IMG/VR virus record: IMGVR_UViG_2654587569_000010
Length of the DNA: 43,250 nucleotides
From: a virus
Lineage: Duplodnaviria; Heunggongvirae; Uroviricota; Caudoviricetes
Direction: 5' to 3' (one strand)
In this document: positions 1 to 43,250 of the stretch, one piece after another
Layout of the letters: every line of letters starts with the position of its first letter
Position numbering within the stretch: position 1 is the stretch's first letter
Made by a program: the position numbers and the translations under genes
The notes under the pieces: generated by a model
The model's database searches: none
What the model saw: the letters and a program-made list of their open reading frames with translations, nothing else
Told to the model about the DNA's origin: nothing

Positions 1-1158
1 ATGCTCACCGTTAAGCAGATTGAAGCAGCAAAGCCGAAAGAAAAACCATACCGCCTACTCGATAGTAATGGCCTGTACCTTTATGTCCCTGTGTCAGGGA
101 AAAAGGTATGGCAGCTTCGCTACAAGATTGACGGTAAGGAGAAAATCCTGACCGTAGGAAAATATCCGCTAATGACTTTGCAGGAGGCAAGAGATAAAGC
201 ATGGACCGCGAGGAAAGACATCTCGGTTGGCATCGATCCGGTAAAAGCGAAAAAGGCTTCGTCTAACAACAATTCCTTTAGTGCGATTTACAAGGAATGG
301 TACGAGCACAAGAAGCAAGTCTGGTCAGTAGGCTATGCAACTGAACTTGCAAAAATGTTTGATGACGACATTTTACCTATCATCGGCGGCCTTGAAATTC
401 AGGATATTGAGCCGATGCAACTGCTGGAAGTAATCCGCAGATTTGAAGATCGCGGTGCAATGGAGCGAGCCAACAAAGCCCGCAGAAGATGCGGCGAGGT
501 TTTCCGTTACGCTATTGTCACTGGTAGGGCTAAATATAACCCGGCACCTGACCTTGCTGACGCCATGAAGGGATACCGCAAGAAGAACTTCCCGTTTCTC
601 CCAGCAGACCAGATCCCTGCATTCAACAAAGCACTGGCAACATTTTCAGGAAGCATCATATCGCTCATTGCGACCAAAGTTTTACGCTACACAGCCCTAA
701 GAACGAAAGAGCTTCGCTCCATGCAATGGAAGAACGTCGATTTTGAAAACAGGATTATCACTATCGACGCCAGTGTGATGAAGGGCCGCAAGATTCATGT
801 TGTTCCTATGTCAGACCAGGTGGTTGAACTTCTCACTACGCTAAGCTCCATCACTAAACCAGTATCAGAGTTTGTTTTTGCCGGGCGCAACGATAAGAAG
901 AAGCCAATCTGCGAGAACGCGGTGCTACTTGTGATCAAACAAATCGGCTATGAGGGTCTGGAAAGCGGTCACGGATTCAGGCATGAATTCAGCACGATTA
1001 TGAACGAGCACGAATGGCCTGCTGATGCTATTGAAGTGCAACTGGCACATGCCAACGGCGGATCTGTGCGCGGGATTTACAACCATGCTCAGTATCTCGA
1101 TAAGCGCAGAGAAATGATGCAATGGTGGACGGACTGGCTTGATGAAAAGGTGGAGTGA
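1..1158 (+). CDS. intS: tyrosine integrase, P4/IntS type
   Basis: 385 aa; N-terminus MLTVKQIEAAKPKEKPYRL (P4-type DUF4102-like), C-terminal HGFRH...LAH...GIYNHAQY catalytic region; recalled as near-identical to E. coli K-12 IntS. Confidence 0.85.
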   Translation: MLTVKQIEAAKPKEKPYRLLDSNGLYLYVPVSGKKVWQLRYKIDGKEKILTVGKYPLMTLQEARDKAWTARKDISVGIDPVKAKKASSNNNSFSAIYKEWYEHKKQVWSVGYATELAKMFDDDILPIIGGLEIQDIEPMQLLEVIRRFEDRGAMERANKARRRCGEVFRYAIVTGRAKYNPAPDLADAMKGYRKKNFPFLPADQIPAFNKALATFSGSIISLIATKVLRYTALRTKELRSMQWKNVDFENRIITIDASVMKGRKIHVVPMSDQVVELLTTLSSITKPVSEFVFAGRNDKKKPICENAVLLVIKQIGYEGLESGHGFRHEFSTIMNEHEWPADAIEVQLAHANGGSVRGIYNHAQYLDKRREMMQWWTDWLDEKVE

Positions 1159-1236
1159 TCCACCTTAACCATTATCGAAGAGCACAAAGCCTTGCAATCA
1201 AGTACAAGGATTTGCAATTCACTTCATTTACAAAGT

Positions 1237-3399
1237 TTATTCACATAAAGATATTGATGCCAATATAAACATTGCAAGTTCGTCATATCTTATACCATAA
1301 CTTTCACAAAAGATATCTATATTTCCAGTCATGTGTTCGCGATGCGTTTTATCGTGACACCAAAACCCATACTTACTAGGATCAAGTCCGTGCTTCCTCA
1401 TTATATTACCAACAGTTTGAGCTCCAACACCAAAATGCCACCTAGCACCATCAAATCCCTTTACCTCAACAGAATCCAGCATCTTAAACTTTTTAATATT
1501 ATCTTTTATTTCTAGTGCAGCTTTTTTTTCAGCAACATCAATGTCTGTTAGTTTTGTTTTCAACATTTCATTTGATGTATTTATCATTCCTGTAGTTGCA
1601 TATATTGTTTTATATCTCGCATCCGGCCCACCAATATCAAAAGCATTATCAATTTGTGGTGTAATTTTCCCATAATGAAAGAATAATTCATGCTCACTAT
1701 TACCTATAGCTACAGTATTCTGAGCGGCAATTACCCCACTACCGATAGCTACTGCGTTACTTCCGGTTGATTTTGTATTATCTCCGAGAAGGACGCAGTT
1801 TGTCACATCTGTAGCCTGCTCTGACACGTTACCAGAATTAGAACCTAAAAATACATTGAAAGATCCAGCCGTTACTTTAAACCCTGCATCGAATCCAATA
1901 CCAACATTATCAGATCCTGATGCAGAATATAGCGCCTCGTAACCTATAGCTGTATTATTATTACCTAACGCGTTGAAACCCGACTTAGCCCCTACCGCAA
2001 CACAATACTGGATAGACACCCCCGTAGGAAAACTGGAATTACCGCCACGTAACGCATATTCACCAAAAGCGGTGTTCTCATTACCAGCACTGTTGTGATA
2101 CAAGGCCTGCACACCTGCCGCAGTATTCCCAAATCCTGTTTTGTTATACCTGTTAGTATCATTACCAATACCAGTATTACCGTAGCCTGTTGTGTTTGCA
2201 CATAACGCAAAAACCCCAACCGCTACGTTATCAGAACCAGATACGTTAGCTCTTAGAGAATCAGCACCGTATGCACAATTGTTTTTACCAGTCTTATTGT
2301 TTTCCATAGACTGAATCCCAGACGCGGTATTTGCGTATCCTGTAGTGTTTGAGTGCAAACTCTTCCACCCATATGCGGTATTGTTAGCTCCTACGTTTCC
2401 ACCGCCTAATGAGTCTTTTCCAGCGGAAGTATTAGTATCATTGTTTCCGCTAACATTAAAAATAACGCTTCCTGATTTAACGATGCTGCCACTTCCTGTG
2501 TTTATTACTGATGGATTGGAAGGAATGAAAAATGACCATGAGTCATTTACTGTATGTCCAGTGGTTGAAGAAAAGTTTATCTTCAATCCACTTACGAAAA
2601 AATCCACCCCACCTGCAAGTATTACGATTGGTTGCTGAGATACACTGTCATCGATTGGGTTGTACACGTCTATCGTGTCACGCCATGTAACTCCATTATC
2701 TGTACTGAATTCAAGCTTATCAGGATTTGAAGCTTCTTTTATTCTTACAATTGCATTTAGATCTTGCTGTCCATTGTATATTCCTGACACGGTCATGTCG
2801 TTAACACCAGAGCCAGAATATTTAGTCTGGTAATTAATCACTACTATGCCAGGCCCCCAATATCTCTTATTTAAGTTAATATTATTTACATTATAAATAC
2901 CATCAGGAATGTATATGTCATTGAATTCCGATATCTCTGCATCGTTAAATGCCTGCGTATTGTTTGTTAATCCATCACCAATAGCACCAAAAAAAGTAAT
3001 AGGCTTCGAAACACCACCTATCAATCCTGCTCCACCAGATGATTCAAGCTCCAACCTTAATTGATCCGGCTCATACTTCAACACATTAGGAAAATAGAAC
3101 TGCTGTGCACCATATGCGTCATAAACAGCCATAGAATGGCCTTGCACAGTTACGAACTTTGCAATCTGCCCGTTATATACCGGGTATCCAGCAGCGTTAA
3201 TGATGATTGGTTGCGAAACAGGAACGTGAGAGCCGTCTTCGTTCTCCACATAAACCTGAATCTGGTTTTCAGGATTTACCGGGTCAGTGTCAATTTTACC
3301 GATATAAATTTTGCCATTGGCTACGGCTTTAAAAGAACGCGCCATAGTGAAGAGTTGCGAAGGCATCGATACGATCACATTGGCTGTAATGTCTGTCAT
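1237..3399 (-). CDS. tailspike: P22 gp9-like head-binding N-terminus, Gly/Asn/Thr/Ala-rich repeat middle, C-terminal intramolecular chaperone (S74-like) domain
   Basis: N-terminal 115 aa ([11 protein letters not shown]...[19 protein letters not shown]...[12 protein letters not shown]) matches P22 gp9; C-terminus ...[22 protein letters not shown]... resembles autocleaving chaperone of endosialidase-type fibers. Confidence 0.8.
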
Positions 3400-3531
3400 T
3401 TAATTTGCTCCAGATACAAGGAATCGCCGCAGCATGGCTACGGTTGGTATTTGTTGCATACCGAAACGGTACGATTGTTGATTTGTACAGTAGGTTTTAC
3501 GATGCCATTCCACCCATTTGGTGAGGCATTG

Positions 3532-3789
3532 ATGATGTACAGCAAATACGATGAGGCGCAGTTCCACTTGAGGCTTACGCACGAGTTGCACGCTAAGATT
3601 AAGCAGCGTGCAAAAATGAATAACAGGTCTATCAATTCCGAAATTGTGGCTACGATGGAAGAATCACTCTCCAAACCATCACCTGTAAGCGGGTATCGTG
3701 ATGAAGAAGAGAGGCTGGCCTCATTAATCTCGGAACGAGTAAAAGAAGTTGCGGCTGATATCCTTAGAAAAGAAAAAACCCGCGATTAA
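3532..3789 (+). CDS. mnt: Mnt-like ribbon-helix-helix repressor
   Basis: Only the last 85 aa of track ORF 3061..3789 are credible; QFHLRL...NNRSINSEIV...SLSKPSPVSGYRDEEERLA parallels P22 Mnt; GGTGAGG SD 5 nt before ATG at 3532. Confidence 0.7.
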   Translation: MMYSKYDEAQFHLRLTHELHAKIKQRAKMNNRSINSEIVATMEESLSKPSPVSGYRDEEERLASLISERVKEVAADILRKEKTRD

Positions 3790-3803
3790 GCGGGTTTAGT
3801 TGG

Positions 3804-4025
3804 TTAGTTATCAAAAAGTCCGTACGTTTCTTCTTCTTCAGGTGTAAGGGGAAGAATCTCTACTCTATCTATAGATACCTTTTCAATGTACCCATGAGGT
3901 CTACTTAAAATTAAAGCTCTCTCATGCCACAGAACTCCAAGAATGTGATACCTTCCAGCATCGCCTTTTACCCTGGCTCTTCCTTTGATTCTTGGCGGCA
4001 TAATGCCATATTTTTTCTTTGCCAT
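3804..4025 (-). CDS. hypothetical protein (73 aa), translationally coupled to upstream antirepressor
   Basis: ORF track; start ATG overlaps stop of 4025..4753 gene (TAATG). Confidence 0.4.
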   Translation of the reverse strand: MAKKKYGIMPPRIKGRARVKGDAGRYHILGVLWHERALILSRPHGYIEKVSIDRVEILPLTPEEEETYGLFDN

Positions 4026-4753
4026 TATGCAACATTACTCCCATGAATCAGGTGTTGTAGTGCTTTAACACCTTCCGCATTGTAGCGGAATGCTTCCACC
4101 TGTTTGCTGGAATGCGCAGATTTATCCAGGAAGAACTTACCGTACTGCTCAGTTTTGAGGTTGTTTGCGTTAGCAATGCGACCAATCTTGTTGGCCGTTA
4201 CTCCAAGCTGCTCTGCAACCTCCCCTGCTGAGTAGTAATGCTCTTCTATTGCTGGAAGAGGTATTGCATTAAAACCAACGATCGGGTTGATTATGCTTGC
4301 TGCCGCAGTCTGCTTTGCTTCCGGCGCAAGATTTGGCATCAAATCGAACAGATTGGTAACAGCTTCAACCGTCATTTTCAATGTTCGCGCCTGGCGATAC
4401 TCAACAAGTCCACTAGACGATTTACCGCTTTTAATGTGCGCTTCTTGCATACTTTCAAGTTGGTCTACAAGTGAGCGGCGAACAGCTTTAGATTCACGAG
4501 CAGCCACTCGAAGGGCTTGCTTAATTGACATAACAACTTTTTCAGAAGTTGTCTTGTTTGATTTTTGAACTACGAAAATTTCGTAGTGCTCACCTTCAAG
4601 TTCATCCTTAATGCGTGCAATAAAGTCGTTATTGCGGACTTCTTTTTCCCCGCACTGTCTACGAGCATGATTGACCATCTCTAACAGGTACTGGCTATCA
4701 ATGGTTTTATCCGTGACAACGGATCCGATGTTTGCTACATTCTTAAAAGTCAT
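4025..4753 (-). CDS. antirepressor-like protein (Rha-type N-terminus, KilA-C/Ant-C-like C-terminus)
   Basis: Track ORF 4025..4804 trimmed to ATG at 4753 with AAGGAA SD; C-terminal SAGEVAEQLGVTANKIGRIANANNL motif resembles phage antirepressor C domains. Confidence 0.55.
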   Translation of the reverse strand: MTFKNVANIGSVVTDKTIDSQYLLEMVNHARRQCGEKEVRNNDFIARIKDELEGEHYEIFVVQKSNKTTSEKVVMSIKQALRVAARESKAVRRSLVDQLESMQEAHIKSGKSSSGLVEYRQARTLKMTVEAVTNLFDLMPNLAPEAKQTAAASIINPIVGFNAIPLPAIEEHYYSAGEVAEQLGVTANKIGRIANANNLKTEQYGKFFLDKSAHSSKQVEAFRYNAEGVKALQHLIHGSNVA

Positions 4754-4841
4754 TAGGCATTCCTTATGTGGTAGTAAGGGTGTGACATAGGCCGCCAGCA
4801 GCACACTGGCGGTTTTCTTTTTGCGCCGTCCGGCGCACCAA

Positions 4842-5468
4842 TCAATGAATCCATTCCTCGCCGCGCAGTTTTGCCAGCATTGGCTGAGCGTTCTTTACGA
4901 CAAAATTGTTGGTATCAAGATTCTTCATTTCACGAAGAAGTGATTTCTTGGTTTCTTCTGACATGTAGCGAGTCTCATATGCAATATCGTAAATCCTTCC
5001 TGAAAGCTCAGAACCAATTTGCTTCATTCCTGGGTAGATGTGTTTGCACATTTGTTGACTCTTCTCCATCCACAATTGTAAGTAGCAGAGATTAACCAGT
5101 TCTTCGTCAGTAAACTGTTTTGCAATCGGTGAGCATTGTGCCTGCCGATCCAAAATATCCAGCACCCAACGGCGGAACTCTTTGGCTACCGGAGTGCGAG
5201 CAAACATCGCGATTAGGTGGGCACCGCGTAGTGAGAAAACTCGCACTTTTTTGCGATAATTTCCTGAGGTACTCACTTCGAGTACCTGAGTCATTCCGGC
5301 GCTAAACTCATCGCTATACTTGTTATAAATCATTGTTACTGCACGACTATTTGCGTATTTAAGTGCAGATGCAATATTAGATGATGTAAACCAAACACCA
5401 TGCATATCACGGGTGGGCACCAACTCAACTCCGTGGAAGTTGTAATCTGATTTTGCTACAATATTCAT
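4842..5468 (-). CDS. ant: antirepressor, Bro-N domain
   Basis: Track ORF trimmed to MNIVAKSDYNFHGVELV start (AAGGAAA SD); Bro-N-like N-terminus; sits downstream of arc as in P22 immI. Confidence 0.6.
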   Translation of the reverse strand: MNIVAKSDYNFHGVELVPTRDMHGVWFTSSNIASALKYANSRAVTMIYNKYSDEFSAGMTQVLEVSTSGNYRKKVRVFSLRGAHLIAMFARTPVAKEFRRWVLDILDRQAQCSPIAKQFTDEELVNLCYLQLWMEKSQQMCKHIYPGMKQIGSELSGRIYDIAYETRYMSEETKKSLLREMKNLDTNNFVVKNAQPMLAKLRGEEWIH

Positions 5469-5541
5469 GTTAGTTTCCTTGCATACGGTTACTGACATAG
5501 AGGCCCGGTTTGTGTTCACGCACTGCCGGGCTTCACTATTT

Positions 5542-5715
5542 TTACTGGGCATTAGCTCTTTCCTCTCTCAGGCTTTTAGCCAGTCGCTGCACAATCGCAG
5601 AGTTGATAGAAATTCCATCCATTTCAGCAACACGTCTAATCTCCTCCTTCATTCGCGCTGGCAAACGAAGCTGGAAACTTTGACTTTTACGACCTGTGTA
5701 AAGCACATCTTTCAT
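5542..5715 (-). CDS. arc: Arc-like ribbon-helix-helix repressor
   Basis: SFQLRLPARMKEEIRRVAEMDGISINSAIVQRL is an Arc/Mnt RHH fold; GGGAGGA SD upstream of ATG at 5715. Confidence 0.65.
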   Translation of the reverse strand: MKDVLYTGRKSQSFQLRLPARMKEEIRRVAEMDGISINSAIVQRLAKSLREERANAQ

Positions 5716-5742
5716 AAGTAATCCTCCCACAATGATGCCAAC

Positions 5743-5784
5743 TTGGTTCTAGAACCAATTTAACACCATTTATTTTGATGTCAA
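5743..5784 (-). promoter_or_regulatory. Pant-like promoter with overlapping operator palindrome
   Basis: On minus strand: -35 TTGACA, 16-nt spacer, -10 TAAATT, immediately followed by perfect 16-bp palindrome TTGGTTCTAGAACCAA (5743..5758), then SD and arc ATG. Confidence 0.55.
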
Positions 5785-5826
5785 GTTGGTGCTATTGTTT
5801 AGCGAACATCTTTACGTTGAGGTCAT

Positions 5827-6210
5827 ATGAGCAAGTTCCCTAGTCATGAAATGGATAGGTTCAATATCAGGCTTCCGGCAGGAATGCGGGATGCTATAGC
5901 CTTAAGAGCAAAGGAAAACGGCAGATCAATGAATACAGAACTAGTGTTTATCATTGATGATGCATTGAAGTCTCCGGTGCCTGCTGAGGTTGATAACTCC
6001 AGGATTATGAAGATTTACTCAAACCTCTCCGGGAACAGGCCATCAAACAAAGAAGAGTTTGAGCGGTGGGAGAATGAGCTAGTCAAAGCAATTTTCTACT
6101 TACTAGATAGCATCAGTTCTCATTCGCAAATGTATCAAGCTCTCAGGAGCTTAAGGCAAGATGCATATAAAAATGTTTTTGGCGATGATGCTGAAGACAT
6201 CCAGTTTTGA
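5827..6210 (+). CDS. RHH-domain regulator in the Mnt position (divergent from arc-ant)
   Basis: N-terminus FNIRLPAGMRDAIALRAKENGRSMNTELV is an Arc/Mnt-type RHH; 127 aa with extra C-terminal domain. Confidence 0.6.
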   Translation: MSKFPSHEMDRFNIRLPAGMRDAIALRAKENGRSMNTELVFIIDDALKSPVPAEVDNSRIMKIYSNLSGNRPSNKEEFERWENELVKAIFYLLDSISSHSQMYQALRSLRQDAYKNVFGDDAEDIQF

Positions 6211-6254
6211 AGACCATTTCATCTGGTATCCTGCGCAAAACTAAGGAGGTTGGT

Positions 6255-6644
6255 GTGAAGCGATTTCTTGCTGCTATGTTCTTATTCATATCTTTTGGGG
6301 CTACAGCAGAGTGCTGGGTCGTTGGAGATATGCGCGGAATAAGCTATTCAGAACGAAATAATTTCCATCCGGAAGAAGATGGTTTTAGTGGAACATTCAT
6401 CATTAAGACAAGCGGTGAAGATGCCAGCATCACATATTCTGGGACAGATGCGGGCGGCATGGCTTACAAAGCATTGTCTAAAAACTCCATCATAGGAATC
6501 GGCGCGAATGGCGAAACTCAACGCGTTATCGACTCATGGGTAATACATCCTACTGGAACAGTTTTAATGTCAAAAACCATTTCCGGTTATGGAAATATGG
6601 ATTCAACCAAAGCTTTTGTTGGAAAAGTAAAAAGAAAATGTTAA
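6255..6644 (+). CDS. secreted protein of unknown function (signal peptide)
   Basis: GTG start preceded by AAGGAGG SD; KRFLAAMFLFISFGATA-ECW looks like a cleavable signal peptide. Confidence 0.5.
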   Translation: MKRFLAAMFLFISFGATAECWVVGDMRGISYSERNNFHPEEDGFSGTFIIKTSGEDASITYSGTDAGGMAYKALSKNSIIGIGANGETQRVIDSWVIHPTGTVLMSKTISGYGNMDSTKAFVGKVKRKC

Positions 6645-6665
6645 TGATAGGATTATGGCCCTACA

Positions 6666-6851
6666 TCAACAGGTTCCGCGCCCCTGAGTAATTCTATTGC
6701 GGATTTGCTTTTTACGGTGGTTTAAGCTGGAGAGCTTTTCTTCTACTTCTGATATTTGCGCATCCAGATCTTTAAGCTCAAGATCTGAAAGTCGCTGGTC
6801 AAGCAGGGTTTGGTTCAACTCAATGTTGTTCAGACGTTCTTCTATGGTCAT
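6666..6851 (-). CDS. small coiled-coil protein (61 aa), hypothetical
   Basis: ORF track only; heptad-like LxxLxxL pattern. Confidence 0.3.
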   Translation of the reverse strand: MTIEERLNNIELNQTLLDQRLSDLELKDLDAQISEVEEKLSSLNHRKKQIRNRITQGRGTC

Positions 6852-6876
6852 ATTGTTACCTTAGTGGGAGGTTGGC

Positions 6877-7233
6877 GTGAATGGTCAAACAATCATCATA
6901 ATATTACTGAGCTTAATAGTTGCTAAGTTATATCCCCAAATCGGTTATATTTCCCTGGTTGTCTGTACCTTGGTGGTCTTGGTATACGGGATATATAAAG
7001 TTTTTTCTTGGCTATTGCGTTTTAATGCTGCAAGAAAAACTATTTGGATCATATTATTAGCAGCTATTGCAGCAACACCAGTGGGAATAGGGTATATCAT
7101 AGATATTTTTTACCCTTCAAAAACAAAGGCATGGGTCATCGTCATTTGCTTTTACATCGCAGGTGTTTTTTTATTTGCTTTTCATTGGTGCTTTGTAAAG
7201 ATTAATGAATACATATCAAGGGAAAAAAACTAA
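6877..7233 (+). CDS. small inner-membrane protein (predicted 3-4 TM helices), candidate superinfection-exclusion gene
   Basis: GTG start with GGGAGG SD; highly hydrophobic segments; occupies the sieA position of P22 between gene 16 and immI. Confidence 0.5.
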   Translation: MNGQTIIIILLSLIVAKLYPQIGYISLVVCTLVVLVYGIYKVFSWLLRFNAARKTIWIILLAAIAATPVGIGYIIDIFYPSKTKAWVIVICFYIAGVFLFAFHWCFVKINEYISREKN

Positions 7234-7256
7234 TATATGCCGTCCATGGCATTTAG

Positions 7257-9167
7257 TCACTTCTGTGTTGCCTCAGTGGCAAGCAGCGGTCTGATGGCAT
7301 TTGCAGCGTTACTTAATGCTCTTTCATAGGCTGGCGTTCCTGCTTTGGTGTTTGCCAGACGTAAGAGAGCATTCCTTGCTGCTTTGGACTCATACAAGCG
7401 CATGATTGCACCGAAACCAGCCTCAAGTCCCAGTGATACACCAAGGGTTGCAGTTGCGCCAATCGTTCTAATCCTGTTAGCTTGCGATTGTCCTGTCTGT
7501 GTTACTACATTTGCGGCGTCCGACCTTGCTGTTTGCTGTAGAACTTCATGAAGAGCATCAAGCTCTTTCATGTGTCTCCCACTGAATATAGTGTTATAGA
7601 TCTGACCGTCAGATTGCGACTTCAACTTATTTAACTCGGTAAGAAATTTTGTTGGCGAGTCTCCTGCTTTTTCTGCAATCTTGCTGATATAAGCAGCACG
7701 CATAGCGTTCTTTCCATCTTCACTAAGAGCAGGCCATATCCTCTTAATATCTGATGGTTTTCTGCTGAATACAACGCTGTTTATTATCTCTGGAGTAAAC
7801 TCTTTTTTAGCTTTGTTGAGATTATTCGCAATCCTTTTATTGAGAACCTTATTGAAGACGTTGGAGTAATCAGAGTTTGCTTTGACGTATCTGGCGGCCT
7901 CTCCAGCCCCCAAATACCGCGCTGCGTTATTCCTCAAATCTGCCCCCATTGCCCTCTCCACGGCATCAGTTGCGGCTTTCGCGCTATTAGGAAAAACCAT
8001 GGCATCCCCCTGAATACTTTCCCTCAAGGCTGACCGCAACTCTCTCAATAGACCAAAATCTATATCTGGTTTAGCAAGTTCTTCTCGCAAATCGGATAAC
8101 CCGCGAATCAAATCCTTATTTGCCACTTTCCCAAGCCTGTTAGCTCTGGTAAGTACGTTGTCGATAACCTTAATAGATTTTGATGTGTCAACAGGTGTGT
8201 CTCCCATTTTGGTTGTAATGTCTTCAATAACTCTTCCGGCCGAATCCTTCCTTGACTTCAGAGAACCATACAGATCGTCAACAACAACTGATGGGCTATA
8301 TTCACCATATTTCTCAAGCTGTTTTTTAACTAGCTGACTTCTTTTTGCATACTGCTCTGCTCGCTTTGATCCCGTCCCGAGCAAAGCCCCCTCAGCATCC
8401 TGAGTAAGGCCACGAGTGAAAGCATTTTTCGGCGGGATTACATCAGATGTCATTGGTGTCACGCCCATCGATTCTGATGTGGCAATTTTCTTCGCCACTT
8501 CTGGTGCAATATCACCTTTAAAGGCAGTTATTCCACGCTCAAGCCCTTTTGCAACAGTATTAACAGCACCACCTGTTAGCATGCCAACACCTATATCTGT
8601 TGCCAGTTTTCCCGCATCATTTTTCTCACTGTTTGCGGCGAGCGATCCGACTGCGTTTTCTGCCAGAAGACGGGCTGCGCCTTGAGTAATTCGACCAGCA
8701 AGTGTTGGCGCCTGAGTTGAAGCACCGCCAACGCCAACAGTAGCCAGGTAAGGCAATGCCTCCGCAAACACCCTACCTTCTGTCGTTTGTGGAGTCAGAG
8801 CACCTTGCTGAAGTCCAAACGCCTGCTCTAATCCCTGAGTTGTTACTCGTGGCGCTGGTTGATATGTTCCATCACCAATACCGAGTTTACCGCCAGCCCA
8901 TGCTGCCGCGCTTGTTACAGCATCGGCAACTGATGCCGGTATGTTTGCCACGTTTACGCCAGCCTGCACCAGTCCGCGACCAGTCTCTTTTACTGCCTCG
9001 CCAAGGTCAGACATAAATCCATCTTGCTGTTCTAAAGGCTGCTCTTGATTCTGAGTTGGTGGATTACTGGAAGACAGCATCCTAGCAATGCGGCGCGCGC
9101 CATCAGTATCACCTGCAGCATCAGCATTCCTTAACGCCGTCATCAATTGTTCACGACTATAGGCCAT
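7257..9167 (-). CDS. DNA ejection/injection protein (P22 gp16-like)
   Basis: 636 aa, position and size match P22 gene 16; Gly/Ala-rich. Confidence 0.75.
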   Translation of the reverse strand: MAYSREQLMTALRNADAAGDTDGARRIARMLSSSNPPTQNQEQPLEQQDGFMSDLGEAVKETGRGLVQAGVNVANIPASVADAVTSAAAWAGGKLGIGDGTYQPAPRVTTQGLEQAFGLQQGALTPQTTEGRVFAEALPYLATVGVGGASTQAPTLAGRITQGAARLLAENAVGSLAANSEKNDAGKLATDIGVGMLTGGAVNTVAKGLERGITAFKGDIAPEVAKKIATSESMGVTPMTSDVIPPKNAFTRGLTQDAEGALLGTGSKRAEQYAKRSQLVKKQLEKYGEYSPSVVVDDLYGSLKSRKDSAGRVIEDITTKMGDTPVDTSKSIKVIDNVLTRANRLGKVANKDLIRGLSDLREELAKPDIDFGLLRELRSALRESIQGDAMVFPNSAKAATDAVERAMGADLRNNAARYLGAGEAARYVKANSDYSNVFNKVLNKRIANNLNKAKKEFTPEIINSVVFSRKPSDIKRIWPALSEDGKNAMRAAYISKIAEKAGDSPTKFLTELNKLKSQSDGQIYNTIFSGRHMKELDALHEVLQQTARSDAANVVTQTGQSQANRIRTIGATATLGVSLGLEAGFGAIMRLYESKAARNALLRLANTKAGTPAYERALSNAANAIRPLLATEATQK

Positions 9168-10552
9168 TACTGCCCTCCGAGATATTTGCTAATTAATTCG
9201 TCATCGGACAATTGCTGTTGAGGTTGGCTATCGCCATAACTTGAGGAAAGAAAACGTTTTGCCGCAGAGTTCAATGATTCACCCTTCTTAACATCCATCC
9301 CCATGATGTTTCGGTTGCGATCAGATTGTCCTGGGCTGCCGTTTGCACTCATCCACTCTGACCTAAACTCGTTGAACTTCGCGTTATTACTTTCCATTTT
9401 TGCCATACCCCTTAACCATCGAGCCATGACCATTGGATTATCCGTTTCGCTTGGAATGCCTTTCCTTGCAAACTCAATATCCTTATCTGATGCAGGGCCG
9501 GGAGGGAGAAGCTTGGTTGCCTGCGCATTGGCTAGTTGGTTGAATCTAATCCGCATATCTCGGAGGTAGTTATCTTGCCCCGTAAGCTTAGCGAACATAT
9601 TTTCAGCGTTACCGAACAAACCAGGAGTTGGCTTCTCCTTCTCCAGCGTGTCAGCAAGCGTTGTCATTGAATCGGCAGCATTACGACTAGCTGCCGCATC
9701 ACCTGCTGATTTTTCTATAGCCTTTTCCATGTTCACGGATAGTTTTGGCGCAGCATTAATAAGTTCATCGGCCTTCTTTTGTGCCTGTTGTACTTCAAAA
9801 CCGAATTTCTGCTTATCAAGTGCCAGTCTTTCTGCTGCAAGTCCGTGTCCAGTCATTGCTGACTGATAGGAAAGGTTTTGCCCTCTCGCCTGAAGTGCCT
9901 CGCCAGCCTGATTGCTGCGGATTGTCTCTGCCAGTCTGCCTCTGTCAATCTCACGACCAACCATCTTATCCTGATAATCCAGCATTTTATCCGGACCAAC
10001 AGCCCCTAGCGTCATAGTAGTCAGCATGTGTGATAGCTGCTCTGGATTCTGAATACCTGTCTGAATCATCCAGTCAGCATTCGCCCCCACGCGATTTAAC
10101 CTGTCCTTGTTGTCAGTAATGAATTTACTGTAGGCTTCCGGTCCCTGAGAAAGAGCGACGTTAGCCCTCATGGCTAAATCGCCCATATCGTTGCGTTGCT
10201 GATCATTAAGACCGGAAAACGCCTGTTGTGCCTGTGCAACAAACGCTGGATTTTCCTGGGCAAACTTAAATAGTCCCGATGGATCACCAGAAGCCCATGC
10301 ATCAGCGTGAACCTTATTGAACGCACTAATAGCTTTCTGTTGCTGTTCCTGATTGTAAATATCAGCAACTCCAGCCAGACCACGTAACGCGGTCAGGCCA
10401 ACGTTATTTGCACCTGAGCGAGCCAGTTCATTGTTTTCGCGGATCAGACCAAGCGTTGCGTTAATGTCGCTTGCCTTTGGCGCATTCTCATTTTGCGTAC
10501 CGATGCCAGCCAGAAAACCACCAGAATTAATACCCTGTTGCCACGTAGCCAT
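9167..10552 (-). CDS. DNA ejection protein (P22 gp20-like)
   Basis: 461 aa, synteny with P22 gene 20. Confidence 0.75.
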
Positions 10553-10562
10553 TGATTACCCC

Positions 10563-11255
10563 TTAAAACAACGAGCCAAGCAGACCAAGACCGCCGCCGA
10601 TCGCAGCCCCCCACGGAGTTGATGAACCAATTAATTTCGCAAGTCCAGCCCCAGCAATGGCACCAGACGCACCTCCGCCAATAGCAGATTGCATTGCTGA
10701 TGGTCTGTTGGCGTTTGCCGCTGCAAGAGCCGCGCTTTGCTGTGAAATCTGACTCATGTTGTTAGCATATGTTTGCCCGGCATTTGCCTGCCCCTGAAGC
10801 GCGCCAAGACCAATATTTGCCAGATTCTGGTAGTTGTTCATCTGACCAGATAGCCATTGCTGCCCAAGCGTTGGTGCGATTGTTGCTAACTGATTACTGG
10901 TTGCGGTGGAACCCAATCCACCTGTTGCTTCCGCTGCCGCCAGACTCTGATAGCGAGCCTGACCTGCAAGGTCTTTATACTGCTGAGAGTTGTAATACTG
11001 GTTTAGCGCCTGACCTTGCCCCTCCAGAGACGATAAGTTCTCGAGGCTGCCGAGATACTTATCAGCCAGAGGAGTAAACGGCTTCAGGTTGTTCATGATG
11101 GTGTTGAACTGCTGATTTTGCAGGTCTGCGGCATACTTCTGGGCTTCTGCTGCATACTTTGCGCTTTTATCAGAGCTGCCACCTTTCCCGCCTTTTTCAG
11201 GGCAATAAGGTTCCTCGCCGCGCAGTTTTCTGCCCAGCTTAAATGCATATAACAT
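10563..11255 (-). CDS. DNA ejection protein (P22 gp7-like)
   Basis: 230 aa, synteny and Gln/Ala/Gly-rich composition typical of gp7. Confidence 0.75.
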   Translation of the reverse strand: MLYAFKLGRKLRGEEPYCPEKGGKGGSSDKSAKYAAEAQKYAADLQNQQFNTIMNNLKPFTPLADKYLGSLENLSSLEGQGQALNQYYNSQQYKDLAGQARYQSLAAAEATGGLGSTATSNQLATIAPTLGQQWLSGQMNNYQNLANIGLGALQGQANAGQTYANNMSQISQQSAALAAANANRPSAMQSAIGGGASGAIAGAGLAKLIGSSTPWGAAIGGGLGLLGSLF

Positions 11256-11257
11256 GG

Positions 11258-11713
11258 CTATCTCCCGTGATTCAGGAAGTCGATTAGTTCTTCGCGTGTG
11301 GCGCTGTAAAAAGTCACGTCATCCACGCCTTTAAAGTATTTCTTGATGGTTCCGACACGCTTAAGGCCAATCATTGCGCAGTAAATCTGCCCGTGGCGGA
11401 ATTTGCGTGCGGCGAACGATGTGACGCACTGAACGGTGGTGTTAGTCAGAATGTATCGCCAGAACGCCAGCCCGATTTCCTTGCTGAAGCCGCGAATCTC
11501 TGGCAGGTACATGGCGTGGCAATCGAATGTCAGCGGCTGAATCTCCTGATAGTAAACAATGCCGCCGAACTGCCCGTGCACGTTCACCTCAAAGTAACGG
11601 CAATCAGGTTTGTAGTCGTATCCATCACCGTTGTTGCTCCCGGCGATAATGTCAGGGTGATTTCCGACTGCTTCGATCAGGTCGATGTTTCGCGTTGGTT
11701 TGAATGTAATCAT
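11258..11713 (-). CDS. head assembly protein (P22 gp14-like)
   Basis: 151 aa, synteny between gp7 and needle. Confidence 0.7.
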   Translation of the reverse strand: MITFKPTRNIDLIEAVGNHPDIIAGSNNGDGYDYKPDCRYFEVNVHGQFGGIVYYQEIQPLTFDCHAMYLPEIRGFSKEIGLAFWRYILTNTTVQCVTSFAARKFRHGQIYCAMIGLKRVGTIKKYFKGVDDVTFYSATREELIDFLNHGR

Positions 11714-12414
11714 CAGTCAATCAGCCCATGTAATCTAAGTGCTGTTTCAAGCGCCAGAATACGCTGCCGCGCCTGCTCCAAACCTGTAGCGATAGCTGCG
11801 ACTTCGGATTGTGTGTACGTAGTGCCGACCGTGTATGACTGGTTAGCGTTGAATGAGCCAAGAAGTGGTGTGCCTGTGGCCGCCGTCCATCCTGTATTTC
11901 TTGCTCCAACGACCTGAATTCCATCAACTGAATATGATGTTTTTACATCCAGCGGTGACGCAAGAGACTGCGATTCTGTTACGGTTTTCGATACGTAATC
12001 ACTCTTAATGCCAGAGACATCGTTTTCTACGTCATCCAGTCTTTGGTCAACAGTGACCAGATGCGCCTGAATATCGATAACCTCATCCAGCAAGTAATCA
12101 ACATCGCTACGCAGTACGACTATCTTCCCTTCGGCAGTTGTTAACCTGACCTCAAGTAGATTTATCGCTTTTGTGTTTGCGGTGATTCTTGCGTCGTGAT
12201 CAGCCAGTTCGACGTCCTGTTCATCGTTTTTTACCTGAGCATCGTAAGCGCCCTGACCAGCCTGATTTGCCTTCCCGGCAATTGCGCCAACATCAGCACC
12301 CTGATTTATGACATACAGCAGGTAAGACTGGCTGAATATATTGCGTGGAAGGATTGATGTATCGAGCCGCGTCGCCTGGATGATTACCGGCTCATTGAGA
12401 TTAGAATCCGCCAT
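11713..12414 (-). CDS. tail needle (P22 gp26-like)
   Basis: 233 aa; N-terminus [36 protein letters not shown] matches P22 gp26 almost residue for residue. Confidence 0.9.
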
Positions 12415-13832
12415 TACTCAATCCTTATCTGGCAGCCAGACAGAGTGACAGGTGACTTCGTGATAACGCGCAATTTGAAGCCGACATTTTTCCTGATGCG
12501 CCCTACTCGCTTCCACAAAACACGTTTGTCGTAAACGAACGGTTCATTCTGCTCAATCATCTGCTCACGTCCGTAATTGATGCCGTCAGTGGTTGCAGAG
12601 AGAAAAAGGCGGTCGGCGTACTGCGCAACGCCAGTTGAAGATTCAACTTCAAGGTCGAAAACTCTGGCGTTATCTGCTTTGAACAACGGAGTAAACAGCA
12701 GGTGTTCCTGCTGCTTGTCGTACTGGCTGCTGATATCGAACTGCAATTTCCCTGTCATCGATTCAAGCTTATCGCCGCACGTTATTTGGTTGCCTTCGTA
12801 AATGAAGTCGATAGCGCGGTACACATCGTCATACAGGCCTGTTTTCAGTACACACCATTGCGGACCATTGGCGCTTGAAGATGCGTCGTATACGAGGACA
12901 TGGCGCGCAAGATGGATAATCAGCAATTCATGAGCATCAAACCGCAAAGACTCCATCACGCCATCAGCCAGTTCATCAGCAGTGTAGGAGCGTAGTATTT
13001 TCTCAATGCTCGCGCTGGCGATTGGTGACACCTGACCGGAGCCGATGATGTATACAGACGGCGCACCCGTTGCCGGATTGCTGATAAACGCATAGGAATC
13101 AGCAAACGGCGTTTTACAGTAGGTTCCGGCAATACCTTTCTGCACCATCAGCGATGGTTGTGCAACATACAAAGCGGCACCAACGGTGGTTGCACCAGTC
13201 AGGGAGAAATATTCAATCGTCGATGAACCAAAGCAGACGATGAAATCTCGCCATGTTCCGATGCCGATGATGCCGTCAGGCTGAGACTCTGCGCGATATT
13301 GTGCGCTGTAGCGGTCAGGATGCGATTCGTCTTCAAGGTCAGTGATAAACCATGAATCAGTTCCGTCTTTTGACCACGCATAGCGCCCACGTAAGCGCGT
13401 AATGTCGCGAACTGAACCTAACTCGTACTGTGTGAATCCGCTGTCTGTAGGCCAGTTTGAGACGGTTTTAACCGTGCCATCATAGCGATACTCGACCAGT
13501 TGACCATTAACGCCTATCGCCTGTGATGTCCGACCATGCGCCATTGATACACGACCACTTCCGTCAATGTCACCGACTTCACTTTCTCCTTTGTACAGCT
13601 TGCCACCGCAAACGCGATAAACAGCATTCTGCGCCATGTTGTACTCGACACCGCGCGATACACCATTCACATCAGAACGTTTGGCAATGCCCGGGAATGA
13701 GCGAAGATATCCGCTGCTGTTGAGTATTTCTTTGGGCGTAGCCAGCATATTCACTGGCAGATAGTCGATATAGTCGGCGTTTCGAAAGTCTTTGCCGACA
13801 CCTTTCATAAGCGGAAGTTGCTGAATCGGCAT
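12414..13832 (-). CDS. tail accessory/hub protein (P22 gp10-like)
   Basis: 472 aa, same length and position as P22 gp10. Confidence 0.85.
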
Positions 13833-13841
13833 TTATTCACC

Positions 13842-14303
13842 TCACGTACTCGGATCATCTTTCTCGATGTAAAACCGATTCCACGTAAACGCGCTTTTTA
13901 ACCCCGCCCCGCGAGGCATGTCACTTCGTCGCTCAAGTGGTGGTATTTTGGTTAAAGCGATACAGATTGTCTGATATGCACTGTCAGCAGCGGTAAGGAG
14001 AGCGTCTGACGGCTGAATGACGTTATCCATGCACACTTGCACAGCGAGTTTCAAAGCGACGCCATCATTTGCCCATGCAGGGATACCTGAATCATCGTCA
14101 GGTAACGGCATGATGCCGTTTTCTGTATCCGCAAACTGATATCCAAGCTCGATACCTTTCGCCTGCCATGCTGCCATCATGTCTTCGAGGTCATTAATGG
14201 CATCTTCTATTGCCTGAGGGTCGGCATCTGTCAACGTGGCATTGGAATACAGCCCGGCTTTTCGTAAAGCCTTAAGAACGAGATCACCCTTCGTTTTCGC
14301 CAT
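13842..14303 (-). CDS. head-tail adaptor (P22 gp4-like)
   Basis: KTKGDLVLKALRKAGLYSNATLTDADPQAIEDAINDLEDMMAAW parallels P22 gp4 N-terminus. Confidence 0.85.
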   Translation of the reverse strand: MAKTKGDLVLKALRKAGLYSNATLTDADPQAIEDAINDLEDMMAAWQAKGIELGYQFADTENGIMPLPDDDSGIPAWANDGVALKLAVQVCMDNVIQPSDALLTAADSAYQTICIALTKIPPLERRSDMPRGAGLKSAFTWNRFYIEKDDPST

Positions 14304-14472
14304 CTTCTTCCGCCTTAGCCACTTTTTGCTTCGTTGCGGTTTCTTCAGGGGTTTTTACCCAGCCTTTTTTCAGGTGAGATTTAACTTCTTCGTCATCAAC
14401 AATGATGTAATCGACAGCAAACTGACCACAGGTGATCATGTTTCCAGGCTTATAGAGCATTGTTCGTGCCAT
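14284..14472 (-). CDS. small hypothetical ORF between coat and gp4
   Basis: Track ORF trimmed to internal ATG; overlaps gp4 start by about 20 nt. Confidence 0.3.
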   Translation of the reverse strand: MARTMLYKPGNMITCGQFAVDYIIVDDEEVKSHLKKGWVKTPEETATKQKVAKAEEDGENEG

Positions 14473-14513
14473 TGTCTTCTCCCAATAAAAATGGGGCCGA
14501 AGCCCCACCAAAA

Positions 14514-15767
14514 TTACTGCCCGGCAATAACGATGCCCGTATATTCAGGAACAAGTACAGAGCAACCGTACAGAGTGGTGAAACGAGCAGTGGTTACGCC
14601 TTTGATGTGGTCGAAGGCGTAAGACATGATCAGCGTAGCGCCCTGCTCGGTGGTTGCTGTCATTACCTGTGGACCCTGACCAGTCGGGAACGCCAGTTTG
14701 CCGTACATCAGCTCAACAGAACCATCGGCCCAGAACAGGTTAGCCGGTGCGGCATTTTTGTTGAGAATGGTGATTGCTGCACCATTTGCCGCGTTAGCAT
14801 CAACGTTTGCATATGGACGGCTGGCGACATCTGCGTTGTCAGGCGGCAGAATTTTCGGGGAGATAGTCACTGTCGTTCCGCTTACTGCCAGAACGCGGAA
14901 TACCTGCGGCTGCCCGGTGGTGTCTTTGGTGATCTGGTGTACAGAATTCACGCCAGCAATGGTGAACGCATCACCAACCTGCAACCCAGATGCAGATACC
15001 GTAATAGTCCCCTGTCGGTTATCCACTGGCATATCGTTGGCATCTTTCGCTTCAACCTTGTGCGCAGGTTCAGCCGCCAGCGTCAGGGAAGTTGCTGTAC
15101 CCTTCGGAACACGACCAGAAATATCGGTCTTGTAGCTATCGAAGGACGCAACCGGAGGGATCTGCGCTTTTTCGTATGCTGTCAGGGTTGCGCCCTGAGC
15201 ATAGGCACGGTGACCAAGCTCGCCAGCAAGGTCTTTGTAGTTGAAGGGGTTCCAGAAAGAGCGGCGGTTGATACCCTGTGGTACACCAATCGCCGTCATG
15301 GTGGCATCAATACCTGCCGCACAGTTCCACAAATCACGGCCCTGTGAACCAGTGGTTGAGTCAGCCATTGTGATCACGTTAGTAGCACGCTGCGTGACCA
15401 TGGAAATCAGGTCAGAGTCAATCTGTGCAGCAAGGCGCATACCTGCGGCGCGACCAGCTTCAGTTTTATGTTCCGGGTCACGCATTTCACGCGCATCCAG
15501 AGTGTACAGAATGTTTTTCGGCTCCTTGAACACAGAAGGAACAAGGCGCTGAACCAGTGCTGTTGGCGTTTTGCTGCTGAGGTCGAGGCCTTCCTCAATA
15601 TTCATGTGGTAATGCTGCGGACGATACAGAACATCACCTGCTCGCTGCATTGCTGTATCACCGGGACGGAATTTTTTAGCGTTACGGGAAACTACGCAGG
15701 CGGCCTCAAAGCCTTCAACGTAGTTTTCGAACATGATTTCAAGGTCTTTTGCTAATTGGTTAGCCAT
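14514..15767 (-). CDS. major coat protein (P22 gp5-like)
   Basis: 417 aa; conserved FWAD motif region and synteny after scaffold. Confidence 0.85.
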   Translation of the reverse strand: MANQLAKDLEIMFENYVEGFEAACVVSRNAKKFRPGDTAMQRAGDVLYRPQHYHMNIEEGLDLSSKTPTALVQRLVPSVFKEPKNILYTLDAREMRDPEHKTEAGRAAGMRLAAQIDSDLISMVTQRATNVITMADSTTGSQGRDLWNCAAGIDATMTAIGVPQGINRRSFWNPFNYKDLAGELGHRAYAQGATLTAYEKAQIPPVASFDSYKTDISGRVPKGTATSLTLAAEPAHKVEAKDANDMPVDNRQGTITVSASGLQVGDAFTIAGVNSVHQITKDTTGQPQVFRVLAVSGTTVTISPKILPPDNADVASRPYANVDANAANGAAITILNKNAAPANLFWADGSVELMYGKLAFPTGQGPQVMTATTEQGATLIMSYAFDHIKGVTTARFTTLYGCSVLVPEYTGIVIAGQ

Positions 15768-15785
15768 GCTTAATGCTCCGATAGG

Positions 15786-16679
15786 TTATTTTTTTGCCTT
15801 TTTAGCGGCGAAATACGGCGTCCAGTCACCAGTTTCCAGCGCCTTGGCTTTCAATTTGTCGAGGTTATTGATTACTGCGCCGTTGCTCCCCTTAACTGTC
15901 GGGGTTGTGGCTGCCGTGGTTTTTGCTTTTGGCATGATTCTGGCCTTCGATTCGATACGTTCCAGCAGACGACCAATTGCTACGGAGTTGGTAGCTTCTG
16001 CCAGTTGCTTGCGCAGTTCAGCGTTGCGACCGAGTGCCAGAACAACGATTTCCGGCTTCTCTGACTCAAGAAGGATCATGTCCTGAATGTGAACAGGAAC
16101 ATCTTCGCGTACAGCCTGCTCTGCATCCTGGTAACCAGCCACTTTCAGTGCTTTTACTCTATGCATGTAATTGGCTGCTTTCTGCTGAAGCGTTGCGGTA
16201 CGCGCCTCTTCCTCTCGTTTCCGCTCTCGTACTTGCTCCTGGTATTTGCCGTTATCCTCTGCCCACTTAGCCATGCGTTGCTGATAGATTTCTTCATCGA
16301 AACCGATGTCCTCATCATCCAGTTTTGGCATTCGCGGTGGTTGAGTGATTACCGGCTGCTGCTCGACGGGTTTCTGAGACTGACGCATCAGCTCTTTCAG
16401 CTCACGGTCTTTCTCTTTAATCGTCTTGCGCAGGTGTTTTACCAGTCCATGCTCTGCGCCATCTTCGCTGGTTGGCGAATCCAGCTTTTCGTCACCAAAG
16501 TAGAATTCCTGTTCTGATTCGTCGTCATCAGTGTCAGTAGCTTCCTCTGCATCATTTCCTGAGGACTCACTGCCATCTGCTGTTTCGACTTCTTCAGCCA
16601 GTTCGACATCATCAGGAATCTGCTCTGACGCGTCGGTTTCGATTTCAACTTCTGGTGTGTTTTCTGCCATCTGGTCCAT
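15786..16679 (-). CDS. scaffolding protein (P22 gp8-like)
   Basis: 297 aa, acidic N-terminus, charged helical protein between portal and coat. Confidence 0.8.
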   Translation of the reverse strand: MDQMAENTPEVEIETDASEQIPDDVELAEEVETADGSESSGNDAEEATDTDDDESEQEFYFGDEKLDSPTSEDGAEHGLVKHLRKTIKEKDRELKELMRQSQKPVEQQPVITQPPRMPKLDDEDIGFDEEIYQQRMAKWAEDNGKYQEQVRERKREEEARTATLQQKAANYMHRVKALKVAGYQDAEQAVREDVPVHIQDMILLESEKPEIVVLALGRNAELRKQLAEATNSVAIGRLLERIESKARIMPKAKTTAATTPTVKGSNGAVINNLDKLKAKALETGDWTPYFAAKKAKK

Positions 16680-16769
16680 TTGTTACCCCTGTTTACTCGA
16701 TGTTCAGCCCATCGGAAGGCAATAGGGTGCCAGGCCTCATAAAGACAGCCATTGCACGTTATGGGTTAA

Positions 16770-18968
16770 TTACTGCTGTGGTTGTTGCTGAGTTGATTTT
16801 TGCAGGATGCTGCTGATGTCCATGCGCTGCGCATGGCCCTGTGCCTGACTTTTCAGGACAAGCTCTGCATCAGCACGGGCATTGTCTCCTTGCTGTTGCT
16901 GGAACTGTCCGAGCAGTTTCAGAGCCTCGCGGATATCAGATTTCTGCTGGCTATCGGCAGATGCGAGGATTTTCACAACATTTGCCGCTGCAACCTGAGC
17001 ATCAGTCTGTGCCTGGAATGCTTTAACCTGAATGGCTGCCTGTTCGTTCTGCGCTTTCTGCAATTCAGCCTGACCAGCCAGAAGCTGACCTTGCGCTGCA
17101 ACCATAGCCGGATCTGGCTGACTGGCCTGTTGTTGTTTCGCCTGCTCAACCATTTGCTGTTCTTCAGGCGTTCTCGGCTTGATAACGCCAGACAGAAGCA
17201 ACTGATTGCGGTTGTATTCTTTCAGGTCGTCCATCCCTTCGCCGTCCATATTGTCGAGAATCATCGACGATACAAGGTCATGCTTCGGCGTTCCTGGCGG
17301 GATAAGTGCCAGCATGGAAAGTAACGACTTAACCGTTGCATCACGGCGAGTAGCGAACGACTGACCGACATCGACAGTCACTTCATAGTTACCCTGCGAA
17401 AGGTCGTTAAGCGCGATAACCTGCCCTGTCTGACGGTCAACCACTTCACCAGTCATCAGCGCCACGTCATCGCTGTCATCCTCATTAACGATGCGCATTG
17501 GCGTATCGCTGCCATAGACTTCACGAGCCATAGAAAGCCACACGACGCCAGCACGGCGCATGGATTTAGCCATGTTGTCCATGTAGATATAGGACTGCGT
17601 GTCCATCCGGTTAAAGATGCTATCAACGGTATCGGTAGCGACGTTGCTCGGCATGTTCTCAAGCTGCGACGCACCTGTAATTTGCTGAATAGCCGTTCCG
17701 GTGTACTGCAATAGCCCTGCAAGAGCTGGAGGCATTTGTGTCGGAGGTGTCCAGCCAGCAACCTGAGCCTCTGAAATGACCGTTCCGTTTTTGTCCTTCT
17801 TGCTGGTCATAGGAAGAACTGCAGGTCTTTTCTTATTCCTCTCTGCCCAGTGGTTCATTAATGGGCCGGGAATGAAATCAACATCCACGATAGGAATGCC
17901 ATCACCGCCAGCCTGAGTGGCGTTATCTGCAATCATGGAAACCATCAGGTTCTCAAGACGCTGTGCATCCATCGCTTTTGCTGCGTGGCCTTCGATTCGC
18001 TCCTGATTATCAACAAATGAACGACGCCCATATACCGGGATGAGAGGAATATGTTCGCCCGGAATACGCTTCGGTTCTTCCAGCCATTCAGCGCCAGACA
18101 GAAGACCGCAATAAACTCGGCGTTTCTTCACCGTTCGCTCGCCAATCAGTTCGAATGCACCATCGGTCAGCTCGTCGACAATATCTTTGATTTGCTCTTC
18201 ATCATAGATTGCCGTTTCTCCGCTGACAGGGTTACGCCATGCTGTGAGCTTCACCTTCTCTATGCGGACTTCGTAGTAGCGTCCAACATAGATGGCGTCA
18301 GGCGTTGACCAGTCATACTGAGTACCAGTGTCATCACGAGAAAGGCTTGCCGCGATGGAATCAGGGTATTCAGCCTCGAACGCTTTAGGCGTCATGGAGA
18401 ACATTTCCATAGCCCACATAGCATCAGAGCGGTCATATTGCTTGCTGTCCTGATCGAAGAAGACGCATGTCGCCGGGTCGTAAACAGGAAGAAGGCTGAT
18501 GCGTCGCTGCTCGTTACTCGGATCCATTTCATCTTCGTAATCAGCACACATGCGGAAACAACCGAATCCGCCCGTTACAGCATCATCAAATGCGTTATCA
18601 CACGCTTCGCCACCGGATGTTTCCTGATAATCAGCGCGGAATTTGCCGTTCATCTTTTCGGCTAACGCTTCCGATGCCTTGTCATCCTTCGGCCTGAATT
18701 TAACGCTGATGCGATTCTGTCGATACTCGCCAATGATGCGATCACATTCACGGGCAATCTTATTCAGTTCAAAGCGCGGGTAATGCTCAAACCTGCCTTC
18801 ATCAAATGAGTAACCAGCGTTTGTGCTGCCTTCCCACTGTGCGCCGGACACCCGGACGAAACGTTGAGCCTCAATAATCTGCTCACGCATATCCTGCGTT
18901 GCTGACCAGGCATTATCAAAGTTGCACAGCACCTTGCGATGCCAGTCAGTCATCTTTTTTTCTGCCAT
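16770..18968 (-). CDS. portal protein (P22 gp1-like)
   Basis: 732 aa; long stretches parallel P22 portal (RRVY...GEHIP..PV.G; C-terminal PETPEEQQ...PDPAMV.AQG.LL.GQAEL.KAQN). Confidence 0.9.
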   Translation of the reverse strand: MAEKKMTDWHRKVLCNFDNAWSATQDMREQIIEAQRFVRVSGAQWEGSTNAGYSFDEGRFEHYPRFELNKIARECDRIIGEYRQNRISVKFRPKDDKASEALAEKMNGKFRADYQETSGGEACDNAFDDAVTGGFGCFRMCADYEDEMDPSNEQRRISLLPVYDPATCVFFDQDSKQYDRSDAMWAMEMFSMTPKAFEAEYPDSIAASLSRDDTGTQYDWSTPDAIYVGRYYEVRIEKVKLTAWRNPVSGETAIYDEEQIKDIVDELTDGAFELIGERTVKKRRVYCGLLSGAEWLEEPKRIPGEHIPLIPVYGRRSFVDNQERIEGHAAKAMDAQRLENLMVSMIADNATQAGGDGIPIVDVDFIPGPLMNHWAERNKKRPAVLPMTSKKDKNGTVISEAQVAGWTPPTQMPPALAGLLQYTGTAIQQITGASQLENMPSNVATDTVDSIFNRMDTQSYIYMDNMAKSMRRAGVVWLSMAREVYGSDTPMRIVNEDDSDDVALMTGEVVDRQTGQVIALNDLSQGNYEVTVDVGQSFATRRDATVKSLLSMLALIPPGTPKHDLVSSMILDNMDGEGMDDLKEYNRNQLLLSGVIKPRTPEEQQMVEQAKQQQASQPDPAMVAAQGQLLAGQAELQKAQNEQAAIQVKAFQAQTDAQVAAANVVKILASADSQQKSDIREALKLLGQFQQQQGDNARADAELVLKSQAQGHAQRMDISSILQKSTQQQPQQ

Positions 18969-18969
18969 A

Positions 18970-20385
18970 TCAACCTACACCACAAGGAATTGAGTAACTG
19001 GAATAGTCGGGTTGCGCAGCCGACTCCGGACAATGCATACACATCATCAACGCATCAGCCAGGTTAGGAGATGGAATACCGAGCTTCTGCTTCATTTCGA
19101 CCTTAGTCATAAGCTCCAGCTTCCCGTTGTTATTGAATTTGCGCTGAATCTGCGTCAGTTCTGCAAACAGCTTCTCCAGCATCTTCTCGCCTATCGCTTC
19201 TTTGTCGAAACTCAGCATGTCGTCTGGGTCTGCATACTCACCGTGAACAACCGCCCGATATGTCAGATACAGCCTGTCAGCCAGCGCGTAATAGAATTGT
19301 GCTCGCTTATTGCGGAACACATCGCCAATAGTGCGAACGTTGTCGCCCTGCACGACTTCATCAGCCCATGCTCCGGCCTGATATGGTGCATCTTCATCGA
19401 ATGGCGATTCGCTGCCCTTGAACATCGTGGCGGTGATTTTCTTACCGGAGAACGCTTCCGTTGTCTGTCTGCGTAGACCTGCACCAACACCATCACCATC
19501 CCACAGGTAATGGTCAGCGCCGTCTTCAATCGCCAGCGAAGTAGCCCAGTCAGCACCCTCGTTGATGTCCATCAGCAGACCTTCGGCAATGCGCTTAACT
19601 ACCGAACCATGACGCGATGCATAACCTTTAGCATCTGGCCCTGTATCTGATGGGTCATGCGCAGAGACAACAGCGCCTTTCGCTTTCCATCCGAGTTTCT
19701 TGTGCGCATCGGTTGCAGCTTCAAGCCATTCTCGTTTGATGATTGCCATATCACTTGCGCTTACCGGCTCACCAAGCCAGATGTGACGATACAGTGTCGG
19801 ATTTCTGCGTTTGCACTCTTCCATCTCCAGACGGAGAACTTCAGGAAAGTGCGGGTTGTCGGTGTAGTTCACCGTCAGCAGGCAAATATCATCGGGAGGA
19901 TTTACGACGAATCGCTGATAGGTATCGTCGAGGATGTTCTTCGGGTTAAAGCTCACCCATATTTCAGAGAACGGCTTACGGATGGTTGGAATCAGGATAT
20001 CCCATGATTCCTTCGTTACCGCTTCCGCTTCTTCCACCCAGCATATATCAATGCCTTCGAGCGATTTAATCTTCGTCGGGTTGTTTTTGATGCCGTAGAA
20101 CATGAACTCAGCATTCGTTCCGAGATGACGAATCATTGAACGCTGAATTTCAAACTCAGCCGAATACCCTTCACGCTCGATGGTATCTTCAAGCAACCGG
20201 ATTACCGAATCGCTGATACTGTTTTGCAGTTCACGAGCGCAGAGAATACGCACAGGCTGACGACGCGCCGCTTCAACAAGCAGCCTCGCAATTGCCCATG
20301 ACTTACCGCTACCTCGACCGCCTTTGGCGACTTTGTAGCGATGCGCCTCAATGAACGGTTCAAAGATAGGATTAATCGAGGTCAT
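18970..20385 (-). CDS. terminase large subunit
   Basis: 471 aa; Walker A KGGRGSGKS near N-terminus; ATGA overlap with small subunit. Confidence 0.9.
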   Translation of the reverse strand: MTSINPIFEPFIEAHRYKVAKGGRGSGKSWAIARLLVEAARRQPVRILCARELQNSISDSVIRLLEDTIEREGYSAEFEIQRSMIRHLGTNAEFMFYGIKNNPTKIKSLEGIDICWVEEAEAVTKESWDILIPTIRKPFSEIWVSFNPKNILDDTYQRFVVNPPDDICLLTVNYTDNPHFPEVLRLEMEECKRRNPTLYRHIWLGEPVSASDMAIIKREWLEAATDAHKKLGWKAKGAVVSAHDPSDTGPDAKGYASRHGSVVKRIAEGLLMDINEGADWATSLAIEDGADHYLWDGDGVGAGLRRQTTEAFSGKKITATMFKGSESPFDEDAPYQAGAWADEVVQGDNVRTIGDVFRNKRAQFYYALADRLYLTYRAVVHGEYADPDDMLSFDKEAIGEKMLEKLFAELTQIQRKFNNNGKLELMTKVEMKQKLGIPSPNLADALMMCMHCPESAAQPDYSSYSIPCGVG

Positions 20386-20807
20386 TTTCCGAATAGAGTG
20401 CTCATCGGTGATGTTTCAATCTGAATTGCGCCGCCGTCCTTACCGACAAGCTCGTTAGTTACCTTGTCGCCATACTTACGGGGATTCATTCTGGCCAGCG
20501 CCCATTTGCGGGTATCAACGCGAAGTCTTGCCTTTGCCACCTCAGCGGCATCAGGGATTACGTCGTCAGCAATTTCGAATATCTCTTCGAAAATAGAGTC
20601 GGCCCGAGTCTCTGTTGCCTTCGCGTACTGGTCACGAAACTCCTGATGTTCAGCCAGCCAGCGAAAAACTGATGTTTTGCTCGGCATTCCTGGGCGTTCG
20701 CAAACTTTGCGCAGACTCTCACCGGAGGAAAGCAATGCGCAAATGTCATTAGCCACCTCCGGCATATAATCAGAGGGGCGACCACCTTTCTTTTTCTCAG
20801 TCGCCAT
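20382..20807 (-). CDS. terminase small subunit (Sf6 gp1-like)
   Basis: 141 aa; GRPSDYMPEVA.DIC.LLSSGESL.KVC.RPGMP...VFRWLA HTH-type TerS recalled as matching Sf6 small terminase. Confidence 0.8.
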   Translation of the reverse strand: MATEKKKGGRPSDYMPEVANDICALLSSGESLRKVCERPGMPSKTSVFRWLAEHQEFRDQYAKATETRADSIFEEIFEIADDVIPDAAEVAKARLRVDTRKWALARMNPRKYGDKVTNELVGKDGGAIQIETSPMSTLFGK

Positions 20808-20886
20808 ATTGATTATTTCCCTTCTGCTTGCTTATCCCATTCATCGCGGAATTTGGATGGGTTGTCGAAACCTTGAGTTGCCATGT

Positions 20887-21129
20887 TTATGCTCCGGTGG
20901 TGAACAGGTCTAACGCTTCCTTCGATTTACGCACCGCTTCAAATGTGCGGATCGTGATATCTGAATTAGCGCCGCCTGACTGGAAGTGAATTTTGAATAG
21001 CTCAAGCTTCAACTCGTCAGTACCAATGAACTGAAATGCTTCTTCTGCGGCTGCGTTCTGGTTCATGACCAGTTTGTAAATCTCTAACTGGAATTTCTGT
21101 TCTTCAGTCATGGGAATAATCTCTGCCAT
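20887..21129 (-). CDS. hypothetical protein (80 aa)
   Basis: ORF track; between Rha and terminase. Confidence 0.4.
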   Translation of the reverse strand: MAEIIPMTEEQKFQLEIYKLVMNQNAAAEEAFQFIGTDELKLELFKIHFQSGGANSDITIRTFEAVRKSKEALDLFTTGA

Positions 21130-21233
21130 TGTTGGCTCCGTTTATCCGTTAAAAGGGATATCAGTTAAGTTATCCCGTGTAGGGTATAAGCCATTATCAA
21201 GCCCACCCGTAGATAGGCTTTGTAATGACATCT

Positions 21234-21758
21234 TCAATTAATCAGCAGTTCAGGCTGTGTCACCTGCAAAATGTATTCATGCTCGACAGCCAGGACACGC
21301 TTCTCTTTCTTCCGTTCGTTCATTAACCGACTGCCGATCGTACCTTTCAGCTTTGAGCGTGTTTCTTTGATGGCGTAGCGGTGCTGCATTTCTTCGCCAA
21401 TTGCCATGCGGCGGCTCAGTTGCTCTGCCATCCAGTTGAATGCTGCGATATAGCTCTCCTTGATTGCCGCAGCAGCTTTCCCGGTGAACCCCATCACAAC
21501 CATGATCCAGCCATCTTTCGTCAGGCTGTACATCGGGCGAACCTTGCCCTGCTCATCGATATAATCAGCCGACGCAAAATTGCGTTGGCTAAACTCACGC
21601 GAGCAATCAGCCTTAACCTGCTCGATTTTCCTGAGAACATCACCGTGTCGCTTGCCGAAGTACTTGGCAATTTTTCTGGATGTGGTAACGACCTCTCCGT
21701 TTTTGGCTTGCACCATTTCTCGGAAGTCGAAGGCTGGAATAACTGAATGATTATTCAT
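21234..21758 (-). CDS. rha: Rha-family phage regulatory protein
   Basis: Track ORF trimmed to ATG at 21758; N-terminal ...VTTSRKIAKYFGKRHGDVLRKI matches Rha family signature. Confidence 0.6.
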   Translation of the reverse strand: MNNHSVIPAFDFREMVQAKNGEVVTTSRKIAKYFGKRHGDVLRKIEQVKADCSREFSQRNFASADYIDEQGKVRPMYSLTKDGWIMVVMGFTGKAAAAIKESYIAAFNWMAEQLSRRMAIGEEMQHRYAIKETRSKLKGTIGSRLMNERKKEKRVLAVEHEYILQVTQPELLIN

Positions 21759-21900
21759 AGCGTCTTTACCTTTTAGAAAGTGAGCCTGTCTCACAGAAAA
21801 GCCGCCCGAGAGAGGTCGCCACCTATAACGGCATTTCTCAGGCTCGCTTACTGAAAGGCTCTCGTTAATATGCGCGTGAGATGCGCGTTTACTGCGGACA

Positions 21901-21924
21901 TAAAAAAGCCCCGCATCGCGAGGC
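21901..21924 (-). terminator. rho-independent terminator downstream of lysis cassette
   Basis: Minus strand GCCTCGC-GAT-GCGGGGC hairpin followed by TTTTTTA. Confidence 0.5.
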
Positions 21925-21956
21925 TCATTAAATTGACTTTGTGATTTGCAAAAAAA

Positions 21957-22394
21957 TTATTTCAGGCATTGCGTCCTGATGTACTCCTGCAGGTAGTTAA
22001 CCTGCGCGGTTATCTTGTCGATTCCACTTCGGAGACGGTAATAATTGAGTTCAGCATCTGCTGTAAGTCCTGGGGTTTCTCCATTGCCCATGCCGCTGGC
22101 TCCGGTCGTTGACTTTGCACAGGTGGCGGCGACTTGCAGGCGCTTACGACCAGAAGAAACATCAGCACGGAGACTTTCGATAGTCGCGTTAGCATCAGCA
22201 AGCTCCTTTGTGTATCTGGCGTCGAGTTCTGCTACGTCACGTTGACGCTTCTGCATGTCAGCGATGATGGATGTGGCTTTGTCGCGCTGGGCTTTGTAGG
22301 CGATGGCGTTATCACGGTAATGATTAACAGCCCATGACAGGCAGACGATGATGCAGATAACCAGAGCGGAAATAATCGCGGTTACTCTGCTCAT
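21957..22394 (-). CDS. Rz: i-spanin Rz
   Basis: 145 aa; [31 protein letters not shown]... matches lambda Rz N-terminus. Confidence 0.85.
22010..22201 (-). CDS. Rz1: o-spanin Rz1 embedded in Rz (+1 frame)
   Basis: Lipobox LVVSAC then Pro-rich [13 protein letters not shown]; nested in Rz as in lambda. Confidence 0.7.
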
Positions 22395-22867
22395 ACCTCA
22401 ATCTCTCTGACCGTTCCGCCTGCTTCTTTGAATTTTGCAATCAGACTGTCAGCCTTATGCTCGAACTGACCATAACCAGCGCCCGGAAGTGAAGCCCATA
22501 TATTGCTGCAACGGTCGATAGCCTGACGAATATCACCACGATCAATCATCGGTAAAGCGCCACGTTCTTTAATCTGCTGCAATGCCACAGCGTCCTGGCT
22601 TTTCGGAGAGAAGTCTTTCAGGCCAAGCTGCTTACGATAGGCATCCCACCAACGGGAAAGAAGCTGGTAACGTCCGGCGGCTGTTGATTTGAGTTTTGGG
22701 TTTAGCGTGACAAGTTTGCGAGGGTGATCGGAGTAATCAGTGAATAGCTCTCCGCCAACAATGACGTCATAACCATGATTTCTGGTTTTCTGACGTCCGT
22801 TATCAGTTCCCTCTGACCACGCCAGCATATCGAGGAACGCCTTACGTTGATTATTGATTTCCACCAT
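22391..22867 (-). CDS. R: endolysin (lambda R-type lytic transglycosylase)
   Basis: 158 aa; [49 protein letters not shown] matches lambda R. Confidence 0.9.
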
Positions 22868-23174
22868 CTTCTACTCCGGCTTTTTTAGCAGCGAAGCGTT
22901 TGATAAGCGAACCAATCGAGTCAGTACCGATGTAGCCGATAAACACGCTCGTTATATAAGCAAGATTGCTACTTAGTCCGGCGAAGTCGAGAAGGTCACG
23001 AATGAACCAGGCGATAATGGCGCACATCGTTGCGTCGATTACTGTTTTTGTAAACGCACCGCCATTATACCTGCCGCGAAGGTACGCCATTGCAAACGCA
23101 AGGATTGCCCCGATGCCTTGTTCCTTTGCCGCGAGAATGGCGGCTAACAGGTCATGTTTTTCTGGCATATTCAT
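22851..23174 (-). CDS. S: class I holin (lambda S-like)
   Basis: 107 aa; near-identical to lambda S except Met-Asn-Met in place of Met-Lys-Met at the dual start. Confidence 0.9.
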
Positions 23175-23416
23175 GTCTTACCCCCAATAAGGGGATTTGC
23201 TCTATTTAATTAGGAATAAGGTCGATTACTGATAGAACAAATCCAGGCTACTGTGTTTAGTAATCAGATTTGTTCGTGACCGATATGCACGGGCAAAACG
23301 GCAGGAGGTTGTTAGCGCAGCCTCCTGCCACCCGCTTTCACGAAGATCATGTGTAGAAGGCCGCAGCGTAACTATCACTGATGAGTTCAGGATAGCCAGT
23401 GGCTACGGCTCAGTTA

Positions 23417-23492
23417 TGGTGCTGGTTAACGGACTTGAACCGCTACCCATTCGCTTACAAGGCGACTGCTCTACCATTGGAGCTAAACCAGC
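23417..23492 (-). tRNA. tRNA-Thr (anticodon UGU), CCA encoded
   Basis: 76-nt cloverleaf by hand: acceptor GCTGGTT/AACCAGC, D-arm GCTC-CAATGGTA-GAGC, anticodon loop CTTGTAA, T-arm AGCGG-TTCAAGT-CCGTT; one mismatch in anticodon stem. Confidence 0.6.
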
Positions 23493-23497
23493 ATATT

Positions 23498-23572
23498 TGG
23501 CGGGACAGCGTGGACTCGAACCACGATAAGAAGGTTAACAGCCTTCCGTAATGACCTTTATACGACTGACCC
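23498..23572 (-). tRNA. tRNA-Asn-like (anticodon GUU), CCA encoded, atypical D-arm
   Basis: Anticodon stem GAAGG/CCTTC with loop CTGTTAA, T-arm CGTGG-TTCGAGT-CCACG, acceptor with one T-T mismatch; 5 nt upstream of tRNA-Thr. Confidence 0.5.
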
Positions 23573-23635
23573 AAATAAAAAATCCCGAAACCGTTATGCA
23601 GGCTCTAACTATTACCTGCGAACTGTTTCGGGATT
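23573..23635 (-). terminator. tR'-like terminator of the late leader RNA
   Basis: Minus strand AATCCCGAAAC...GTTTCGGGATT stem followed by TTTTTTATTT, recalled as the lambda tR' sequence. Confidence 0.7.
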
Positions 23636-23765
23636 GCATTTTACAGACCTCTCAGCCTGCGATGGTTGGAGTTCCAGACGATACGTCGAAGTGACCAACT
23701 AGGCGGAATCGGTAGTAAGCGCCGCCTCTTTTCATCTCACTACCACAACGAGCGAATTAACCCAT

Positions 23766-24256
23766 CTATCCCATACTGGAGAATTCACCATGATATTTTA
23801 TCCTGGCATTTTCCATTGCCTTTCTCGCCTCCTCGATATCGTCAAAACACCCTACATGAATCCTTTTACCATTGACCCTAATTCTTCCAACCCACTTGTT
23901 TGCAGCAGAATTAAAAGTCACCCCCTTCACACCAGATGAATTGTTTTTCCTCATCTTGCTGTTCCATGAGTTTTGAGTGTTAGTAACAACACGAAGATTG
24001 GCTATCCGGTTATCAGACCTATCACCATTAATATAGTCAATCACATCGGTTGGCCAATCATTGTAAACCATCAGCCATGCAATTCTATGGACATATAGCC
24101 GCATTCCATAAAGTTTTACCTGCAGATATCCATTTGTTTATAGCCAGCAACAGCGCCATAGATAAATCTAGAAGACCGAGGTGGATTCTTCCATGTAAGA
24201 ATTCCAGTATCTGGATTGTAATTAAAAAGTCTCAATGCATCTTCACGTTTTAACAT
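23766..24256 (-). pseudogene. HNH (HNH_3/AP2-type) homing endonuclease gene, split by a frame break and with degenerate HNH motif
   Basis: 46-aa ORF 24116..24256 (MLKREDALRLFNYNPDTGILTW...AVAGYKQMDICR) is the family N-terminus; track ORF 23766..24104 continues in the -1 frame (LYVHRIAWL...DYINGDRSDNRIANLR); expected DH of the HNH motif reads DY. Confidence 0.6.
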
Positions 24257-24456
24257 AGGCGAACCACATAGATATTAGAGCCTGCTGACATAGAAATATC
24301 ACCACGAGAGAAGTCGCCAAAAGCGATATTTCTCAGGCTCTATTCCTATGTGCTCTCGAGTTTATGATGCGCATGTCAGTGCGCTTAGAACTTAAAGATG
24401 AGGTGGGTAAAAACTGAAAGAATGTGAACGGATATAAATCTGCCATTCTTGAGTCA

Positions 24457-24485
24457 AATTTACCCAATTTTATTCAATAAGTCAA
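24457..24485 (-). promoter_or_regulatory. pR'-like late promoter (Q target)
   Basis: Minus strand -35 TTGACT (24480..24485), 17-nt spacer, -10 TAAATT (24457..24462); surrounding sequence matches lambda pR' as recalled. Confidence 0.7.
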
Positions 24486-24527
24486 TATCATGCCGTTAAT
24501 ATGTTGCCATCCGTGGCAATCATGCTG

Positions 24528-25151
24528 CTAACGTGTGACCGCATTCAAAATGTTGTCTGCGATTGACTCTTCTTTGTGGCATTGCACCACCAGAGCGTCA
24601 TACAGAGGCTTAACAGTGCGTGACCAGGTGGGTTGAGTAAGGTTTGGGATTAGCATCGTTACAGCGCGATATGCGGCGCTTGCTGGCATTCTTGAATAGC
24701 CGACACCTTTGCATCTTCCGCACTCTTTCTCAACAACTCTCCCCCACTGCTCTGTTTTGGCAATATCAACCGCCCGACCTGTACCGTGGCAATCTCTGCA
24801 TCTTGCGCCCGGCGTCGCGGCACTACGGCAATAATCCGCATAAGCGAATGTTGCGAGCACTTGCAGTACCTTTGCCTTAGTATTTCCTTCAAGCTTTGCC
24901 ACACCACGGTATTTCCCCGATACCTTGTGTGCAAATTGCATCAGATAGTTGATAGCCTTTTGTTTGTCGTTCTGGCTGAGTTCATGCTTACCGCAGAATG
25001 CAGCCATTCCGAATCCGGCTTGTGATTGCGCCATCCCCATAGCAGCCATCACATCAGTACCGGAAAGAGAGTCAGAAGCCGTAGCCCGTGGTGAGTCGCT
25101 CATCATCGGGCTTTTTGGCGAATGAAATTTAGCTACGCTTTCGAGTCTCAT
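24528..25151 (-). CDS. Q: late gene antiterminator Q (lambda type)
   Basis: 207 aa; MRLESVAKFHSPKSPMMSDSPRATASDSLSG... essentially lambda Q. Confidence 0.95.
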   Translation of the reverse strand: MRLESVAKFHSPKSPMMSDSPRATASDSLSGTDVMAAMGMAQSQAGFGMAAFCGKHELSQNDKQKAINYLMQFAHKVSGKYRGVAKLEGNTKAKVLQVLATFAYADYCRSAATPGARCRDCHGTGRAVDIAKTEQWGRVVEKECGRCKGVGYSRMPASAAYRAVTMLIPNLTQPTWSRTVKPLYDALVVQCHKEESIADNILNAVTR

Positions 25152-25336
25152 CGTCTTCCCCTCTTGCCCTGTTTGACCATCAGGACGCCGTTAACTATTA
25201 CGTGACGCTCGCCTTTGCTGTCTCGGTTGTACTTGAGCACTGTTCCTCTTGCACAGGAAAGCATCCTCGCCACTTCGGTCTGATTGCCTCGTGTCTGGAT
25301 AAGAAGCTCTGGTATCGTTTGAATTGTGGCGTTCAT
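25148..25336 (-). CDS. ninH: NinH-like protein
   Basis: 62 aa; GNQTEVARML.C.RGTV.KY...VNGVLMV resembles lambda NinH. Confidence 0.6.
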   Translation of the reverse strand: MNATIQTIPELLIQTRGNQTEVARMLSCARGTVLKYNRDSKGERHVIVNGVLMVKQGKRGRR

Positions 25337-25695
25337 GCGTTCTCCAGTTCGGTGATTTTTATTCCAAGCCTTCCGCCTGGTACTTTCACACCACGAATTA
25401 CGCGAATGTCATCGAGTTGCTCGTCGTCTTCCGCAAATCCGGCGTGGATAAGGGAGTCGAGTAAACCTTTCAGGATGTTATCGAGGTCGCGGCGGCGGGA
25501 GTCTGGAACGTCTGCGATGACTTTGATGCGGAGTCGTGATTTGGTGAAAATGTCTAACTTAAGTTGGCGGATGATTTGCTGAACGTCTTTTCGGTATTTC
25601 TGGCCTTTATCGCTGATGTAGTATTGGCTTCCCCGTCTTCGCCAGTAGGTATTCACCGACGGCGGGTATGGAAGCACAAACTGATATTCGTTCAT
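25333..25695 (-). CDS. rusA: RusA-type Holliday junction resolvase
   Basis: 120 aa; LPYPPSVNTYWRRRG...DVPDSRRRDLDNILKGLLDSL matches RusA catalytic motifs. Confidence 0.85.
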   Translation of the reverse strand: MNEYQFVLPYPPSVNTYWRRRGSQYYISDKGQKYRKDVQQIIRQLKLDIFTKSRLRIKVIADVPDSRRRDLDNILKGLLDSLIHAGFAEDDEQLDDIRVIRGVKVPGGRLGIKITELENA

Positions 25696-25982
25696 GGCTT
25701 AATCTTCCCCTCCTTCAGCAATACCGCCTGCGTCCTGATCACGCCTTCGAGGTGGTAAAGTCTGGCGTCTTTGTTGTCGAGAATCCTTGTGCGTCGGTCG
25801 ATCTCCGCGTGGCAGTCACTACAAGCCCATGCACCGATCAGGTCGTCAGGTTTCATTCCAGTTCCGCAAATTCCAGCCATCCGGTAATGTGCCAGAACTG
25901 TAGTTTCAGGATTGCCATTGCATACGCCGTAAATACGTACCTGGCATTCTCTGCCGCGCGCTTCTTTGCGTAGGTTAGCCAT
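25692..25982 (-). CDS. nin-region protein, DUF1364-like Cys-rich
   Basis: 96 aa; LRKEARGRECQVRIYGVCNGNPETTVLAH pattern recalled from lambdoid nin-region proteins. Confidence 0.5.
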   Translation of the reverse strand: MANLRKEARGRECQVRIYGVCNGNPETTVLAHYRMAGICGTGMKPDDLIGAWACSDCHAEIDRRTRILDNKDARLYHLEGVIRTQAVLLKEGKIKP

Positions 25983-26187
25983 TTACCTTCCCTCGCAATT
26001 GAAGAATTGACTGAAGGTCTTTTTTAATAAATATGCGAGTGCGAATTGAGCAGTAGTTTTCCTTCATTCTGGCGTAGTAATAGTCTTTTCTTTGCTTAAG
26101 CTTGTTGGCATCCGCTGTCATCCAGTCTTTTACAGCAAACTTAATTAACCAGCGGTGGCAGAGATACCATTTCAGGTAATCACTCAT
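25975..26187 (-). CDS. hypothetical protein (70 aa)
   Basis: ORF track; nin-region position. Confidence 0.35.
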   Translation of the reverse strand: MSDYLKWYLCHRWLIKFAVKDWMTADANKLKQRKDYYYARMKENYCSIRTRIFIKKDLQSILQLRGKVNG

Positions 26188-26350
26188 CGTCTTCTTCCTC
26201 GTACATTGAGCTATTCGGATCGCTCATCAGTTCTGCGCAGCAGTGCTCACACACGTGAACTTCCAGCACATGCAGCTTCTGACCGCAGTTAGCGCACGTT
26301 AAAGCTCGCTCGACGCTTTCTTGTTCGTAACTTCGATTTGGGTCAATCAC
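26180..26350 (-). CDS. small zinc-ribbon protein (56 aa), NinF-position; not in ORF track
   Basis: Hand translation [41 protein letters not shown]...; GTG start with AGGAAA SD, GTGA overlap with upstream stop and ATGA-type overlap with downstream start. Confidence 0.35.
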
Positions 26351-26529
26351 CTTGTTTTCCTCGCACGTTCTCTAAGCCACCGGATATCCCACAGGTGAGC
26401 CGTGTAATTGAAGGTTTTTACGTCAGATTCTTTTGGGATTGGCTTGCGTTTATTTCTGGAGCGTTTCGTTGGAAGGTATTTGCAGTTTTCGCAGATGATG
26501 TCGGTGATACTTCGTCGCTGTCGTCTCAT
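26347..26529 (-). CDS. ninE: NinE-like protein (60 aa)
   Basis: [23 protein letters not shown]...[13 protein letters not shown] recalled as lambda NinE; track ORF 26347..26619 has a spurious N-terminal extension. Confidence 0.6.
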
Positions 26530-27053
26530 GCCGCCTTCCTGACGCCCTGCCCGATCGCCATCAATGCCGCTTTGGATACGGTAGTAAACATCCGTCGAGG
26601 ACTGATGAACGGTCGCCAAATCAGCAGCATGGAACCTTTGCTGTTCCCCTTCTTCTCCAGCCCTGTCGATGGCTCGATAAAATTAATCCGTCCATCAGTG
26701 ATAATACGAACTTCGTCGACACTCTCCAGAGCCTTGCTGAACCATCCGACTGACATATCCTCTGGCACAAGCATAACTACCGTCTGTCGCTGTTGTATGC
26801 ACTGCTCAGCGGCTTTTTCCACCCACGGCCTGATATTGCTGTACGGTGGGTTATTCCAGATTGCACCGTGGCTTACCCACTCAGAATTGAGCGCGTCGTC
26901 GGCCTCAGTTAGCCAGTGAGCGCACAGAGCATTTTTGTCGCTCGCTGCCGAATCCAGCCAGAATCCAAACTCAATATCCAGTGCATCAAAAAGCCAAAGC
27001 GGCGTTTGCCAGCAGTCCTTGTCGTGTGCTGGCGTATTTGATTTGATAGTCAT
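26526..27053 (-). CDS. phage DNA N6-adenine methyltransferase (Dam-type)
   Basis: [16 protein letters not shown]...FWLDSAAS...NPPYS motifs; ATGA overlaps with ninB stop and ninE start. Confidence 0.8.
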
Positions 27054-27490
27054 GCAGCCCGATCTCCCCATCTCGCTTTCCACTCCAGAGCCAGTCTCGA
27101 TTCGTCTGACCACTTAACGCCACGCTCTGTACCGAATGCCTGTATAAGCTCTAATAGCTCCGCAAATTCGCCTACACGCATCCTGCTGGTTGACTGGCCT
27201 ATTACCACAAAGCCATTCCCGGCAAGGTTAGGAACAACATCCTGCTGCTTTAATGCTGCGGTAAACACACACTTCCAGCTTTCTGCATCCAGCCAGCGAC
27301 CATGCCATTCAACCTGACGAGAGACGTCACCTAAGCAGGCCCATAACTTCCTGTTTTGGTCTAAGCTGCGGTTGCGTTCCTGAATGGTTACTACGATTGG
27401 TTTGGTTGGGTCTGGAAGGATTTGCTGTACTGCGTGAATAGCGTTTTGCTGATGTGCTGGAGATCGAATTTCAAAGGTTAGTTTTTTCAT
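27050..27490 (-). CDS. ninB: NinB (Orf) recombination mediator
   Basis: 146 aa, MKKLTFEIRSPAHQQNAIHAVQQILPDPTKPIVVTIQE... essentially lambda NinB. Confidence 0.9.
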   Translation of the reverse strand: MKKLTFEIRSPAHQQNAIHAVQQILPDPTKPIVVTIQERNRSLDQNRKLWACLGDVSRQVEWHGRWLDAESWKCVFTAALKQQDVVPNLAGNGFVVIGQSTSRMRVGEFAELLELIQAFGTERGVKWSDESRLALEWKARWGDRAA

Positions 27491-27683
27491 GACTTCCCTC
27501 TCTAACAGATTTCAGGTTATTCCACTCCGTTACCGCACTGCTATAATTCGCGGCCGCCACAGCGGCGTGGTTAGCGCAGTAGATTTGGCACCCGTTCTCC
27601 ATGTCGAATATTGTCGGTGATTTTCCGCATTTACATTTTTTGGCACGCGGTGCGTCTGAACACATTCCGTTAACGGTGTCCAT
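27471..27683 (-). CDS. small Cys-rich hypothetical protein (70 aa)
   Basis: ORF track; CKCGK...CQIYCANH suggests a zinc ribbon; overlaps ninB start. Confidence 0.35.
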   Translation of the reverse strand: MDTVNGMCSDAPRAKKCKCGKSPTIFDMENGCQIYCANHAAVAAANYSSAVTEWNNLKSVREGSHEKTNL

Positions 27684-27768
27684 CAGGATCCCCCTCGTTC
27701 TTAATCCAATAAAAAAGGGCTACTGTATAAATAGCCCCTGTTATTAGCTCAGTGATGTAGATGGTCAT

Positions 27769-29649
27769 TTAATACTCCGTCACGTTTTCCTGTCGCCACG
27801 CCTCGTTATATTCCGATTTCGGCATATTGGCGATGTAGCTATATGGCGATCCTGATTCAAGTTGCAGGAACTGGTGCGATTGCTCGTCAAGGAACAACGG
27901 GACACCACCTTCCCAACCTTCGCCGTTACGTTGTTTTTCAAGCATCAAAACAGATGCAGGAGACGCCAGTAGCTGTTCGTCCTTCTCTGACATCTTTTCA
28001 CCACTCTGAACTCTTTGTAACGCTCTCTCGCGAGCCTTGTTACGCCAGATGATGAAAAGGTTGTCTGTCAGGTCTGTTATCGCTCCAGAGCCTTTTACGT
28101 CCATTTTCCCGGTTGGTTTTTCTTCGCTGTCTCCTTTTCTGGAGTGAGTAACGAGAATGACGTGGGAGTTTGTTTTGTTTTTGAAGTCACAAATCGAGTC
28201 AACAAATGCTTTCTGCCCGTTATAGTCATCGTCACCTATGCCGCATTTCATCAGGCTGTCGATGATGAATAACTGGATCCCGTATCGGCGGCGAGCGTAG
28301 TCGAATATTTCGATCAGCCTGTCGGCTTTCGCCGTTCCGGTCAGACCAAACACCCAAAGTCTTTCGTCATAAAATTTAAATGCAGAGTCAATTTCCAGCA
28401 CTGGCGGCATCTTGCAGCACGTCGCCTGACGGGTAAGGCGCTTAAGGAGAATACCAGGCTTCAGCTCAAGTGACGCGATGCACGTCTTCACACCCTGACG
28501 CATTGCCTCAAGTGCCATATGCCCGACAACCTCCGTTTTTCCGTGACCGTTCACACCATTGACCAGCGTCAACTCGGCCTCACGGAACTGGAATTTATCT
28601 GCCAGAGATTCCCACGGTGGATTAAACAGATACTGCTGCTTGCCGTAGAAAGCGTTGATAGTGTCCTGGTAAAACTCTCGCGCGCTGTAGAGTTCTTCAG
28701 GATCGAAGTAGGATGCCGTGCCGATGTACTGCCAGATTTCATCCTCGGTAACACCGTTCATCAGGCATTCGTTGATGTCTTTGTACGGCAGAGTAACAAG
28801 ACGGCAACGATGTTCACCGAGTCGGCTTGCGATTTCCCTTGCGGCTTCACGACCAACATCATCAACGTCCATCGAGATGAATATTTCCTCAAACCTGTCG
28901 AGATTGTGATACTCAAACTCAATCCACTGCTGCTTAGCGCCTTTCCCGCCACCAAACGGCACGGATAACGCCGAGATGCCGTATTGCGCATAGCTCATAC
29001 AATCAATTTCGCCTTCGCAAAGTACAACCGCCCTCACGCCAGCGTCCAGAGCGTGCCATCCGAACAGACAAGGTTCGCAATCACCTTCTGCCATAATGAC
29101 TTTCTTCCCGTCCGGGCGCTCAGTGCTGATTCGCTTGACCTGCAACAACTCACCATCGCGTTTGTACGGAATCACCAGAGCATCCAGTTCCAGCTCTCCA
29201 TTCCACACCTTGCCGCTGACAACCTCGTAGCGCTTTACGATTTCTGGCGATATGCCACGCGATTGCAGGTACTCAAGATGGGATTCTGTTCTGGTAACGT
29301 AGCGGGCGATTTTCTTGCGATCAGGTCTGGAGAATTTTTTCTCACGTTTGGCATCGAAATGGTGATCGTCATCCTTGATACCGAGAAAGGCTTTCGCTTC
29401 CTGCATAGCCTGATGCAGGTTAATTCCACGACATGCCATCCACAAATCAAGCATGTCACCGCCGTCTCCCTCAGCGAAATCAGCCCATTTTTTCTTGCCG
29501 CTAAGGTTGACCTTAAGGCTGTTTCCCTTGTCACCGTTGACGTTACCGGCAACCCACTCATGCCCCTCTTTCTTGCCGTTTGGCAACAGGTGCGGAGCCA
29601 CCCTGTCAACCTGCGCCCAAAGCAGGTCGCTAAGTTCACTTGGTGTCAT
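27769..29649 (-). CDS. replicative primase-helicase (primase-like N-terminal half, DnaB/RecA-like ATPase C-terminal half)
   Basis: 626 aa; Walker A-like GVNGHGKT and helicase-like C-terminus; replication-module position after the initiator. Confidence 0.75.
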   Translation of the reverse strand: MTPSELSDLLWAQVDRVAPHLLPNGKKEGHEWVAGNVNGDKGNSLKVNLSGKKKWADFAEGDGGDMLDLWMACRGINLHQAMQEAKAFLGIKDDDHHFDAKREKKFSRPDRKKIARYVTRTESHLEYLQSRGISPEIVKRYEVVSGKVWNGELELDALVIPYKRDGELLQVKRISTERPDGKKVIMAEGDCEPCLFGWHALDAGVRAVVLCEGEIDCMSYAQYGISALSVPFGGGKGAKQQWIEFEYHNLDRFEEIFISMDVDDVGREAAREIASRLGEHRCRLVTLPYKDINECLMNGVTEDEIWQYIGTASYFDPEELYSAREFYQDTINAFYGKQQYLFNPPWESLADKFQFREAELTLVNGVNGHGKTEVVGHMALEAMRQGVKTCIASLELKPGILLKRLTRQATCCKMPPVLEIDSAFKFYDERLWVFGLTGTAKADRLIEIFDYARRRYGIQLFIIDSLMKCGIGDDDYNGQKAFVDSICDFKNKTNSHVILVTHSRKGDSEEKPTGKMDVKGSGAITDLTDNLFIIWRNKARERALQRVQSGEKMSEKDEQLLASPASVLMLEKQRNGEGWEGGVPLFLDEQSHQFLQLESGSPYSYIANMPKSEYNEAWRQENVTEY

Positions 29650-29755
29650 GATTCCCTCAGATTGAGATTTTTAAACCAGAAATCGACAAACGAAATACTT
29701 AACCAGCCGTGGTTATAACCAGCGACCAGTAGCGATTTATTTTTGATTTCATGGT

Positions 29756-30535
29756 TCACCTGTCGAAAAACACGTAGCCAGTTTTCGATACGGTGATTGC
29801 GGATGATGGTTTGGATTGTGGTTGAATGGTTTCTGGCTTCTCGTCGTTCCAGCGCTGACCGTTCAGGTAGCTCGATGGTAACAACCTGTCGAATCCGAAC
29901 TGCTTACCATTCCTGCATGCGATGTCTTCTGCCAGCATCGTGGCAAACTCGCTTGCCGTACCCCTGGTAGTTTTACGCCATTCCCTGAACTGTGTTCTGA
30001 ATGCTGAAGCTGCGTTTTTCTTCCCGGCTTTCCGCATGCCTGCACACCAGAATATTTCCTCGAATGCCTTGTCGGTTTCTTCGTGACGGTCAGGAGTTTT
30101 TTCACACTCCGTTCGGACATGTTCGAACATAATGTTTTTAGGTTTATTGACTGGTTCAAAAGAGTGATAGGTTCTGGGGGCAGCTCCTGCCCCACCCCCT
30201 AGGGCAGCTCCTGCCCCACCCCCTAGGGCAGCTCCTGCCCCACCTGATTCTGGTTGGATTTGTTGTGCATTATCCAGCGTCAGATAAAAAACGTTTGACT
30301 GGTTAAGCTCTCCTTTTCTTCTGAATTCCCTTTTCAAAAGCCCCATCTCTTCCAGTGCCCTAATGTGACTTTTTACTGTCGATCTGCTCACCTCACACTG
30401 GTCAGCGACATGTTGATATGAAGGCCAGCATTCGCCATTATCATTGGCGTTATCGGCAAGTTTAATCAGAACCAGTTTTCTCAGTGGGTTGCCAACCTTT
30501 ATATTCATGGCCTTAGCCATAAGATTCATGCTCAT
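29756..30535 (-). CDS. replication initiator (O-like, N-terminal winged-helix DNA-binding domain)
   Basis: 259 aa; N-terminal KLVLIKLADNANDNGECWPSYQHVADQCEVSRSTVKSHIRALEEMGLL initiator HTH; internal Gly/Ala repeat. Confidence 0.7.
   Translation of the reverse strand: MSMNLMAKAMNIKVGNPLRKLVLIKLADNANDNGECWPSYQHVADQCEVSRSTVKSHIRALEEMGLLKREFRRKGELNQSNVFYLTLDNAQQIQPESGGAGAALGGGAGAALGGGAGAAPRTYHSFEPVNKPKNIMFEHVRTECEKTPDRHEETDKAFEEIFWCAGMRKAGKKNAASAFRTQFREWRKTTRGTASEFATMLAEDIACRNGKQFGFDRLLPSSYLNGQRWNDEKPETIQPQSKPSSAITVSKTGYVFFDR
30181..30244. repeat. 24-bp perfect tandem repeat (about 2.7 copies) inside the initiator gene
   Basis: Unit CAGCTCCTGCCCCACCCCCTAGGG at 30181..30204 and 30205..30228 plus 16-nt partial copy; encodes GGAGAAL repeats. 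Confidence 0.85.
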
Positions 30536-30697
30536 TTTGACTTCTCCGAAGTTTTGTACCTGTTAAGTATTTCTCTCAGTGGCACAGCTATTGCTGGATT
30601 AACCCCCTGATAAAACTGGTCACGTAGCACATCTTTTCGGTGATTAACGCGTTTATTTTCCTGCGTTTTTCGCATATAATTACCTCGTTGGATGTTG

Positions 30698-30997
30698 TTA
30701 AAATTCCATCTGGATTTGTTCATAACGCTCGGTCTTGCACACCGGGCGTTTTTTATTGGTGAGTCCATCAAGCGCATACTTAAAAGCCCTGCTAATTGGA
30801 CTGATGTCTGATGCCATTCCAAAAGCACACAAGACCGAAGCAATAAATCTCCAGTCCGTTCTGCTTATCTTCGATTCATGACAGCCAATCATCTTTGCCA
30901 GACCGCGCTGGGTAAGCGTTGACAGGTTGATGAGTAAATCTGTTTCTGCGCGATCAACGTCGCTCTGTGATAGTTTGCTGTAACTTGTTTGTTCCAT
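30698..30997 (-). CDS. cII: CII-like transcriptional activator
   Basis: C-terminus LTNKKRPVCKTERYEQIQMEF parallels lambda CII; HTH in middle. Confidence 0.8.
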   Translation of the reverse strand: MEQTSYSKLSQSDVDRAETDLLINLSTLTQRGLAKMIGCHESKISRTDWRFIASVLCAFGMASDISPISRAFKYALDGLTNKKRPVCKTERYEQIQMEF

Positions 30998-31061
30998 TTC
31001 TTACTATTTCCATAGGTAAATAATCACTAATACTCATCTTTCGATGAGTGATTAATTAGTT

Positions 31062-31096
31062 ACCGCGTTGTCGGCGGTGCAGATTGATAAAGAGCG
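31062..31096 (-). promoter_or_regulatory. nutR-like site (boxA + boxB)
   Basis: Minus strand boxA CGCTCTTTA and boxB hairpin ACCGC-CGACAA-GCGGT, between cro and cII. Confidence 0.6.
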
Positions 31097-31106
31097 GATC
31101 CGCTTA

Positions 31107-31322
31107 TTAAGCGGCTTTGTGTTCCGGTGGGAACACGTCATCAAGACTGACTTTTGCGCCTAACTTGTTTAGGCACGCAACAAGAGCACGGCATGTTTTA
31201 AGGTCTGGGAAGCGACGACCAGATTCCCAATGTCCGATAGCTCCCTGTGTGCATCCAACCGCCTTAGCAAGTGTTGTTTGAGAGATATTCAGTGACTCTC
31301 GATATTTTCGTAGGTTGCTCAT
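31107..31322 (-). CDS. cro: Cro-like HTH repressor
   Basis: Track ORF trimmed to ATG with GGAGG SD; 71 aa with HTH ISQTTLAKAVGCTQGAIGHWESG. Confidence 0.8.
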   Translation of the reverse strand: MSNLRKYRESLNISQTTLAKAVGCTQGAIGHWESGRRFPDLKTCRALVACLNKLGAKVSLDDVFPPEHKAA

Positions 31323-31348
31323 ATGCCCTCCATAGTAACCATGAAACA

Positions 31349-31377
31349 ATAATACGACATGTACTTTTGGAATGCAA
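31349..31377 (-). promoter_or_regulatory. PR-like promoter for cro
   Basis: Minus strand -35 TTGCAT, 17-nt spacer, -10 TATTAT upstream of cro SD. Confidence 0.45.
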
Positions 31378-31439
31378 ACAAAAAATACATCTTGTGCATG
31401 GATGGTTTTAGTACAGAGCGTAATAATAAGGATATGAAA

Positions 31440-32093
31440 ATGAAATGGTATGAACTGGCTAGATCCAGAATGAAAGAACTCGGCATAACTCAAGAGAAGT
31501 TAGCTGAAGAGCTTGGTATGACGCAGGGTGGAATTGGTCACTGGTTGCGCGGATCTCGTCATCCATCTCTTGACGAGATTGGTGTGGTGTTTAAATACCT
31601 TGGTATTGATAACGTCTCATTCAACCACGACGGTACATTTTCACCTGTTGGCGAATACTCATCTGCCCCCGTTAAAAAACAATATGAGTACCCTGTTTTT
31701 TCTCATGTTCAGGCCGGGATGTTCTCGCCTGAGCTTAGAACCTTTACCAAAGGCGATGCGGAGAGATGGGTCAGCACAACCAAAAAAGCCAGTGATTGTG
31801 CGTTTTGGCTTGAAGTTGAAGGTAATTCCATGACCGCACCAACAGGATCCAAGCCAAGCTTTCCTGACGGGATGTTAATTCTCGTTGACCCTGAGCAGGC
31901 TGTTGAGCCAGGTGATTTCTGCATAGCCAGACTTGGTGGTGACGAGTTTACCTTCAAGAAACTGATCAGGGATAGCGGTCAGGTGTTCCTACAACCACTA
32001 AACCCGCAATATCCAATGATCCCATGCAATGATAGCTGTTCCGTAGTAGGGAAAGTTATCGCCAGCCAGTGGCCTGAAGAGACATTTAGTTAA
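31440..32093 (+). CDS. cI: CI-type prophage repressor (HTH + S24 LexA-like autopeptidase)
   Basis: C-terminal [13 protein letters not shown]...GMLILVDPE...FKKL...[11 protein letters not shown] matches P22 C2 / lambda CI; start chosen at ATG 31440 with AAGGA SD. Confidence 0.85.
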
Positions 32094-32125
32094 CAGCCTC
32101 ACCACTCTAAAACACACAACAATAA

Positions 32126-32153
32126 CCCGACCTTAGCGTCGGGTTTTCTTTTT
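32126..32153 (+). terminator. rho-independent terminator after cI
   Basis: CCCGAC-CTTAGC-GTCGGG hairpin followed by TTTTCTTTTT. Confidence 0.5.
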
Positions 32154-32218
32154 CCAAAATATAAATCAATAAAATACAAAGTGTTATAAAAAACTAACCG
32201 CATTTAGAACATTTTGTA

Positions 32219-32247
32219 TTGACTCAATAAAGCACACATCGTACTAT
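32219..32247 (+). promoter_or_regulatory. PL-like promoter
   Basis: -35 TTGACT, 17-nt spacer, -10 TACTAT; 11-bp near-palindrome ATTGACTCAAT overlaps -35. Confidence 0.45.
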
Positions 32248-32292
32248 TTAGCCATCAGCAGGAAGCTGGAAGCCAAACGGAACAGATTGGCA

Positions 32293-32327
32293 GGCTCTTT
32301 AACTTCGATGGGGCGCTGACAAAGCGC
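32293..32327 (+). promoter_or_regulatory. nutL-like site (boxA + boxB)
   Basis: boxA GGCTCTTTA and boxB GCGCTGACAAAGCGC hairpin upstream of N. Confidence 0.65.
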
Positions 32328-32446
32328 AAACAGATACCAAACGAGATGGGTTTGGCGGTGATGTGAATTGCAGCTGCAACGACAGCAACCAGAAGATCAG
32401 CACCTGGCGCATCACCACCAAAGCCATTTCACATGAGGAAAACATC

Positions 32447-32755
32447 ATGACGGTAATCGTGTACGGAAAATCAACATTTGCAGGAAATGCCAAAACTCGC
32501 CGTCATGAGCGGCGCAGAAAGCTGGCTATCGAGCGTGATTCCATCTGCAACATCATCGATTCGATCTTCGGCACAGACAGTGAGGAAGCTGTTCAGGAAG
32601 AACCGAGAAAGCGTTTAAGTCTTTCTGAAAAAGCAATATCACTCGGCATCATCAGTAAATCAAATACAGATGCGAATGGCGGAAGCGTTTGTTTGCCTGA
32701 AGTTGCACTGTATGCTGCTGGTTACAGGTCAATGAAATCAATTACGGCGAGATAG
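32447..32755 (+). CDS. N: N-type antiterminator (P22 gene 24-like)
   Basis: MTVIVYGKSTFAGNAKTRRHERRRKLAIERD arginine-rich motif matches P22 gp24; GAGGA SD. Confidence 0.85.
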   Translation: MTVIVYGKSTFAGNAKTRRHERRRKLAIERDSICNIIDSIFGTDSEEAVQEEPRKRLSLSEKAISLGIISKSNTDANGGSVCLPEVALYAAGYRSMKSITAR

Positions 32756-32757
32756 AA

Positions 32758-33024
32758 ATGACTAGCAAACAAGTATCATATAAATGCTATTGCCCTTTAT
32801 GTGGAAGAAAATTCAGCGCCAAGGCAGCATGGAAGCATATCAATGATTATCATCCAAAAGCATCAGAACGTGAGTTGATGATGATAAGAGATGTAAAACG
32901 AGAAAAAATTTCTTTCGCAACAAAGCCACTAAACGCCAACAAAAACGCAATATTGTATCAAATGCATCGTTCAAGTGGTCCAGATTATTCTGGAGGGCTT
33001 CCATCTCTTGGAAAGAAAAAATAA
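32758..33024 (+). CDS. small zinc-finger protein, hypothetical
   Basis: CPLCGRKFSAKAAWKHINDYH is a C2H2-like CxxC...HxxxxH pattern. Confidence 0.45.
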   Translation: MTSKQVSYKCYCPLCGRKFSAKAAWKHINDYHPKASERELMMIRDVKREKISFATKPLNANKNAILYQMHRSSGPDYSGGLPSLGKKK

Positions 33025-33160
33025 CCACGCTCACGCTGGTTTTTAATGACATAAATAACCGTATTTACTACCGCAAGCCACGCAGTGAAATGGGTGTGAC
33101 TTGTGTTGGTCGCCAGAAAATGAAATTAGGCAGCAAACCACTTATTTGAGAGGAATTAAT

Positions 33161-33784
33161 ATGTCATCAATCCGCTTAACTACGAGAATGAAAGAGGAAA
33201 TCGCTCGTAACGCTTTAATTAAGTCTGGGGTTTTCACTGAACTTGAAGAAGTAACAAAGTTAAAGAACCAGCTTGCACTTGACGCCAGAGTTATTGCGTT
33301 TGGCGGGAAAAAGAAAACCGAAGAAGTGGACCAGCTGGCATCAAAGTTAATGGCTGCAAGTGAGGAACTTCAAAAGCTTGGATGTTCATTTTACTCATGC
33401 GATGTCAGTTCAAGTTCGATTTATCTGACTGTATCTGGAAGAAGGGTTGGCTGGCATTCATACGGAAAAGACGGCAACGGTGAAGATATATTGCTCCCTA
33501 CCCCCGACAAAGATAAATGCATGTTTGACGCAGAACACAAAATAACAAAAAGGTTTGATGAAATCTGCGCATTGCAACAAAAACTTGAAGCCAGGAAAAA
33601 GGATATCGAATCAAATGTATGGGCTGCTTTGAACTCAGTCACAACAGTTAAGCGACTTATTGAGGTCTGGCCTGAAAGCAAAGAGTTGCTACCAAAAGAA
33701 GCAGATAAAGCAAGTGCAGCACTTCCTGCTTTACGGGTAGAAGATTTGAATAAGATGATTGGACTTCCTTCCGAGGCCGCATAG
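33161..33784 (+). CDS. hypothetical protein (207 aa)
   Basis: Track ORF trimmed to ATG with GAGAGGA SD. Confidence 0.5.
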   Translation: MSSIRLTTRMKEEIARNALIKSGVFTELEEVTKLKNQLALDARVIAFGGKKKTEEVDQLASKLMAASEELQKLGCSFYSCDVSSSSIYLTVSGRRVGWHSYGKDGNGEDILLPTPDKDKCMFDAEHKITKRFDEICALQQKLEARKKDIESNVWAALNSVTTVKRLIEVWPESKELLPKEADKASAALPALRVEDLNKMIGLPSEAA

Positions 33785-33956
33785 TCGGCCTTTATTTTTG
33801 GCACAAACAACAGAATAAACACTGCACTGTGTATTCATTCCAACGAGTGAATACACGGAGCAATGTCGCTCGTAACTAAACAGGAGCCGACTTGTTCTGA
33901 TTATTGGAAATCTTCTTTGCCCTCCAATGTGAGGGCAATTTTTTGACGGAGGATAT

Positions 33957-34925
33957 ATGAGTGAAGTAACAGATTTAGTTGTTATTGAAAAAGCAAATGC
34001 AATGACTGTATTTCAGTCTGCCGACCAGATTGAAGAAATCCTTCAAAAGGTTGAACGTGAAGTTATGTCCTTTGTGCCTGATATCACAACGGCAAAGGGC
34101 AGAAAGGAGATCGCTTCTCTGGCGTATAAAGTTGCGCAGACGAAAACATATCTCGATGGTCTTGGCAAAGACCTTGTTGCTGAACTGAAGGAAATTCCAA
34201 AGCTAATTGATGCTAACCGCAAGACAGTGCGCGATCGCCTTGATGAACTGAAAACCAAGGCGCGCCAGCCTCTTACTGATTATGAGGAAGAACAGGCGCG
34301 GATTAAAGCCGAAGAAGAAGCTAAGGCAGCAGCTGAAGCTCTCGCAAAGCAAATTGAGTATGACCATGAAATAGCTATTTTGATGGATCGCGAATTTGAC
34401 CGCCAAAGAGAAGAGGCAAGACTCAAAGCGGAGCAGGAAAAGCGAGAGCATGAAGAACGATTAAAAAGAGAAGCTAAAGAGAAAGCCAGAGCAGAAGCCG
34501 AAGCAAAGGCAAAAGCCGAAATTGAAGCAGCAGCAAGGCGAGAAGCAGAAGCTAAGGCCGCAGCGGAACGTGCAGAGCGTGAACGCATTGAAGCCGAGCA
34601 ACGAGCACAGCGCGAAGCAAAAGAGGCAGCAGAACGAGCTGAAAGAGAAAAGCAGGCAGCAATTGAAGCAGAACGCAGAAAAGCACATGAGGAGGCTGAA
34701 CGAATCCGTCGCGAGGCTGAAGCAAAAGAGCAAGCCAGAATAGCAGAAGAAAAAAGAATCAAGGACGAAGAAGAGCGTAGAGCAAAGGATAAAGCTCACC
34801 GGAAAGAAGTAAATAACAAAATACTTGCTGACCTTATCAAGGTTGGTGCATCAGAAGATGTTGCTAAAAATATCATAACAGCCATCGTAAAAGGCGAAGT
34901 ATTCGCAACAAAAATAACCTACTAA
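33957..34925 (+). CDS. protein with globular N-terminus and long Glu/Ala/Lys/Arg-rich coiled coil
   Basis: 322 aa; central region is EAKAAAE/RAEAEAKAKAE-type low-complexity helix; GGAGGA SD. Confidence 0.6.
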   Translation: MSEVTDLVVIEKANAMTVFQSADQIEEILQKVEREVMSFVPDITTAKGRKEIASLAYKVAQTKTYLDGLGKDLVAELKEIPKLIDANRKTVRDRLDELKTKARQPLTDYEEEQARIKAEEEAKAAAEALAKQIEYDHEIAILMDREFDRQREEARLKAEQEKREHEERLKREAKEKARAEAEAKAKAEIEAAARREAEAKAAAERAERERIEAEQRAQREAKEAAERAEREKQAAIEAERRKAHEEAERIRREAEAKEQARIAEEKRIKDEEERRAKDKAHRKEVNNKILADLIKVGASEDVAKNIITAIVKGEVFATKITY

Positions 34926-34949
34926 TAAAACCAACATAAGGAACCACCC

Positions 34950-35081
34950 ATGATTTACGCAATCGCGGGAGGCGCTCGCATGGGTGCCTTCCAATTAAAT
35001 GAATCTTTACTTGAACGAATCACCCGTAAATTACGTGACGGATGGAAAAGAGTTGAGGTCTTATTATGCGCAATGAAATAG
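34950..35081 (+). CDS. cIII: CIII-like protease inhibitor (43 aa); not in ORF track
   Basis: Hand translation MIYAIAGGARMGAFQLNESLLERITRKLRDGWKR parallels lambda CIII core SLLERITRKLRDGWKR; AAGGAA SD. Confidence 0.6.
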   Translation: MIYAIAGGARMGAFQLNESLLERITRKLRDGWKRVEVLLCAMK

Positions 35082-35218
35082 CCATTAATCACCAGATGCT
35101 TCGTGCGGCACAAAACAAAGCAGTAATAGCCAGATTTATTGGTGATTCCAAAATGTGGCTTGAAGCAAATAAAGCGATGAAATCAGCTATCAACCTTCCG
35201 TGGTATCGCAGGAAATGA
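35066..35218 (+). CDS. Kil-like small protein (50 aa); not in ORF track
   Basis: Hand translation MRNEIAINHQMLRAAQNKAVIARFIGDSKMW...; FIGD.KM motif recalled from lambda Kil; overlaps cIII end. Confidence 0.35.
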   Translation: MRNEIAINHQMLRAAQNKAVIARFIGDSKMWLEANKAMKSAINLPWYRRK

Positions 35219-35293
35219 GTTTCACAGATAACTGGTCAGACGAAGAATTCATTCGTCAGATGAAAGAATTAATCGGTAACGAAGGAGATATTC

Positions 35294-35464
35294 ATGTCAC
35301 TTGCAACCACAGTGAAGGAAAGCAAGTTACAGAGACGCATGTACACGCAGCAGGCGTTAATGTATCGCCAGAAGGGAGATCGTGAAGGTGTTCGCGTATT
35401 TTTAAATGCGGCAAAGACTGAAGTATTAAATCAGCGTTATTTCCTTGGGCCGTGTCCATTCTGA
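35294..35464 (+). CDS. small hypothetical protein (56 aa) in arf position; not in ORF track
   Basis: GGAG SD 7 nt upstream of ATG; competes with overlapping track ORF 35200..35385, only one is likely real. Confidence 0.3.
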   Translation: MSLATTVKESKLQRRMYTQQALMYRQKGDREGVRVFLNAAKTEVLNQRYFLGPCPF

Positions 35465-35474
35465 GAACAATCAT

Positions 35475-36080
35475 ATGAGCAAAGAATTTTACGCAAGACT
35501 GGCAGCTATTCAGGAGAATCTGAATGCGCCAAAGAATCAGTACAACTCATTCGGTAAATATAAATACAGAAGCTGCGAAGACATTCTTGAAGGCGTTAAG
35601 CCGTTACTGAATGGCCTGTTTTTATCAATCAGCGATGAAGTTGTGTTGATTGGTGATCGGTATTATGTGAAAGCCACGGCAACTATTACCGATGGCGAAA
35701 ACAGTCATACGGCAACCGCTCTTGCACGAGAGGAAGAAAGCAAGAAAGGAATGGATTCTGCACAAGTTACGGGAGCTACAAGCTCTTATGCACGCAAGTA
35801 TTGCCTCAATGGTTTGTTCGGCATTGATGATGCGAAAGATGCAGATACCGACGAGCATAAACATCAGCAGAACGCAGCAGCAAAGCAATCAAAACCATCA
35901 CCTACACCTGAACAGGTTCTAAAAGCATTCACTGACGCAGCAATGCAGAAAAACACCGTAGAAGAGCTTAAACAGGCGTTCGCCAAAGCGTGGAAGATGC
36001 TCGAAGGCACACCGGAGCAGCACAAAGCGCAGGACGTTTACAACATCAGACGAGACGAATTAGAAGGAGCGGCTGCTTAA
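35475..36080 (+). CDS. erf: Erf single-strand annealing recombinase
   Basis: MSKEFYARLAAIQENLNAPKNQYNSFGKYKYRSCEDILEGVKPLL matches P22 Erf. Confidence 0.9.
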   Translation: MSKEFYARLAAIQENLNAPKNQYNSFGKYKYRSCEDILEGVKPLLNGLFLSISDEVVLIGDRYYVKATATITDGENSHTATALAREEESKKGMDSAQVTGATSSYARKYCLNGLFGIDDAKDADTDEHKHQQNAAAKQSKPSPTPEQVLKAFTDAAMQKNTVEELKQAFAKAWKMLEGTPEQHKAQDVYNIRRDELEGAAA

Positions 36081-36463
36081 TGGCACATTCGATTACTGTA
36101 AGACTAAACAAGCCCGCAAGAGAGTTTCAGGCCGGGGAAAATATCGGATTCAACATCCGTGCTGGCGTTCAGTATTACGATCGCCAGACAAAAAAGAAAG
36201 AATGGACAAACTACAGCGCCGTTGTATTTGCCAAGCCGGGAGCGCAAGCGGATTACTACCGTAGTGTTCTTGTTGAAGGTGGCATTGCTGAAATTACCGG
36301 AGAAAACATCAGGGTTGATGTTTATCAGGGGCAAAATGGTCAATCAATCACTCTTGAATTACTGAATGCAAAGATTGGATTTGCAACTTCAGGAAACAGC
36401 CAACAGCAACAAAGTAGCAATCATCAAAATCATCCTGAACACGACGATTCAATTCCCTTCTAA
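36080..36463 (+). CDS. SSB-like protein with C-terminal DDSIPF tail
   Basis: Track ORF trimmed to ATG overlapping erf stop; Gln-rich linker and C-terminal EHDDSIPF mimic the bacterial SSB tail (DDDIPF). Confidence 0.5.
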   Translation: MAHSITVRLNKPAREFQAGENIGFNIRAGVQYYDRQTKKKEWTNYSAVVFAKPGAQADYYRSVLVEGGIAEITGENIRVDVYQGQNGQSITLELLNAKIGFATSGNSQQQQSSNHQNHPEHDDSIPF

Positions 36464-36486
36464 ATTAGCAACATAAGGATTTAATC

Positions 36487-36783
36487 ATGCCAGTGCCTCT
36501 GTATGGTGTGGATGACCCGCGCCGCTGTTCCGGCAATTCCGTATCGGAGGTGCTGGATAAATTCAGAAAAAACTACGATCGGATAATGTCGCTACCGCAG
36601 GAAACGAAAGAGGAAAAGGAATTTCGCCACTGTATATGGCTTGCAGAGAAAGAAGAACGCGAGCGAATTTACCAGACATCAATCCGACCATTCCGCAAAG
36701 CCACATATACCCACTTCCCTGAATATATCGACCCGCGCCTGCGTAATTACCGCTCACGCTATGGCGCTATCAGTAATGACTGA
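36487..36783 (+). CDS. hypothetical protein (98 aa)
   Basis: ORF track. Confidence 0.4.
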
Positions 36784-36793
36784 GGAATTTACC

Positions 36794-36958
36794 ATGAGAG
36801 GACTTGCATACAATCCCGGCATTCTTCCGGCAGAAATGATTATTCGCCAACGAGTAAAGCCAATGCCATCGAGAGAGGGATTGCTTAAGAGAAATTCTTT
36901 TCCATCAGTGAATCAAAACAAATATCTGAATGCGATGTGGCGGAGTGGGAAAAAATGA
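36794..36958 (+). CDS. hypothetical small protein (54 aa)
   Basis: Internal ATG of track ORF 36641..36958 with GAGGAA SD. Confidence 0.3.
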
Positions 36959-37386
36959 AACAAATGACACTAATTGAGATGGATGGATTTCTGAAAGGTA
37001 AATGCATCCCATGTGATTTAAAGGTTAACGAAACAAACGCTGAATATCTTGTGCGTAAGTTCGGTGAACTTGAATCAAAACTAGAAACGGCGTTGCGGGA
37101 GTGTAGTTCTGCTGGAATCACGATTGATAACCTTGAGGCCAAGTGCGCGAAGATGGCTGCTGAAAATACCTCGCTTAAGCAATCTGAGAAGGAATTTAAT
37201 GACTTTTGTCGTGAGGAGTTTAGCGAATGGGAAGATGATGTTACTGAAACCCCAGCCACCGATGCTTTCCTGGCTGAAATTCGTGCGCAGGGCGTGGAGA
37301 TGTTTGCGGAGTGTGCATACACACTTGAACATCATGATCACGCAGTAGCCTTCGCCGCTGAGCTTCGCAAAGGAGGCAACCAGTGA
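36955..37386 (+). CDS. hypothetical protein (143 aa)
   Basis: Track ORF trimmed to ATG overlapping upstream stop (ATGA). Confidence 0.45.
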
Positions 37387-38090
37387 GCGAAATTAATTAC
37401 CAGGCACTGCGTGAGGTGGCGGAACGTGCAATTCCAGCAATGGAACGCCTGTTAATGTTGCCAGCTGATGATGACTTGTTAAGTGAACAGGAACTTAAAG
37501 ATTACGGTGTGGATATTGATGCGCTCAACGCCTTCAAATTTCTGACCGGACCAGAAACCGTGCTGGCACTGCTGGATGAACGGGAAAGAAACCTGCAATA
37601 CATCAAAAGCCGCGATCAGGAGAACGAGGATATTGCGCTAACGGTAGGGAAGCTGAGAGTTGAGCTTGAAGCAGCAGAGAACAACCTTATTGATAGCGAA
37701 TGCCATGTTGCTGAACTGGAAGAAGCGCTACGCGATAAGCAGGCGTTACTTGAAGCCTCAGAAAAGCGCAACGCAAAATTACAAAGCGAGAATGCATACA
37801 TCCGCAACCGGTACAAAGAACTGGACCTGTTAATCGGGAAAAACATTCTGGTCATGCAGGCTGCCATTATCGAATGGCAGGCAACTGGCGACGCTAAGAG
37901 CGGACTGGCATGGATTTATAACACACTGTTTGGCCCAGGCGAATTGCCGGACGAATCTGAGAAAGATGCTCAGGCCTACTTTAATCGCAAATATGCACCG
38001 ATTGACGAAAAGCTTATGGAGCTTCACAAGTGGTTTTGGGAACAAAGCGAAGCCGAGCGCGCCGCAGGCATTCGCATCAAAGGAGAGTGA
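37383..38090 (+). CDS. Ea22-like family protein
   Basis: GTG start with GGAGG SD; coiled-coil protein resembling Ea22-like proteins of enterobacterial prophage early regions. Confidence 0.5.
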   Translation: MSEINYQALREVAERAIPAMERLLMLPADDDLLSEQELKDYGVDIDALNAFKFLTGPETVLALLDERERNLQYIKSRDQENEDIALTVGKLRVELEAAENNLIDSECHVAELEEALRDKQALLEASEKRNAKLQSENAYIRNRYKELDLLIGKNILVMQAAIIEWQATGDAKSGLAWIYNTLFGPGELPDESEKDAQAYFNRKYAPIDEKLMELHKWFWEQSEAERAAGIRIKGE

Positions 38091-38091
38091 T

Positions 38092-38607
38092 ATGGCGTTA
38101 ACACACCGCGAACTCTGTCAGATTGCGTACAAGTTCCTTAAGCGCAACGGGTTCAAGGTTTGCTTTCATGACCGCTTTATAGCTGTAACCAGTACCGGAG
38201 AGCAGCCAGATGCTATGGGATTCAGAAATTCAGCATCATGCCTGATAGAGGCGAAGTGTTCTCGTGCTGACTTGTTGGCAGATAGAAAAAAGCGTTTTCG
38301 TAAAAATCCGTCTCTTGGAATGGGCGACTGGCGATTCTTTATTAGTGAGCCGGGAATTATTTCAGTTGAGGATTTACCTCCTGGCTGGGGATTACTTCAC
38401 GTTGTTAACGGAAGAGTTCGGAAAGTACATGGATGGCCCAGGGGTAATTGCTGTTGGGGTAATCCTGACGATAAGCCATTTACCGGGAATAAGCAGGTTG
38501 AATGCGATTACATGTTATCTGCATTAAGGCGGATGGAGTTGAGAGGGCACCTTAATGAAATATATGACGGTGTAATTGTTAATAAGAAAGAAGGAAACGC
38601 GGCATGA
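38092..38607 (+). CDS. hypothetical protein with PD-(D/E)xK nuclease-like motif
   Basis: Track ORF trimmed to ATG with GGAGAG SD; QPDAMGF...CLIEAKCS fits D...E.K nuclease-fold spacing. Confidence 0.4.
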   Translation: MALTHRELCQIAYKFLKRNGFKVCFHDRFIAVTSTGEQPDAMGFRNSASCLIEAKCSRADLLADRKKRFRKNPSLGMGDWRFFISEPGIISVEDLPPGWGLLHVVNGRVRKVHGWPRGNCCWGNPDDKPFTGNKQVECDYMLSALRRMELRGHLNEIYDGVIVNKKEGNAA

Positions 38608-39230
38608 CCACTATTACCAAAGAACGTATCGAATTATTCATTAAAAATCCGCTTGATAACGGGCTTACTCGTGGCGAACAAATGGAACTGGCACGAATTG
38701 CACTGGCATTACTGGAACGCGAACAGATTCGCCACGAGCATGCCAAATGGTCTGACTCCACATTTGGCTGCGTTGGCCCCATTGGTCCACTGAAACACCT
38801 CTCAAAAGAGGCTCTGGAAGCCGCAGCCGAACCTGACGATCTCAGCGAGTGGGCTGATATGCAGTTCCTGTTGTGGGATGCACAGCGCCGTGCTGGTATC
38901 AGTGATGCTGAAATTACCGCTGCTATGGAAAATAAATTGAAGATCAACATGGAGCGCCAGTGGCCTGAACCAAAAGATGGTGAGCCTCGCTTGCACATTA
39001 AAGAACCCGGCAACTCTCCGGTAACTCCGGATGGTTGGATAAGCTGTAGTGAGCGAATGCCAAGCGAAGAAGATGTTTTGGTTTATTGCTCAGACACAAA
39101 AGAGCAGATGGTAGGGTTTCACAAAGGTAAAGGGTTATTTCAATTCTTTTACATGAATGGTGTTGAGGGGGTATGTGAGCCGTCACACTGGATGCCGCTA
39201 CCAGAACCGCCGCAGCAGGATGGCAAATGA
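38604..39230 (+). CDS. DUF550/DUF551-type prophage protein
   Basis: C-terminal PDGWISCSERMPSEEDVLVY...HWMPLPEPP recalled as DUF551; N-terminus DUF550-like. Confidence 0.5.
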   Translation: MTTITKERIELFIKNPLDNGLTRGEQMELARIALALLEREQIRHEHAKWSDSTFGCVGPIGPLKHLSKEALEAAAEPDDLSEWADMQFLLWDAQRRAGISDAEITAAMENKLKINMERQWPEPKDGEPRLHIKEPGNSPVTPDGWISCSERMPSEEDVLVYCSDTKEQMVGFHKGKGLFQFFYMNGVEGVCEPSHWMPLPEPPQQDGK

Positions 39231-39404
39231 TGCCGCCAGTTAAAGTTGTGATTATCACTTTGGTGATGATAGTGATTGCGAGAATCATGTCTGGTGAAAT
39301 TGGGTGGATATGGTAATGGCTAAGGCAGCAGCAGAGCGCAACTAACAATCCTCGCACTCTCGGGGATTTCTTTTATCTGAACTCGCTACGGCGGGTTTTG
39401 TTTT

Positions 39405-39716
39405 ATGGAGATGATTATGGCCTGTTCAACATTCAACCCTCTAACGTTACAGAAATACCAGCCAGACCCTGAAGATTTATGCTCACTGTGTGGCGGAAAT
39501 CATGGCAAAGCCGCCATGATCGAATGTAAGGACAAAATCCACATTTGCCTTAATTGCGTTGATGTCCTCGTTGATATCAAAAATGAAAGAGAAGATAAAA
39601 AGCGTAGCGAGGCTATTCGCGCCTTAGATTCATGGATGCGAGATGGGTATAGTGCTGCGCAAATTTATGACTTAGCCATTTCAAAAGGCGAAATACCAGG
39701 TGTGCGAATCGAATAA
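39405..39716 (+). CDS. hypothetical Cys-rich protein
   Basis: ORF track; CSLCGGNHG...CLNC pattern; true start may be ATG at 39417. Confidence 0.4.
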   Translation: MEMIMACSTFNPLTLQKYQPDPEDLCSLCGGNHGKAAMIECKDKIHICLNCVDVLVDIKNEREDKKRSEAIRALDSWMRDGYSAAQIYDLAISKGEIPGVRIE

Positions 39717-39751
39717 GAAGCGCACTCAAGCATCTTTTGGAGAAATCACAA

Positions 39752-39919
39752 ATGCACTTCCGAGTCACAGGTGAATGGAATGGAGAGCCATTCGACAGGG
39801 TTATCGAAGCAGAGGACATCAACGACTGCTATAACCACTGGATGATATGGGCGCAGATAGCACATGCAGACGTAACCAATATTCGAATTGAAGAACTGAA
39901 AGAACACCAAGCCGCCTGA
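39752..39919 (+). CDS. hypothetical protein (55 aa)
   Basis: Track ORF trimmed to ATG with GGAG SD; stop lies in hairpin GCCGCC-TGAT-GGCGG-TTTTTT. Confidence 0.35.
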   Translation: MHFRVTGEWNGEPFDRVIEAEDINDCYNHWMIWAQIAHADVTNIRIEELKEHQAA

Positions 39920-39945
39920 TGGCGGTTTTTTATTGGAGACAAGAA

Positions 39946-40290
39946 ATGTCAGATTTGGCTATGAAGGTTTTGAAATGGCAATCAACTGGCGATGTCGGCA
40001 TCAGTAGCGCAACTCTTGCCTCAATCGCATGTGGCCTGAAAAAGAATATCTATGGTCATCACTTCGGCGCTCCCCATGACGCAGCAGACTTTCGGCGATG
40101 CGTTGCACTTGTTGAGCAGATTCCAGAAATCAGAGATTCATTCGACAAGGTTGCAAAGCGCGTTCCGGCATTCAAAGGAATCCTCAACGAATGGGATTCA
40201 CTCGTTGCTCTGTTGAAGTCTGAAATGAAGACGTACGGGAACAAAGCACCAGAGACTTACAGAAGAATCAGCGAGCTACGCAAGGATTAA
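39946..40290 (+). CDS. hypothetical protein (114 aa)
   Basis: Track ORF trimmed to ATG with GGAG SD. Confidence 0.45.
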   Translation: MSDLAMKVLKWQSTGDVGISSATLASIACGLKKNIYGHHFGAPHDAADFRRCVALVEQIPEIRDSFDKVAKRVPAFKGILNEWDSLVALLKSEMKTYGNKAPETYRRISELRKD

Positions 40291-40347
40291 CCCGCCTCAC
40301 ACTCGATGAGGCATTTTCATTTATCAAGATATCCAGACCTACCATCG

Positions 40348-40368
40348 CCGCATCAATGCGGTTTTTTT
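40348..40368 (+). terminator. rho-independent terminator at end of the leftward-operon equivalent
   Basis: CCGCA-TCAA-TGCGG hairpin followed by seven T. Confidence 0.5.
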
Positions 40369-40413
40369 ATTACCTGATTTGCAGGTTCGATTCCCTATTC
40401 GGAGATAGCACTC

Positions 40414-40614
40414 ATGCAACACGAACTACAGCCTGATTCCCTGGTTGATTTGAAATTCATCATGGCTGATACTGGCTTTGGTAAAACCTTCATCTACGAC
40501 CGGATTAAGTCCGGCGACCTGCCAAAAGCCAAAGTTATCCACGGGCGAGCAAGATGGTTATATCGTGACCATTGTGAATTCAAAAATAAGCTCTTAAGCC
40601 GCGCCAATGGGTAA
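40414..40614 (+). CDS. torI: excisionase / recombination directionality factor, TorI-like
   Basis: 66 aa; MQHELQPDSLVDLKFIMADTGFGKTFIYDRIKSGDLPKAKVIHGRARW recalled as E. coli TorI, the KplE1 prophage RDF. Confidence 0.7.
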   Translation: MQHELQPDSLVDLKFIMADTGFGKTFIYDRIKSGDLPKAKVIHGRARWLYRDHCEFKNKLLSRANG

Positions 40615-40682
40615 AATAGCGGGTAAAATATTTCTCACACCTAAAAAACACCATTCCAATCAATCCCCTGCCGCTTCAAGTA

Positions 40683-40702
40683 GATGTCTGCAGGGGACAC
40701 CA
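40683..40702 (+). other. att core-like sequence identical to the 3' end of tRNA-Arg (argW-type); proposed right prophage junction
   Basis: CTGCAGGGGACACCA matches the recalled argW 3' end; a related 16-nt T-loop-type fragment TTGCAGGTTCGATTCC lies at 40379..40394. Confidence 0.5.
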
Positions 40703-40866
40703 TCCCGCCGTACACTAACGTCTACCATTGTCTATAAACCCCATGTAACCATATAAAAATAAAGAGATTTTATTCTCATGACGTCCATTGCCGTCTATTG
40801 AAATCAAGTAAATCTATGGGGCATAATTGGGGGCATTGCTGGTTCGATTGTAAATGTGCCCCCAAT

Positions 40867-42153
40867 ATGTCCAGAAATACCCTCAACAAATTAACAGACC
40901 GTCAGTGCAAAGCAGCTAAGCCACGAGACAAAACTTATAAATTGTCTGATGGTGGTGGTCTTTATCTTGAAGTATCCCAGACCGGGTCGAAGTATTGGCG
41001 AATGAAGTATCGCCGCCCATCAGATAAGAAAGAAGACAGACTTGCTTTTGGTGTATATCCAACCATTAGCTTACAAGACGCCAGAGAAAAACGAGACAAC
41101 GCCAAAAAGTTGTTAGTCAAGGGGATAGATCCCAAAGCAGAGCAAAGAGCAGCAAAAGCAGAAGAAAAAGGTGCATTCACTTTTGAGACAATAGGACGTC
41201 AATGGGTTGAAAGCCACCAGATGTGGAACGAAGCCCACCGAAAACGCGTACTTAGAAGCCTTGAAATGTATATTTTCCCTCACATTGGCACTTCGGATAT
41301 TCGCAAACTGGAGGCGATGACAATTTTACCTTTGTTTAAGAAGGTAGATGACGCCGGGAAACACGATACAGCCAACCGACTTAAACAACGAGTTAAGGAC
41401 ATCATACATAGCGCCCGTCTGAGCGGCATTAAGACAGAAATCATCACGAATGATCTCGATGTCCGGTTAATGCAATATGAAACTAAGCATCATGCCGCAC
41501 TACATCCCAGAGATTTACCAGACTTTTTCACTCGATTGGGCAGCTTTAAAGGTAATCCTCTTACCCGCCTTGCCATTGAGCTAACCATGTTGACCTTTGT
41601 TCGTTCAAGCGAGTTAAGGTTTGCCCGTTGGAAAGAGTTTGACCTTGATCGGGCTGAGTGGATTATCCCTAAAAAAAGAGAGCCTATCGATGGTGTGAGG
41701 TTTTCCACCCGTGGCACAAAGACGGGAAAAGACGAACATATCGTGCTTCTTAGCCGTCAGGCTGTTTCTATTGTAAAGCAGTTGAGAGAACTAAGCGGAA
41801 GCTACGATGTTGTGTTTCCGAATGAAAGAAACACCAAAGGCGTGATGAGTGAAAACACGGTAAACAAGGCATTACGCTTAATGGGCTATAACACGCAAGA
41901 GGACGTAACTGGACATGGATTCCGTGCCACAGCCTGTAGTTCCCTGATGGAGTCCGGTTTGTGGCAGGAGGACGCAGTAGAGCGCCAGATGAGCCACAAA
42001 GAATATAAAGACGTTAAAAGAGCCTACAAGCACAAGGCTGATTACTTAGAAGAGCGCAAACTAATGCTTCAATGGTGGGCAGATTATCTGGACGCCAATC
42101 GAGAAATACACATAAGCCCTTACGAGTTCGGAAGGAGAACACGCCGTGACTAA
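40867..42153 (+). CDS. int: tyrosine integrase, P4 type (second copy, divergent from 1..1158)
   Basis: MSRNTLNKLTDRQCKAAKPRDKTYKLSDGGGLYLEV P4-type N-terminus; C-terminal HGFRAT...MSH...AYKHKADY retains R, H and Y; track ORF 40798.. has a TTG-extended N-terminus. Confidence 0.8.
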   Translation: MSRNTLNKLTDRQCKAAKPRDKTYKLSDGGGLYLEVSQTGSKYWRMKYRRPSDKKEDRLAFGVYPTISLQDAREKRDNAKKLLVKGIDPKAEQRAAKAEEKGAFTFETIGRQWVESHQMWNEAHRKRVLRSLEMYIFPHIGTSDIRKLEAMTILPLFKKVDDAGKHDTANRLKQRVKDIIHSARLSGIKTEIITNDLDVRLMQYETKHHAALHPRDLPDFFTRLGSFKGNPLTRLAIELTMLTFVRSSELRFARWKEFDLDRAEWIIPKKREPIDGVRFSTRGTKTGKDEHIVLLSRQAVSIVKQLRELSGSYDVVFPNERNTKGVMSENTVNKALRLMGYNTQEDVTGHGFRATACSSLMESGLWQEDAVERQMSHKEYKDVKRAYKHKADYLEERKLMLQWWADYLDANREIHISPYEFGRRTRRD

Positions 42154-42901
42154 GATGACAGGACTAGATGCGTTTTATAACGAGTCAGAAGATAAAATCT
42201 GGTTTGGTAATCTGATCAGCGAACTGGCAAGACTAAACAATGAAAATGAAAGAATGATAGCTGCCGCTATCTTAAGTAACTACAGATTGAGCAAGACTAA
42301 ACCAGATACTTTAGGGGGGCTGGGCTTTTATCAGTTCGATTGGGTATCTGGTTTTACGACAAATGAAGACTTTGAAAAGCAGTGTGTGGAGTTTTTAGGT
42401 CTTCTGGCTATGGGGCATGAATACAGGGAGAGCCCGATACCGGGGGAAGAAGGGACTTTCAACGTTAGGAAAGGAGAAGACTTTTTATATCACGATGATG
42501 AGGATGATTGGTATGGGTCTTACGATTCGTTTTATTTCAAGCGATCCGAGGTTGTGAACTTCTTCCCAGAACTGGATATGAATGTTCCAGATAACGAACC
42601 AGAAATTGGAGCACTGTCAAAAAAAGTAGAAAGAGAACAAAACTGGAGAGGAAAAGATACGGCTTTAAAGATGATCGCCGGAATGGCGATTGCCTTATTT
42701 GAATCAAGCAAAGATTTCCATAGTGGAGGAAACCTTAGTATCAATAGGGTTAGTGCCCAAGTAATAGAAAACAACATAATATTCGGGAACGATGAAGACA
42801 GCGATACCCACCCAGATACATTTCGGAGATTGCTAACGAACGCTTTGGATAAGTACGCCCCCAAATTTAAGAACAAAGCAACCAAAAAGCGTCCAAAATA
42901 A
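42146..42901 (+). CDS. hypothetical acidic protein (251 aa), translationally coupled to integrase
   Basis: GTG start with GGAG SD 8 nt upstream, overlapping int stop; no recognisable domain; no TM segments. Confidence 0.5.
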   Translation: MTKMTGLDAFYNESEDKIWFGNLISELARLNNENERMIAAAILSNYRLSKTKPDTLGGLGFYQFDWVSGFTTNEDFEKQCVEFLGLLAMGHEYRESPIPGEEGTFNVRKGEDFLYHDDEDDWYGSYDSFYFKRSEVVNFFPELDMNVPDNEPEIGALSKKVEREQNWRGKDTALKMIAGMAIALFESSKDFHSGGNLSINRVSAQVIENNIIFGNDEDSDTHPDTFRRLLTNALDKYAPKFKNKATKKRPK

Positions 42902-43058
42902 AGGAAGGATGTTCCCAAATTGTGCGTTAGAACTAAAAAATAACGCCCAATTTGGGGTAATTCTATTCCCAAAAATTTTTTCTCCAAATTCACAGAAAAC
43001 TTAAAAAAAACAATGATTTACTATCTCACATAGTCAAGCAACGTATTACGAGGTAGAT

Positions 43059-43250
43059 ATGAAAAAGTCGCTGATTCGGCTATCTGAGGTTTTGAAACGC
43101 ACTGGCTATAGCAAGGCGTGGGTATATGCTCTGATGAGCCGAGGACAATTCCCCCAATCAGTCAAGATTGGTGCTCGCGCAATAGCTTTTATTGAAAGCG
43201 AGATCGATGACTGGATCGATCAACGTATAGCCGAATCGCGTAGCAACTAA
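43059..43250 (+). CDS. alpA: AlpA-family transcriptional regulator / excisionase
   Basis: 63 aa; LIRLSEVLKRTGYSKAWVYALMSRGQFPQSVKIGARAIAFIESEIDDWI fits AlpA HTH; GAGGTAG SD. Confidence 0.75.
   Translation: MKKSLIRLSEVLKRTGYSKAWVYALMSRGQFPQSVKIGARAIAFIESEIDDWIDQRIAESRSN

Follow-up and report, generated by a model that had tools for sequence, protein, structure and literature searches.

A Secondary Immunity Region of a P22-like Escherichia coli Prophage, Probably Composed of Two Independently Inherited Cassettes

Genes and Flanks of the Region

In the window (the whole stretch of 43,250 nucleotides that was analyzed), a group of six open reading frames is located inside the late operon, between homologues of P22 gene 16 and gene 9, with the flanking genes in the order annotated for P22. 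All six reading frames, their orientations, the TAATG coupling between two of them and a perfect 16-bp palindrome, as described in an earlier note on this DNA, were found in the sequence:

1237-3399, minus strand: tailspike (gene 9 homologue)
3532..3789, plus strand: distal Mnt homologue, 85 aa, start at 3532 or 3535 (Pfam Arc, E 4e-15; PHROG 795, full length)
3804..4025, minus strand: 73-aa ORF, whose ATG overlaps the stop codon of the upstream 242-aa gene (TAATG); PHROG 4977, unknown function
4025..4753, minus strand: 242-aa antirepressor-type protein with a P1 Ant-like N-domain, a helical linker and a MerR-like winged-helix C-domain
4842..5468, minus strand: first antirepressor (ant), 208 aa, with a Bro-N N-domain and a P22AR C-domain (Pfam Bro-N, E 2e-10; P22AR_C, E 4e-14)
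5542..5715, minus strand: Arc homologue, 57 aa (Pfam Arc, E 1e-11; 42% identical to P22 Arc)
5827..6210, plus strand: RHH repressor, 127 aa, in the mnt position (Pfam Arc, E 1e-16; PHROG 3178, full length)
7257-9167, minus strand: gene-16 homologue (DNA-ejection protein)

Pfam Arc (PF03869) is matched by all three RHH proteins, with scores of 55.8, 44.8 and 60.9 bits against a cut-off of 20.4. The locus is known as the "ant moron" of P22-like phages and is described as hypervariable (Villafane et al. 2008, PMC2629481). A matching gene arrangement is annotated in E. coli 55989 and in MB06231, and the combination of three RHH proteins with two antirepressor-type genes is one that genomes carry as annotation, no description of it having been found in the literature searched.

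The 127-aa protein consists of an RHH domain, a linker and a long helical C-domain unrelated to Mnt, and it resembles P22 Mnt only in its N-terminal 42 aa (residues 12-53, 50% identity). In its AF2 model, helices 59-69 and 75-121 (pLDDT 83-95) form a C-terminal helical hairpin unlike the C-domain of Mnt, and its full-length relatives fall into about 20 clusters from Enterobacterales. A full Mnt homologue, with both the RHH domain and the C-terminal tetramerisation domain, was thus not found in the divergent position. Instead, it is the distal gene that fits this description, being 47% identical to P22 Mnt over 73 aa, C-terminal part included, in agreement with the earlier view that the distal gene is the closer Mnt homologue.

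Two Control Regions and Their Candidate Operators

The 127-aa RHH gene diverges from a Pant-like promoter that reads arc and then ant, which bears out the placing of an immI-like region at the P22 position, and the intervening 111 bp contain the following elements, of which the rightward promoter is predicted only:

5743-5758: perfect 16-bp palindrome TTGGTTCTAGAACCAA, candidate operator of the 127-aa RHH protein (O-mnt-equivalent position; covariation)
5757..5784, minus strand: Pant-like promoter, TTGACA (5784-5779), 16 bp, TAAATT (5762-5757), with a TG extension (10/12 consensus matches)
5786..5798, plus strand: third half-site TTGGTGCTA; the putative promoter of the 127-aa RHH gene has a TG-extended -10, TGcTATTGT (5790-5798), that overlaps it (half-site search)

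The Pant-like promoter has the top promoter score of the region (15.6), and its hexamers are kept across alleles. The control region has A/B direct repeats at 43-bp spacing, its architecture is kept across 57 loci, and the -10-like element is conserved in all alleles; the promoter of the 127-aa RHH gene is weak and ambiguous, with two candidates, and we regard its assignment as putative.

As the earlier note had claimed, the palindrome overlaps the promoter, at its -10 and start region. TTGGTTCTAGAACCAA is the sole perfect 16-bp palindrome in the 43-kb window, but the chance expectation per 43 kb has a mean of 0.69, with at least one such palindrome in 98 of 200 shuffles; what points to a non-random element is its position in the divergent-promoter region, together with its conservation across diverged alleles. 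It is kept as TTGGTnCTAGnACCAA in 20/20 distinct control regions in which the RHH strand reads FN[IV]RLP, with two types of Arc strand, and is present in 0/7 regions that pair the same Arc strand with other RHH types, although these counts come from loci that are not phylogenetically independent, and the operator adjoins the RHH gene, such that co-inheritance could partly reflect linkage. RHH variants that have a common N-domain and a different C-domain have an identical control region. The palindrome therefore appears, from these comparisons, to track the DNA-reading strand of the 127-aa protein, and neither Arc nor the distal Mnt.

The distal mnt gene has a control region of its own:

3458..3472: candidate operator of the distal Mnt, ATACCGAAACGGTAC (TACC-N5-GGTA), in the P22 O-mnt position directly upstream of the Pmnt -35
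3475..3503, plus strand: predicted distal mnt promoter, -35 TTGTTG (3475-3480), 17 bp, -10 TACGAT (3498-3503); best plus-strand score in the intergenic region
3481..3508, minus strand: degenerate Pant-like promoter toward the tailspike, -35 ATGGCA (3508-3503), 16 bp, TG-extended -10 ACAAAT (3486-3481); by correspondence with P22 Pant

The promoter block, whose geometry is that of P22 Pmnt, is kept in Sf101, VSe13, JEP4 and MB06231, and the mnt ATG is preceded by the ribosome-binding site GGTGAGG. The operator is kept as ATACCGAAACGGTAC in the clade whose β-strand reads QFHLRL, as AGACCACAGTGGTCT in the PQFNLRL clade and as GGTCCACCGTGGACC in P22 (HFNFRM). This covariation of operator and β-strand in three clades, P22 included, suggests that the distal Mnt binds here. 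The remnant of Pant matches its P22 counterpart position for position, and its nTGGCA -35 is retained in all tailspike-adjacent mnt loci; it scores weakly and may still be active.

These observations bear on three other readings of the RHH proteins. It could be argued that Arc, rather than the 127-aa protein, recognizes the 16-bp palindrome, with the 127-aa protein binding elsewhere, for example only at the half-site by the -35. An operator for Arc was searched for and not identified, and Arc might thus also use the palindrome, which contains TCTAGA and has a center (CTAG/TAGA) resembling the TAGA boxes or half-sites of the annotated P22 O-arc; a weak shared motif, ATGATGYCA, also abuts the repeats. 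Against this, four loci (L043, L045, L047 and L050) pair quite different operators with Arc proteins that are 81-88% identical overall and have the very same DNA-reading strand, SQSFQLRLP, the palindrome is retained beside the Arc strand NVVFNLRLP provided that the RHH protein has DRFN[IV]RLP, and the site is in the O-mnt, not the O-arc, position relative to the promoter, which makes recognition by Arc unlikely in our assessment. We consider it quite improbable that the region is a single switch under dual maintenance, in which the distal Mnt and the 127-aa protein act redundantly on one Pant region, at the palindrome or adjacent sites, to repress the antirepressor genes that they flank, as the earlier note had implied in treating both outer repressors as controllers of one switch. 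Both proteins are Mnt-like in their RHH domains and co-occur in many loci, and the three related half-sites and further repeats leave room for more than one protein. However, the sequence upstream of the distal gene reproduces Pmnt/O-mnt of P22 with a different palindrome, the motif of which has no copy in 5716-5826. The gene is, moreover, adjacent to and divergent from the tailspike gene in 80/80 related loci examined, standing alone, without any ant genes, in about 25 of them. JEP4 combines the distal Mnt with a wholly different ant control cassette without the palindrome, and the palindrome is found without the distal Mnt in L009, L011 and L013, and with a different Mnt clade in L010.

In the remaining reading, the distal gene would no longer have a function and would be what decay has left of an older immI. 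Such an origin has been suggested for the mnt-like gene that phage L carries: this phage, ST64T and others have mnt but neither arc nor ant, and a degrading remnant was considered by the authors (PMC8022706). The degenerate hexamers of the adjoining Pant-like promoter fit such decay, as does the related prophage Kapi1, in which the mnt-position gene is not detectably expressed in lysogens (PMC12922286), such that P22 logic is not always transferable. Yet the distal mnt is under strong purifying selection (dN/dS of 0.02 at a dS of about 1.1, vs VSe13), its protein is 95-100% conserved across loci with differing neighbors, and its promoter, ribosome-binding site and operator blocks are kept down to Sf101; given also the covariation described above, we hold decay to be very improbable.

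The Ant Operon and Its Predicted Antisense RNAs

Arc is encoded by the first gene of the operon (likely start ATG 5715, with GGAGG upstream), and is followed by ant (likely start ATG 5468). Further features in and around these genes are:

5466..5545, plus strand: sar homologue, antisense over the ant ribosome-binding site (promoter with TG-extended -10 TGcTACAAT, 5454-5462)
4713..4822, plus strand: predicted second sar-like antisense unit, promoter GTGACA (4713-4718), 17 bp, TGcTACATT (4736-4741) (promoter and terminator scans)
4569..4587: perfect palindrome ACTACGAAAATTTCGTAGT within the 242-aa coding sequence (covariation)
3776..3797: hairpin AAACCCGC-TTAATC-GCGGGTTT followed by TTTCTTTTCT on the minus strand, with perfect 8-bp arms (terminator scan)

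The ant product matches PHROG 245 ("anti-repressor Ant"), and its C-domain is 29% identical to that of P22 Ant (E 1e-9), whereas Bro-N takes the place of P22_AR_N as its N-domain. Across the arc-ant intercistronic region, the predicted sar homologue aligns with P22 sar and 12 other alleles in sequence and structure, shares their promoter, for which the promoter score provides support, and shows compensatory changes in 5/12 terminator-helix pairs. It would fold, like P22 sar, into two stem-loops (fold z-score of -6.75). The second antisense unit lies over the start of the 242-aa gene (most likely ATG 4753, as annotated in E. coli 55989), with a predicted RNA of about 4748-4822 and a terminator hairpin at 4789-4815 plus TTTTCTTTTT. 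It also has two stem-loops like sar, with a fold z-score of only -1.9, and a covariance model built from sar alleles did not detect it; its promoter and hairpin are kept in 33 distinct 5' regions, the synonymous sites of its -35 are invariant, and a mosaic boundary coincides exactly with its terminator. In two loci (L057 and L058), the hairpin differs in sequence yet is retained. A search of Rfam gave no match for either RNA. We note that neither the sar homologue nor the likely second unit figured in the earlier note.

Two antirepressor-type genes had been proposed, and the homologies agree with this count: next to the P22AR_C domain that the first shares with P22 Ant, residues 14-106 of the 242-aa protein (93 aa) are 69% identical to P1-type Ant1/Ant2 (E 6e-40), with a C-terminal half unrelated in sequence. 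The label "KilA-C-type" given to this protein is not borne out at the Pfam level, as ANT/KilAC (PF03374) was matched neither by it nor by 29 homologues at E up to 5; P1-type Ant1 and KilA do match PF03374. Its BFVD structural neighbors are antirepressor or KilAC proteins merely by name.

A minority possibility of some weight is that the 242-aa and 73-aa genes are cargo (a DNA-binding regulator, or functions in host takeover or inter-phage conflict) riding on the ant operon, which would then contain one antirepressor and not two. The C-terminal domain of the 242-aa protein is a DNA-binding winged helix of MerR/RacA/Par type, with weak HTH_17 matches, and the protein contains neither an ANT/KilAC nor a P22AR Pfam domain; its cassette moves alone, with a variety of genes upstream of it, and in phiKp_30 it is present without ant, and the 73-aa ORF has no known relatives. 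Arguing for a second antirepressor instead are the identity to the P1-type proteins, which are annotated from experimental work, a full-length match to PHROG 1726 ("anti-repressor"), the names of the structural neighbors and the predicted sar-like gating, as for ant.

The coupling of the 73-aa ORF to the 242-aa gene, which the earlier note had described, is borne out by the TAATG overlap. For this ORF, E. coli and Salmonella together provide only 8 protein clusters; it is missing from several otherwise identical loci, and has a dN/dS of about 0.07, with few changes underlying this value. The hairpin at 3776..3797, between the convergent mnt gene and ant operon, is the predicted intrinsic terminator of the minus-strand operon.

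The palindrome at 4569-4587 forms a 9-pair helix with compensatory changes in four pairs (21 cells) and no G-U pairs, a compensatory value reached in 0/500 shuffles. Its complementarity is maintained by paired amino-acid changes, and it is also retained in P1-type ant1 and in a relic of the 242-aa gene in P22, where 32 codons persist between t-ant and gene 9. P22 thus looks reduced, and it is doubtful that the present region should be called an "expanded" immI. Somewhat speculatively, and with less confidence than doubt, we suggest that the ant operon may carry an undescribed second antirepressor gate, in which a P1-Ant-like gene travels as a cassette with its own cis-antisense RNA and with an embedded cis-element at 4569-4587, under strong nucleotide-level selection that forces paired amino-acid changes and surviving in the P22 relic and P1-type ant1, that might serve immI or tailspike control by binding a protein or as a structure in the RNA or DNA; the orphan Mnt would, on the same suggestion, be a second, independent Mnt specificity. 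If this is true, the role of this cis-element was missed by decades of P22 and P1 work.

Proposed Switch and Related Systems

Taken together, the region is probably where an E. coli prophage of the P22-like (Lederbergvirus) group carries its secondary immunity (immI, "ant moron"), and it would consist of two cassettes that were inherited independently. The first, cassette 1 (about 3776-6210 and beyond), has the order of a full P22-style switch, with the 127-aa RHH gene divergent from the promoter that reads arc, ant, the 242-aa gene and the 73-aa gene up to the terminator, and cassette 2 (about 3400-3797) contains the distal Mnt with its upstream control region. This is an ordinary kind of phage switch, but a composite one: antirepressor-type genes and likely antisense RNAs each number two, and a Mnt repressor that stands alone is added to them.

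In the mechanism that we propose, the weak rightward promoter would in the lysogen make the 127-aa RHH protein together with a downstream secreted protein. The RHH protein would bind the 16-bp palindrome, which lies where the strong leftward promoter starts, as well as the related half-site by the -35, which overlaps its own -10, and the operon would stay silent. When the repressor is absent, as upon infection, the leftward promoter would transcribe the operon from arc and ant through the 242-aa gene and the 73-aa ORF, ending at the terminator (3797-3776). Arc would then turn transcription off, with two cis-antisense RNAs limiting translation, sar over the ant ribosome-binding site and the predicted unit over that of the 242-aa gene. 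Lambdoid repressors of the C2/CI type, for example that encoded at 31359-32093, are the expected targets for inactivation by the antirepressors. The distal Mnt would most likely repress its own overlapping promoter pair, including the weak Pant remnant reading into the tailspike gene, and have no action on the 16-bp palindrome.

P22 immI and this region occupy the same slot between gene 16 and gene 9, and in both a strong promoter, with an operator over its start, reads arc and then ant away from a divergent RHH gene. Also shared are a terminator before the tailspike, P22AR_C in ant, and a sar with an identical TG-extended -10 within the first ant codons and a two-hairpin shape. However, the protein encoded at the mnt position here has only its RHH domain in common with Mnt, its C-domain being longer, helical and different, and the true Mnt homologue lies beside the tailspike with its own operator; the operator sequences differ, the promoter of the repressor gene is outside the Pant spacer (inside it in P22), Bro-N replaces P22_AR_N in Ant, and the operon has two extra genes and a predicted second antisense RNA. 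Among the lone-mnt "ant moron" types (L, ST64T, Sf101, IME10 and VSe13; PMC2629481), the distal mnt with its upstream block is the unit that stands alone in the gene 16-tailspike slot of Sf101 and VSe13, and the rapid mosaic flux of the locus is seen here across the whole region, although here the lone-mnt unit is joined to a complete second switch.

In immI of phage P1 (c4, icd, ant1/ant2), an antisense RNA also gates antirepressor synthesis, as predicted here, and the palindrome at 4569-4587 falls within the coding segment common to Ant1/Ant2 and the 242-aa protein. In contrast, the C-domain of P1 Ant is ANT/KilAC rather than a MerR-like winged helix, and c4 is a processed, trans-acting RNA upstream of icd, as opposed to the cis-antisense RNA predicted over the ribosome-binding site here. 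No relatives of c4 or icd were identified in the region, where icd was not compared directly with the short ORFs.

Two annotated genomes provide further comparisons. At 93-99% nucleotide identity, Escherichia phage JEP4 (MT740315) matches the region in mnt, ant, both the 242-aa and the 73-aa gene and the sar terminator; in place of arc, the palindrome and the 127-aa RHH gene, it has two ORFs, one small and the other annotated "repressor protein C2". In the E. coli 55989 prophage, the gene order and the palindrome are as here, and the same RHH N-domain is fused to a different C-terminal part.

Layout and variation of the ant moron

The immI region of P22 is a textbook model of both repressor–operator recognition (Arc, Mnt) and antisense control (sar), and its natural variants have, to our knowledge, hardly been analysed. 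The interest of the present locus lies in its modular architecture, its natural pairs of operator and recognition strand, a probable second antisense gate, and an embedded palindrome. Modules of this kind decide whether co-resident E. coli prophages induce each other, and variants of the arrangement are common in E. coli: parts of the region are carried by 809 of 5426 complete genomes, with at least 80% of it present in 19 of these at the megablast level.

By gene content, the window is a P22-like prophage, and the ORF cluster under study fills the gene 16–tailspike slot, where the P22 annotation places sieA, mnt, Pmnt/Pant, O-arc, O-mnt, arc, sar, ant and t-ant. The name "ant moron" for this slot comes from Villafane et al., who found ten different gene sets in it among sixteen P22-like genomes, some of them mnt-only (PMC2629481), a state also seen in phage L (PMC8022706). 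The relevant genes are as follows.

Landmarks and ORFs of the locus
1-1158: integrase
1237-3399, minus strand: tailspike
3532..3789, plus strand: Mnt-like protein beside the tailspike (distal Mnt), 85 aa
3804..4025, minus strand: 73-aa ORF
4025..4753, minus strand: 242-aa gene
4842..5468, minus strand: Ant, 208 aa
5542..5715, minus strand: Arc, 57 aa
5827..6210, plus strand: ribbon-helix-helix (RHH) protein, 127 aa
7257-9167, minus strand: gene-16-type ejection protein
31359-32093: C2/CI-type repressor (HTH_3 and Peptidase_S24)

All six ORFs claimed for the slot in the earlier note are present, with refined starts that agree with the annotation of the equivalent arrangement in E. coli 55989 and MB06231, and its description of the locus was correct: this is a real, non-random locus of a well-known kind, and not a new system. 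All three small regulators (distal Mnt, Arc and the 127-aa RHH protein) match Pfam Arc, while Ant consists of Bro-N and P22AR_C domains, of which the C-domain alone is common to P22 Ant. PADLOC gave a defence-system match for none of the region's proteins.

Window positions 3387-5548 are shared with phage JEP4. There (L001 6090-7080), the mnt/73-aa/242-aa/ant/sar block is joined to a different control cassette, comprising a 57-aa ORF and a divergent ORF annotated "repressor protein C2", which replaces arc, the palindrome and the RHH gene and is an alternative control of the same antirepressor operon. On the other side of the switch, downstream of the RHH gene and in the P22 orf59a/sieA position, an ORF (6256-6644, plus strand) has a signal-peptide-like N-terminus, falls in PHROG 2651 (function not assigned), and is probably co-transcribed with the RHH gene in the lysogen. 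It is followed by a 61-aa coiled-coil-like ORF (6666-6851, minus strand; PHROG 7586) and a 118-aa hydrophobic ORF (6877-7233, plus strand), and all three are candidate lysogenic-conversion or exclusion genes. Elsewhere in the window, we note an early-region ORF (33101-33784, plus strand) matching Pfam Nmad5 (nucleotide modification associated domain 5, E 2e-69), and, at the far end, a second integrase besides that at 1-1158 (40798-42153, plus strand; Arm-DNA-bind_3, Phage_int_M and Phage_integrase), suggesting an adjacent second integrative element.

Two RHH repressors and their candidate operators

The best promoter match of the region is the TG-extended minus-strand TTGACA-16-TAAATT (the Pant-like promoter), the -10 element and expected transcription start of which are overlapped by a perfect 16-bp palindrome (5743-5758), in the same place as O-mnt at Pant in P22. 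One such palindrome is expected per window by chance, and thus the argument for an operator rests on position and conservation. Of 57 fetched loci, each encoding a relative of the 127-aa protein, nearly all share the layout of an RHH gene divergent from arc and ant. The window-type alleles have the same Pant hexamers as the more distant loci L042 and L063, and other allele groups keep the TTGACA -35 with a different -10. Within each allele group, a site just downstream of the -10 (site A) is related to one next to the -35 (site B), and the two change together from one group to another; in the window, site A is the palindrome, and site B holds a third half-site, TTGGTGCTA (5786-5794). Furthermore, TTGGTnCTAGnACCAA occurs in all 20 distinct control regions whose divergent RHH strand is FN[IV]RLP, under either of two Arc strand types, but in 0 of the 7 where the same Arc strand, FQLRLP, accompanies an RHH strand of another type, and RHH variants with the same N-domain but another C-terminal half (for example in E. 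coli 55989) have an identical control region. From these comparisons, we infer that the palindrome would be the operator of the 127-aa protein. Site B also overlaps a TG-extended -10 (TGcTATTGT) that every allele keeps in -10-like form, which suggests that the repressor regulates its own promoter.

The match of the 127-aa protein to P22 Mnt is limited to the RHH domain. Its C-domain, which is not homologous to that of Mnt, is modelled as a helical hairpin including a 47-residue helix, and would suit oligomerisation, as in Mnt. A search for an Arc operator gave just a weak shared motif, ATGATGYCA / TGRTGTCA, which overlaps the -35 and is not established as a site. Gifsy antirepressors have a LexA box at their promoter; none is found at the Pant-like promoter here, and the only match with a single mismatch, at 3475-3490, was rejected, being within chance expectation and not conserved.

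The distal protein had been described as the more P22-Mnt-like repressor, and it is indeed 47% identical to P22 Mnt across a 73-aa stretch that takes in the C-terminal part. Eighty loci encoding this protein were fetched. In every one its gene immediately adjoins and diverges from the tailspike gene, and in about 25 of them (e.g., Sf101, VSe13) it is the sole gene, or nearly so, between tailspike and gene 16. It is under strong purifying selection (dN/dS 0.02 at dS ~1.1), and is present without the palindrome in JEP4, just as the palindrome is found elsewhere without it. Its upstream region matches that of P22 position for position: the operator precedes a Pmnt -35 that overlaps the complemented Pant -10, and next comes a Pmnt -10 that has one base in common with the complemented Pant -35. 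Three types of DNA-reading β-strand occur, and the operator varies with them.

β-strands of Mnt-type proteins and the corresponding operators
QFHLRL (window clade): TACC-N5-GGTA, here at 3458-3472
PQFNLRL: AGACCACAGTGGTCT
HFNFRM (P22): GGTCCACCGTGGACC

Judged by sequence and gene order, distal Mnt is a separate cassette, and the protein is likely to bind 3458-3472, where its targets would be its own promoter and a weak remnant of Pant that reads into the tailspike gene. The benefit to the phage may lie in tailspike dosage, as discussed for P22, or possibly in trans-immunity against incoming phages. None of the 80 loci has an ant operon under an operator of the distal-Mnt type, and the search of the region found no copy of this motif near Pant. 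A lone P22-type "boundary sequence" (ACCGTAGCCATGCT; 3431-3445, minus strand), annotated bsq1 in CUS-3, lies just upstream of the tailspike start, whereas P22 has two copies, flanking its relic of the 242-aa gene.

The locus shows a modular switch, in which the operator moves together with the divergent repressor's N-domain, and arc, the antirepressor genes and the tailspike-adjacent Mnt are exchanged independently. The natural pairs of operator and β-strand (three from Mnt-type proteins, several from the 127-aa family) could be used for reading the RHH recognition code.

A sar homologue, a predicted second antisense unit and the second antirepressor-type gene

The arc-ant spacer aligns with the annotated sar of P22, sharing a TG-extended -10 (TGcTACAAT, 5454-5462) within the first ant codons, a 5' stem-loop with ACUGAC, and a terminator hairpin with U-run. 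Among 14 alleles, 5 of the 12 pairs of the terminator helix show compensatory changes, and the predicted fold is far more stable than those of shuffled sequences (z = -6.75). A permissive Rfam search over 3000-7500 matched no family, sar included; the predicted spacer RNA is nevertheless a sar homologue. The 242-aa gene carries, at its 5' end, a predicted second unit built like sar.

Elements of the predicted second antisense unit
4713-4741: promoter, GTGACA-17-TGcTACATT
~4748: predicted start, just within the 242-aa coding region
4789-4815: strong terminator, with TTTTCTTTTT

Across 33 distinct 5' regions of 242-aa homologues, the promoter hexamers, their spacing and the hairpin are conserved, and synonymous positions in the -35 are invariant where an adjacent synonymous position varies. 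The terminator marks the exact end of similarity to unrelated upstream contexts, and in the most diverged pair of 5' regions the hairpin differs in sequence with the same structure. A covariance model built from the 14 sar alleles finds the arc-ant copy only (72.9 bits), missing the second unit (other hits E >1), and we therefore treat the latter as a predicted analogue of sar, and not a homologue, supported by analogy and conservation rather than by detectable homology. The locus suggests that a cis-antisense RNA gates the antirepressor genes in both of the classic families, P22 Ant and P1 Ant.

The 242-aa protein falls in PHROG 1726 ("anti-repressor"), and its family counts ~2100 database proteins, most of them named hypothetical. 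Pfam and NCBIfam return nothing significant for either it or the 73-aa protein, and a PDB sequence search with the 242-aa family gave no match. The clearest clue is that its residues 14-106 share 69% identity (E 6e-40) with residues 112-203 of Ant1/Ant2, the P1-type antirepressor of phage RCS47, such that its reading as a second antirepressor is well supported by homology in this part, while the label "KilA-C-type", also applied in the earlier note, is not borne out at the Pfam level. In the AF2 model (pLDDT 72), an α/β N-domain is followed by long helices and by a winged helix at the C-terminus, where Ant1/Ant2 has an ANT/KilAC domain; the neighbouring viral models carry the names antirepressor, KilAC or KilA. 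A dN/dS value for the 242-aa gene against JEP4 was invalidated by an indel and discarded. The 73-aa ORF begins at a start codon that shares bases with the upstream stop (TAATG). Its relatives form only eight clusters, and several otherwise identical loci lack it. The ant operon ends in a strong terminator (3797-3776).

Between t-ant and gene 9, P22 retains a 32-codon relic of the 242-aa gene (L006 5060-5155, P22 record 16059-16154; 59% identical to residues 47-78, E 5e-10). The pairing of ant with a P1-Ant-like gene therefore predates the present arrangement of P22, and, where the locus had been called an "expanded" immI, it is P22 that looks like a reduced form of a larger ant operon.

The segment surviving in P22 holds a perfect palindrome (window 4569-4587), with copies in the P22 relic (L006 5085-5110) and the P1-type ant1 of RCS47 (L227 2016-2040). 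Its 9-pair helix is kept across 13 sequence variants, the relic included, with four pairs changing on both sides (21 cells) and no G-U pairs; 0 of 500 shuffles reach the observed value, and the signal collapses in slid controls. These paired changes also replace amino acids, in complementary fashion (His CAC/Val GTG versus Thr ACC/Gly GGT). As G-U pairs are absent, one might speculate that, instead of an RNA helix, this is a DNA site bound by a symmetric protein, conceivably by the winged helix of the 242-aa protein itself; a recent small-RNA survey of P22 reports no small RNA at the relic. A second hairpin (4533-4552), found in the window and the relic, is not conserved in other homologues and was dropped. 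We note, finally, isolated ~40-bp copies of the palindrome-bearing segment in unannotated spacers of other E. coli genomes, in unrelated prophage contexts (L226 2501-2538 in E. coli E1648, and hits H119-H120).

Follow-up and report, generated by a model that had tools for sequence, protein, structure and literature searches.

A Hex-family gene and two further small genes lie in the sieA position of a P22-like prophage

The window, i.e., the whole stretch of DNA analysed here (43,250 nucleotides; IMG/VR record IMGVR_UViG_2654587569_000010), contains three small open reading frames, ORF A, ORF B, and ORF C. They belong to a P22-like prophage of the Lederbergvirus type, whose late operon occupies the minus strand. 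All three are present at the positions given in Table 1, between the homologue of ejection gene 16 and a gene for an mnt-like repressor. The gene 16 product of the window is 98% identical to the "DNA transfer protein" of phage Emek, and the gene 16 homologue carries the P22-gp16 family annotation in E. coli. The order in P22 is 16 - sieA - orf59a - mnt - arc - ant - 9, and the order in the window matches it, which places the three ORFs in the sieA position, as a preliminary description of this DNA had proposed. That description also anticipated the predicted types of protein correctly, namely a signal-peptide protein for ORF A, a small coiled coil for ORF B, and a multi-TM protein for ORF C, as well as the orientation of ORF A and ORF C, which are opposite in strand to the late operon and each preceded by a strong Shine-Dalgarno sequence (SD). 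In comparisons with diverged homologues, the most diverged pairs give pN/pS ratios of 0.14 for ORF A, 0.13 for ORF B, and 0.19 for ORF C (29 synonymous versus 19 non-synonymous changes in the case of ORF C), and these ratios indicate that all three are real genes under purifying selection. Among 5426 complete E. coli genomes, 401 (~7%) contain pieces of the region. Searches with Pfam, NCBIfam, and PADLOC returned nothing above cut-off for any of the three; among the anti-phage defence models of PADLOC, ORF A has no match, ORF C has a weak one to PDC-M48A (E 0.005, 15 bits), and ORF B has weak partial matches only, to long SMC-type proteins (JetC, LmuB).

Table 1. Positions of genes and other features at the locus, in window coordinates
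Feature	Position	Strand	Remarks
arc	5542-5730	-	Beyond the mnt-like gene; ant-like genes also on that side
mnt-like Arc-family repressor gene	5827-6210	+	127 aa; Pfam Arc PF03869, E 1e-16; phrog_3178
sieA-type leader CATCTGGTATCCTGCGCAAAACTAAGGAGGTTGGTGTG	6220-6257	+	~38 nt; 5'UTR, SD, and GTG start; single exact match in the window, 0 expected by chance
ORF A	6255-6644	+	129 aa; GTG start, AAGGAGG 5 nt upstream; phrog_2651, E 9e-61
Predicted signal peptide of ORF A	6255-6308	+	Mature 111-aa protein from 6309
Hairpin with U-rich tail (AUUUUCUUUU) after ORF B stop	6630-6677	-	Possible terminator; -15.1 kcal/mol, z -1.8; overlaps 3' end of ORF A
ORF B	6666-6851	-	61 aa, 7 kDa; phrog_7586, E 4e-42; charged heptad-rich helix, conserved C-terminal Cys
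Truncated leader GGGAGGTTGGCGTG	6864-6879	+	SD and GTG of ORF C; joined to ORF B 5' flank at GGAGGTTG microhomology
ORF C	6877-7233	+	118 aa; GTG start, GGGAGG 5 nt upstream; four hydrophobic helices
Hairpin then U7 directly after gene 16 stop (...GCCRTCCATGGC...)	7222-7258	-	Terminator-like; -9.6 kcal/mol, z -2.7; found by the terminator scan
Gene 16 homologue (ejection protein)	7257-9167	-	Closes the late virion gene block
gp20 gene	9167-10552	-	Flank beyond gene 16

By tblastn against phage genomes, ORF A has near-identical copies in the Salmonella phages Emek and ST-35 and full-length matches at 28-29% identity in 434, lambda-imm434, Sf6 (gene 38), HK446, HK633, Sf101, and others, the gene of each of these distant relatives being situated immediately 3' of cI. 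A four-way alignment runs collinearly from Met1 through to the C-terminal Cys, and ORF A and 434 Hex, which are 30% identical over their full length, have the signal peptide, the ECW motif, and the C-terminal Cys in common. When 434 Hex was left out of a profile of the ORF A subgroup, that profile still scored it with 61 bits (E 9e-12 for a database of 1.8e9); the PDB contains no sequence relative of ORF A. Judged by its sequence, ORF A is a member of the family of Hex (phage 434) and Sf6 gp38, and it adds a new member to this little-studied family, so that the earlier statement that none of the three genes is recognisable was wrong in its case. The N-terminus of ORF A reads MKRFLAAMFLFISFGATA and then ECW (with the predicted cleavage between the two) and its C-terminus KRKC. 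Public annotations place the start of ORF A at an internal ATG (122 aa) and give ORF C 129-151 aa; the start codons adopted here for both are favoured by a conserved leader that terminates in GTG.

Like ORF A, 434 Hex and Sf6 gp38 possess a signal peptide, a mature (E/S)CW, a conserved Trp, and a C-terminal Cys, and each of the genes comes right behind a repressor gene for lysogeny, on the lysogenic strand. 434 Hex also has two cysteines, as does the ORF A subgroup. The genomic settings differ, however, in that 434 hex follows cI on the PRM transcript in a lambdoid immunity region, whereas ORF A follows mnt and the sieA leader in the late-gene region of P22-like phages. In the window ORF A starts 44 nt after the stop codon of the mnt-like gene, and in other prophages it is found without a neighbouring repressor gene.

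An exhaustive profile search for the ORF A family produced 126 clusters, nearly all of 120-140 residues and with end-to-end matches, and signal-peptide and cysteine statistics were taken over 80 aligned members. The presequence has a median length of 19 aa and a strongly hydrophobic core in all of them; K or R occurs within the first 6 residues in 77 of the 80, and Ala occupies position -1 in 63. A Cys at mature position +2 is invariant (80/80) and followed by W, Y, or F in 76/80, and a C-terminal Cys is present in all members except one (79/80). The number of cysteines in the mature part is always 2 or 4, with 4 in 44 of the 80 members and 2 in the ORF A subgroup. Presequence and paired cysteines together form the signature of a Sec-exported, disulfide-bonded periplasmic protein, and we infer a periplasmic location for ORF A. 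The AF2 model of ORF A is an 8-stranded beta-barrel (pLDDT 93.3), and since the mature protein is hydrophilic (GRAVY -0.31), a soluble barrel is favoured over an outer-membrane barrel. Fold matches of this model are generic, at 5-13% identity, and uninformative with respect to function.

Published work on the family concerns Hex of phage 434, whose gene shares a transcript from PRM with cI (Shkilnyj et al., 2013; PMC3564112) and is annotated as "repressor protection protein". The name stands for "heterologous exclusion", and according to that paper's account of a study from 1980, Salmonella lysogens of lambda-imm434 exclude P22 and hex mutants do not. Deletion of hex increases recA-dependent spontaneous induction about 30-fold in recA+ cells only, a purified 6-kDa form, "sHex", inhibits RecA-stimulated cleavage in vitro of the repressors of both 434 and P22, and cytoplasmic, presequence-less sHex partly complements the hex deletion, whereas full-length Hex is toxic on over-expression and could not be purified (PMC3564112). 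Within the family, exclusion of P22 and recA-dependent stabilisation of lysogeny have been reported for Hex only (PMC3564112), and the sole biochemistry points to a cytoplasmic role, i.e., to blocking RecA-stimulated repressor autocleavage (PMC3564112).

If this role were transferred to ORF A, a full-length Hex homologue linked to mnt as a repressor gene of lysogeny maintenance, ORF A would be a cytoplasmic "repressor protection" factor that binds a C2/cI-type repressor, blocks its RecA-stimulated autocleavage, and stabilises lysogeny, and exclusion would be secondary or indirect. The restriction of the deletion phenotype to recA+ cells, the inhibition by sHex in vitro, and the partial complementation by cytoplasmic sHex (PMC3564112) agree with such a role, but the cleavable signal peptide and paired cysteines conserved in 80/80 members argue for export. 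The Hex paper makes no mention of a signal, the periplasm, or a membrane, so that export was never considered in it, and the full-length protein was toxic and could not be purified (PMC3564112). In addition, the N-terminus of sHex, E43 of a 158-aa ORF, is exactly the first residue after the predicted cleavage site of 434 Hex (MIRIAALLSILLTTSANS and then EC, with ANS before EC), i.e., it coincides with the predicted signal-peptidase site, and sHex spans only about half of the barrel. We therefore regard repressor protection as quite improbable for ORF A. The published mechanism of 434 Hex, conflicting as it does with the export signals of the ORF A family, seems doubtful and merits re-examination.

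The leader of ORF A is identical to the one preceding the GTG start of P22 sieA. A scan of IMG/VR for this leader found 84 loci, and the ORFs starting at its GTG were sorted into 13 unrelated families. When IMG/VR matches, the window, and annotated loci are counted together, the Hex-like ORF A family is the commonest cargo (21 loci), followed by a 109-aa protein with an N-terminal TM segment plus coiled coil (18 loci), SieA (13), a 62-aa two-TM protein (8), a 116-aa four-TM protein (6), a 140-aa soluble protein (4), and seven smaller families, ORF C among them, with 1-3 loci each. Signal peptides or TM segments were found, by computation and inspection, in 12 of the 13 families. The cargo usually stops about 25-30 nt short of the stop codon of the convergent gene 16, a small hairpin of the form GCCATCCATGGC often follows it, and hairpins related to it are found behind many cargo genes, P22 sieA among them. 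The hairpin at the end of gene 16 (Table 1) is the conserved 3' boundary of the slot. This slot is a recombination hot spot with fixed flanks, and an exclusion protein is its only characterised cargo.

The region between genes 16 and 9 of P22-like phages has been described as the "ant moron", which comprises immI and unrelated genes without known function, varies from phage to phage, and is in rapid flux (Villafane et al., 2008; PMC2629481). Measured against the available parts of that account, the segment in the window represents one more variant; these parts were not found to mention the constant leader and hairpin that flank the slot next to gene 16, the prevalence of envelope proteins among its cargo, or the relationship to Hex. 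ORF A, ORF B, and ORF C are three independent modules in the hyper-variable slot between gene 16 and immI and constitute one further cargo variant of the ant moron. The view of the preliminary description that they form a single "three-gene moron" did not survive, as related prophages carry these genes separately and in other orders. A moron, as defined by Hendrix, is an insert that is expressed independently and brings its own promoter and terminator. Presence or absence and shuffling among syntenic P22-like genomes are clear for the segment in the window, which has no convincing promoter of its own and only weak hairpins at the 3' ends.

A tblastn search of 50,697 phage records gave no match to ORF C. 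Among 5.8 billion proteins it has three homologue clusters only, too few for an alignment-based model. The AF2 model places helices at residues 3-18, 20-46, 51-78, and 82-117 (pLDDT 72.6), the second loop being positively charged. In Salmonella prophages a homologue with 85% identity is the sole cargo on a full leader next to gene 16, which confirms the GTG start and identifies ORF C as genuine cargo of the slot. The ORF C of the window, which adjoins gene 16 and is convergent with it, keeps the last ~13 nt of the leader. ORF C is predicted, on the basis of its model, to be an orphan four-helix inner-membrane protein and an alternative cargo of the slot. Over the first 21 residues it is similar to the 116-aa cargo family, which is otherwise unrelated to it.

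A relationship of ORF C to SieA was considered and rejected, as BLASTP against P22 SieA gave an E of 2.3 and no similarity. In no frame of the window was the motif FxRYPxEAxxFNK or a tblastn match for SieA found. Homologues of ORF C nevertheless share with P22 sieA the leader and the convergent arrangement with gene 16, and both products are small polytopic inner-membrane proteins, in the case of ORF C by prediction. SieA is longer, with 164 aa versus 118 aa, and has a long loop that is missing from ORF C. With ORF A, P22 sieA shares the slot as well as an identical 5' leader, SD, and GTG, but SieA (types A-C) is an inner-membrane protein, whereas ORF A is predicted to be soluble and periplasmic.

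The leader of ORF C was recognised as truncated by comparison with the full leader and with the regions upstream of ORF B in the loci L014 and L002. In the related prophage L013, the leader and ORF A are followed by ORF B on the minus strand, a minus-strand gene for a P63C-domain protein, and a second full leader with a second cargo at gene 16; the same two-leader layout is present in L046. The order in the window is that of L013, but without the minus-strand cargo and with little left of the second leader, and at its junction the 5' flank of ORF B and the SD of the leader share the microhomology GGAGGTTG. The same arrangement, at 97-100% identity, occurs in E. coli NCCP 13717 and in the IMG/VR contig L079.

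From this comparison one might suspect that ORF C, and perhaps ORF B, are silent passengers stranded by a deletion between ORF B and the slot leader that took the minus-strand cargo together with the promoter region. The two-leader layout with its extra minus-strand cargo in prophages such as L013 suggests as much, and so do the short remainder of the leader (GGGAGGTTGGCGTG) left before ORF C, its joining at the microhomology, and the start codons of ORF B and ORF C, which are just 25 nt apart. However, the arrangement recurs in NCCP 13717 and L079, where ORF C shows 3 synonymous and 0 non-synonymous differences, read-through from mnt and ORF A is unobstructed, with a plus-strand fold at 6640-6700 no better than that of shuffled sequences, the SDs of ORF B and ORF C are intact, and 47 nt upstream of ORF B there is a promoter-like site (6926-6898). 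A remnant of this kind seems very unlikely to us, and we continue to treat ORF C as an alternative cargo and ORF B as a probable late gene.

ORF B is convergent with ORF A, from which it is separated by a gap of 21 nt, and it has 42 homologue clusters in Escherichia, Salmonella, and Serratia. Its length of 61 aa is retained down to 72% identity, including the Serratia copy, and its hydropathy profile contains no hydrophobic segment. Linkage of ORF B to ORF A or to any other particular cargo was looked for and not found, many cargo types being located beside it. In L001, L008, and L013 an intrinsic terminator (ACCCACC-loop-GGTGGGTTTTTT) is situated 11-12 nt upstream of the SD of ORF B, and the window has the terminator-like hairpin that follows gene 16 on the upstream side of ORF B. 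The hairpin after the ORF B stop codon is not significant by itself and was not flagged by the consensus scan. Late transcription of P22 crosses the 16-9 region to reach gene 9, according to the available parts of the account cited above (PMC2629481). Because ORF B is on the late strand, with a terminator directly upstream in other prophages, it is more probably expressed late than in the lysogen. From its sequence, ORF B is probably a cytoplasmic coiled-coil protein and a late gene translated from antiterminated late transcripts.

Other identities for ORF B did not hold. Comparison ruled out P22 orf59a, and matches in the PDB are coiled-coil noise. The score with the Pfam family XhlA (PF10779) is 14.4 bits (E 0.043) against a cut-off of 34.7 bits, ORF B lacks a TM segment, and only 3 of 15 homologues reach an E below 0.1 with PF10779. 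A short N-terminal coiled-coil segment, shared with Bacillus PBSX XhlA, gives the weak Pfam match, and "hemolysin XhlA family" is a label applied by PGAP to longer calls of ORF B (89-92 aa), the N-terminal extension of which is absent from the 61-aa majority.

A search for sigma-70-like promoters gave 3 matches versus 4.9 expected, which is no better than in shuffled sequence, and none stands out for ORF A or ORF C. The 44-nt gap between mnt and ORF A contains no terminator-like site and no significant fold. Given the shortness of this gap and the missing terminator, read-through from the mnt promoter appears to be the likeliest source of ORF A mRNA. The plus strand between ORF A and ORF C folds no better than shuffled sequence does, and so the mnt transcript could also run on into ORF C, although with the sequence upstream of its leader lost, ORF C may be poorly expressed here.

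In the mechanism we favour, lysogen transcripts starting at the mnt promoter would read through into ORF A, and the sieA-type leader with its SD and GTG would serve for its translation. The product would be exported by Sec, cleaved after ATA, and folded in the periplasm into an eight-stranded beta-barrel of 11.9 kDa, with a disulfide probably between the first and last strands. Superinfection exclusion of P22-like phages from the periplasmic side would be its most likely role, and it might interfere with the trans-envelope conduit for DNA delivery that is built of ejection proteins. ORF C could be an inner-membrane protein and a functional analogue of SieA, and ORF B would be reached by antiterminated late transcripts only. 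To our knowledge, no inhibitor of the P22-type trans-envelope DNA conduit other than SieA has been characterised. Interference with DNA delivery by P22-like phages, in the periplasm for ORF A and at the inner membrane for ORF C, is the best supported of the mechanisms considered and is suggested by the homology to Hex, the shared sieA leader and slot, and the predicted locations. The earlier nomination of these genes as candidates for exclusion gains support for ORF A, a homologue of 434 Hex equipped with the leader, SD, and GTG of P22 sieA; ORF C is no homologue of SieA.

Alternatively, ORF A and/or ORF C might be envelope factors of lysogenic conversion or host fitness, engaged in ligand or lipid binding, stress tolerance, or antimicrobial resistance and unrelated to phage entry; we consider this unlikely. 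Some observations count against the mechanism favoured above. ORF A neighbours gp16 types with 37-98% identity to the gp16 of the window, and a pairing with a particular gp16 type was looked for and not found among related prophages; this range gives no sign of co-evolution with a specific target. Distant members of the Hex family also occur at non-prophage chromosomal sites, and the fold is thus not specific to phage warfare. The best explanation as a whole is that of three cargo genes, with ORF A a Hex-type exclusion protein of the periplasm, ORF C an alternative cargo, and ORF B a late gene, and we judge its prospects of being correct to be about even.

A bolder reading, which we put forward tentatively and expect to fail rather than to hold in its entirety, would generalise from this locus. 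The ~38-nt leader and the hairpin before gene 16 would delimit a site of cassette exchange for at least 13 unrelated envelope proteins, all of them exclusion factors directed against the ejection-protein conduit; the Hex family would be periplasmic, and the published mechanism of 434 Hex would be an artefact of a presequence-less fragment.

If none of these interpretations holds, the region is routine prophage cargo. Two leads emerge from it, i.e., the discrepancy between the export signals and the published mechanism of Hex, and the cassette site defined by the leader. If ORF A and ORF C do block entry, they would be small, unrelated probes of one and the same machine, one acting in the periplasm and the other at the inner membrane, and escape mutants could then be used to assign exposed ejection proteins to compartments. 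By means of the conserved leader, more candidate exclusion genes could easily be collected from prophages.

The leader of P22 sieA, about 38 nt long with a terminal GTG, recurs in 84 IMG/VR loci, where the unrelated cargo ORFs behind it number at least 13, cargo being the variable genes between gene 16 and immI. Signal peptides or transmembrane segments occur in 12 of the 13 cargo families behind this leader, and the leader site looks like a cassette-exchange site with fixed flanks. A few bases 3' of many cargo genes, and immediately ahead of the gene 16 stop codon, a small conserved hairpin is found (GCCATCCATGGC and variants), which probably constitutes the 3' recombination boundary and a terminator for the late strand.

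Features of the cargo region in the window and in related loci (L-numbers)
Feature	Locus	Coordinates	Strand
Leader	window	6220-6257	
Leader	P22 (L003)	2829-2868	(-)
Leader	L009	about 5060-5102	
Leader	L013	4762-4801	
Hairpin	window	7222-7258	
Hairpin, cargo 3' flanks	L003, L017, L019, L025, L028, L047, L073		
Palindrome	window	5743-5758	
Predicted ant/arc promoter -10	window	5762-5757	
mnt-like gene	window	5827-6210	(+)
Terminator ahead of ORF B	L001	2693-2730	minus
Terminator ahead of ORF B	L008	2693-2735	minus
Terminator ahead of ORF B	L013	3614-3655	minus
Toxin-antitoxin/defence-like cargo	L001	2733-3606	
Toxin-antitoxin/defence-like cargo	L008	2735-3721	
Toxin-antitoxin/defence-like cargo	L009	3896-4920	
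Toxin-antitoxin/defence-like cargo	L013	1991-2994	
hex ORF	phage 434 (L004)	2429-2905	
Distant Hex-family gene	L099 (Trabulsiella odontotermitis)	5001-5396	
Distant Hex-family gene	L101	5001-5390	
ORF C segment similar to L019 cargo	window	6877-6939	

On the other flank, an identical copy of the mnt-like gene stands ahead of the leader in L047 and L074, where the leader carries two further types of cargo. The mnt-like gene product consists of an N-terminal Arc-type domain followed by a long C-terminal extension, and comprises 127 aa compared with 83 aa for P22 Mnt. The arc-mnt intergenic region contains a perfect 16-bp palindrome (TTGGTTCTAGAACCAA) immediately downstream of the predicted -10 of the ant/arc promoter, probably an operator of the Arc/Mnt type. 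Over mnt, ORFs A, B, and C, and gp16, a 37.5-kb IMG/VR record (IMGVR_UViG_2651869725_000012, L079) is 100% identical to the window at the same coordinates; the record is probably either the window's source or a duplicate.

Public annotations seem to mis-call starts at L002 (3063-3431 and 3631-4020), L007 (2507-2785), and L009 (5001-5456). ORF A is annotated with 122 aa from an internal ATG, ORF C carries 11-33 residues too many that are only translated leader ('GILHKTKEVGV'), and ORF B appears with 89-92 aa as XhlA family.

For the Hex family of ORF A, the published 434 fragment sHex begins at E43 of the 158-aa hex ORF, exactly the first residue past the predicted signal-peptide cleavage site (between ANS and EC) of the 134-aa protein; export is not discussed in the sHex paper (PMC3564112). 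Distant Hex-family genes occur outside prophages in L099 and L101; one shares an island with Ntox50, NUDIX, and PIN genes, its 5' part overlapping a 91-aa ORF that lies upstream, and the other is flanked by asd and leu genes.

In other prophages, only 11-12 nt lie between the ORF B SD and the end of a preceding intrinsic terminator, which is strong (ACCCACC-loop-GGTGGGTTTTTT); this leaves no space for a promoter before ORF B. Where related prophages carry cargo on the minus strand or upstream in this region, the genes often resemble toxin-antitoxin or defence systems, the types being Panacea/DUF4065 and partner, a P63C-domain protein, or a YafO toxin and partner.

ORF C resembles the 116-aa four-TM cargo of L019 over its first 21 residues only (62% identity, MN.Q..I...L.LIVAKLYP), the two families being otherwise unrelated. 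This shared start suggests either a point of intragenic recombination or a conserved N-terminal function.

Follow-up and report, generated by a model that had tools for sequence, protein, structure and literature searches.

A pseudoknotted leader RNA and a decayed HNH-AP2 gene form an accessory cassette in a lambda-type late leader

We report that the late leader of a P22/lambda-like prophage, the virus record IMGVR_UViG_2654587569_000010 with its stretch of 43,250 nucleotides (hereafter the window), carries an accessory cassette in which a structured RNA precedes a decayed endonuclease gene. A sequence-only reading of the same DNA had described a degenerate HNH homing-endonuclease gene at this position and missed the leader RNA, which takes up about a quarter of the insert. 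The unit is a cassette of leader RNA plus cargo gene and not a bare homing-endonuclease gene, because unrelated accessory genes at other loci are preceded by this RNA too, one of them in the window itself, where a second copy lies (Table 1).

Table 1. Positions of the late-leader cassette, its neighbors and the second leader RNA copy in the window
Feature	Position	Strand	Basis or detail
Q antiterminator gene, 207 aa, lambda-Q family	24528..25151	-	ORF; Pfam PF03589 Antiterm, 192 bits
Late promoter pR'	24457..24485	-	-35 TTGACT, 17-bp spacer with Q-binding element, -10 TAAATT
Transcript start (+1 = 24450) plus sigma-dependent pause element	24445..24450	-	aligned with lambda, HK446, P22, mEp213
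Inserted segment relative to lambda-type leaders	23767..24442	-	net gain 680 nt
Insert 5' part, less conserved	24387..24442	-	
Pseudoknotted leader RNA, copy 1, 125 nt	24262..24386	-	covariation; covariance model, 138 bits
Copy 1 H0 stem	24384-81 with 24372-69	-	
Copy 1 pseudoknot PKa	24379-73 with 24291-85	-	
Copy 1 pseudoknot PKb	24359-53 with 24310-04	-	
Copy 1 P1 (closing helix)	24352-46 with 24271-65	-	
Copy 1 P2	24341-34 with 24284-77	-	
Copy 1 P3	24333-23 with 24302-292	-	
HNH-AP2 gene, N-terminal fragment, 46 codons plus premature stop (24118..24116)	24116..24256	-	ORF list; alignment to intact genes
HNH-AP2 gene, C-terminal part, -1 frame, HNH_3 + AP2	23766..24136	-	mechanical ORF 23766..24104
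1-nt deletion site, AAA versus AAAA in all intact relatives	24137..24139	-	alignment
TAT (Tyr) in place of catalytic His CAT, D-H motif	24033..24035	-	alignment
Lambda 6S-like leader remainder (lambda +4 onward)	23577..23766	-	99% identity to lambda 44,5xx-44,781
tRNA-Asn(GTT)	23572..23498	-	ARAGORN; Rfam tRNA
tRNA-Thr(TGT)	23492..23417	-	ARAGORN; Rfam tRNA
Pseudoknotted leader RNA, copy 2, diverged	21767..21888	-	covariance model, 64.3 bits, E ~1e-12
Rha-family gene, cargo of copy 2	21234..21758	-	Pfam PF09669, 99 bits; PHROG 518

The Q gene upstream of the insert shares 99% DNA identity with lambda Q, and the entire promoter (-35 at 24485..24480, -10 at 24462..24457), which a promoter scan also picked up, aligns as identical to that of lambda. 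The lambda-like stretch ends at +8 (24443), with two mismatches at +3/+4 (AAGAATGG versus AACGATGG), and lambda sequence returns at 23766/23765 as GATGGGTTAATTCGC, which corresponds to lambda +4 onward; a short ATGG repeat found at both ends leaves the exact junctions ambiguous. From +1 to the U-run of tR' (23582..23577, with hairpin arms at 23635..23625 and 23591..23581) the leader measures 874 nt, compared with 194 nt in lambda. The sequence-only reading had placed an insert of roughly 680 bp between about 24443 and 23765 in a leader of about 870 nt, all in agreement with this alignment, but its proposal that the insert changes the site where Q engages RNA polymerase is not supported: the Q-binding element matches lambda exactly, and the leader still has a -10-like pause element, whose window form (AAGAAT, versus AACGAT in lambda) is nearer to consensus. 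Natural leaders of the P22/mEp213 type, whose Q is near-identical, likewise depart from lambda after +8. Q loading requires the Q-binding element and a -10-like pause element (PMC9388147), a role that the element at 24445..24450 would presumably fill here, and because both elements are retained, Q control of the window leader is probably intact. Q, pR' with its Q-binding element, a pause element at +1..+6 and a downstream intrinsic terminator are all present, as in a lambda-type Q antitermination cassette, and the unit is predicted to function as one by analogy with that work, its tR' segment presumably terminating transcription as the lambda sequence does. The insert 5' part, together with transcript +1..+8, could fold into a 5'-terminal hairpin (24450..24418; MFE fold) and has diverged homologs in loci L030-L032. 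Two tRNA genes sit between tR' and the holin gene.

The insert does carry an HNH_3/AP2-type gene, as first read. On the 112-aa window fragment, Pfam returns HNH_3 (E=6e-16; 58.3 bits, versus 61.4 in an intact relative and a gathering cut-off of 24.8) and AP2 (E=3e-8; 34.3 bits, versus 33.8 in the intact relative, marginal to a cut-off of 33.3), and since both scores beat the curated cut-offs the match is not due to chance. The repaired window protein falls in PHROG 99 ("HNH endonuclease"), the sole PADLOC match is a generic "homing endonuclease" model (E=3e-5), and a PDB sequence search yielded I-HmuI (PDB 1U3E, E=0.66) and plant AP2 structures, all insignificant. The HNH-AP2 class has been noted in phages RB49 and Felix O1. 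In intact relatives, of which WP_000919140 is an example, the protein has 163 aa with both domains and its catalytic His at residue 75; the window lacks both the D-H histidine and the uninterrupted frame that 11 other alleles retain. The frame break seen earlier exists, but it lies at the one-nucleotide deletion (24139..24137), position 24116 being the resulting stop codon; the observation that the DH of the HNH motif reads DY stands (CAT to TAT at 24035..24033). Both lesions (A4 to A3, His to Tyr) occur solely in the window and in contigs L023 and L024. They are not read errors, because both contigs share them and L023 is otherwise diverged, with 30 substitutions over 5.3 kb and different downstream cargo. 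The window copy is a real pseudogene of the HNH-AP2 family: a degenerated endonuclease-type gene is present in this lineage, and "homing" is a property that we infer. Protein cluster P0005 (112 aa), considered as the window's truncated product, is instead an N-terminal fragment and was left out of the case for the frameshift allele; P0008, a C-terminal ORF of 112 aa from Citrobacter, is possibly a further truncated allele.

Upstream of this gene, the leader RNA comprises four helices and two pseudoknots, each backed by compensatory changes. Overall, 98.5% of cells are paired and 11 pairs are changed on both sides, compared with 5.8±1.4 in shuffles (0 of 500 shuffles reach 11) and at most 5 in slid controls, while RNAalifold independently recovers H0, P1, P2 and P3. 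About 47 G-U cells would become A-C on the opposite strand, and a pseudoknot test of cognate versus non-cognate partners covered 16 distinct PKa pairings. Two stretches of junction nucleotides, UGGCGA and AGAAAU, are invariant. The Shine-Dalgarno (SD) sequence lies inside the closing helix P1, and an ATG follows P1 by 7-13 nt in 25 of 27 copies. Compensated helices, strand-specific G-U pairs and fixed spacing to a start codon are together the marks of a structured cis-acting leader RNA. Rfam 15 covariance models run over the whole window (E <= 1) matched two tRNAs only, leaving the leader RNA without a match among ribozyme, riboswitch and phage sRNA (isrK, c4) families, and a literature search by keyword and sequence string returned nothing relevant to this motif except P22F (see below). 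We also considered a DNA-level inverted repeat or protein-binding site, which is disfavored by nested and pseudoknotted helices with many G-U pairs, and a sigma-70 promoter within the leader RNA, which we rejected: CTGACA and TATAGA are spaced by 23 nt and the scan gave no site upstream of the ORF. A simple scanner, which misses lambda tR' too, found no intrinsic terminator on the minus strand inside the insert that could halt Q-free transcripts ahead of the ORF, which makes this negative a weak one.

The second copy in the window comes after Rz (22394..21957) and an intrinsic terminator (21926..21902), with the Rha start codon (21758) 11 nt past its last P1 pair. Its PKa pairs TCTCAC with GTGAGA, a sequence wholly unlike that of copy 1 and still complementary. 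Many enterobacterial prophages have further copies ahead of Rha, KilA-N, P22_AR_N, Acb2/Tad1-like and HNH genes, placed right behind intrinsic terminators and at times as tandem cassettes; the motif is found in phage P22 and in about one-fifth of complete E. coli genomes. In P22, the family member overlaps the reported sncRNA P22F, just upstream of rha: an 89-nt RNA in P22-infected cells, validated by RT-PCR, to which no function was assigned (PMC13397905). Thus a region of this RNA family accumulates as a discrete species during infection. The 5' end of P22F (21301-21389) coincides with the P1/J1-2 boundary, and its 3' end stops 6 nt short of the rha ATG. Both window copies are 27-bit-distant relatives of the one in P22, and the full 125-nt fold, the pseudoknots, the family conservation and the link to variable cargo go beyond the published description of P22F (PMC13397905).

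Turning to distribution, the cassette occurs in 16 of 5426 complete E. coli genomes, that is, 16 of the 1232 with this Q/pR' (1.3%), and is absent from 106 of 106 matching phage records, which bears out the earlier view of the segment as a derived insertion. Searching IMG/VR yielded 19 loci. Intact HNH-AP2 genes occur in 16 complete genomes of E. coli and in 13 contigs of IMG/VR, invariably at this site, with E. coli GF131 and AH21A060 as examples of strains that carry an intact cassette, and 11 intact alleles differ by 16 synonymous versus 7 nonsynonymous changes, a ratio of ~0.12 that indicates purifying selection. Decayed forms include a 327-nt internal deletion (L028/L029) and loss of the whole gene by deletion between TAGAGCCTG repeats (L009/L010); the gene has been inactivated or lost independently in at least three ways. 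In three loci, HNH genes of 85, 74 and 65% identity and leader RNAs of 141, 137 and 122 bits lie behind Q proteins that are 93, 38 and 38% identical, the cassette always being between Q and the holin gene. A separate Q family in L031 and L032 was rejected, as their 38%-identical Q proteins belong to the same Pfam family (PF03589). The cassette outconserves its surroundings and takes the same place behind such distant Q proteins, and has therefore moved horizontally; sporadic occurrence at a fixed site, with a cassette more conserved than its flanks, is what is expected of a homing gene. A scan of contigs with the 17-mer TATTTCTATGTCAGCAG gave 78 matches, mostly chance ones in unrelated phyla, those in Morganella and Xenorhabdus alone being real.

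We consider it probable that the segment is a mobile accessory cassette inserted in a lambda-type late leader, with its gene dead here and its leader RNA gating the cargo. Composed of a ~56-nt 5' stretch, the 125-nt leader RNA and a free-standing HNH_3+AP2 endonuclease gene, it would have entered between transcript +2 and +9 and would move by endonuclease-promoted homing and/or recombination through the conserved leader. In the window lineage the gene has died by frameshift and loss of the catalytic His, a step along a series of decay whose last stage is deletion. Since pR' is constitutive (PMC7547250) and the cassette is flanked by it and tR', lysogens are expected to make an 874-nt terminated RNA from the cassette, which after Q action would form the first part of the late transcript. 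Translational gating is most likely the role of the leader RNA, since the closing helix includes the SD and the ATG follows 7-13 nt further on; the RNA would act like the hairpins on T4-family homing endonuclease genes, whose mRNAs carry structures that sequester the ribosome-binding site (RBS; PMC3014915). Several observations sit less easily with this account. The homing event, the cleavage site and the transcript of the cassette are ones that we infer, and the ATGG repeat at both junctions is unlike the product of clean double-strand-break repair. The same leader also heads the non-nuclease genes Rha, KilA-N, P22_AR_N and Acb2/Tad1-like; the endonuclease is therefore not needed for turnover, and leader recombination may suffice. 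As for gating, with an SD as weak as that of the window (GUGG), sequestration may be of small importance in this copy, and in P22 the best SD falls just 3' of P1, not within it.

Simple translational repression is further challenged by the discrete 89-nt P22F, which starts right after the P1 5' strand and is explained at least equally well by RNA processing. The leader RNA might thus be mainly a processing element, either a new self-cleaving ribozyme or a dedicated RNase site that cuts the polycistronic late transcript before each accessory gene, an idea that we regard as possible and hold tentatively. Two covarying pseudoknots and invariant junctions exceed what RBS occlusion needs, the position of P22F, from the P1/J1-2 boundary to shortly before the rha ATG, fits a cut, the motif comes right after intrinsic terminators and in tandem cassettes, and hammerhead ribozymes flank variable single genes in prophages (PMC3088659). 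On the other hand, the RNA matches none of the Rfam 15 ribozyme families, the ends of P22F, determined by small-RNA sequencing, could mark where degradation stops at a stable structure, and the fixed ATG spacing and overlap of SD and P1 favor translation. We entertain, equally tentatively, that the leader is a new class of functional RNA, a ribozyme or a factor- or ligand-responsive riboregulator, that serves as a common "on-ramp" for exchangeable accessory genes in late operons of P22- and lambda-like prophages and whose conserved DNA may double as a homology arm, or even a target, for swaps of HNH and other cargo. The cargo may be read differently as well: intact HNH-AP2 could be a nuclease or DNA-binding protein that benefits the prophage, made constitutively from pR' in lysogens and acting, for example, to keep out superinfecting relatives, with the window as a loss-of-function allele. 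Purifying selection on intact alleles, their place in the sole late-region stretch transcribed in lysogens (PMC7547250) and the regulators and anti-defense-like gene (Acb2/Tad1 hairpin domain) of sister cassettes, which suggest host-interaction cargo, all speak for such a protein. We nonetheless find it rather unlikely: only 1.3% of prophages with this Q carry the gene, it has been inactivated or lost repeatedly, the same site is used behind distant Q genes, and PADLOC matched only its generic homing-endonuclease model. Sporadic distribution, repeated loss and a fixed site are typical of the homing-endonuclease cycle of gain and decay.

Two further readings would remove the insertion or the pseudogene altogether. 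If the long leader were ancestral, with the 194-nt lambda leader a deletion product, one could point to the deletion derivatives L009 and L010 and to TAGAGCCTG, which the lambda tR' loop shares with the 5' strand of P2 in the leader RNA. We consider this very unlikely given that just 16 of ~1230 E. coli genomes and 0 sequenced phages have the cassette, that two short leader types (lambda and P22/mEp213) diverge at the same point, that conservation of the cassette far exceeds that of the flanking Q and that the covariance model detects no remnant of the motif in lambda or HK446. That the gene is functional, its split frame being due to faulty sequencing or assembly or to programmed -1 frameshifting (an indel error and programmed frameshifting were both raised as points to check by the sequence-only reading), is scarcely credible. 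While the lesion does fall in a short homopolymer (A3 versus A4), the same deletion and His-to-Tyr change recur in L023 and L024, which come from other genome projects and of which L023 is diverged; the site lacks an X XXY YYZ slippery heptamer, 11 of 11 intact alleles read straight through in a single continuous frame with the extra A, and the frame break has no bearing on the loss of the catalytic His.

The window gene is reminiscent of free-standing phage HNH homing endonuclease genes (mobE of Aeh1/T4 type, I-HmuI), which likewise encode a small HNH_3 domain followed by a DNA-binding domain (here AP2), are intergenic and sporadic at a fixed site in similar phages, and leave decayed copies; structure in mobE-type mRNAs covers the RBS, as we propose here (PMC3014915). 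It differs in lying inside an antitermination leader instead of between or inside conserved protein genes, and in having, in place of a hairpin, a 125-nt double pseudoknot that also heads non-nuclease genes. With the pR'-qut-6S-tR' unit of lambda and StxS of Stx phages, the window shares the Q family, promoter, Q-binding element, pause element at +1..+6 and lambda tR', and its leader should be constitutive in lysogens like theirs (PMC7547250, PMC9388147). At 874 nt, versus 194 nt in lambda and 74 nt in StxS, this leader adds a structured RNA and a protein gene, the sequence from +9 onward being a replacement that includes the lambda pause position (+16/+17). Similar to the morons of lambdoid phages, the cassette places accessory genes between essential late genes. 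Morons, as defined by Juhala et al., have their own sigma-70 promoter upstream and their own terminator downstream. Here, by contrast, scan and inspection reveal no sigma-70 promoter in the cassette, the sole upstream promoter-like site being pR' itself, the gene is followed by lambda's tR' and not its own terminator, and the leader RNA has a terminator upstream of it rather than downstream. In Gifsy-1, RNA structure governs translation of the antirepressor-like gene downstream in the IsrK-orf45-anrP leader; the leader RNA described here has no Rfam isrK match. Hammerhead, twister and other prophage ribozymes are likewise compact RNAs that come right before single changeable genes in long phage transcripts, sometimes in tandem (PMC3088659), but the leader RNA resembles no Rfam 15 family in sequence or structure, and its cleavage is hypothetical.

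Our findings describe an endonuclease gene that has colonized not a coding gene but a regulatory leader (the pR'-tR' antitermination unit), and whose intact, point-inactivated, internally deleted and excised alleles on record form a compact natural series of gain and decay. The site puts a nuclease gene in the sole part of the late region transcribed in lysogens, and suggests that Q-loading signals tolerate complete replacement of the transcript from +9 onward. The cassette also brings to light a widespread, covarying structured RNA, absent from Rfam, in the model phage P22 and many E. coli prophages, where it heads variable accessory genes of the late operon; this leader RNA would account for the unexplained sncRNA P22F and possibly for old rha phenotypes.

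The extra DNA in the late leader of this prophage is a cassette of a leader RNA plus a cargo gene, and so goes beyond an inserted HNH gene alone. The prophage is P22-like (Lederbergvirus-type), with structural genes ~95% identical to those of phages phiv205-1 and CUS-3, and its late-control module is lambda-like and lies on the minus strand. Downstream of Q, the −35, the 17-bp spacer (with the Q-binding element) and the −10 of pR' are all identical to lambda. With +1 placed at 24450 by counting from the −10 hexamer, positions +1 to +8 read AAGAATGG in the window and AACGATGG in lambda; similarity to lambda ends at +9 (24442) and restarts at 23766/23765 with GATGGGTTAATTCGC (lambda +4 onward), continuing at ~99% identity through the terminator tR' (U-run, 23582..23577). 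The pR'-tR' leader thus measures 874 nt, a net 680 nt longer than the 194 nt of lambda, and the lambda alignment bears out both the insert borders and the length of about 870 nt proposed in a sequence-only reading. The exact joints are ambiguous, as a short ATGG repeat occurs at each junction. The gene order after tR' is tRNA-Asn, tRNA-Thr, then S, R and Rz; since the tRNA pair is present in some cassette-bearing prophages and absent in others, the cassette occupies several downstream backgrounds.

Features of the late region of the window
Feature	Coordinates	Strand	Basis or position
Q gene	25151..24528	-	PF03589
tRNA-Asn(GTT) + tRNA-Thr(TGT)	23417..23572	-	between tR' and holin gene
Leader RNA, copy 2	21767..21888	-	covariance model, 64 bits
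Rha-family ORF	21234..21758	-	start codon 11 nt past last P1 pair of copy 2

The same reading called the segment an insertion, and its distribution agrees: the insert is absent from all 106 phage records with matching flanks, and among 5,426 complete E. coli genomes the flanks are matched in 1,232 and the insert in 16. Ancestry of the segment in related phages is rejected on these counts. A sensitive search of phage sequences returned a single weak match of 94 nt, in a Morganella phage homing-endonuclease gene. The insert lies between Q and tR' in 16/16 E. coli carriers, where it is annotated 'HNH endonuclease', and IMG/VR contributes 19 further loci. At least two kinds of cassette-free leader, the lambda/HK446 type and the short P22/mEp213 type, part from the window at one point, after +8.

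The insert ORF encodes a PHROG 99 protein with HNH_3 (E = 6e-16) and AP2 (E = 3e-8) domains, both above the curated Pfam cut-offs, as the sequence-only reading had recognized. The frame break near 24116 and the change of DH to DY that it described are real as well: the window is one A short in an A4 run (24139..24137), leading to a stop at 24118..24116, and CAT has become TAT at the catalytic His codon (24035..24033). Three E. coli genomes, compared base by base, and 13 IMG/VR loci have a single continuous 163-codon frame with D-H, and the insert is 681 bases long in 16/16 E. coli genomes versus 680 in the window, which fits the extra base. Both lesions occur together in two other loci, L024, almost identical to the window, and L023, which shows 30 differences over 5.3 kb and a different Rha allele downstream. 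Because the lesions are shared with a diverged locus, the window allele is inherited, and a sequencing error is ruled out. Programmed frameshifting, which the reading had entertained, went too far: there is no slippery heptamer at the window frame break and relatives read one continuous frame, so we reject it. Judged by these lesions, the window copy is a real pseudogene, while the intact protein is under purifying selection by the measure of 16 synonymous versus 7 nonsynonymous differences among 11 distinct intact alleles (per-site ratio ~0.12).

Loading of lambda Q needs the Q-binding element and an adjoining −10-like sigma-dependent pause element (PMC9388147). An altered Q engagement, as had been proposed, overstates what the insert changes. 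The Q-binding element is unaltered, the pause element is kept and is nearer the TATAAT consensus (AAGAAT matches 4/6, including the A of position 2 and the T of position 6; lambda AACGAT matches 3/6), and natural P22-type leaders replace the same sequence downstream of +8; for these reasons we see no sequence evidence of impaired Q engagement, and pause position and lifetime could differ from lambda. Over its first 33 nt (24418..24450, minus strand) the transcript can fold into a 5'-terminal hairpin (AAGAAUG...CAUUCUU) that would take in the pause element, and analogous hairpins with different sequences are possible in two other loci (L030, L031). pR' is constitutive and in lysogens normally gives only a short terminated leader (PMC7547250). 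As a scan of the window, a weak test, found no terminator-like site inside the insert, the expected product in cassette lysogens is an 874-nt RNA carrying the endonuclease ORF.

The sequence-only reading identified the degenerate HNH gene and missed what precedes it: the 125 nt 5' of the ORF (24386..24262) hardly vary among diverged HNH cassettes and, in pattern scans, also stand before unrelated ORFs, in many IMG/VR prophages as well as in Morganella and Xenorhabdus. Aligned with one another, 17 distinct copies support a hairpin, H0, and a long three-part helix, P1-P2-P3, with one pseudoknot (PKa) joining the H0 loop to the bulge between P2 and P3 and another (PKb) joining the H0/P1 linker to the apical loop. 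In this model 98.5% of alignment cells are paired, and changes on both sides occur in 11 pairs versus 5.8 ± 1.4 in shuffles (0/500 reach 11) and at most 5 in a slid-partner control. RNAalifold independently recovered H0, P1, P2 and P3. On the opposite strand the ~47 G-U cells would turn into A-C mismatches, which identifies the sense RNA as the folded species. Across 32 distinct copies, PKa uses at least 16 different complementary sequence pairs (such as CTGACAT/ATGTCAG, CTAGCAT/ATGCTAG, TCTCAC/GTGAGA and CCGAAA/TTTCGG), with cognate pairing averaging 7.3 bp versus 4.1 for non-cognate, and PKb behaves in the same way.

A covariance model of the helices, used to find diverged copies, detects a second copy in the window, downstream of Rz and a terminator (21902..21926). 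The mechanical start of the Rha ORF behind it, GTG 21794, falls within the RNA; the Shine-Dalgarno-supported ATG is at 21758. This copy and its flanks have a match in 1,227 of 5,426 complete E. coli genomes; in 487 the match covers 80% or more of the length. L023 carries its other Rha allele behind a 94%-identical leader. Phage P22 (AF217253) has the RNA at 21257..21384 (558..685 of its locus, L225), 5' of rha/ORF201, whose annotated start (21326) lies inside the structure and whose true start is likely 21396. P22F, a P22 small RNA of 89 nt (21301-21389), was validated by RT-PCR and is of unknown function (2026; PMC13397905); it spans the 3' two-thirds of this motif, starting immediately past the P1 5' strand and stopping 6 nt short of the rha ATG.

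Across the family, the ORF starts 7-13 nt past P1 in 25/27 copies, with the Shine-Dalgarno overlapping or abutting the P1 3' strand, and copies outside pR' leaders mostly have an intrinsic terminator immediately 5'. Cargo genes encode HNH-AP2, Rha, P22_AR_N/ORF11CD3, KilA-N and an 80-aa Acb2/Tad1-hairpin-like protein, the last in Xenorhabdus beddingii (L103, 1275..1517; Pfam E = 4e-14). Acb2/Tad1 is an anti-CBASS/anti-Thoeris sponge family, and this cargo suggests that cassettes carry counter-defence genes besides regulators. Three IMG/VR loci (L169, L170, L183) hold a tandem pair of leader-RNA-plus-ORF cassettes in one late operon; the arrangement is array-like, with no recombinase visible.

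The cassette pattern fits a horizontally moving element. Distant HNH homologues (85/74/65% protein identity) lie between Q and the holin gene, as in the window, beside Q proteins that are 93/38/38% identical to the window's Q, so the cassette is far better conserved than its neighbor. It recurs immediately past the start site of transcription at diverged late promoters, and in a Morganellaceae-type prophage another homologue (L157) lies between endolysin and Rz. Cassettes also decay. In two loci (L028, L029) the leader and both gene ends are kept, and an in-frame loss of 327 nt has reduced the gene to 54 codons. In E. coli RMDEC465 (L009, 2457..2640) pR' plus the initial 113 nt of the insert directly abut the 3' half of tR'; this deletion ends exactly at two TAGAGCCTG copies (insert 24342..24334; lambda tR' loop 23607..23599) and takes away the 5' arm of tR'. 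The TAGAGCCTG of lambda's own tR' loop is identical to the P2 5' strand. E. coli FDAARGOS_943 (L010) has a further variant of the deleted leader, which has gained at ~2450..2500 a GC-rich hairpin with a U-rich tract behind it (CTCCCCGCCCTGTCGGGCGAGGGTTTACGGCGTTTTT), possibly a replacement terminator. In two IMG/VR prophages (L013, L016; ~3560..3700) the 6S-like part after the HNH gene is swapped midway for another segment that brings its own terminator (GCCCCGCAGAGATGTGGGGCTTTTGTTTT), which shows more mosaicism within the leader.

For the function of the RNA we prefer translational gating: P1 would hold the ribosome-binding site, and the leader would thereby gate translation of toxic or dosage-sensitive cargo, much as T4-family phages use structures that sequester this site for I-TevI, mobE and segB (PMC3014915). 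A serious rival is that the RNA is a processing element, either self-cleaving or a dedicated RNase site, a role comparable to that of hammerheads flanking prophage genes (PMC3088659); sequestering calls for a far simpler fold, and P22F has a defined 5' end. Rfam 15 contains no matching family, literature searches turned up no account of the motif, and the structure of this family appears not to have been described. With the endonuclease insertion, a type already known gains a fresh case; the leader RNA family is the more valuable lead.

Follow-up and report, generated by a model that had tools for sequence, protein, structure and literature searches.

The window analysed here, the whole stretch of 43,250 nucleotides, contains a complete prophage and only the first 2.5 kb of a second mobile element, called the island in the following, and stops at position 43250 with the alpA stop codon of the island. 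The first element is a P22-like temperate prophage at positions 1 to 40703 with a recombination module of the KplE1/HK620/Sf6 type. Its left end is formed by intS (1..1158, plus strand), assigned by Pfam and by its K-12 identity to the prophage integrases of this type. The protein has the Pfam domains Arm-DNA-bind_3, Phage_int_M and Phage_integrase and is identical to IntS of Escherichia coli K-12 at 381 of 385 residues (99%). At the right end lies torI/xis (40414..40614, plus strand), annotated as torI in matching genomes, which encodes the recombination directionality factor of the prophage and is identical to K-12 TorI at 66 of 66 residues (100%). An IntS orthologue and a TorI orthologue at opposite ends of a prophage mark the KplE1/HK620/Sf6 type. 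The first-pass annotation, made from the letters of the window, had recognised both genes, and the comparison with K-12 bears this out.

The window cannot show argW itself because it begins at the int ATG. The contig L005 (GCA_001266405.1) has 0 mismatches to positions 1-4158 of the window, and an intact argW ends there 161 bp upstream of int, in keeping with the integration at this arginine tRNA gene that had been proposed before. On the right side of the prophage, CTGCAGGGGACACCA, the last 15 nt of argW, has a single exact occurrence in the window, at 40688-40702, where the first-pass annotation had placed it. Together with the following T it is the published 16-nt core of KplE1 (PMC2951348). 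This att core, CTGCAGGGGACACCAT (40688..40703, plus strand), is an exact copy, single in the window, and its duplicate is the attL copy in argW of L005. Alignment with HK620 places the equivalent of its CII-activated 'phage integration' promoter at 40370..40407 on the plus strand. Inside this region, the fragment TTGCAGGTTCGATTCC (40379-40394), noted earlier for its likeness to the tRNA gene, corresponds to nucleotides 46-61 of argW at 16 of 16 positions. By our estimate a 16-nt match to argW would arise by chance in about one per thousand windows of the same size, and none of 200 shuffles gave a match longer than 15 nt. A repeat search found two direct GGGTAAAATA repeats (40609..40630, plus strand), the arm-type (P-arm) sites of IntS, which coincide with the 'attP' repeat_region of HK620.

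Beyond the core follows the left arm of the island (40704..40866, plus strand), which is identical to the DNA after intact argW in genomes that carry the island only. It contains candidate arm-type sites for the island integrase, GGGGCA starting at 40818 and 40830 on the plus strand, and an inverted repeat, ATTGGGGGCA/TGCCCCCAAT (40826-40835 and 40857-40866), that may likewise be bound by Int2. The candidate arm motif is also present twice at the right end of the island in the genome L001 (30632-30650).

The int2 gene (40867..42153, plus strand; RefSeq CDS WP_000089393.1) starts with its ATG 165 bp past the core and encodes a P4-type tyrosine integrase of 428 amino acids. Pfam finds the same domains as in IntS, Arm-DNA-bind_3, Phage_int_M and Phage_integrase, with E values of 6.7e-29, 1e-18 and 8e-17, respectively. 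The arm-binding, central and catalytic domains with the R...HxxR...Y residues are those of the P4 type (Arm-DNA-bind_3/DUF4102). Int2 and IntS are 31% identical, with the R of box I, HGFR and the Y aligned, and the best match of Int2 among phage records is the Int protein of satellite P4 (57.6% identity over 96% of its length). The int2 stop codon is overlapped by 8 nt by orf251 (42146..42901, plus strand), which encodes 251 amino acids, and alpA (43059..43250, plus strand) starts 157 bp downstream of orf251. AlpA belongs to a family of regulators and excisionases (PF05930, E = 3.6e-18), matches a PHROG named 'excisionase and transcriptional regulator' and has a distant similarity to TorI. Upstream of alpA, a repeat search found a 16-nt inverted repeat with 94% complementarity (42914..42956), a candidate operator. 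The second, divergent integrase with a coupled ORF and alpA had been seen on the first reading, and each of the three genes is present and intact; together they are identical to island-only strains at 2562 of 2563 nucleotides.

The product of orf251 has no match in Pfam, PHROG, NCBIfam or PADLOC, and only 16 relatives were found among 1.84 billion representatives. Among 185,579 species representatives it occurs, besides E. coli, only in E. albertii and one Citrobacter. In the three contexts of relatives that were examined (P0012, P0017 and P0018) the gene always adjoins alpA, and upstream of it lies a P4-type integrase in P0017 and P0018 and a cut gene in P0012. Distant homologues occupy the equivalent position in elements with Phage_ASH and a P4-alpha-like primase. 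By analogy with the iolg gene of PICMI, orf251 is a candidate excision cofactor, and as a member of a rare family it offers a lead for follow-up.

The alignments define the junction between the two elements to the nucleotide. Left of the core, the sequence is identical to the P arm of HK620 attP and to K-12 attR; right of it, the sequence starting with TCCCGCCGTACAC is identical to that after intact argW in island-only genomes. The alignment of all 41 matching phage records (HK620, Sf6, Kapi1, IME10 and others) breaks off at 40703, where the attP core ends, and int2, orf251 and alpA are absent from all 41. Positions 40688-40703 are a recombinant junction with the phage P arm to the left and the left arm of the island to the right, a hybrid of prophage attR and island attL. 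These comparisons demonstrate how the junction is built, that the two elements are independent and where each of them begins and ends. They also document the use of the same stretch of 16-18 nt in argW by two unrelated integrases, which are 31% identical. The assumption that int2, orf251 and alpA are an internal second recombination module of one phage genome would agree with the single provirus call, whose boundaries are those of the window, that encloses all three. A phage with two integrases is refuted by the phage genomes with the KplE1/HK620/Sf6 module, which end exactly at the core, by the island-only genomes, where the three genes adjoin an intact argW and the phage is absent, and by their location behind an unrelated, lambda-like prophage; we assign it a negligible probability.

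The island beyond alpA, its cargo and the right-hand core are inferred from relatives in which the int2-alpA stretch is 99-100% identical. There the island is about 10.7 kb long, begins at argW and ends with another copy of the core beside dsdC (L001, L010-L019), so that the DNA to the right of alpA in these relatives is island and not a set of phage early genes. A 26-bp direct repeat, TTCGATTCCTGCAGGGGACACCATCC, flanks the island, and argW is intact (L001, L010-L017), as expected for integration into a tRNA 3' end with a repeat that restores the gene. The gene order is int2, orf251, alpA, three small ORFs, a HUH Rep gene, variable anti-phage cargo, a resolvase, the core and dsdC. The cargo slot is swappable among the relatives: its content is GAPS6, a SIR2-STAND protein or unknown genes. 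In many island copies the RefSeq names of the cargo are GapS6a and GapS6b. At least one uncharacterised gene pair in the slot, which encodes proteins of 825 and 330 amino acids at 16149-19615 of L022, may be a new defence system. Island copies have decayed by IS insertion and truncation in some of the relatives (L015, L019; H70, H71, H98, H105-H107).

The sole replication gene of the island in the relatives encodes the HUH rolling-circle Rep (PF23343). No sequence relatives of Rep were found in the PDB at E <= 1. Its relatives on plasmids are 24-30% identical, and these plasmids, several of them small, are mostly typed as non-mobilisable. The protein could instead be a relaxase and the island an integrative mobilisable element, the circle of which is moved by a co-resident conjugative system. 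This is in line with a weak match to the MobA/VirD2 nuclease domain (PF03432, E = 0.006, below the Pfam cut-off), with the HUH (HVHAI) and Tyr (IDYMAK) motifs and with an island that has no phage-related genes. We consider it very unlikely, as the better Pfam match is REP_ORF2-G2P, a replication initiator family, the only plasmid relatives are mostly those on plasmids typed as non-mobilisable, and no oriT, coupling protein or other transfer genes were seen.

The occupancy of the argW site was surveyed in 5426 complete E. coli genomes. The site was empty in 938 of them, and about 1360 had an IntS/TorI element only. The start of the island was present in 239 genomes (about 4%), about 200 of which had the island only. 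The prophage-island tandem junction found in the window occurred in 36 genomes, and the reverse junction, consisting of the right end of the island, the core and the IntS P' arm, in 4. In K-12 and L027 the IntS/TorI element directly abuts dsdC, and in strain E2 the same island is located behind the different, lambda-like IntS/TorI prophage mentioned above. The TorI junction was found in about 15% of the island carriers (36/239) and in about 26% of the non-carriers, a rough comparison that ignores phylogeny. In these 5426 genomes the island and IntS/TorI prophages co-occur no more often than expected. Occupied argW sites remain targets, and therefore arrays can grow in either order.

The tandem integration is supported by these data, and the arrangement of two elements at argW is common and largely ordinary. 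We put the probability at roughly 0.88 that the right end of the window is the place where the P22-like prophage meets a separate mobile island of about 10.7 kb, both in argW. Each element has its own integrase and directionality factor, IntS/TorI in the prophage and Int2/AlpA, probably with orf251, in the island. The prophage would integrate and excise by IntS and TorI through CTGCAGGGGACACCAT, and the island would be excised by Int2, AlpA and orf251, after which Rep may copy the excised circle. The main selective role of the island would be to carry phage-defence cargo. The genes int2 to alpA would be inside the window only because the provirus caller overran the true phage end. Another 13 provirus calls in IMG/VR stop likewise, a few genes inside the island. 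Provirus callers thus overshoot the phage end at argW and absorb the integrase and alpA of the neighbour, as seen in the window and in these 13 entries, and the counts of two-integrase phages are therefore inflated.

The first-pass annotation had taken the second element to be integrated into the att site regenerated by the prophage. The tandem and the independent second element have stood; the order of events has not. The order is unreadable in the sequence because both orders yield identical products, and the population data suggest that the island came first and the phage second. On this reading, the island was resident when the phage lysogenised argW. At the middle junction, 18 of the 26 bp of the island direct repeat are left, because the P-arm sequence of the phage replaces TTCGATTC, and this shortening of the left repeat may prevent the island from excising alone. 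Taken further, the island in the window would be a trapped, immobile passenger, the phage having replaced the tRNA side of its attL, and only vertical inheritance or deletion would be left to it. The shortened repeat and the decay of relatives by IS insertion and truncation are consistent with this. On the other side, the three genes int2, orf251 and alpA show no damage and have almost the same sequence as their counterparts in island-only strains. The 18 bp that remain may also suffice, depending on where Int2 crosses over within the 26 bp, and we regard a trapped passenger as unlikely.

The island could also be a minimalist, PICMI-like phage satellite, with the neighbouring P22-like prophage as a possible helper. 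In this case AlpA, in response to phage infection or induction, would turn on the excision driven by Int2 and orf251. The HUH Rep would then produce rolling-circle concatemers for headful packaging into full-size capsids; four times 10.7 kb would, by our reckoning, roughly fill a P22-type head. The likeness of int-orf-alpA to satellites, which the first-pass annotation had pointed out, is real. The P4 integrase is the best match of Int2 among phage records, the succession of int, overlapping gene, alpA, small ORFs, replication gene and defence cargo parallels PICMI, and distant orf251 homologues are found in the elements with Phage_ASH and the P4-alpha-like primase. Some satellite ancestry of the island is plausible. 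The further suggestion of a satellite next to its helper was not sustained. Pfam and NCBIfam found no primase or helicase domain on the island ORFs of the relatives, and Pfam, PHROG and NCBIfam found no terS, capsid-morphogenesis or remodelling gene or other hijacking gene on any of them. Neither orf251 nor Rep had a tblastn match in 50,697 phage records. The IMG/VR matches with phage DNA left of the core look like overshoots at provirus edges, and none shows a virion-packaged island. The tandem is not enriched, as described above, and the majority of the island copies are alone at argW. Nothing shows that the island is a phage satellite, and this appears quite unlikely to us.

The module of the prophage was compared with KplE1 (CPS-53), HK620, Sf6 and Kapi1 at argW. 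They share with it IntS (99% to K-12), TorI (100% to K-12), the 16-nt core, the GGGTAAAATA repeats of the P arm and the int...xis orientation between yfdC and dsdC. The difference is in the host-side arm of attR: there it is the dsdC flank, whereas here a further mobile element begins with its left end. The locus corresponds to the argW-dsdCXA hypervariable island of E. coli (Moritz and Welch 2006, as cited in PMC8787464 and PMC7545054), a chromosomal locus for which the citing passages give strain-dependent, prophage-like inserts. No description of the int2-orf251-alpA island turned up in the accessible literature that links argW or yfdC to defence, hotspots or satellites.

The GMT islands (Gamma-Mobile-Trio) were considered because RefSeq calls the cargo GapS6a and GapS6b. 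GMTs are also mobile islands with swappable defence cargo, and GAPS6 was first found there. They are defined by the two tyrosine recombinases GmtY and GmtZ and the StbA-like GmtX and insert at inverted repeats, whereas the island has one P4-type integrase, orf251, AlpA and a tRNA target. We therefore rejected its identity with GMT.

P4-like satellites resemble the island in their integrase (57.6% identity between Int2 and P4 Int), in the tRNA 3' end that they target and in having an alpA-type regulator, and both are about 10 kb long. They differ from it by the psu-delta-sid operon, ash/epsilon and the alpha primase-helicase, which were not detected in the island of the relatives, and P4 targets leuX whereas the island targets argW. 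Like the Gram-negative PICIs as defined in SatelliteFinder (PMC10085698), the island has an integrase and an AlpA regulator at its left end, int2 and alpA corresponding to the PICI pair of integrase and regulator (alpA, merR or stl). Of the 5 core components of a PICI it has no more than 2, because the primase-replicase module, the capsid-morphogenesis gene and the small terminase are missing in the relatives. Both identities were rejected, since these core genes are missing.

The comparison with PICMI of the Vibrionaceae (PMC10803314) goes further. PICMI excision depends on the overlapping gene, and these elements require no packaging genes. Both elements contain int, alpA and an int-overlapping gene (8 nt of overlap in the island), small ORFs, a replication gene and defence cargo, and packaging genes are missing in both. 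PICMIs have a core primase (prim), whereas the island has the HUH Rep; they are about 6 kb long and located next to fis, whereas the island has about 10.7 kb and is located in argW; and their hosts are Vibrionaceae, whereas the island is found in Escherichia and Citrobacter and has no helper evidence. It is rather improbable, but would follow the PICMI-like design, that the island represents an undescribed enterobacterial family of minimalist satellites which uses helper capsids and in which the hypervariable C-terminal half of orf251 sets the specificity for the helper or partner. If this were true, minimalist satellites would extend to E. coli.

Window 1-40703 is a P22-like prophage. Portal, tailspike, gp10, DNA-transfer and terminase proteins are annotated in the genomes that match it best, and the next gene past int encodes a tailspike with the P22 head-binding domain. 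The first-pass annotation had placed an IntS-type integrase at the left end and a TorI-like excisionase at the right end, and both were confirmed. The intS gene (1-1158) encodes a P4/DUF4102-type tyrosine integrase with arm-binding, central and catalytic domains, which agrees at 381 of 385 residues with the IntS protein of KplE1/CPS-53, a cryptic prophage of K-12. The torI gene (40414-40614) encodes 66 residues, all identical to those of the KplE1 excisionase TorI of K-12. Since the left window boundary is exactly the int ATG, attL lies outside the window. In L005, a contig (GCA_001266405.1) that showed no mismatches to window 1-4158, the order is yfdC, an intact tRNA-Arg(CCU), the att core, the IntS P' arm and int. 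The absence of argW upstream of int, which would have spoken against the first-pass reading, was therefore not observed. The prophage also carries tRNA-Thr(UGU) and tRNA-Asn(GUU) genes (23417-23572, minus strand) ahead of the lysis module, an arrangement also described for Kapi1-like phages (PMC8787464).

The 15-mer CTGCAGGGGACACCA, noticed earlier as an argW 3' end, occurs once in the window (40688-40702) and is indeed the 3' end of argW. Extended by the T next to it, the 15-mer equals the 16-nt core published for KplE1 (PMC2951348), which has also been reported for Sf6, HK620 and Kapi1 (PMC8787464). A segment from torI to attP is common to the window and 41 phage records. All matches stop at 40702 or 40703, where the annotated attP core ends, without extending into int2 in any of the 41 records. 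The junction was then aligned with the attP of HK620, the attR of K-12, the attR of an island-free prophage and both island ends from a prophage-free genome. Left of the core the window has the phage P arm, which includes two GGGTAAAATA arm-type repeats (40609-40630). Right of the core, the sequence (TCCCGCCGTACACTAACG...) is base for base that found 3' of the intact argW in genomes with the island only. Since a P arm lies to the left and an island arm to the right, the site is a recombinant of a prophage attR and an island attL, and the proposal of a second element in tandem with the prophage was borne out.

The second P4-type integrase with its coupled ORF and alpA was also recovered as annotated. 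The int2 gene (40867-42153) starts 165 bp past the core and encodes the same domain architecture as IntS at only 31% identity. It is followed by orf251 (42146-42901, 251 residues), which overlaps the int2 stop codon by 8 nt, and by alpA (43059-43250), identified by its AlpA-family domain match. These data show two elements, each with its own integrase, that have one core in common. Each also has a small directionality factor of the winged-helix type, TorI and the distantly similar AlpA. The right window boundary is exactly the alpA stop codon, and the island beyond this point in the source genome is deduced from relatives. None of them has ordinary phage early genes to the right, the alternative that the first-pass annotation had considered.

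Within the IntS/TorI module the last 30 nt of argW are split, with nt 61-75 forming the att core. The fragment at 40379-40394 (TTGCAGGTTCGATTCC), 20 bp upstream of torI, aligned to argW nt 46-61. The 293 bp between the two pieces contain torI together with the P-arm repeats of IntS. HK620 and K-12 KplE1 have the same split, as does L027, another related locus, with one substitution. The upstream piece overlaps the CII-activated integration promoter annotated in HK620. This arrangement suggests that an ancestral attP matched the tRNA over a longer stretch and then received the xis cassette, and that the upstream tRNA relic was later reused as a promoter.

Of 5426 complete E. coli genomes analysed for occupancy of the site, 938 had nothing inserted between argW and dsdC, and 239 had the island start, with a query coverage of at least 80% in 222 of these. 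A torI-core-island junction as in the window was found in 36 genomes, whereas about 1360, a number obtained by subtraction and including K-12, have a TorI-type attR but no island. The reverse junction, from the island right end through the core to the IntS P' arm, occurred in 4 genomes, one of them with a three-element array. In strain E2, the identical island lies behind a lambda-like IntS/TorI prophage, and different islands with other integrases follow IntS/TorI prophages in the related loci L020, L023 and L031-L035. From these states, argW is a shared, repeatedly used site. The two elements assort there independently of each other, and either can come first in an array. The TorI junction was present in about 15% of the island carriers versus about 26% of the non-carriers; in these rough figures, uncorrected for phylogeny, the island shows no preference for a place beside such a prophage. 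The tandem is the ordinary outcome of a well-known hypervariable tRNA hotspot.

Several individual arrays were observed. In E. coli S163-2 (L053, 7200-14485), argW and intS are followed by a decayed element that is joined to the right end of the island, and then by the core, another intS and a prophage. In L015 (19252-19400) the island is followed by an IntS P'-arm scar ending just past the intS ATG, a remnant of the reverse junction. The different islands at the same core (10960-20372 in L020/L023, 10847-20312 in L031/L033/L035) include one with a 420-residue integrase, AAA_15/AAA_21 and RloB genes and a large serine recombinase, and another with a decayed integrase, an HsdR-like gene and IS elements.

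Both orders of integration yield the identical final sequence. We infer that the island was resident first and that the phage lysogenised argW later, because the island is near-identical in about 200 island-only genomes and the prophage is a unique mosaic, its first 24 kb being covered to 80% by no complete genome. The phage attB would need the tRNA side and the core alone, both of which the island would have left intact. If the prophage had come first, Int2 would have had to accept a target without TTCGATTC. In the tandem state the left repeat of the island has 18 of 26 bases, which could trap the island, depending on where Int2 cuts.

In many genomes the island order is int2, orf251, alpA, a 63-residue ORF, a 64-residue HTH_17 protein, a 128-residue ORF and a 350-residue HUH protein (Rep; PF23343 REP_ORF2-G2P, motifs HVHAI and IDYMAK), followed by variable cargo, a small ORF and a serine recombinase. 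The cargo slot between Rep and this resolvase holds GapS6b and GapS6a (RefSeq names; PIN-TPR-GreABC and HetE-N domains), an 826-residue SIR2 and STAND-NTPase protein, or a pair of 825 and 330 residues (L022, 16149-19615, minus strand). The pair had no match in Pfam or PADLOC and is a candidate for an uncharacterised defence system. Further cargo-slot loci in relatives are L013 13831-16311 and L010 13879-17505. Two copies of the motif (T/G)GGGGCA lie within 50 bp of int2, a further copy is inverted, and another two are close to the right-hand core; these five copies are 5 of all 7 in the island, a distribution expected for arm-type sites, to which an integrase might bind. The orf251-alpA intergenic region (42902-43058) contains a 16-nt inverted repeat (42914-42929/42941-42956, 94% complementary) and several CCCAAATT/AATTTGGG motifs similar to the AATTGGGGGCA motif upstream of int2. 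They may be binding sites for a shared regulator or the integrase. In the literature searched, we found no account of the island by name.

The orf251 family is very small: 5.8 billion proteins yielded 10 clusters, and 1.84 billion representatives yielded 16 matches. All three relatives with an examined context (L054 8001-8807, L058 8001-8828, L061 949-1695) adjoin alpA. Two of them, P0017 and P0018, lie downstream of a P4-type integrase; for the third, P0012 (L061), the upstream gene is cut. Among E. coli variants, the first 145 residues do not vary, and roughly the last 100 are hypervariable, the DNA of this C-terminal part being the sole stretch of the 2.9-kb segment that could not be aligned with the 72%-identity variants. 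The AlphaFold model, with distant homologues included, reached a pLDDT of 70. Its position and the analogy to iolg, the integrase-overlapping gene of PICMIs, suggest that orf251 encodes a putative excision cofactor.

The island start was found in 13 IMG/VR provirus entries (L038-L050). In about 8 of the 13, the DNA left of the core is phage P arm, and the remaining ones have argW sequence there. Those with phage DNA are provirus calls from isolate genomes whose ends lie a few genes inside the island. The window probably includes int2 to alpA because its provirus boundary was set beyond the true phage end at 40703. Such overshoot looks systematic and caused by the adjoining integrase and alpA.

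The first-pass annotation had proposed a satellite beside its helper. In favour of this, the phage-record protein closest to Int2 is the satellite P4 integrase (57.6%), and the two distant members of the very small orf251 family reside in elements that also carry AntA, Phage_ASH and a P4-alpha-like primase. Against it, orf251 and Rep have no homologues in 50,697 phage records, and the only relatives of Rep (24-30% identity) come from plasmids of Klebsiella and Enterobacter, some of which are small. None of the 13 IMG/VR matches shows packaged satellite DNA, and the island is not enriched beside a putative helper prophage. Domain and family searches of its ORFs found no primase, terS, capsid-remodelling or other hijacking genes, which places the island outside the core definitions of PICI, P4-like and PICMI elements. 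A phage satellite is therefore unlikely, and we classify the island as an integrative defence island that targets a tRNA gene and has a satellite-like recombination module. In PICMIs, excision requires the integrase-overlapping gene, alpA is the phage-triggered switch and packaging genes are dispensable (PMC10803314). The gene layout of the island is that of PICMIs, a point in favour of a satellite: an integrase, an overlapping gene and alpA, then small ORFs, a gene for replication and cargo for defence.

What the first reader, a model, noticed from the sequence alone, without database searches (positions are those of the whole stretch)
42146..42901. Unknown 251-aa acidic protein translationally coupled to the second integrase
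Its GTG start with a good SD overlaps the integrase stop, and it sits between int and alpA, the position where satellites and islands carry regulators or accessory cargo (anti-phage or interference functions). I could not match it to any family from memory.
Basis: inference. Interest (0 to 1): 0.55.

Follow-up and report, generated by a model that had tools for sequence, protein, structure and literature searches.

The report
Likely regulator gating a phage-satellite switch
The unknown 251-aa gene is real and belongs to an unnamed two-domain protein family that always sits between the integrase and alpA of phage-satellite-like islands in enterobacteria, where its basic C-terminal domain most likely binds a row of DNA repeats in front of alpA and so controls whether the island wakes up.

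Summary
The ORF (42146-42901, +) is confirmed. It has a GTG start, a GGAAGGAG Shine-Dalgarno sequence and an 8-nt overlap with the integrase stop. It is under purifying selection (dN/dS 0.05-0.3).

It lies in a ~10.3-kb argW island placed in tandem behind a Kapi1/CUS-3-like P22-type prophage. The island backbone is int-X-alpA-...-rolling-circle Rep-[defence hotspot]-resolvase.

X matches nothing in Pfam, PHROGs, NCBIfam, PADLOC or the PDB. An exhaustive HMM search finds only 29 clusters; every one with a taxon label is Enterobacterales, apart from one Pseudomonadota MAG.

X has an acidic N-domain (pI 4.3), a disordered linker and a basic ~80-aa C-domain (pI 9-10). Relatives in ten genera sit directly after a P4-type integrase, and before alpA wherever the contig reaches it.

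The X-alpA spacer carries 4-5 same-strand, helically phased repeats, the last overlapping the alpA -35. The repeat sequence follows the C-domain type, not the N-domain, Int or AlpA.

Best reading: X is the DNA-binding gatekeeper of the alpA promoter, with a swappable sensor domain. The sign of regulation is undecided. It is not defence cargo; that sits elsewhere in the island. The closest known analogue is iolg of Vibrio PICMI satellites.

The parts
40683..40702 (.). argW 3'-end copy (GATGTCTGCAGGGGACACCA). It is the junction between the P22-like prophage (attR) and the island (attL).
   Evidence: In L001 a direct repeat pairs with a second copy 10.3 kb downstream at the far end of the island. 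In strains without the prophage, tRNA-Arg sits directly before int.
40867..42153 (+). Island integrase, 428 aa, P4-type tyrosine recombinase.
   Evidence: Pfam Arm-DNA-bind_3 7e-29, Phage_int_M 1e-18, Phage_integrase 9e-17. The start codon follows RefSeq; the longer TTG ORF from 40798 is probably not used.
42130..42137 (+). Shine-Dalgarno GGAAGGAG for X, inside the 3' end of int.
   Evidence: Read directly from the sequence. Conserved in all four E. coli allele types.
42146..42901 (+). X, the 251-aa ORF of the finding. GTG start with an 8-nt overlap with the int stop.
42146..42577 (+). N-domain (aa 1-144): acidic alpha/beta domain, the proposed sensor or protein-binding module.
   Evidence: pLDDT 77-94 over most of residues 11-140 (63 for 111-120). 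pI 4.3, net charge -16. About 99% conserved among E. coli alleles with dN/dS 0.05-0.3. Homologous N-domains occur with an unrelated C-terminus in Providencia (E 5e-21).
42578..42637 (+). Disordered acidic linker (aa 145-164).
   Evidence: pLDDT below 50 for residues 145-164. Length and sequence vary in the alignments.
42638..42898 (+). C-domain (aa 165-251): basic helical domain with the motif W-x-G-K-D-T-A-x-x-x-I-A-G-x-A-I-A-L ... N-K/x-S. Proposed sequence-specific DNA-binding module.
   Evidence: pLDDT 80-90 for most of residues 165-244. pI 9.8. It is the element shared by the whole family. Its type predicts the downstream repeat motif.
42586..43002 (+). Variable cassette: the C-terminal half of X plus the spacer up to the alpA promoter. 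The flanks are 95-96% identical between allele types, but this stretch shows no DNA similarity.
   Evidence: BLAST breakpoints of L001 against L005 (L001 22286/22704, converted to window coordinates). DNA matches of the other allele types stop at nt 431 of the ORF.
42860..42867 (+). Repeat R0 (CCCAAATT), inside the 3' end of X.
42911..42920 (+). Repeat R1 (TTCCCAAATT), about -145 from the alpA ATG.
42943..42952 (+). Repeat R2 (CGCCCAATTT), about -113 from the alpA ATG. Part of a palindrome.
42966..42975 (+). Repeat R3 (TTCCCAAAAA), about -90 from the alpA ATG.
   Evidence: Read from the sequence. The corresponding position is occupied in the other loci.
42982..42990 (+). Repeat R4 (CTCCAAATT), abutting and overlapping the -35 of the alpA promoter.
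   Evidence: In the other genera the proximal repeat is CTTCCACA at the same distance.
42914..42956 (+). 16-bp-arm hairpin just after the X stop codon. Probably the 3' end or terminator of the int-X transcript. It contains R1 and R2.
   Evidence: Inverted repeat I1. RNA fold -27.2 kcal/mol, z -6.05. Similar hairpins occur in most other loci but not all.
42989..43017 (+). Predicted sigma-70 promoter of alpA (TTCACA, 17-nt spacer, AATGAT).
   Evidence: Consensus scan, 9 of 12 positions. This is a prediction only.
43059..43250 (+). alpA (63 aa), the known master activator or excision factor of Gram-negative PICI-type satellites.
   Evidence: Pfam Phage_AlpA 3.6e-18. Its role is described in PMC6092414 and PMC11773190.

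Best explanation
X is the island's own sequence-specific regulator of the alpA promoter.

Shown:
- X is a two-domain protein: an acidic N-domain, a disordered linker and a basic ~80-aa C-domain.
- In the E. coli, Klebsiella and Erwinia clade it is translated from the int transcript through an overlapping start codon.
- The spacer between X and alpA holds 4-5 same-strand copies of a short motif, TCCCAAAT in this window.
- The gaps between repeats are mostly close to multiples of about 10.5 bp, and the last copy overlaps the -35 of the alpA promoter.
- The repeat sequence changes with the C-domain type and with nothing else encoded in the island.

Inferred:
- The C-domain binds these repeats cooperatively on one face of the DNA helix and thereby sets whether RNA polymerase can start at PalpA.
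- The N-domain is exchanged between at least four unrelated types across the family. It would be the input module that senses a helper-phage or cell-state signal.
- Because AlpA is the switch for excision and replication in such islands, X would decide when the island is induced.

Least certain step: the sign of regulation. I lean towards a licensing or activating role. The sites lie upstream of and at the -35 of a weak promoter, none lies downstream of it, and the positional analogue iolg is required for satellite excision. An Stl-like repressor reading fits the same anatomy.
For: 1. Position. Every relative examined sits directly after a P4-type integrase, or after the remnant of one. It sits before alpA wherever the contig extends that far. 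The islands differ in integration site and replication module: rolling-circle Rep, Zn-ribbon primase/Toprim with DUF927, or D5 primase-helicase.

2. Repeats. The spacer holds 4-6 co-oriented copies at conserved distances from the alpA ATG, about -188, -157, -115, -92 and -71. The 8-mer counts beat 97-100 of 100 shuffles in Serratia, Acerihabitans, Enterobacter and Rouxiella. They are confined to this spacer: all 3 ACTTCCAA in 16.8 kb of L018, and 4 of 7 TTAC[CT]A[AC]A in 20.7 kb of L005.

3. Natural swap within E. coli. Allele types T2 and T4 have identical Int (429/429). AlpA is 63/64, orf63 63/64, the 64-aa HTH protein 65/65 and orf128 128/129 identical. Yet their C-domains are only 17% identical, and the repeats change from TCCCAAAT to TTACCAAAC.

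4. A 2x2 swap across taxa.
- N-type A with C1 (this window, Serratia) gives CCAAA-type repeats.
- N-type A with C2 (Providencia) gives TTACCCT repeats.
- N-type 'MIDI' with C1 (L032) gives six ACTTCCA repeats.
- N-type 'MIDI' with C2 (E. coli L029/L030) gives ACCCTnAGGGT repeats.

5. AlpA is excluded as the specificity determinant. Its DNA-contact segments (RTGYSKAWIYRL, VKIGxRxIAFxESE) are nearly invariant across islands with entirely different repeats. EcCIMP1 has a similar AlpA but neither X nor repeats.

6. Charge. The C-domain has pI above 8 in 22 of the 24 family members computed (mostly 9-10, two at 6.5). The N-domains are mostly acidic.

7. Modularity. The two domains are encoded as separate ORFs in L027, with five CTTCCAAA-type repeats still downstream.

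8. Literature gap. No master repressor or phage-sensing factor is known for Gram-negative PICIs. alpA is switched on by the helper phage through an unidentified inducer (PMC6092414; PMC10803314).
Against: - There is no experimental or homology evidence that the C-domain binds DNA. It has no Pfam, PHROG or PDB sequence match.
- The C-domain is not a canonical helix-turn-helix in the model.
- The C-domain and the repeats are physically adjacent. Their co-variation could partly reflect linkage within one recombination cassette.
- A common CCAAA core runs through all C1-type motifs.
- In this window the 8-mer repeat count alone is not significant in an A/T-rich spacer (34 of 100 shuffles reach it; YCCCAAWWT is not enriched window-wide). 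The case here rests on clustering and on comparison with other loci.
- The promoter is only a consensus match.
- The sign of regulation is not determined by any result.
Confidence: 0.55

Rival explanations
1. X is an excision or integration cofactor of the integrase, as proposed for IOLG of PICMI satellites. It would act through protein-protein contacts with Int and AlpA in the recombination complex, not as a transcription factor. The repeats would then be bound by something else.
Against: The repeats lie about 2.2 kb from the att core (40683-40702 against 42860-42990), which is too far for arm-type sites. The overlap with int is limited to one clade. The same N-domain type occurs next to integrases at different chromosomal sites. 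This reading does not explain why the repeat motif tracks the C-domain.
Confidence: 0.13
2. The repeats are the landing pad of a helper-phage (or host) activator, the unknown 'inducer' of alpA. They co-vary with the C-domain only because both lie in one recombination cassette. In that case X's function is unrelated or unknown.
For: In classical E. coli PICIs, helper phages induce a PalpA reporter in cells that lack the island (PMC6092414). The variable cassette is one contiguous DNA block. A CCAAA core is common to all C1-type motifs.
Against: The link between C1 and CCAAA-type repeats persists across genera in which the C-domains are only about 20-40% identical and everything around them has diverged. 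Islands with a similar AlpA but no X lack the repeats. The cassette's left border coincides with the domain linker of X rather than with the gene end.
Confidence: 0.12
3. X is accessory cargo that acts on phages or incoming DNA, for example an acidic DNA-mimic anti-restriction or interference protein.
For: The N-domain is very acidic (net charge -16 in 149 aa). The island family does carry defence systems. X has no known function.
Against: X is a conserved backbone gene, whereas the cargo varies at a different locus between Rep and the resolvase. There is no PADLOC hit and no copy in the phage or plasmid collections. The basic C-domain and the phased repeats are left unexplained.
Confidence: 0.07
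4. X is an iteron-binding replication or partition protein, and the repeats form part of the island's origin or centromere.
For: The repeats are 4-6 direct copies spaced 21-42 bp apart, which resembles plasmid iterons.
Against: The islands already encode their own, mutually unrelated replicases: rolling-circle Rep, primase/Toprim with DUF927, or D5 primase-helicase. In Gram-negative PICIs the origin lies downstream of pri (PMC10111431). The proximal repeat always overlaps the alpA -35.
Confidence: 0.04

Closest known systems
iolg / icg (integrase-overlapping or integrase-contiguous gene) of Vibrio PICMI satellites (PMC10803314)
   Same: It is a gene of unknown function lying between int and alpA, and it often overlaps the int stop by 1-13 nt (here 8 nt). 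It is expressed constitutively with int. It is part of the minimal backbone of a phage satellite. It comes in many unrelated sequence families.
   Different: No sequence relationship could be shown. The exhaustive search for X relatives returned no Vibrio member; every taxon-labelled hit is Enterobacterales apart from one Pseudomonadota MAG. PICMIs integrate next to fis and use a primase, whereas this island sits at argW and has a rolling-circle Rep. The PICMI authors propose an excision-complex role; no DNA repeats or promoter role were described.
Stl / Rpr master repressors of Gram-positive PICIs (SaPIs)
   Same: The proposed logic is the same: a satellite-encoded modular regulator with one DNA-binding module and one swappable module that senses a helper-phage protein, controlling the satellite's induction switch.
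   Different: Stl has an N-terminal HTH and is transcribed divergently from the genes it represses. X has no HTH signature, its DNA-binding candidate is C-terminal, and it is co-oriented with int and alpA. Repression is not demonstrated. No homology was found.
DUF6387 (PF19924) and other unnamed int-alpA spacer proteins of E. coli PICI-like islands
   Same: They occupy the same slot (int, then a 230-290-aa protein, then repeats, then alpA) in islands at other tRNA sites. Each has its own repeated motif in front of alpA.
   Different: X does not match PF19924, and the C-domains are different. DUF6387 is itself uncharacterised.
Lambdoid and P2-type immunity modules (repressor with cognate operators as an exchangeable cassette)
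   Same: A sharply bounded, highly divergent cassette holds a DNA-recognition domain and its target repeats, embedded in flanks that are about 95-99% identical. This gives several 'immunity types' within one species.
   Different: Only half of the gene (the C-domain) is in the cassette. The protein is unrelated to CI, C or Cro. The targets are direct repeats upstream of and at the -35, not operators spanning the promoter.

Membership tests
PICMI iolg/icg | ORF overlaps or abuts the 3' end of int on the same strand. | tested here: met
   8-nt overlap, GTGACTAA.
PICMI iolg/icg | The ORF lies between int and alpA in a small satellite-like island. | tested here: met
   int 40867-42153, X 42146-42901, alpA 43059-43250. 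The island is 10.3 kb and bounded by att repeats.
PICMI iolg/icg | The element is a PICMI: int, alpA and a DUF3987/DUF5906 primase, integrated downstream of fis. | tested here: not met
   The island is at argW and carries a rolling-circle Rep (PF23343), with no primase.
PICMI iolg/icg | Required for helper-induced excision. | not testable with these tools
   This needs a deletion mutant and a helper phage.
PICMI iolg/icg | Sequence similarity to one of the 13 described iolg/icg families. | not tested
Indirectly, the exhaustive HMM search found no Vibrio member; every taxon-labelled hit is Enterobacterales apart from one Pseudomonadota MAG.
Stl-like PICI master repressor | N-terminal HTH (HTH_3 / XRE-type) DNA-binding domain. 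| tested here: not met
   No Pfam or NCBIfam hit at E up to 1. The N-domain is acidic, pI 4.3.
Stl-like PICI master repressor | Transcribed divergently from the regulated operon. | tested here: not met
   X and alpA are on the same strand.
Stl-like PICI master repressor | Binds a helper-phage protein that relieves repression. | not testable with these tools
   This needs interaction assays.
AlpA / Xis-type recombination directionality factors (PF05930, PF12728) | Small winged-helix protein that matches the family profile. | tested here: not met
Known anti-phage defence proteins (PADLOC-DB) | Profile match to a defence-system component. | tested here: not met
   0 families at E up to 1. As a control, the AriA/AriB cargo of a sister island is detected.
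DUF6387 (PF19924) | Profile match above the gathering score. | tested here: not met
   X has no hit. The slot-equivalent protein of L028 scores 3.7e-38.
Gram-negative PICI (Fillol-Salom 2018 definition), applied to the host island | int and alpA co-oriented at one end, own replication module, no structural or lysis genes, att repeats, size about 10-20 kb. | tested here: met
Gram-negative PICI (Fillol-Salom 2018 definition), applied to the host island | pri-rep primase replication module and a packaging or capsid-redirection gene. | tested here: not met
   The replication gene is a HUH/rolling-circle Rep. No terS, rppA or capsid genes were found.
Gram-negative PICI (Fillol-Salom 2018 definition), applied to the host island | Induction and transfer by a helper phage. 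| not testable with these tools
   The only related fact is the tandem position behind a Kapi1/CUS-3-like prophage.

The most novel reading that the evidence does not exclude
X-type proteins (C1, C2, DUF6387 and other classes) could be the missing phage-sensing master regulators of Gram-negative PICI-like satellites and defence islands. Each would be a modular protein, constitutively made with Int. Its swappable N-domain would detect a helper-phage product. Its C-domain, bound to phased repeats at the alpA promoter, would convert that signal into alpA transcription. This would explain helper specificity and 'immunity types' among co-resident islands.
Probability: 0.3. Interest if true: 0.8.

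Novelty: new variant of a known kind. Interest (0 to 1): 0.6.

Why it matters
How Gram-negative phage satellites sense their helper phage is an open question. AlpA is known to be the switch, but what turns alpA on is unknown. Both the 2018 PICI paper and the 2024 PICMI paper state this explicitly.

This ORF family offers a concrete, testable candidate. It is a protein made together with the integrase, and its DNA-recognition half co-varies with a repeat array sitting on the alpA promoter.

The E. coli population already provides four natural 'specificity swaps' on an otherwise near-identical backbone, which makes EMSA, reporter and swap experiments straightforward.

The host island is also a carrier of defence systems (PARIS, GapS6 and several unknown gene pairs). 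Understanding its induction switch therefore bears on how defence genes move between strains.

Tried and rejected
- Profile searches of X and of ten distant relatives against Pfam, PHROGs, NCBIfam and PADLOC gave nothing usable.
- PDB sequence searches with X and with a 24-sequence C-domain profile gave only chance-level hits.
- AlphaFold with the shallow 7-sequence alignment failed (pLDDT 40). The 22-sequence alignment gave a usable model.
- tblastn found no copy in phage or plasmid collections.
- I asked whether the repeats could be integrase arm sites. I rejected this because of the distance from att and because Int is identical between motif types.
- I asked whether the repeats could be AlpA autoregulatory sites. 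I rejected this because AlpA is identical between motif types and its recognition segments are invariant.
- I asked whether EcCIMP1_002, the small ORF between int and alpA of the published PICI EcCIMP1, is a relative. It is not, and that spacer has no repeat array.
- The hairpin after the X stop might be a universal terminator. It is absent in allele types T3 and T4 and in Acerihabitans, so I treat it as a side observation.
- A single-locus 8-mer enrichment test is not significant for the E. coli spacers. The argument therefore rests on cross-locus comparison.
Full report
**Observation**

The sequence around the start reads GGAAGGAG (42130-42137), then 8 nt, then GTG (42146). The integrase stop TAA lies at 42151-42153, so the two genes overlap by 8 nt.

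Klebsiella and Erwinia homologues start with ATG at the same overlapping position (ATGGCTAA). This supports the GTG over the in-frame ATG at 42155.

The upstream gene is a P4-type tyrosine integrase, and the downstream gene (43059-43250) is AlpA.

The gene is not a chance ORF:
- It is present in 226 of 5426 complete E. coli genomes, always on the chromosome.
- Its N-terminal half evolves under purifying selection, with dN/dS 0.05-0.3 at pS up to 0.165.
- With 22 homologues, AlphaFold predicts two folded domains joined by a disordered linker (mean pLDDT 77).

**Genomic setting**

Window positions 1-40.7 kb are a P22-like prophage related to CUS-3, phiv205-1 and Kapi1. It starts with an IntS-like integrase (1-1158) and ends with torI.

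A copy of the argW 3' end at 40683-40702 separates the prophage from a second element. In the closest complete genome (L001), a second copy lies 10.3 kb further on. In strains without the prophage, the same element sits directly at tRNA-Arg.

The element's backbone runs as follows: int, X, alpA, orf63, a 64-aa HTH_17 protein, orf128, a 350-aa rolling-circle Rep (PF23343), a variable region, a small ORF, a serine recombinase, then att.

The variable region holds different contents in different strains:
- PARIS (AriA/AriB, confirmed with PADLOC).
- GapS6a/b.
- An Sll1717-type ATPase.
- Unknown gene pairs.

So the defence or cargo slot of this island is not where X is.

**What X is related to**

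X has no significant match in Pfam, PHROGs, PADLOC, NCBIfam or PDB sequences. The word-indexed search found only close E. coli-type relatives.

An exhaustive HMM search of 1.84 billion representative proteins found 29 clusters. Those with names come from Klebsiella, Providencia/Proteus, Pantoea, Citrobacter, Dickeya, Rahnella, Serratia, Erwinia, Enterobacter, Rouxiella and Acerihabitans, plus one Pseudomonadota MAG. All are annotated 'hypothetical protein'. None of ten distant members has a Pfam or PHROG match.

The alignments show a modular protein. A conserved ~80-aa C-terminal domain, 'C1', carries the motif W/F-x-G-K-D-T-A-L-x-x-I-A-G-L-A-I-A-L ... G-x-K-x-N-K-S-A. It is joined through a variable linker to at least four unrelated N-terminal domains.

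The N-domain type found in this window also occurs in Providencia, fused to an unrelated C-terminal domain, 'C2' (E 5e-21 over the N-domain). In one contig the two halves are separate ORFs.

Charge is split throughout the family. The N-domains are mostly acidic (here pI 4.3, net charge -16). The C-domain has pI above 8 in 22 of the 24 members computed, mostly 9-10.

**Conserved position**

Every relative whose context could be read lies directly after a P4-type integrase, or after the remnant of one. It lies before alpA wherever the contig extends that far.

This holds even though the islands use different chromosomal sites and different replication modules: rolling-circle Rep, Zn-ribbon primase/Toprim with DUF927, or D5 primase-helicase.

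The overlap with int is specific to the Escherichia/Klebsiella/Erwinia clade. Other genera have a gap of 60-210 nt.

**The repeat array**

The X-alpA spacer contains a row of co-oriented short repeats.

In the window these are:
- CCCAAATT at 42860-42867, inside the end of X.
- TTCCCAAATT at 42911-42920.
- CGCCCAATTT at 42943-42952.
- TTCCCAAAAA at 42966-42975.
- CTCCAAATT at 42982-42990. This last copy abuts the predicted -35 (TTCACA at 42989-42994; -10 AATGAT at 43012-43017).

In Serratia, Acerihabitans, Rouxiella and Enterobacter the motif is CTTCCAAA in 4-5 copies. These reach or beat 97-100 of 100 shuffles and are confined to this spacer within loci of 15-20 kb.

The positions relative to the alpA ATG are conserved at about -188, -157, -115, -92 and -71. 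Most of the gaps are close to multiples of about 10.5 bp. The proximal copy is always the variant ...CCACA at the -35.

In the window alone, the 8-mer statistics are not significant in this A/T-rich spacer, and YCCCAAWWT is not enriched window-wide. The case therefore rests on clustering and on cross-locus conservation.

**The motif follows the C-domain**

Within E. coli there are four allele types. DNA identity is 95-96% across int and the first 431 nt of X, and again from the alpA promoter onwards. There is no detectable similarity in between (window 42586-43002), that is, across the C-terminal half of X plus the spacer.

Types T1 and T2 carry TCCCAAAT repeats, and T3 and T4 carry TTACCAAAC. 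C-domain identity is 41% for T1-T2, 51% for T3-T4, and 17-30% between the two groups.

Everything else on the backbone is essentially the same. Between T2 and T4, Int is 429/429, AlpA 63/64, orf63 63/64, the HTH protein 65/65 and orf128 128/129 identical.

Across taxa a 2x2 pattern holds:

| N-domain type | C-domain type | Example loci | Repeat motif |
|---|---|---|---|
| A | C1 | this window, Serratia | CCAAA-type |
| A | C2 | Providencia | TTACCCT |
| 'MIDI' | C1 | L032 | ACTTCCA, six copies |
| 'MIDI' | C2 | E. coli L029/L030 | ACCCTnAGGGT |

AlpA cannot be the specificity determinant. Its presumed DNA-contact segments are nearly invariant across islands with completely different repeats. 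The published PICI EcCIMP1 has a similar AlpA but neither X nor a repeat array.

Other E. coli PICI-like islands fill the same slot with a DUF6387 protein or a C2-like protein. Each has its own repeat set.

**Mechanism**

The best-supported reading is that the basic C-domain binds the phased repeats and gates the alpA promoter. The exchangeable acidic N-domain would be the input module.

This fits what is known of such islands. AlpA is the switch for excision and replication. It is turned on by the helper phage through an unidentified route, and no master repressor is known in Gram-negative PICIs (PMC6092414; PMC11773190).

The sign of regulation is not settled. Three points favour a positive or licensing role:
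- The sites lie upstream of and at the -35 of a weak-looking promoter.
- None lies downstream of the -35.
- The positional analogue is required for excision.

An Stl-like repressor is equally compatible with the anatomy.

Direct DNA binding, the promoter itself and the sensor role are all inferences.

**Comparison with known systems**

The closest described thing is iolg/icg of Vibrio PICMI satellites. These are genes of unknown function between int and alpA that overlap int by 1-13 nt. They are essential for helper-induced excision, fall into 13 unrelated families, and are proposed to join Int and AlpA in the excision complex (PMC10803314).

X shares the slot and the overlap. It does not share the element type, and no homology is shown.

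X works like Stl in logic, but it fails the defining features of Stl: an N-terminal HTH and divergent transcription. It is not an AlpA/Xis family member, not a PADLOC defence protein and not a DUF6387 member.

**Verdict**

X is a member of an unnamed modular family, restricted to Enterobacterales among all taxon-labelled members. There is strong comparative evidence that it acts as the cognate DNA-binding regulator of the alpA promoter.

It is a new variant of the kind 'satellite induction regulator / int-linked accessory gene'. It makes the open question of how Gram-negative satellites are induced directly testable.

Noticed in passing
window 1-40700: The rest of the window is a P22-like (Lederbergvirus-type) prophage, 53-62% covered at about 95% identity by phiv205-1, CUS-3 and vB_EcoP_Kapi1. 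Kapi1 is a published helper of the PICI EcCIMP1. The island sits in tandem behind this prophage at the same argW att site, so the prophage is a candidate helper.
   Followed up: partly
L001 24970-29900; L005 14130-15988; L011 14864-18490; L010 15087-16721; L015 13090-14631; L016 13008-15996 (outside the window): The island family has a cargo hotspot around the serine recombinase, usually between Rep and the recombinase. The cargo includes PARIS (AriA/AriB), GapS6a/b, an Sll1717-type P-loop ATPase, a reverse transcriptase (Klebsiella) and a pentapeptide-repeat plus NYN pair (Erwinia). Several gene pairs have no PADLOC match (820+329 aa, 232+152 aa, 469 aa), which makes them candidates for new defence systems.
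   Followed up: partly
window 42914-42956 and the equivalent places in L002, L015, L016, L018, L020, L023, L025: A stable hairpin follows the X stop codon (-27.2 kcal/mol, z -6 in the window). In several genera the second repeat sits in its loop, with different arm sequences in each genus. The hairpin is absent in E. coli allele types T3 and T4 and in Acerihabitans. It could be a terminator, an RNA element or an operator palindrome; this is unresolved.
   Followed up: partly
window 40826-40866: A perfect 10-nt inverted repeat, ATTGGGGGCA ... TGCCCCCAAT, lies immediately upstream of the integrase ATG (40867). Its CCCCCAAT arm resembles the T1 repeat motif, but the region is conserved between motif types.
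   Followed up: no
L027 307-1140: A split version of the gene: a 135-aa N-domain-like ORF and a separate 90-aa C1-only ORF lie behind a truncated integrase. Five CTTCCAAA-type repeats remain downstream.
   Followed up: partly
L028, L029, L030, L031 (other E. coli islands): Many E. coli PICI-like islands have an int, then a 230-290-aa protein, then alpA. The middle protein is DUF6387 or a coiled-coil plus 'C2' domain protein. Each spacer has its own repeat family (TCCGCTTTGAA, ACCCTnAGGGT or TAGTRCCCAC). The slot seems to be a general feature that has not been described as such.
   Followed up: partly
window 23417-23572 (- strand): tRNA-Thr(TGT) and tRNA-Asn(GTT) genes lie 5 nt apart inside the prophage.
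   Followed up: no
window 40609-40630: A perfect direct repeat, GGGTAAAATA with 12-nt spacing, overlaps the stop of torI. It lies next to the att junction.
   Followed up: no
L020 7620-7991: In the Enterobacter island an extra 123-aa ORF with no family match sits between int and the X homologue.
   Followed up: no
L012 (E. coli 2015C-4498) 20073-20273: In this strain torI lies after the island's resolvase and a lambdoid prophage lies before the island's int. The order of prophage and island at argW therefore differs between strains, which implies independent or nested integrations.
   Followed up: no
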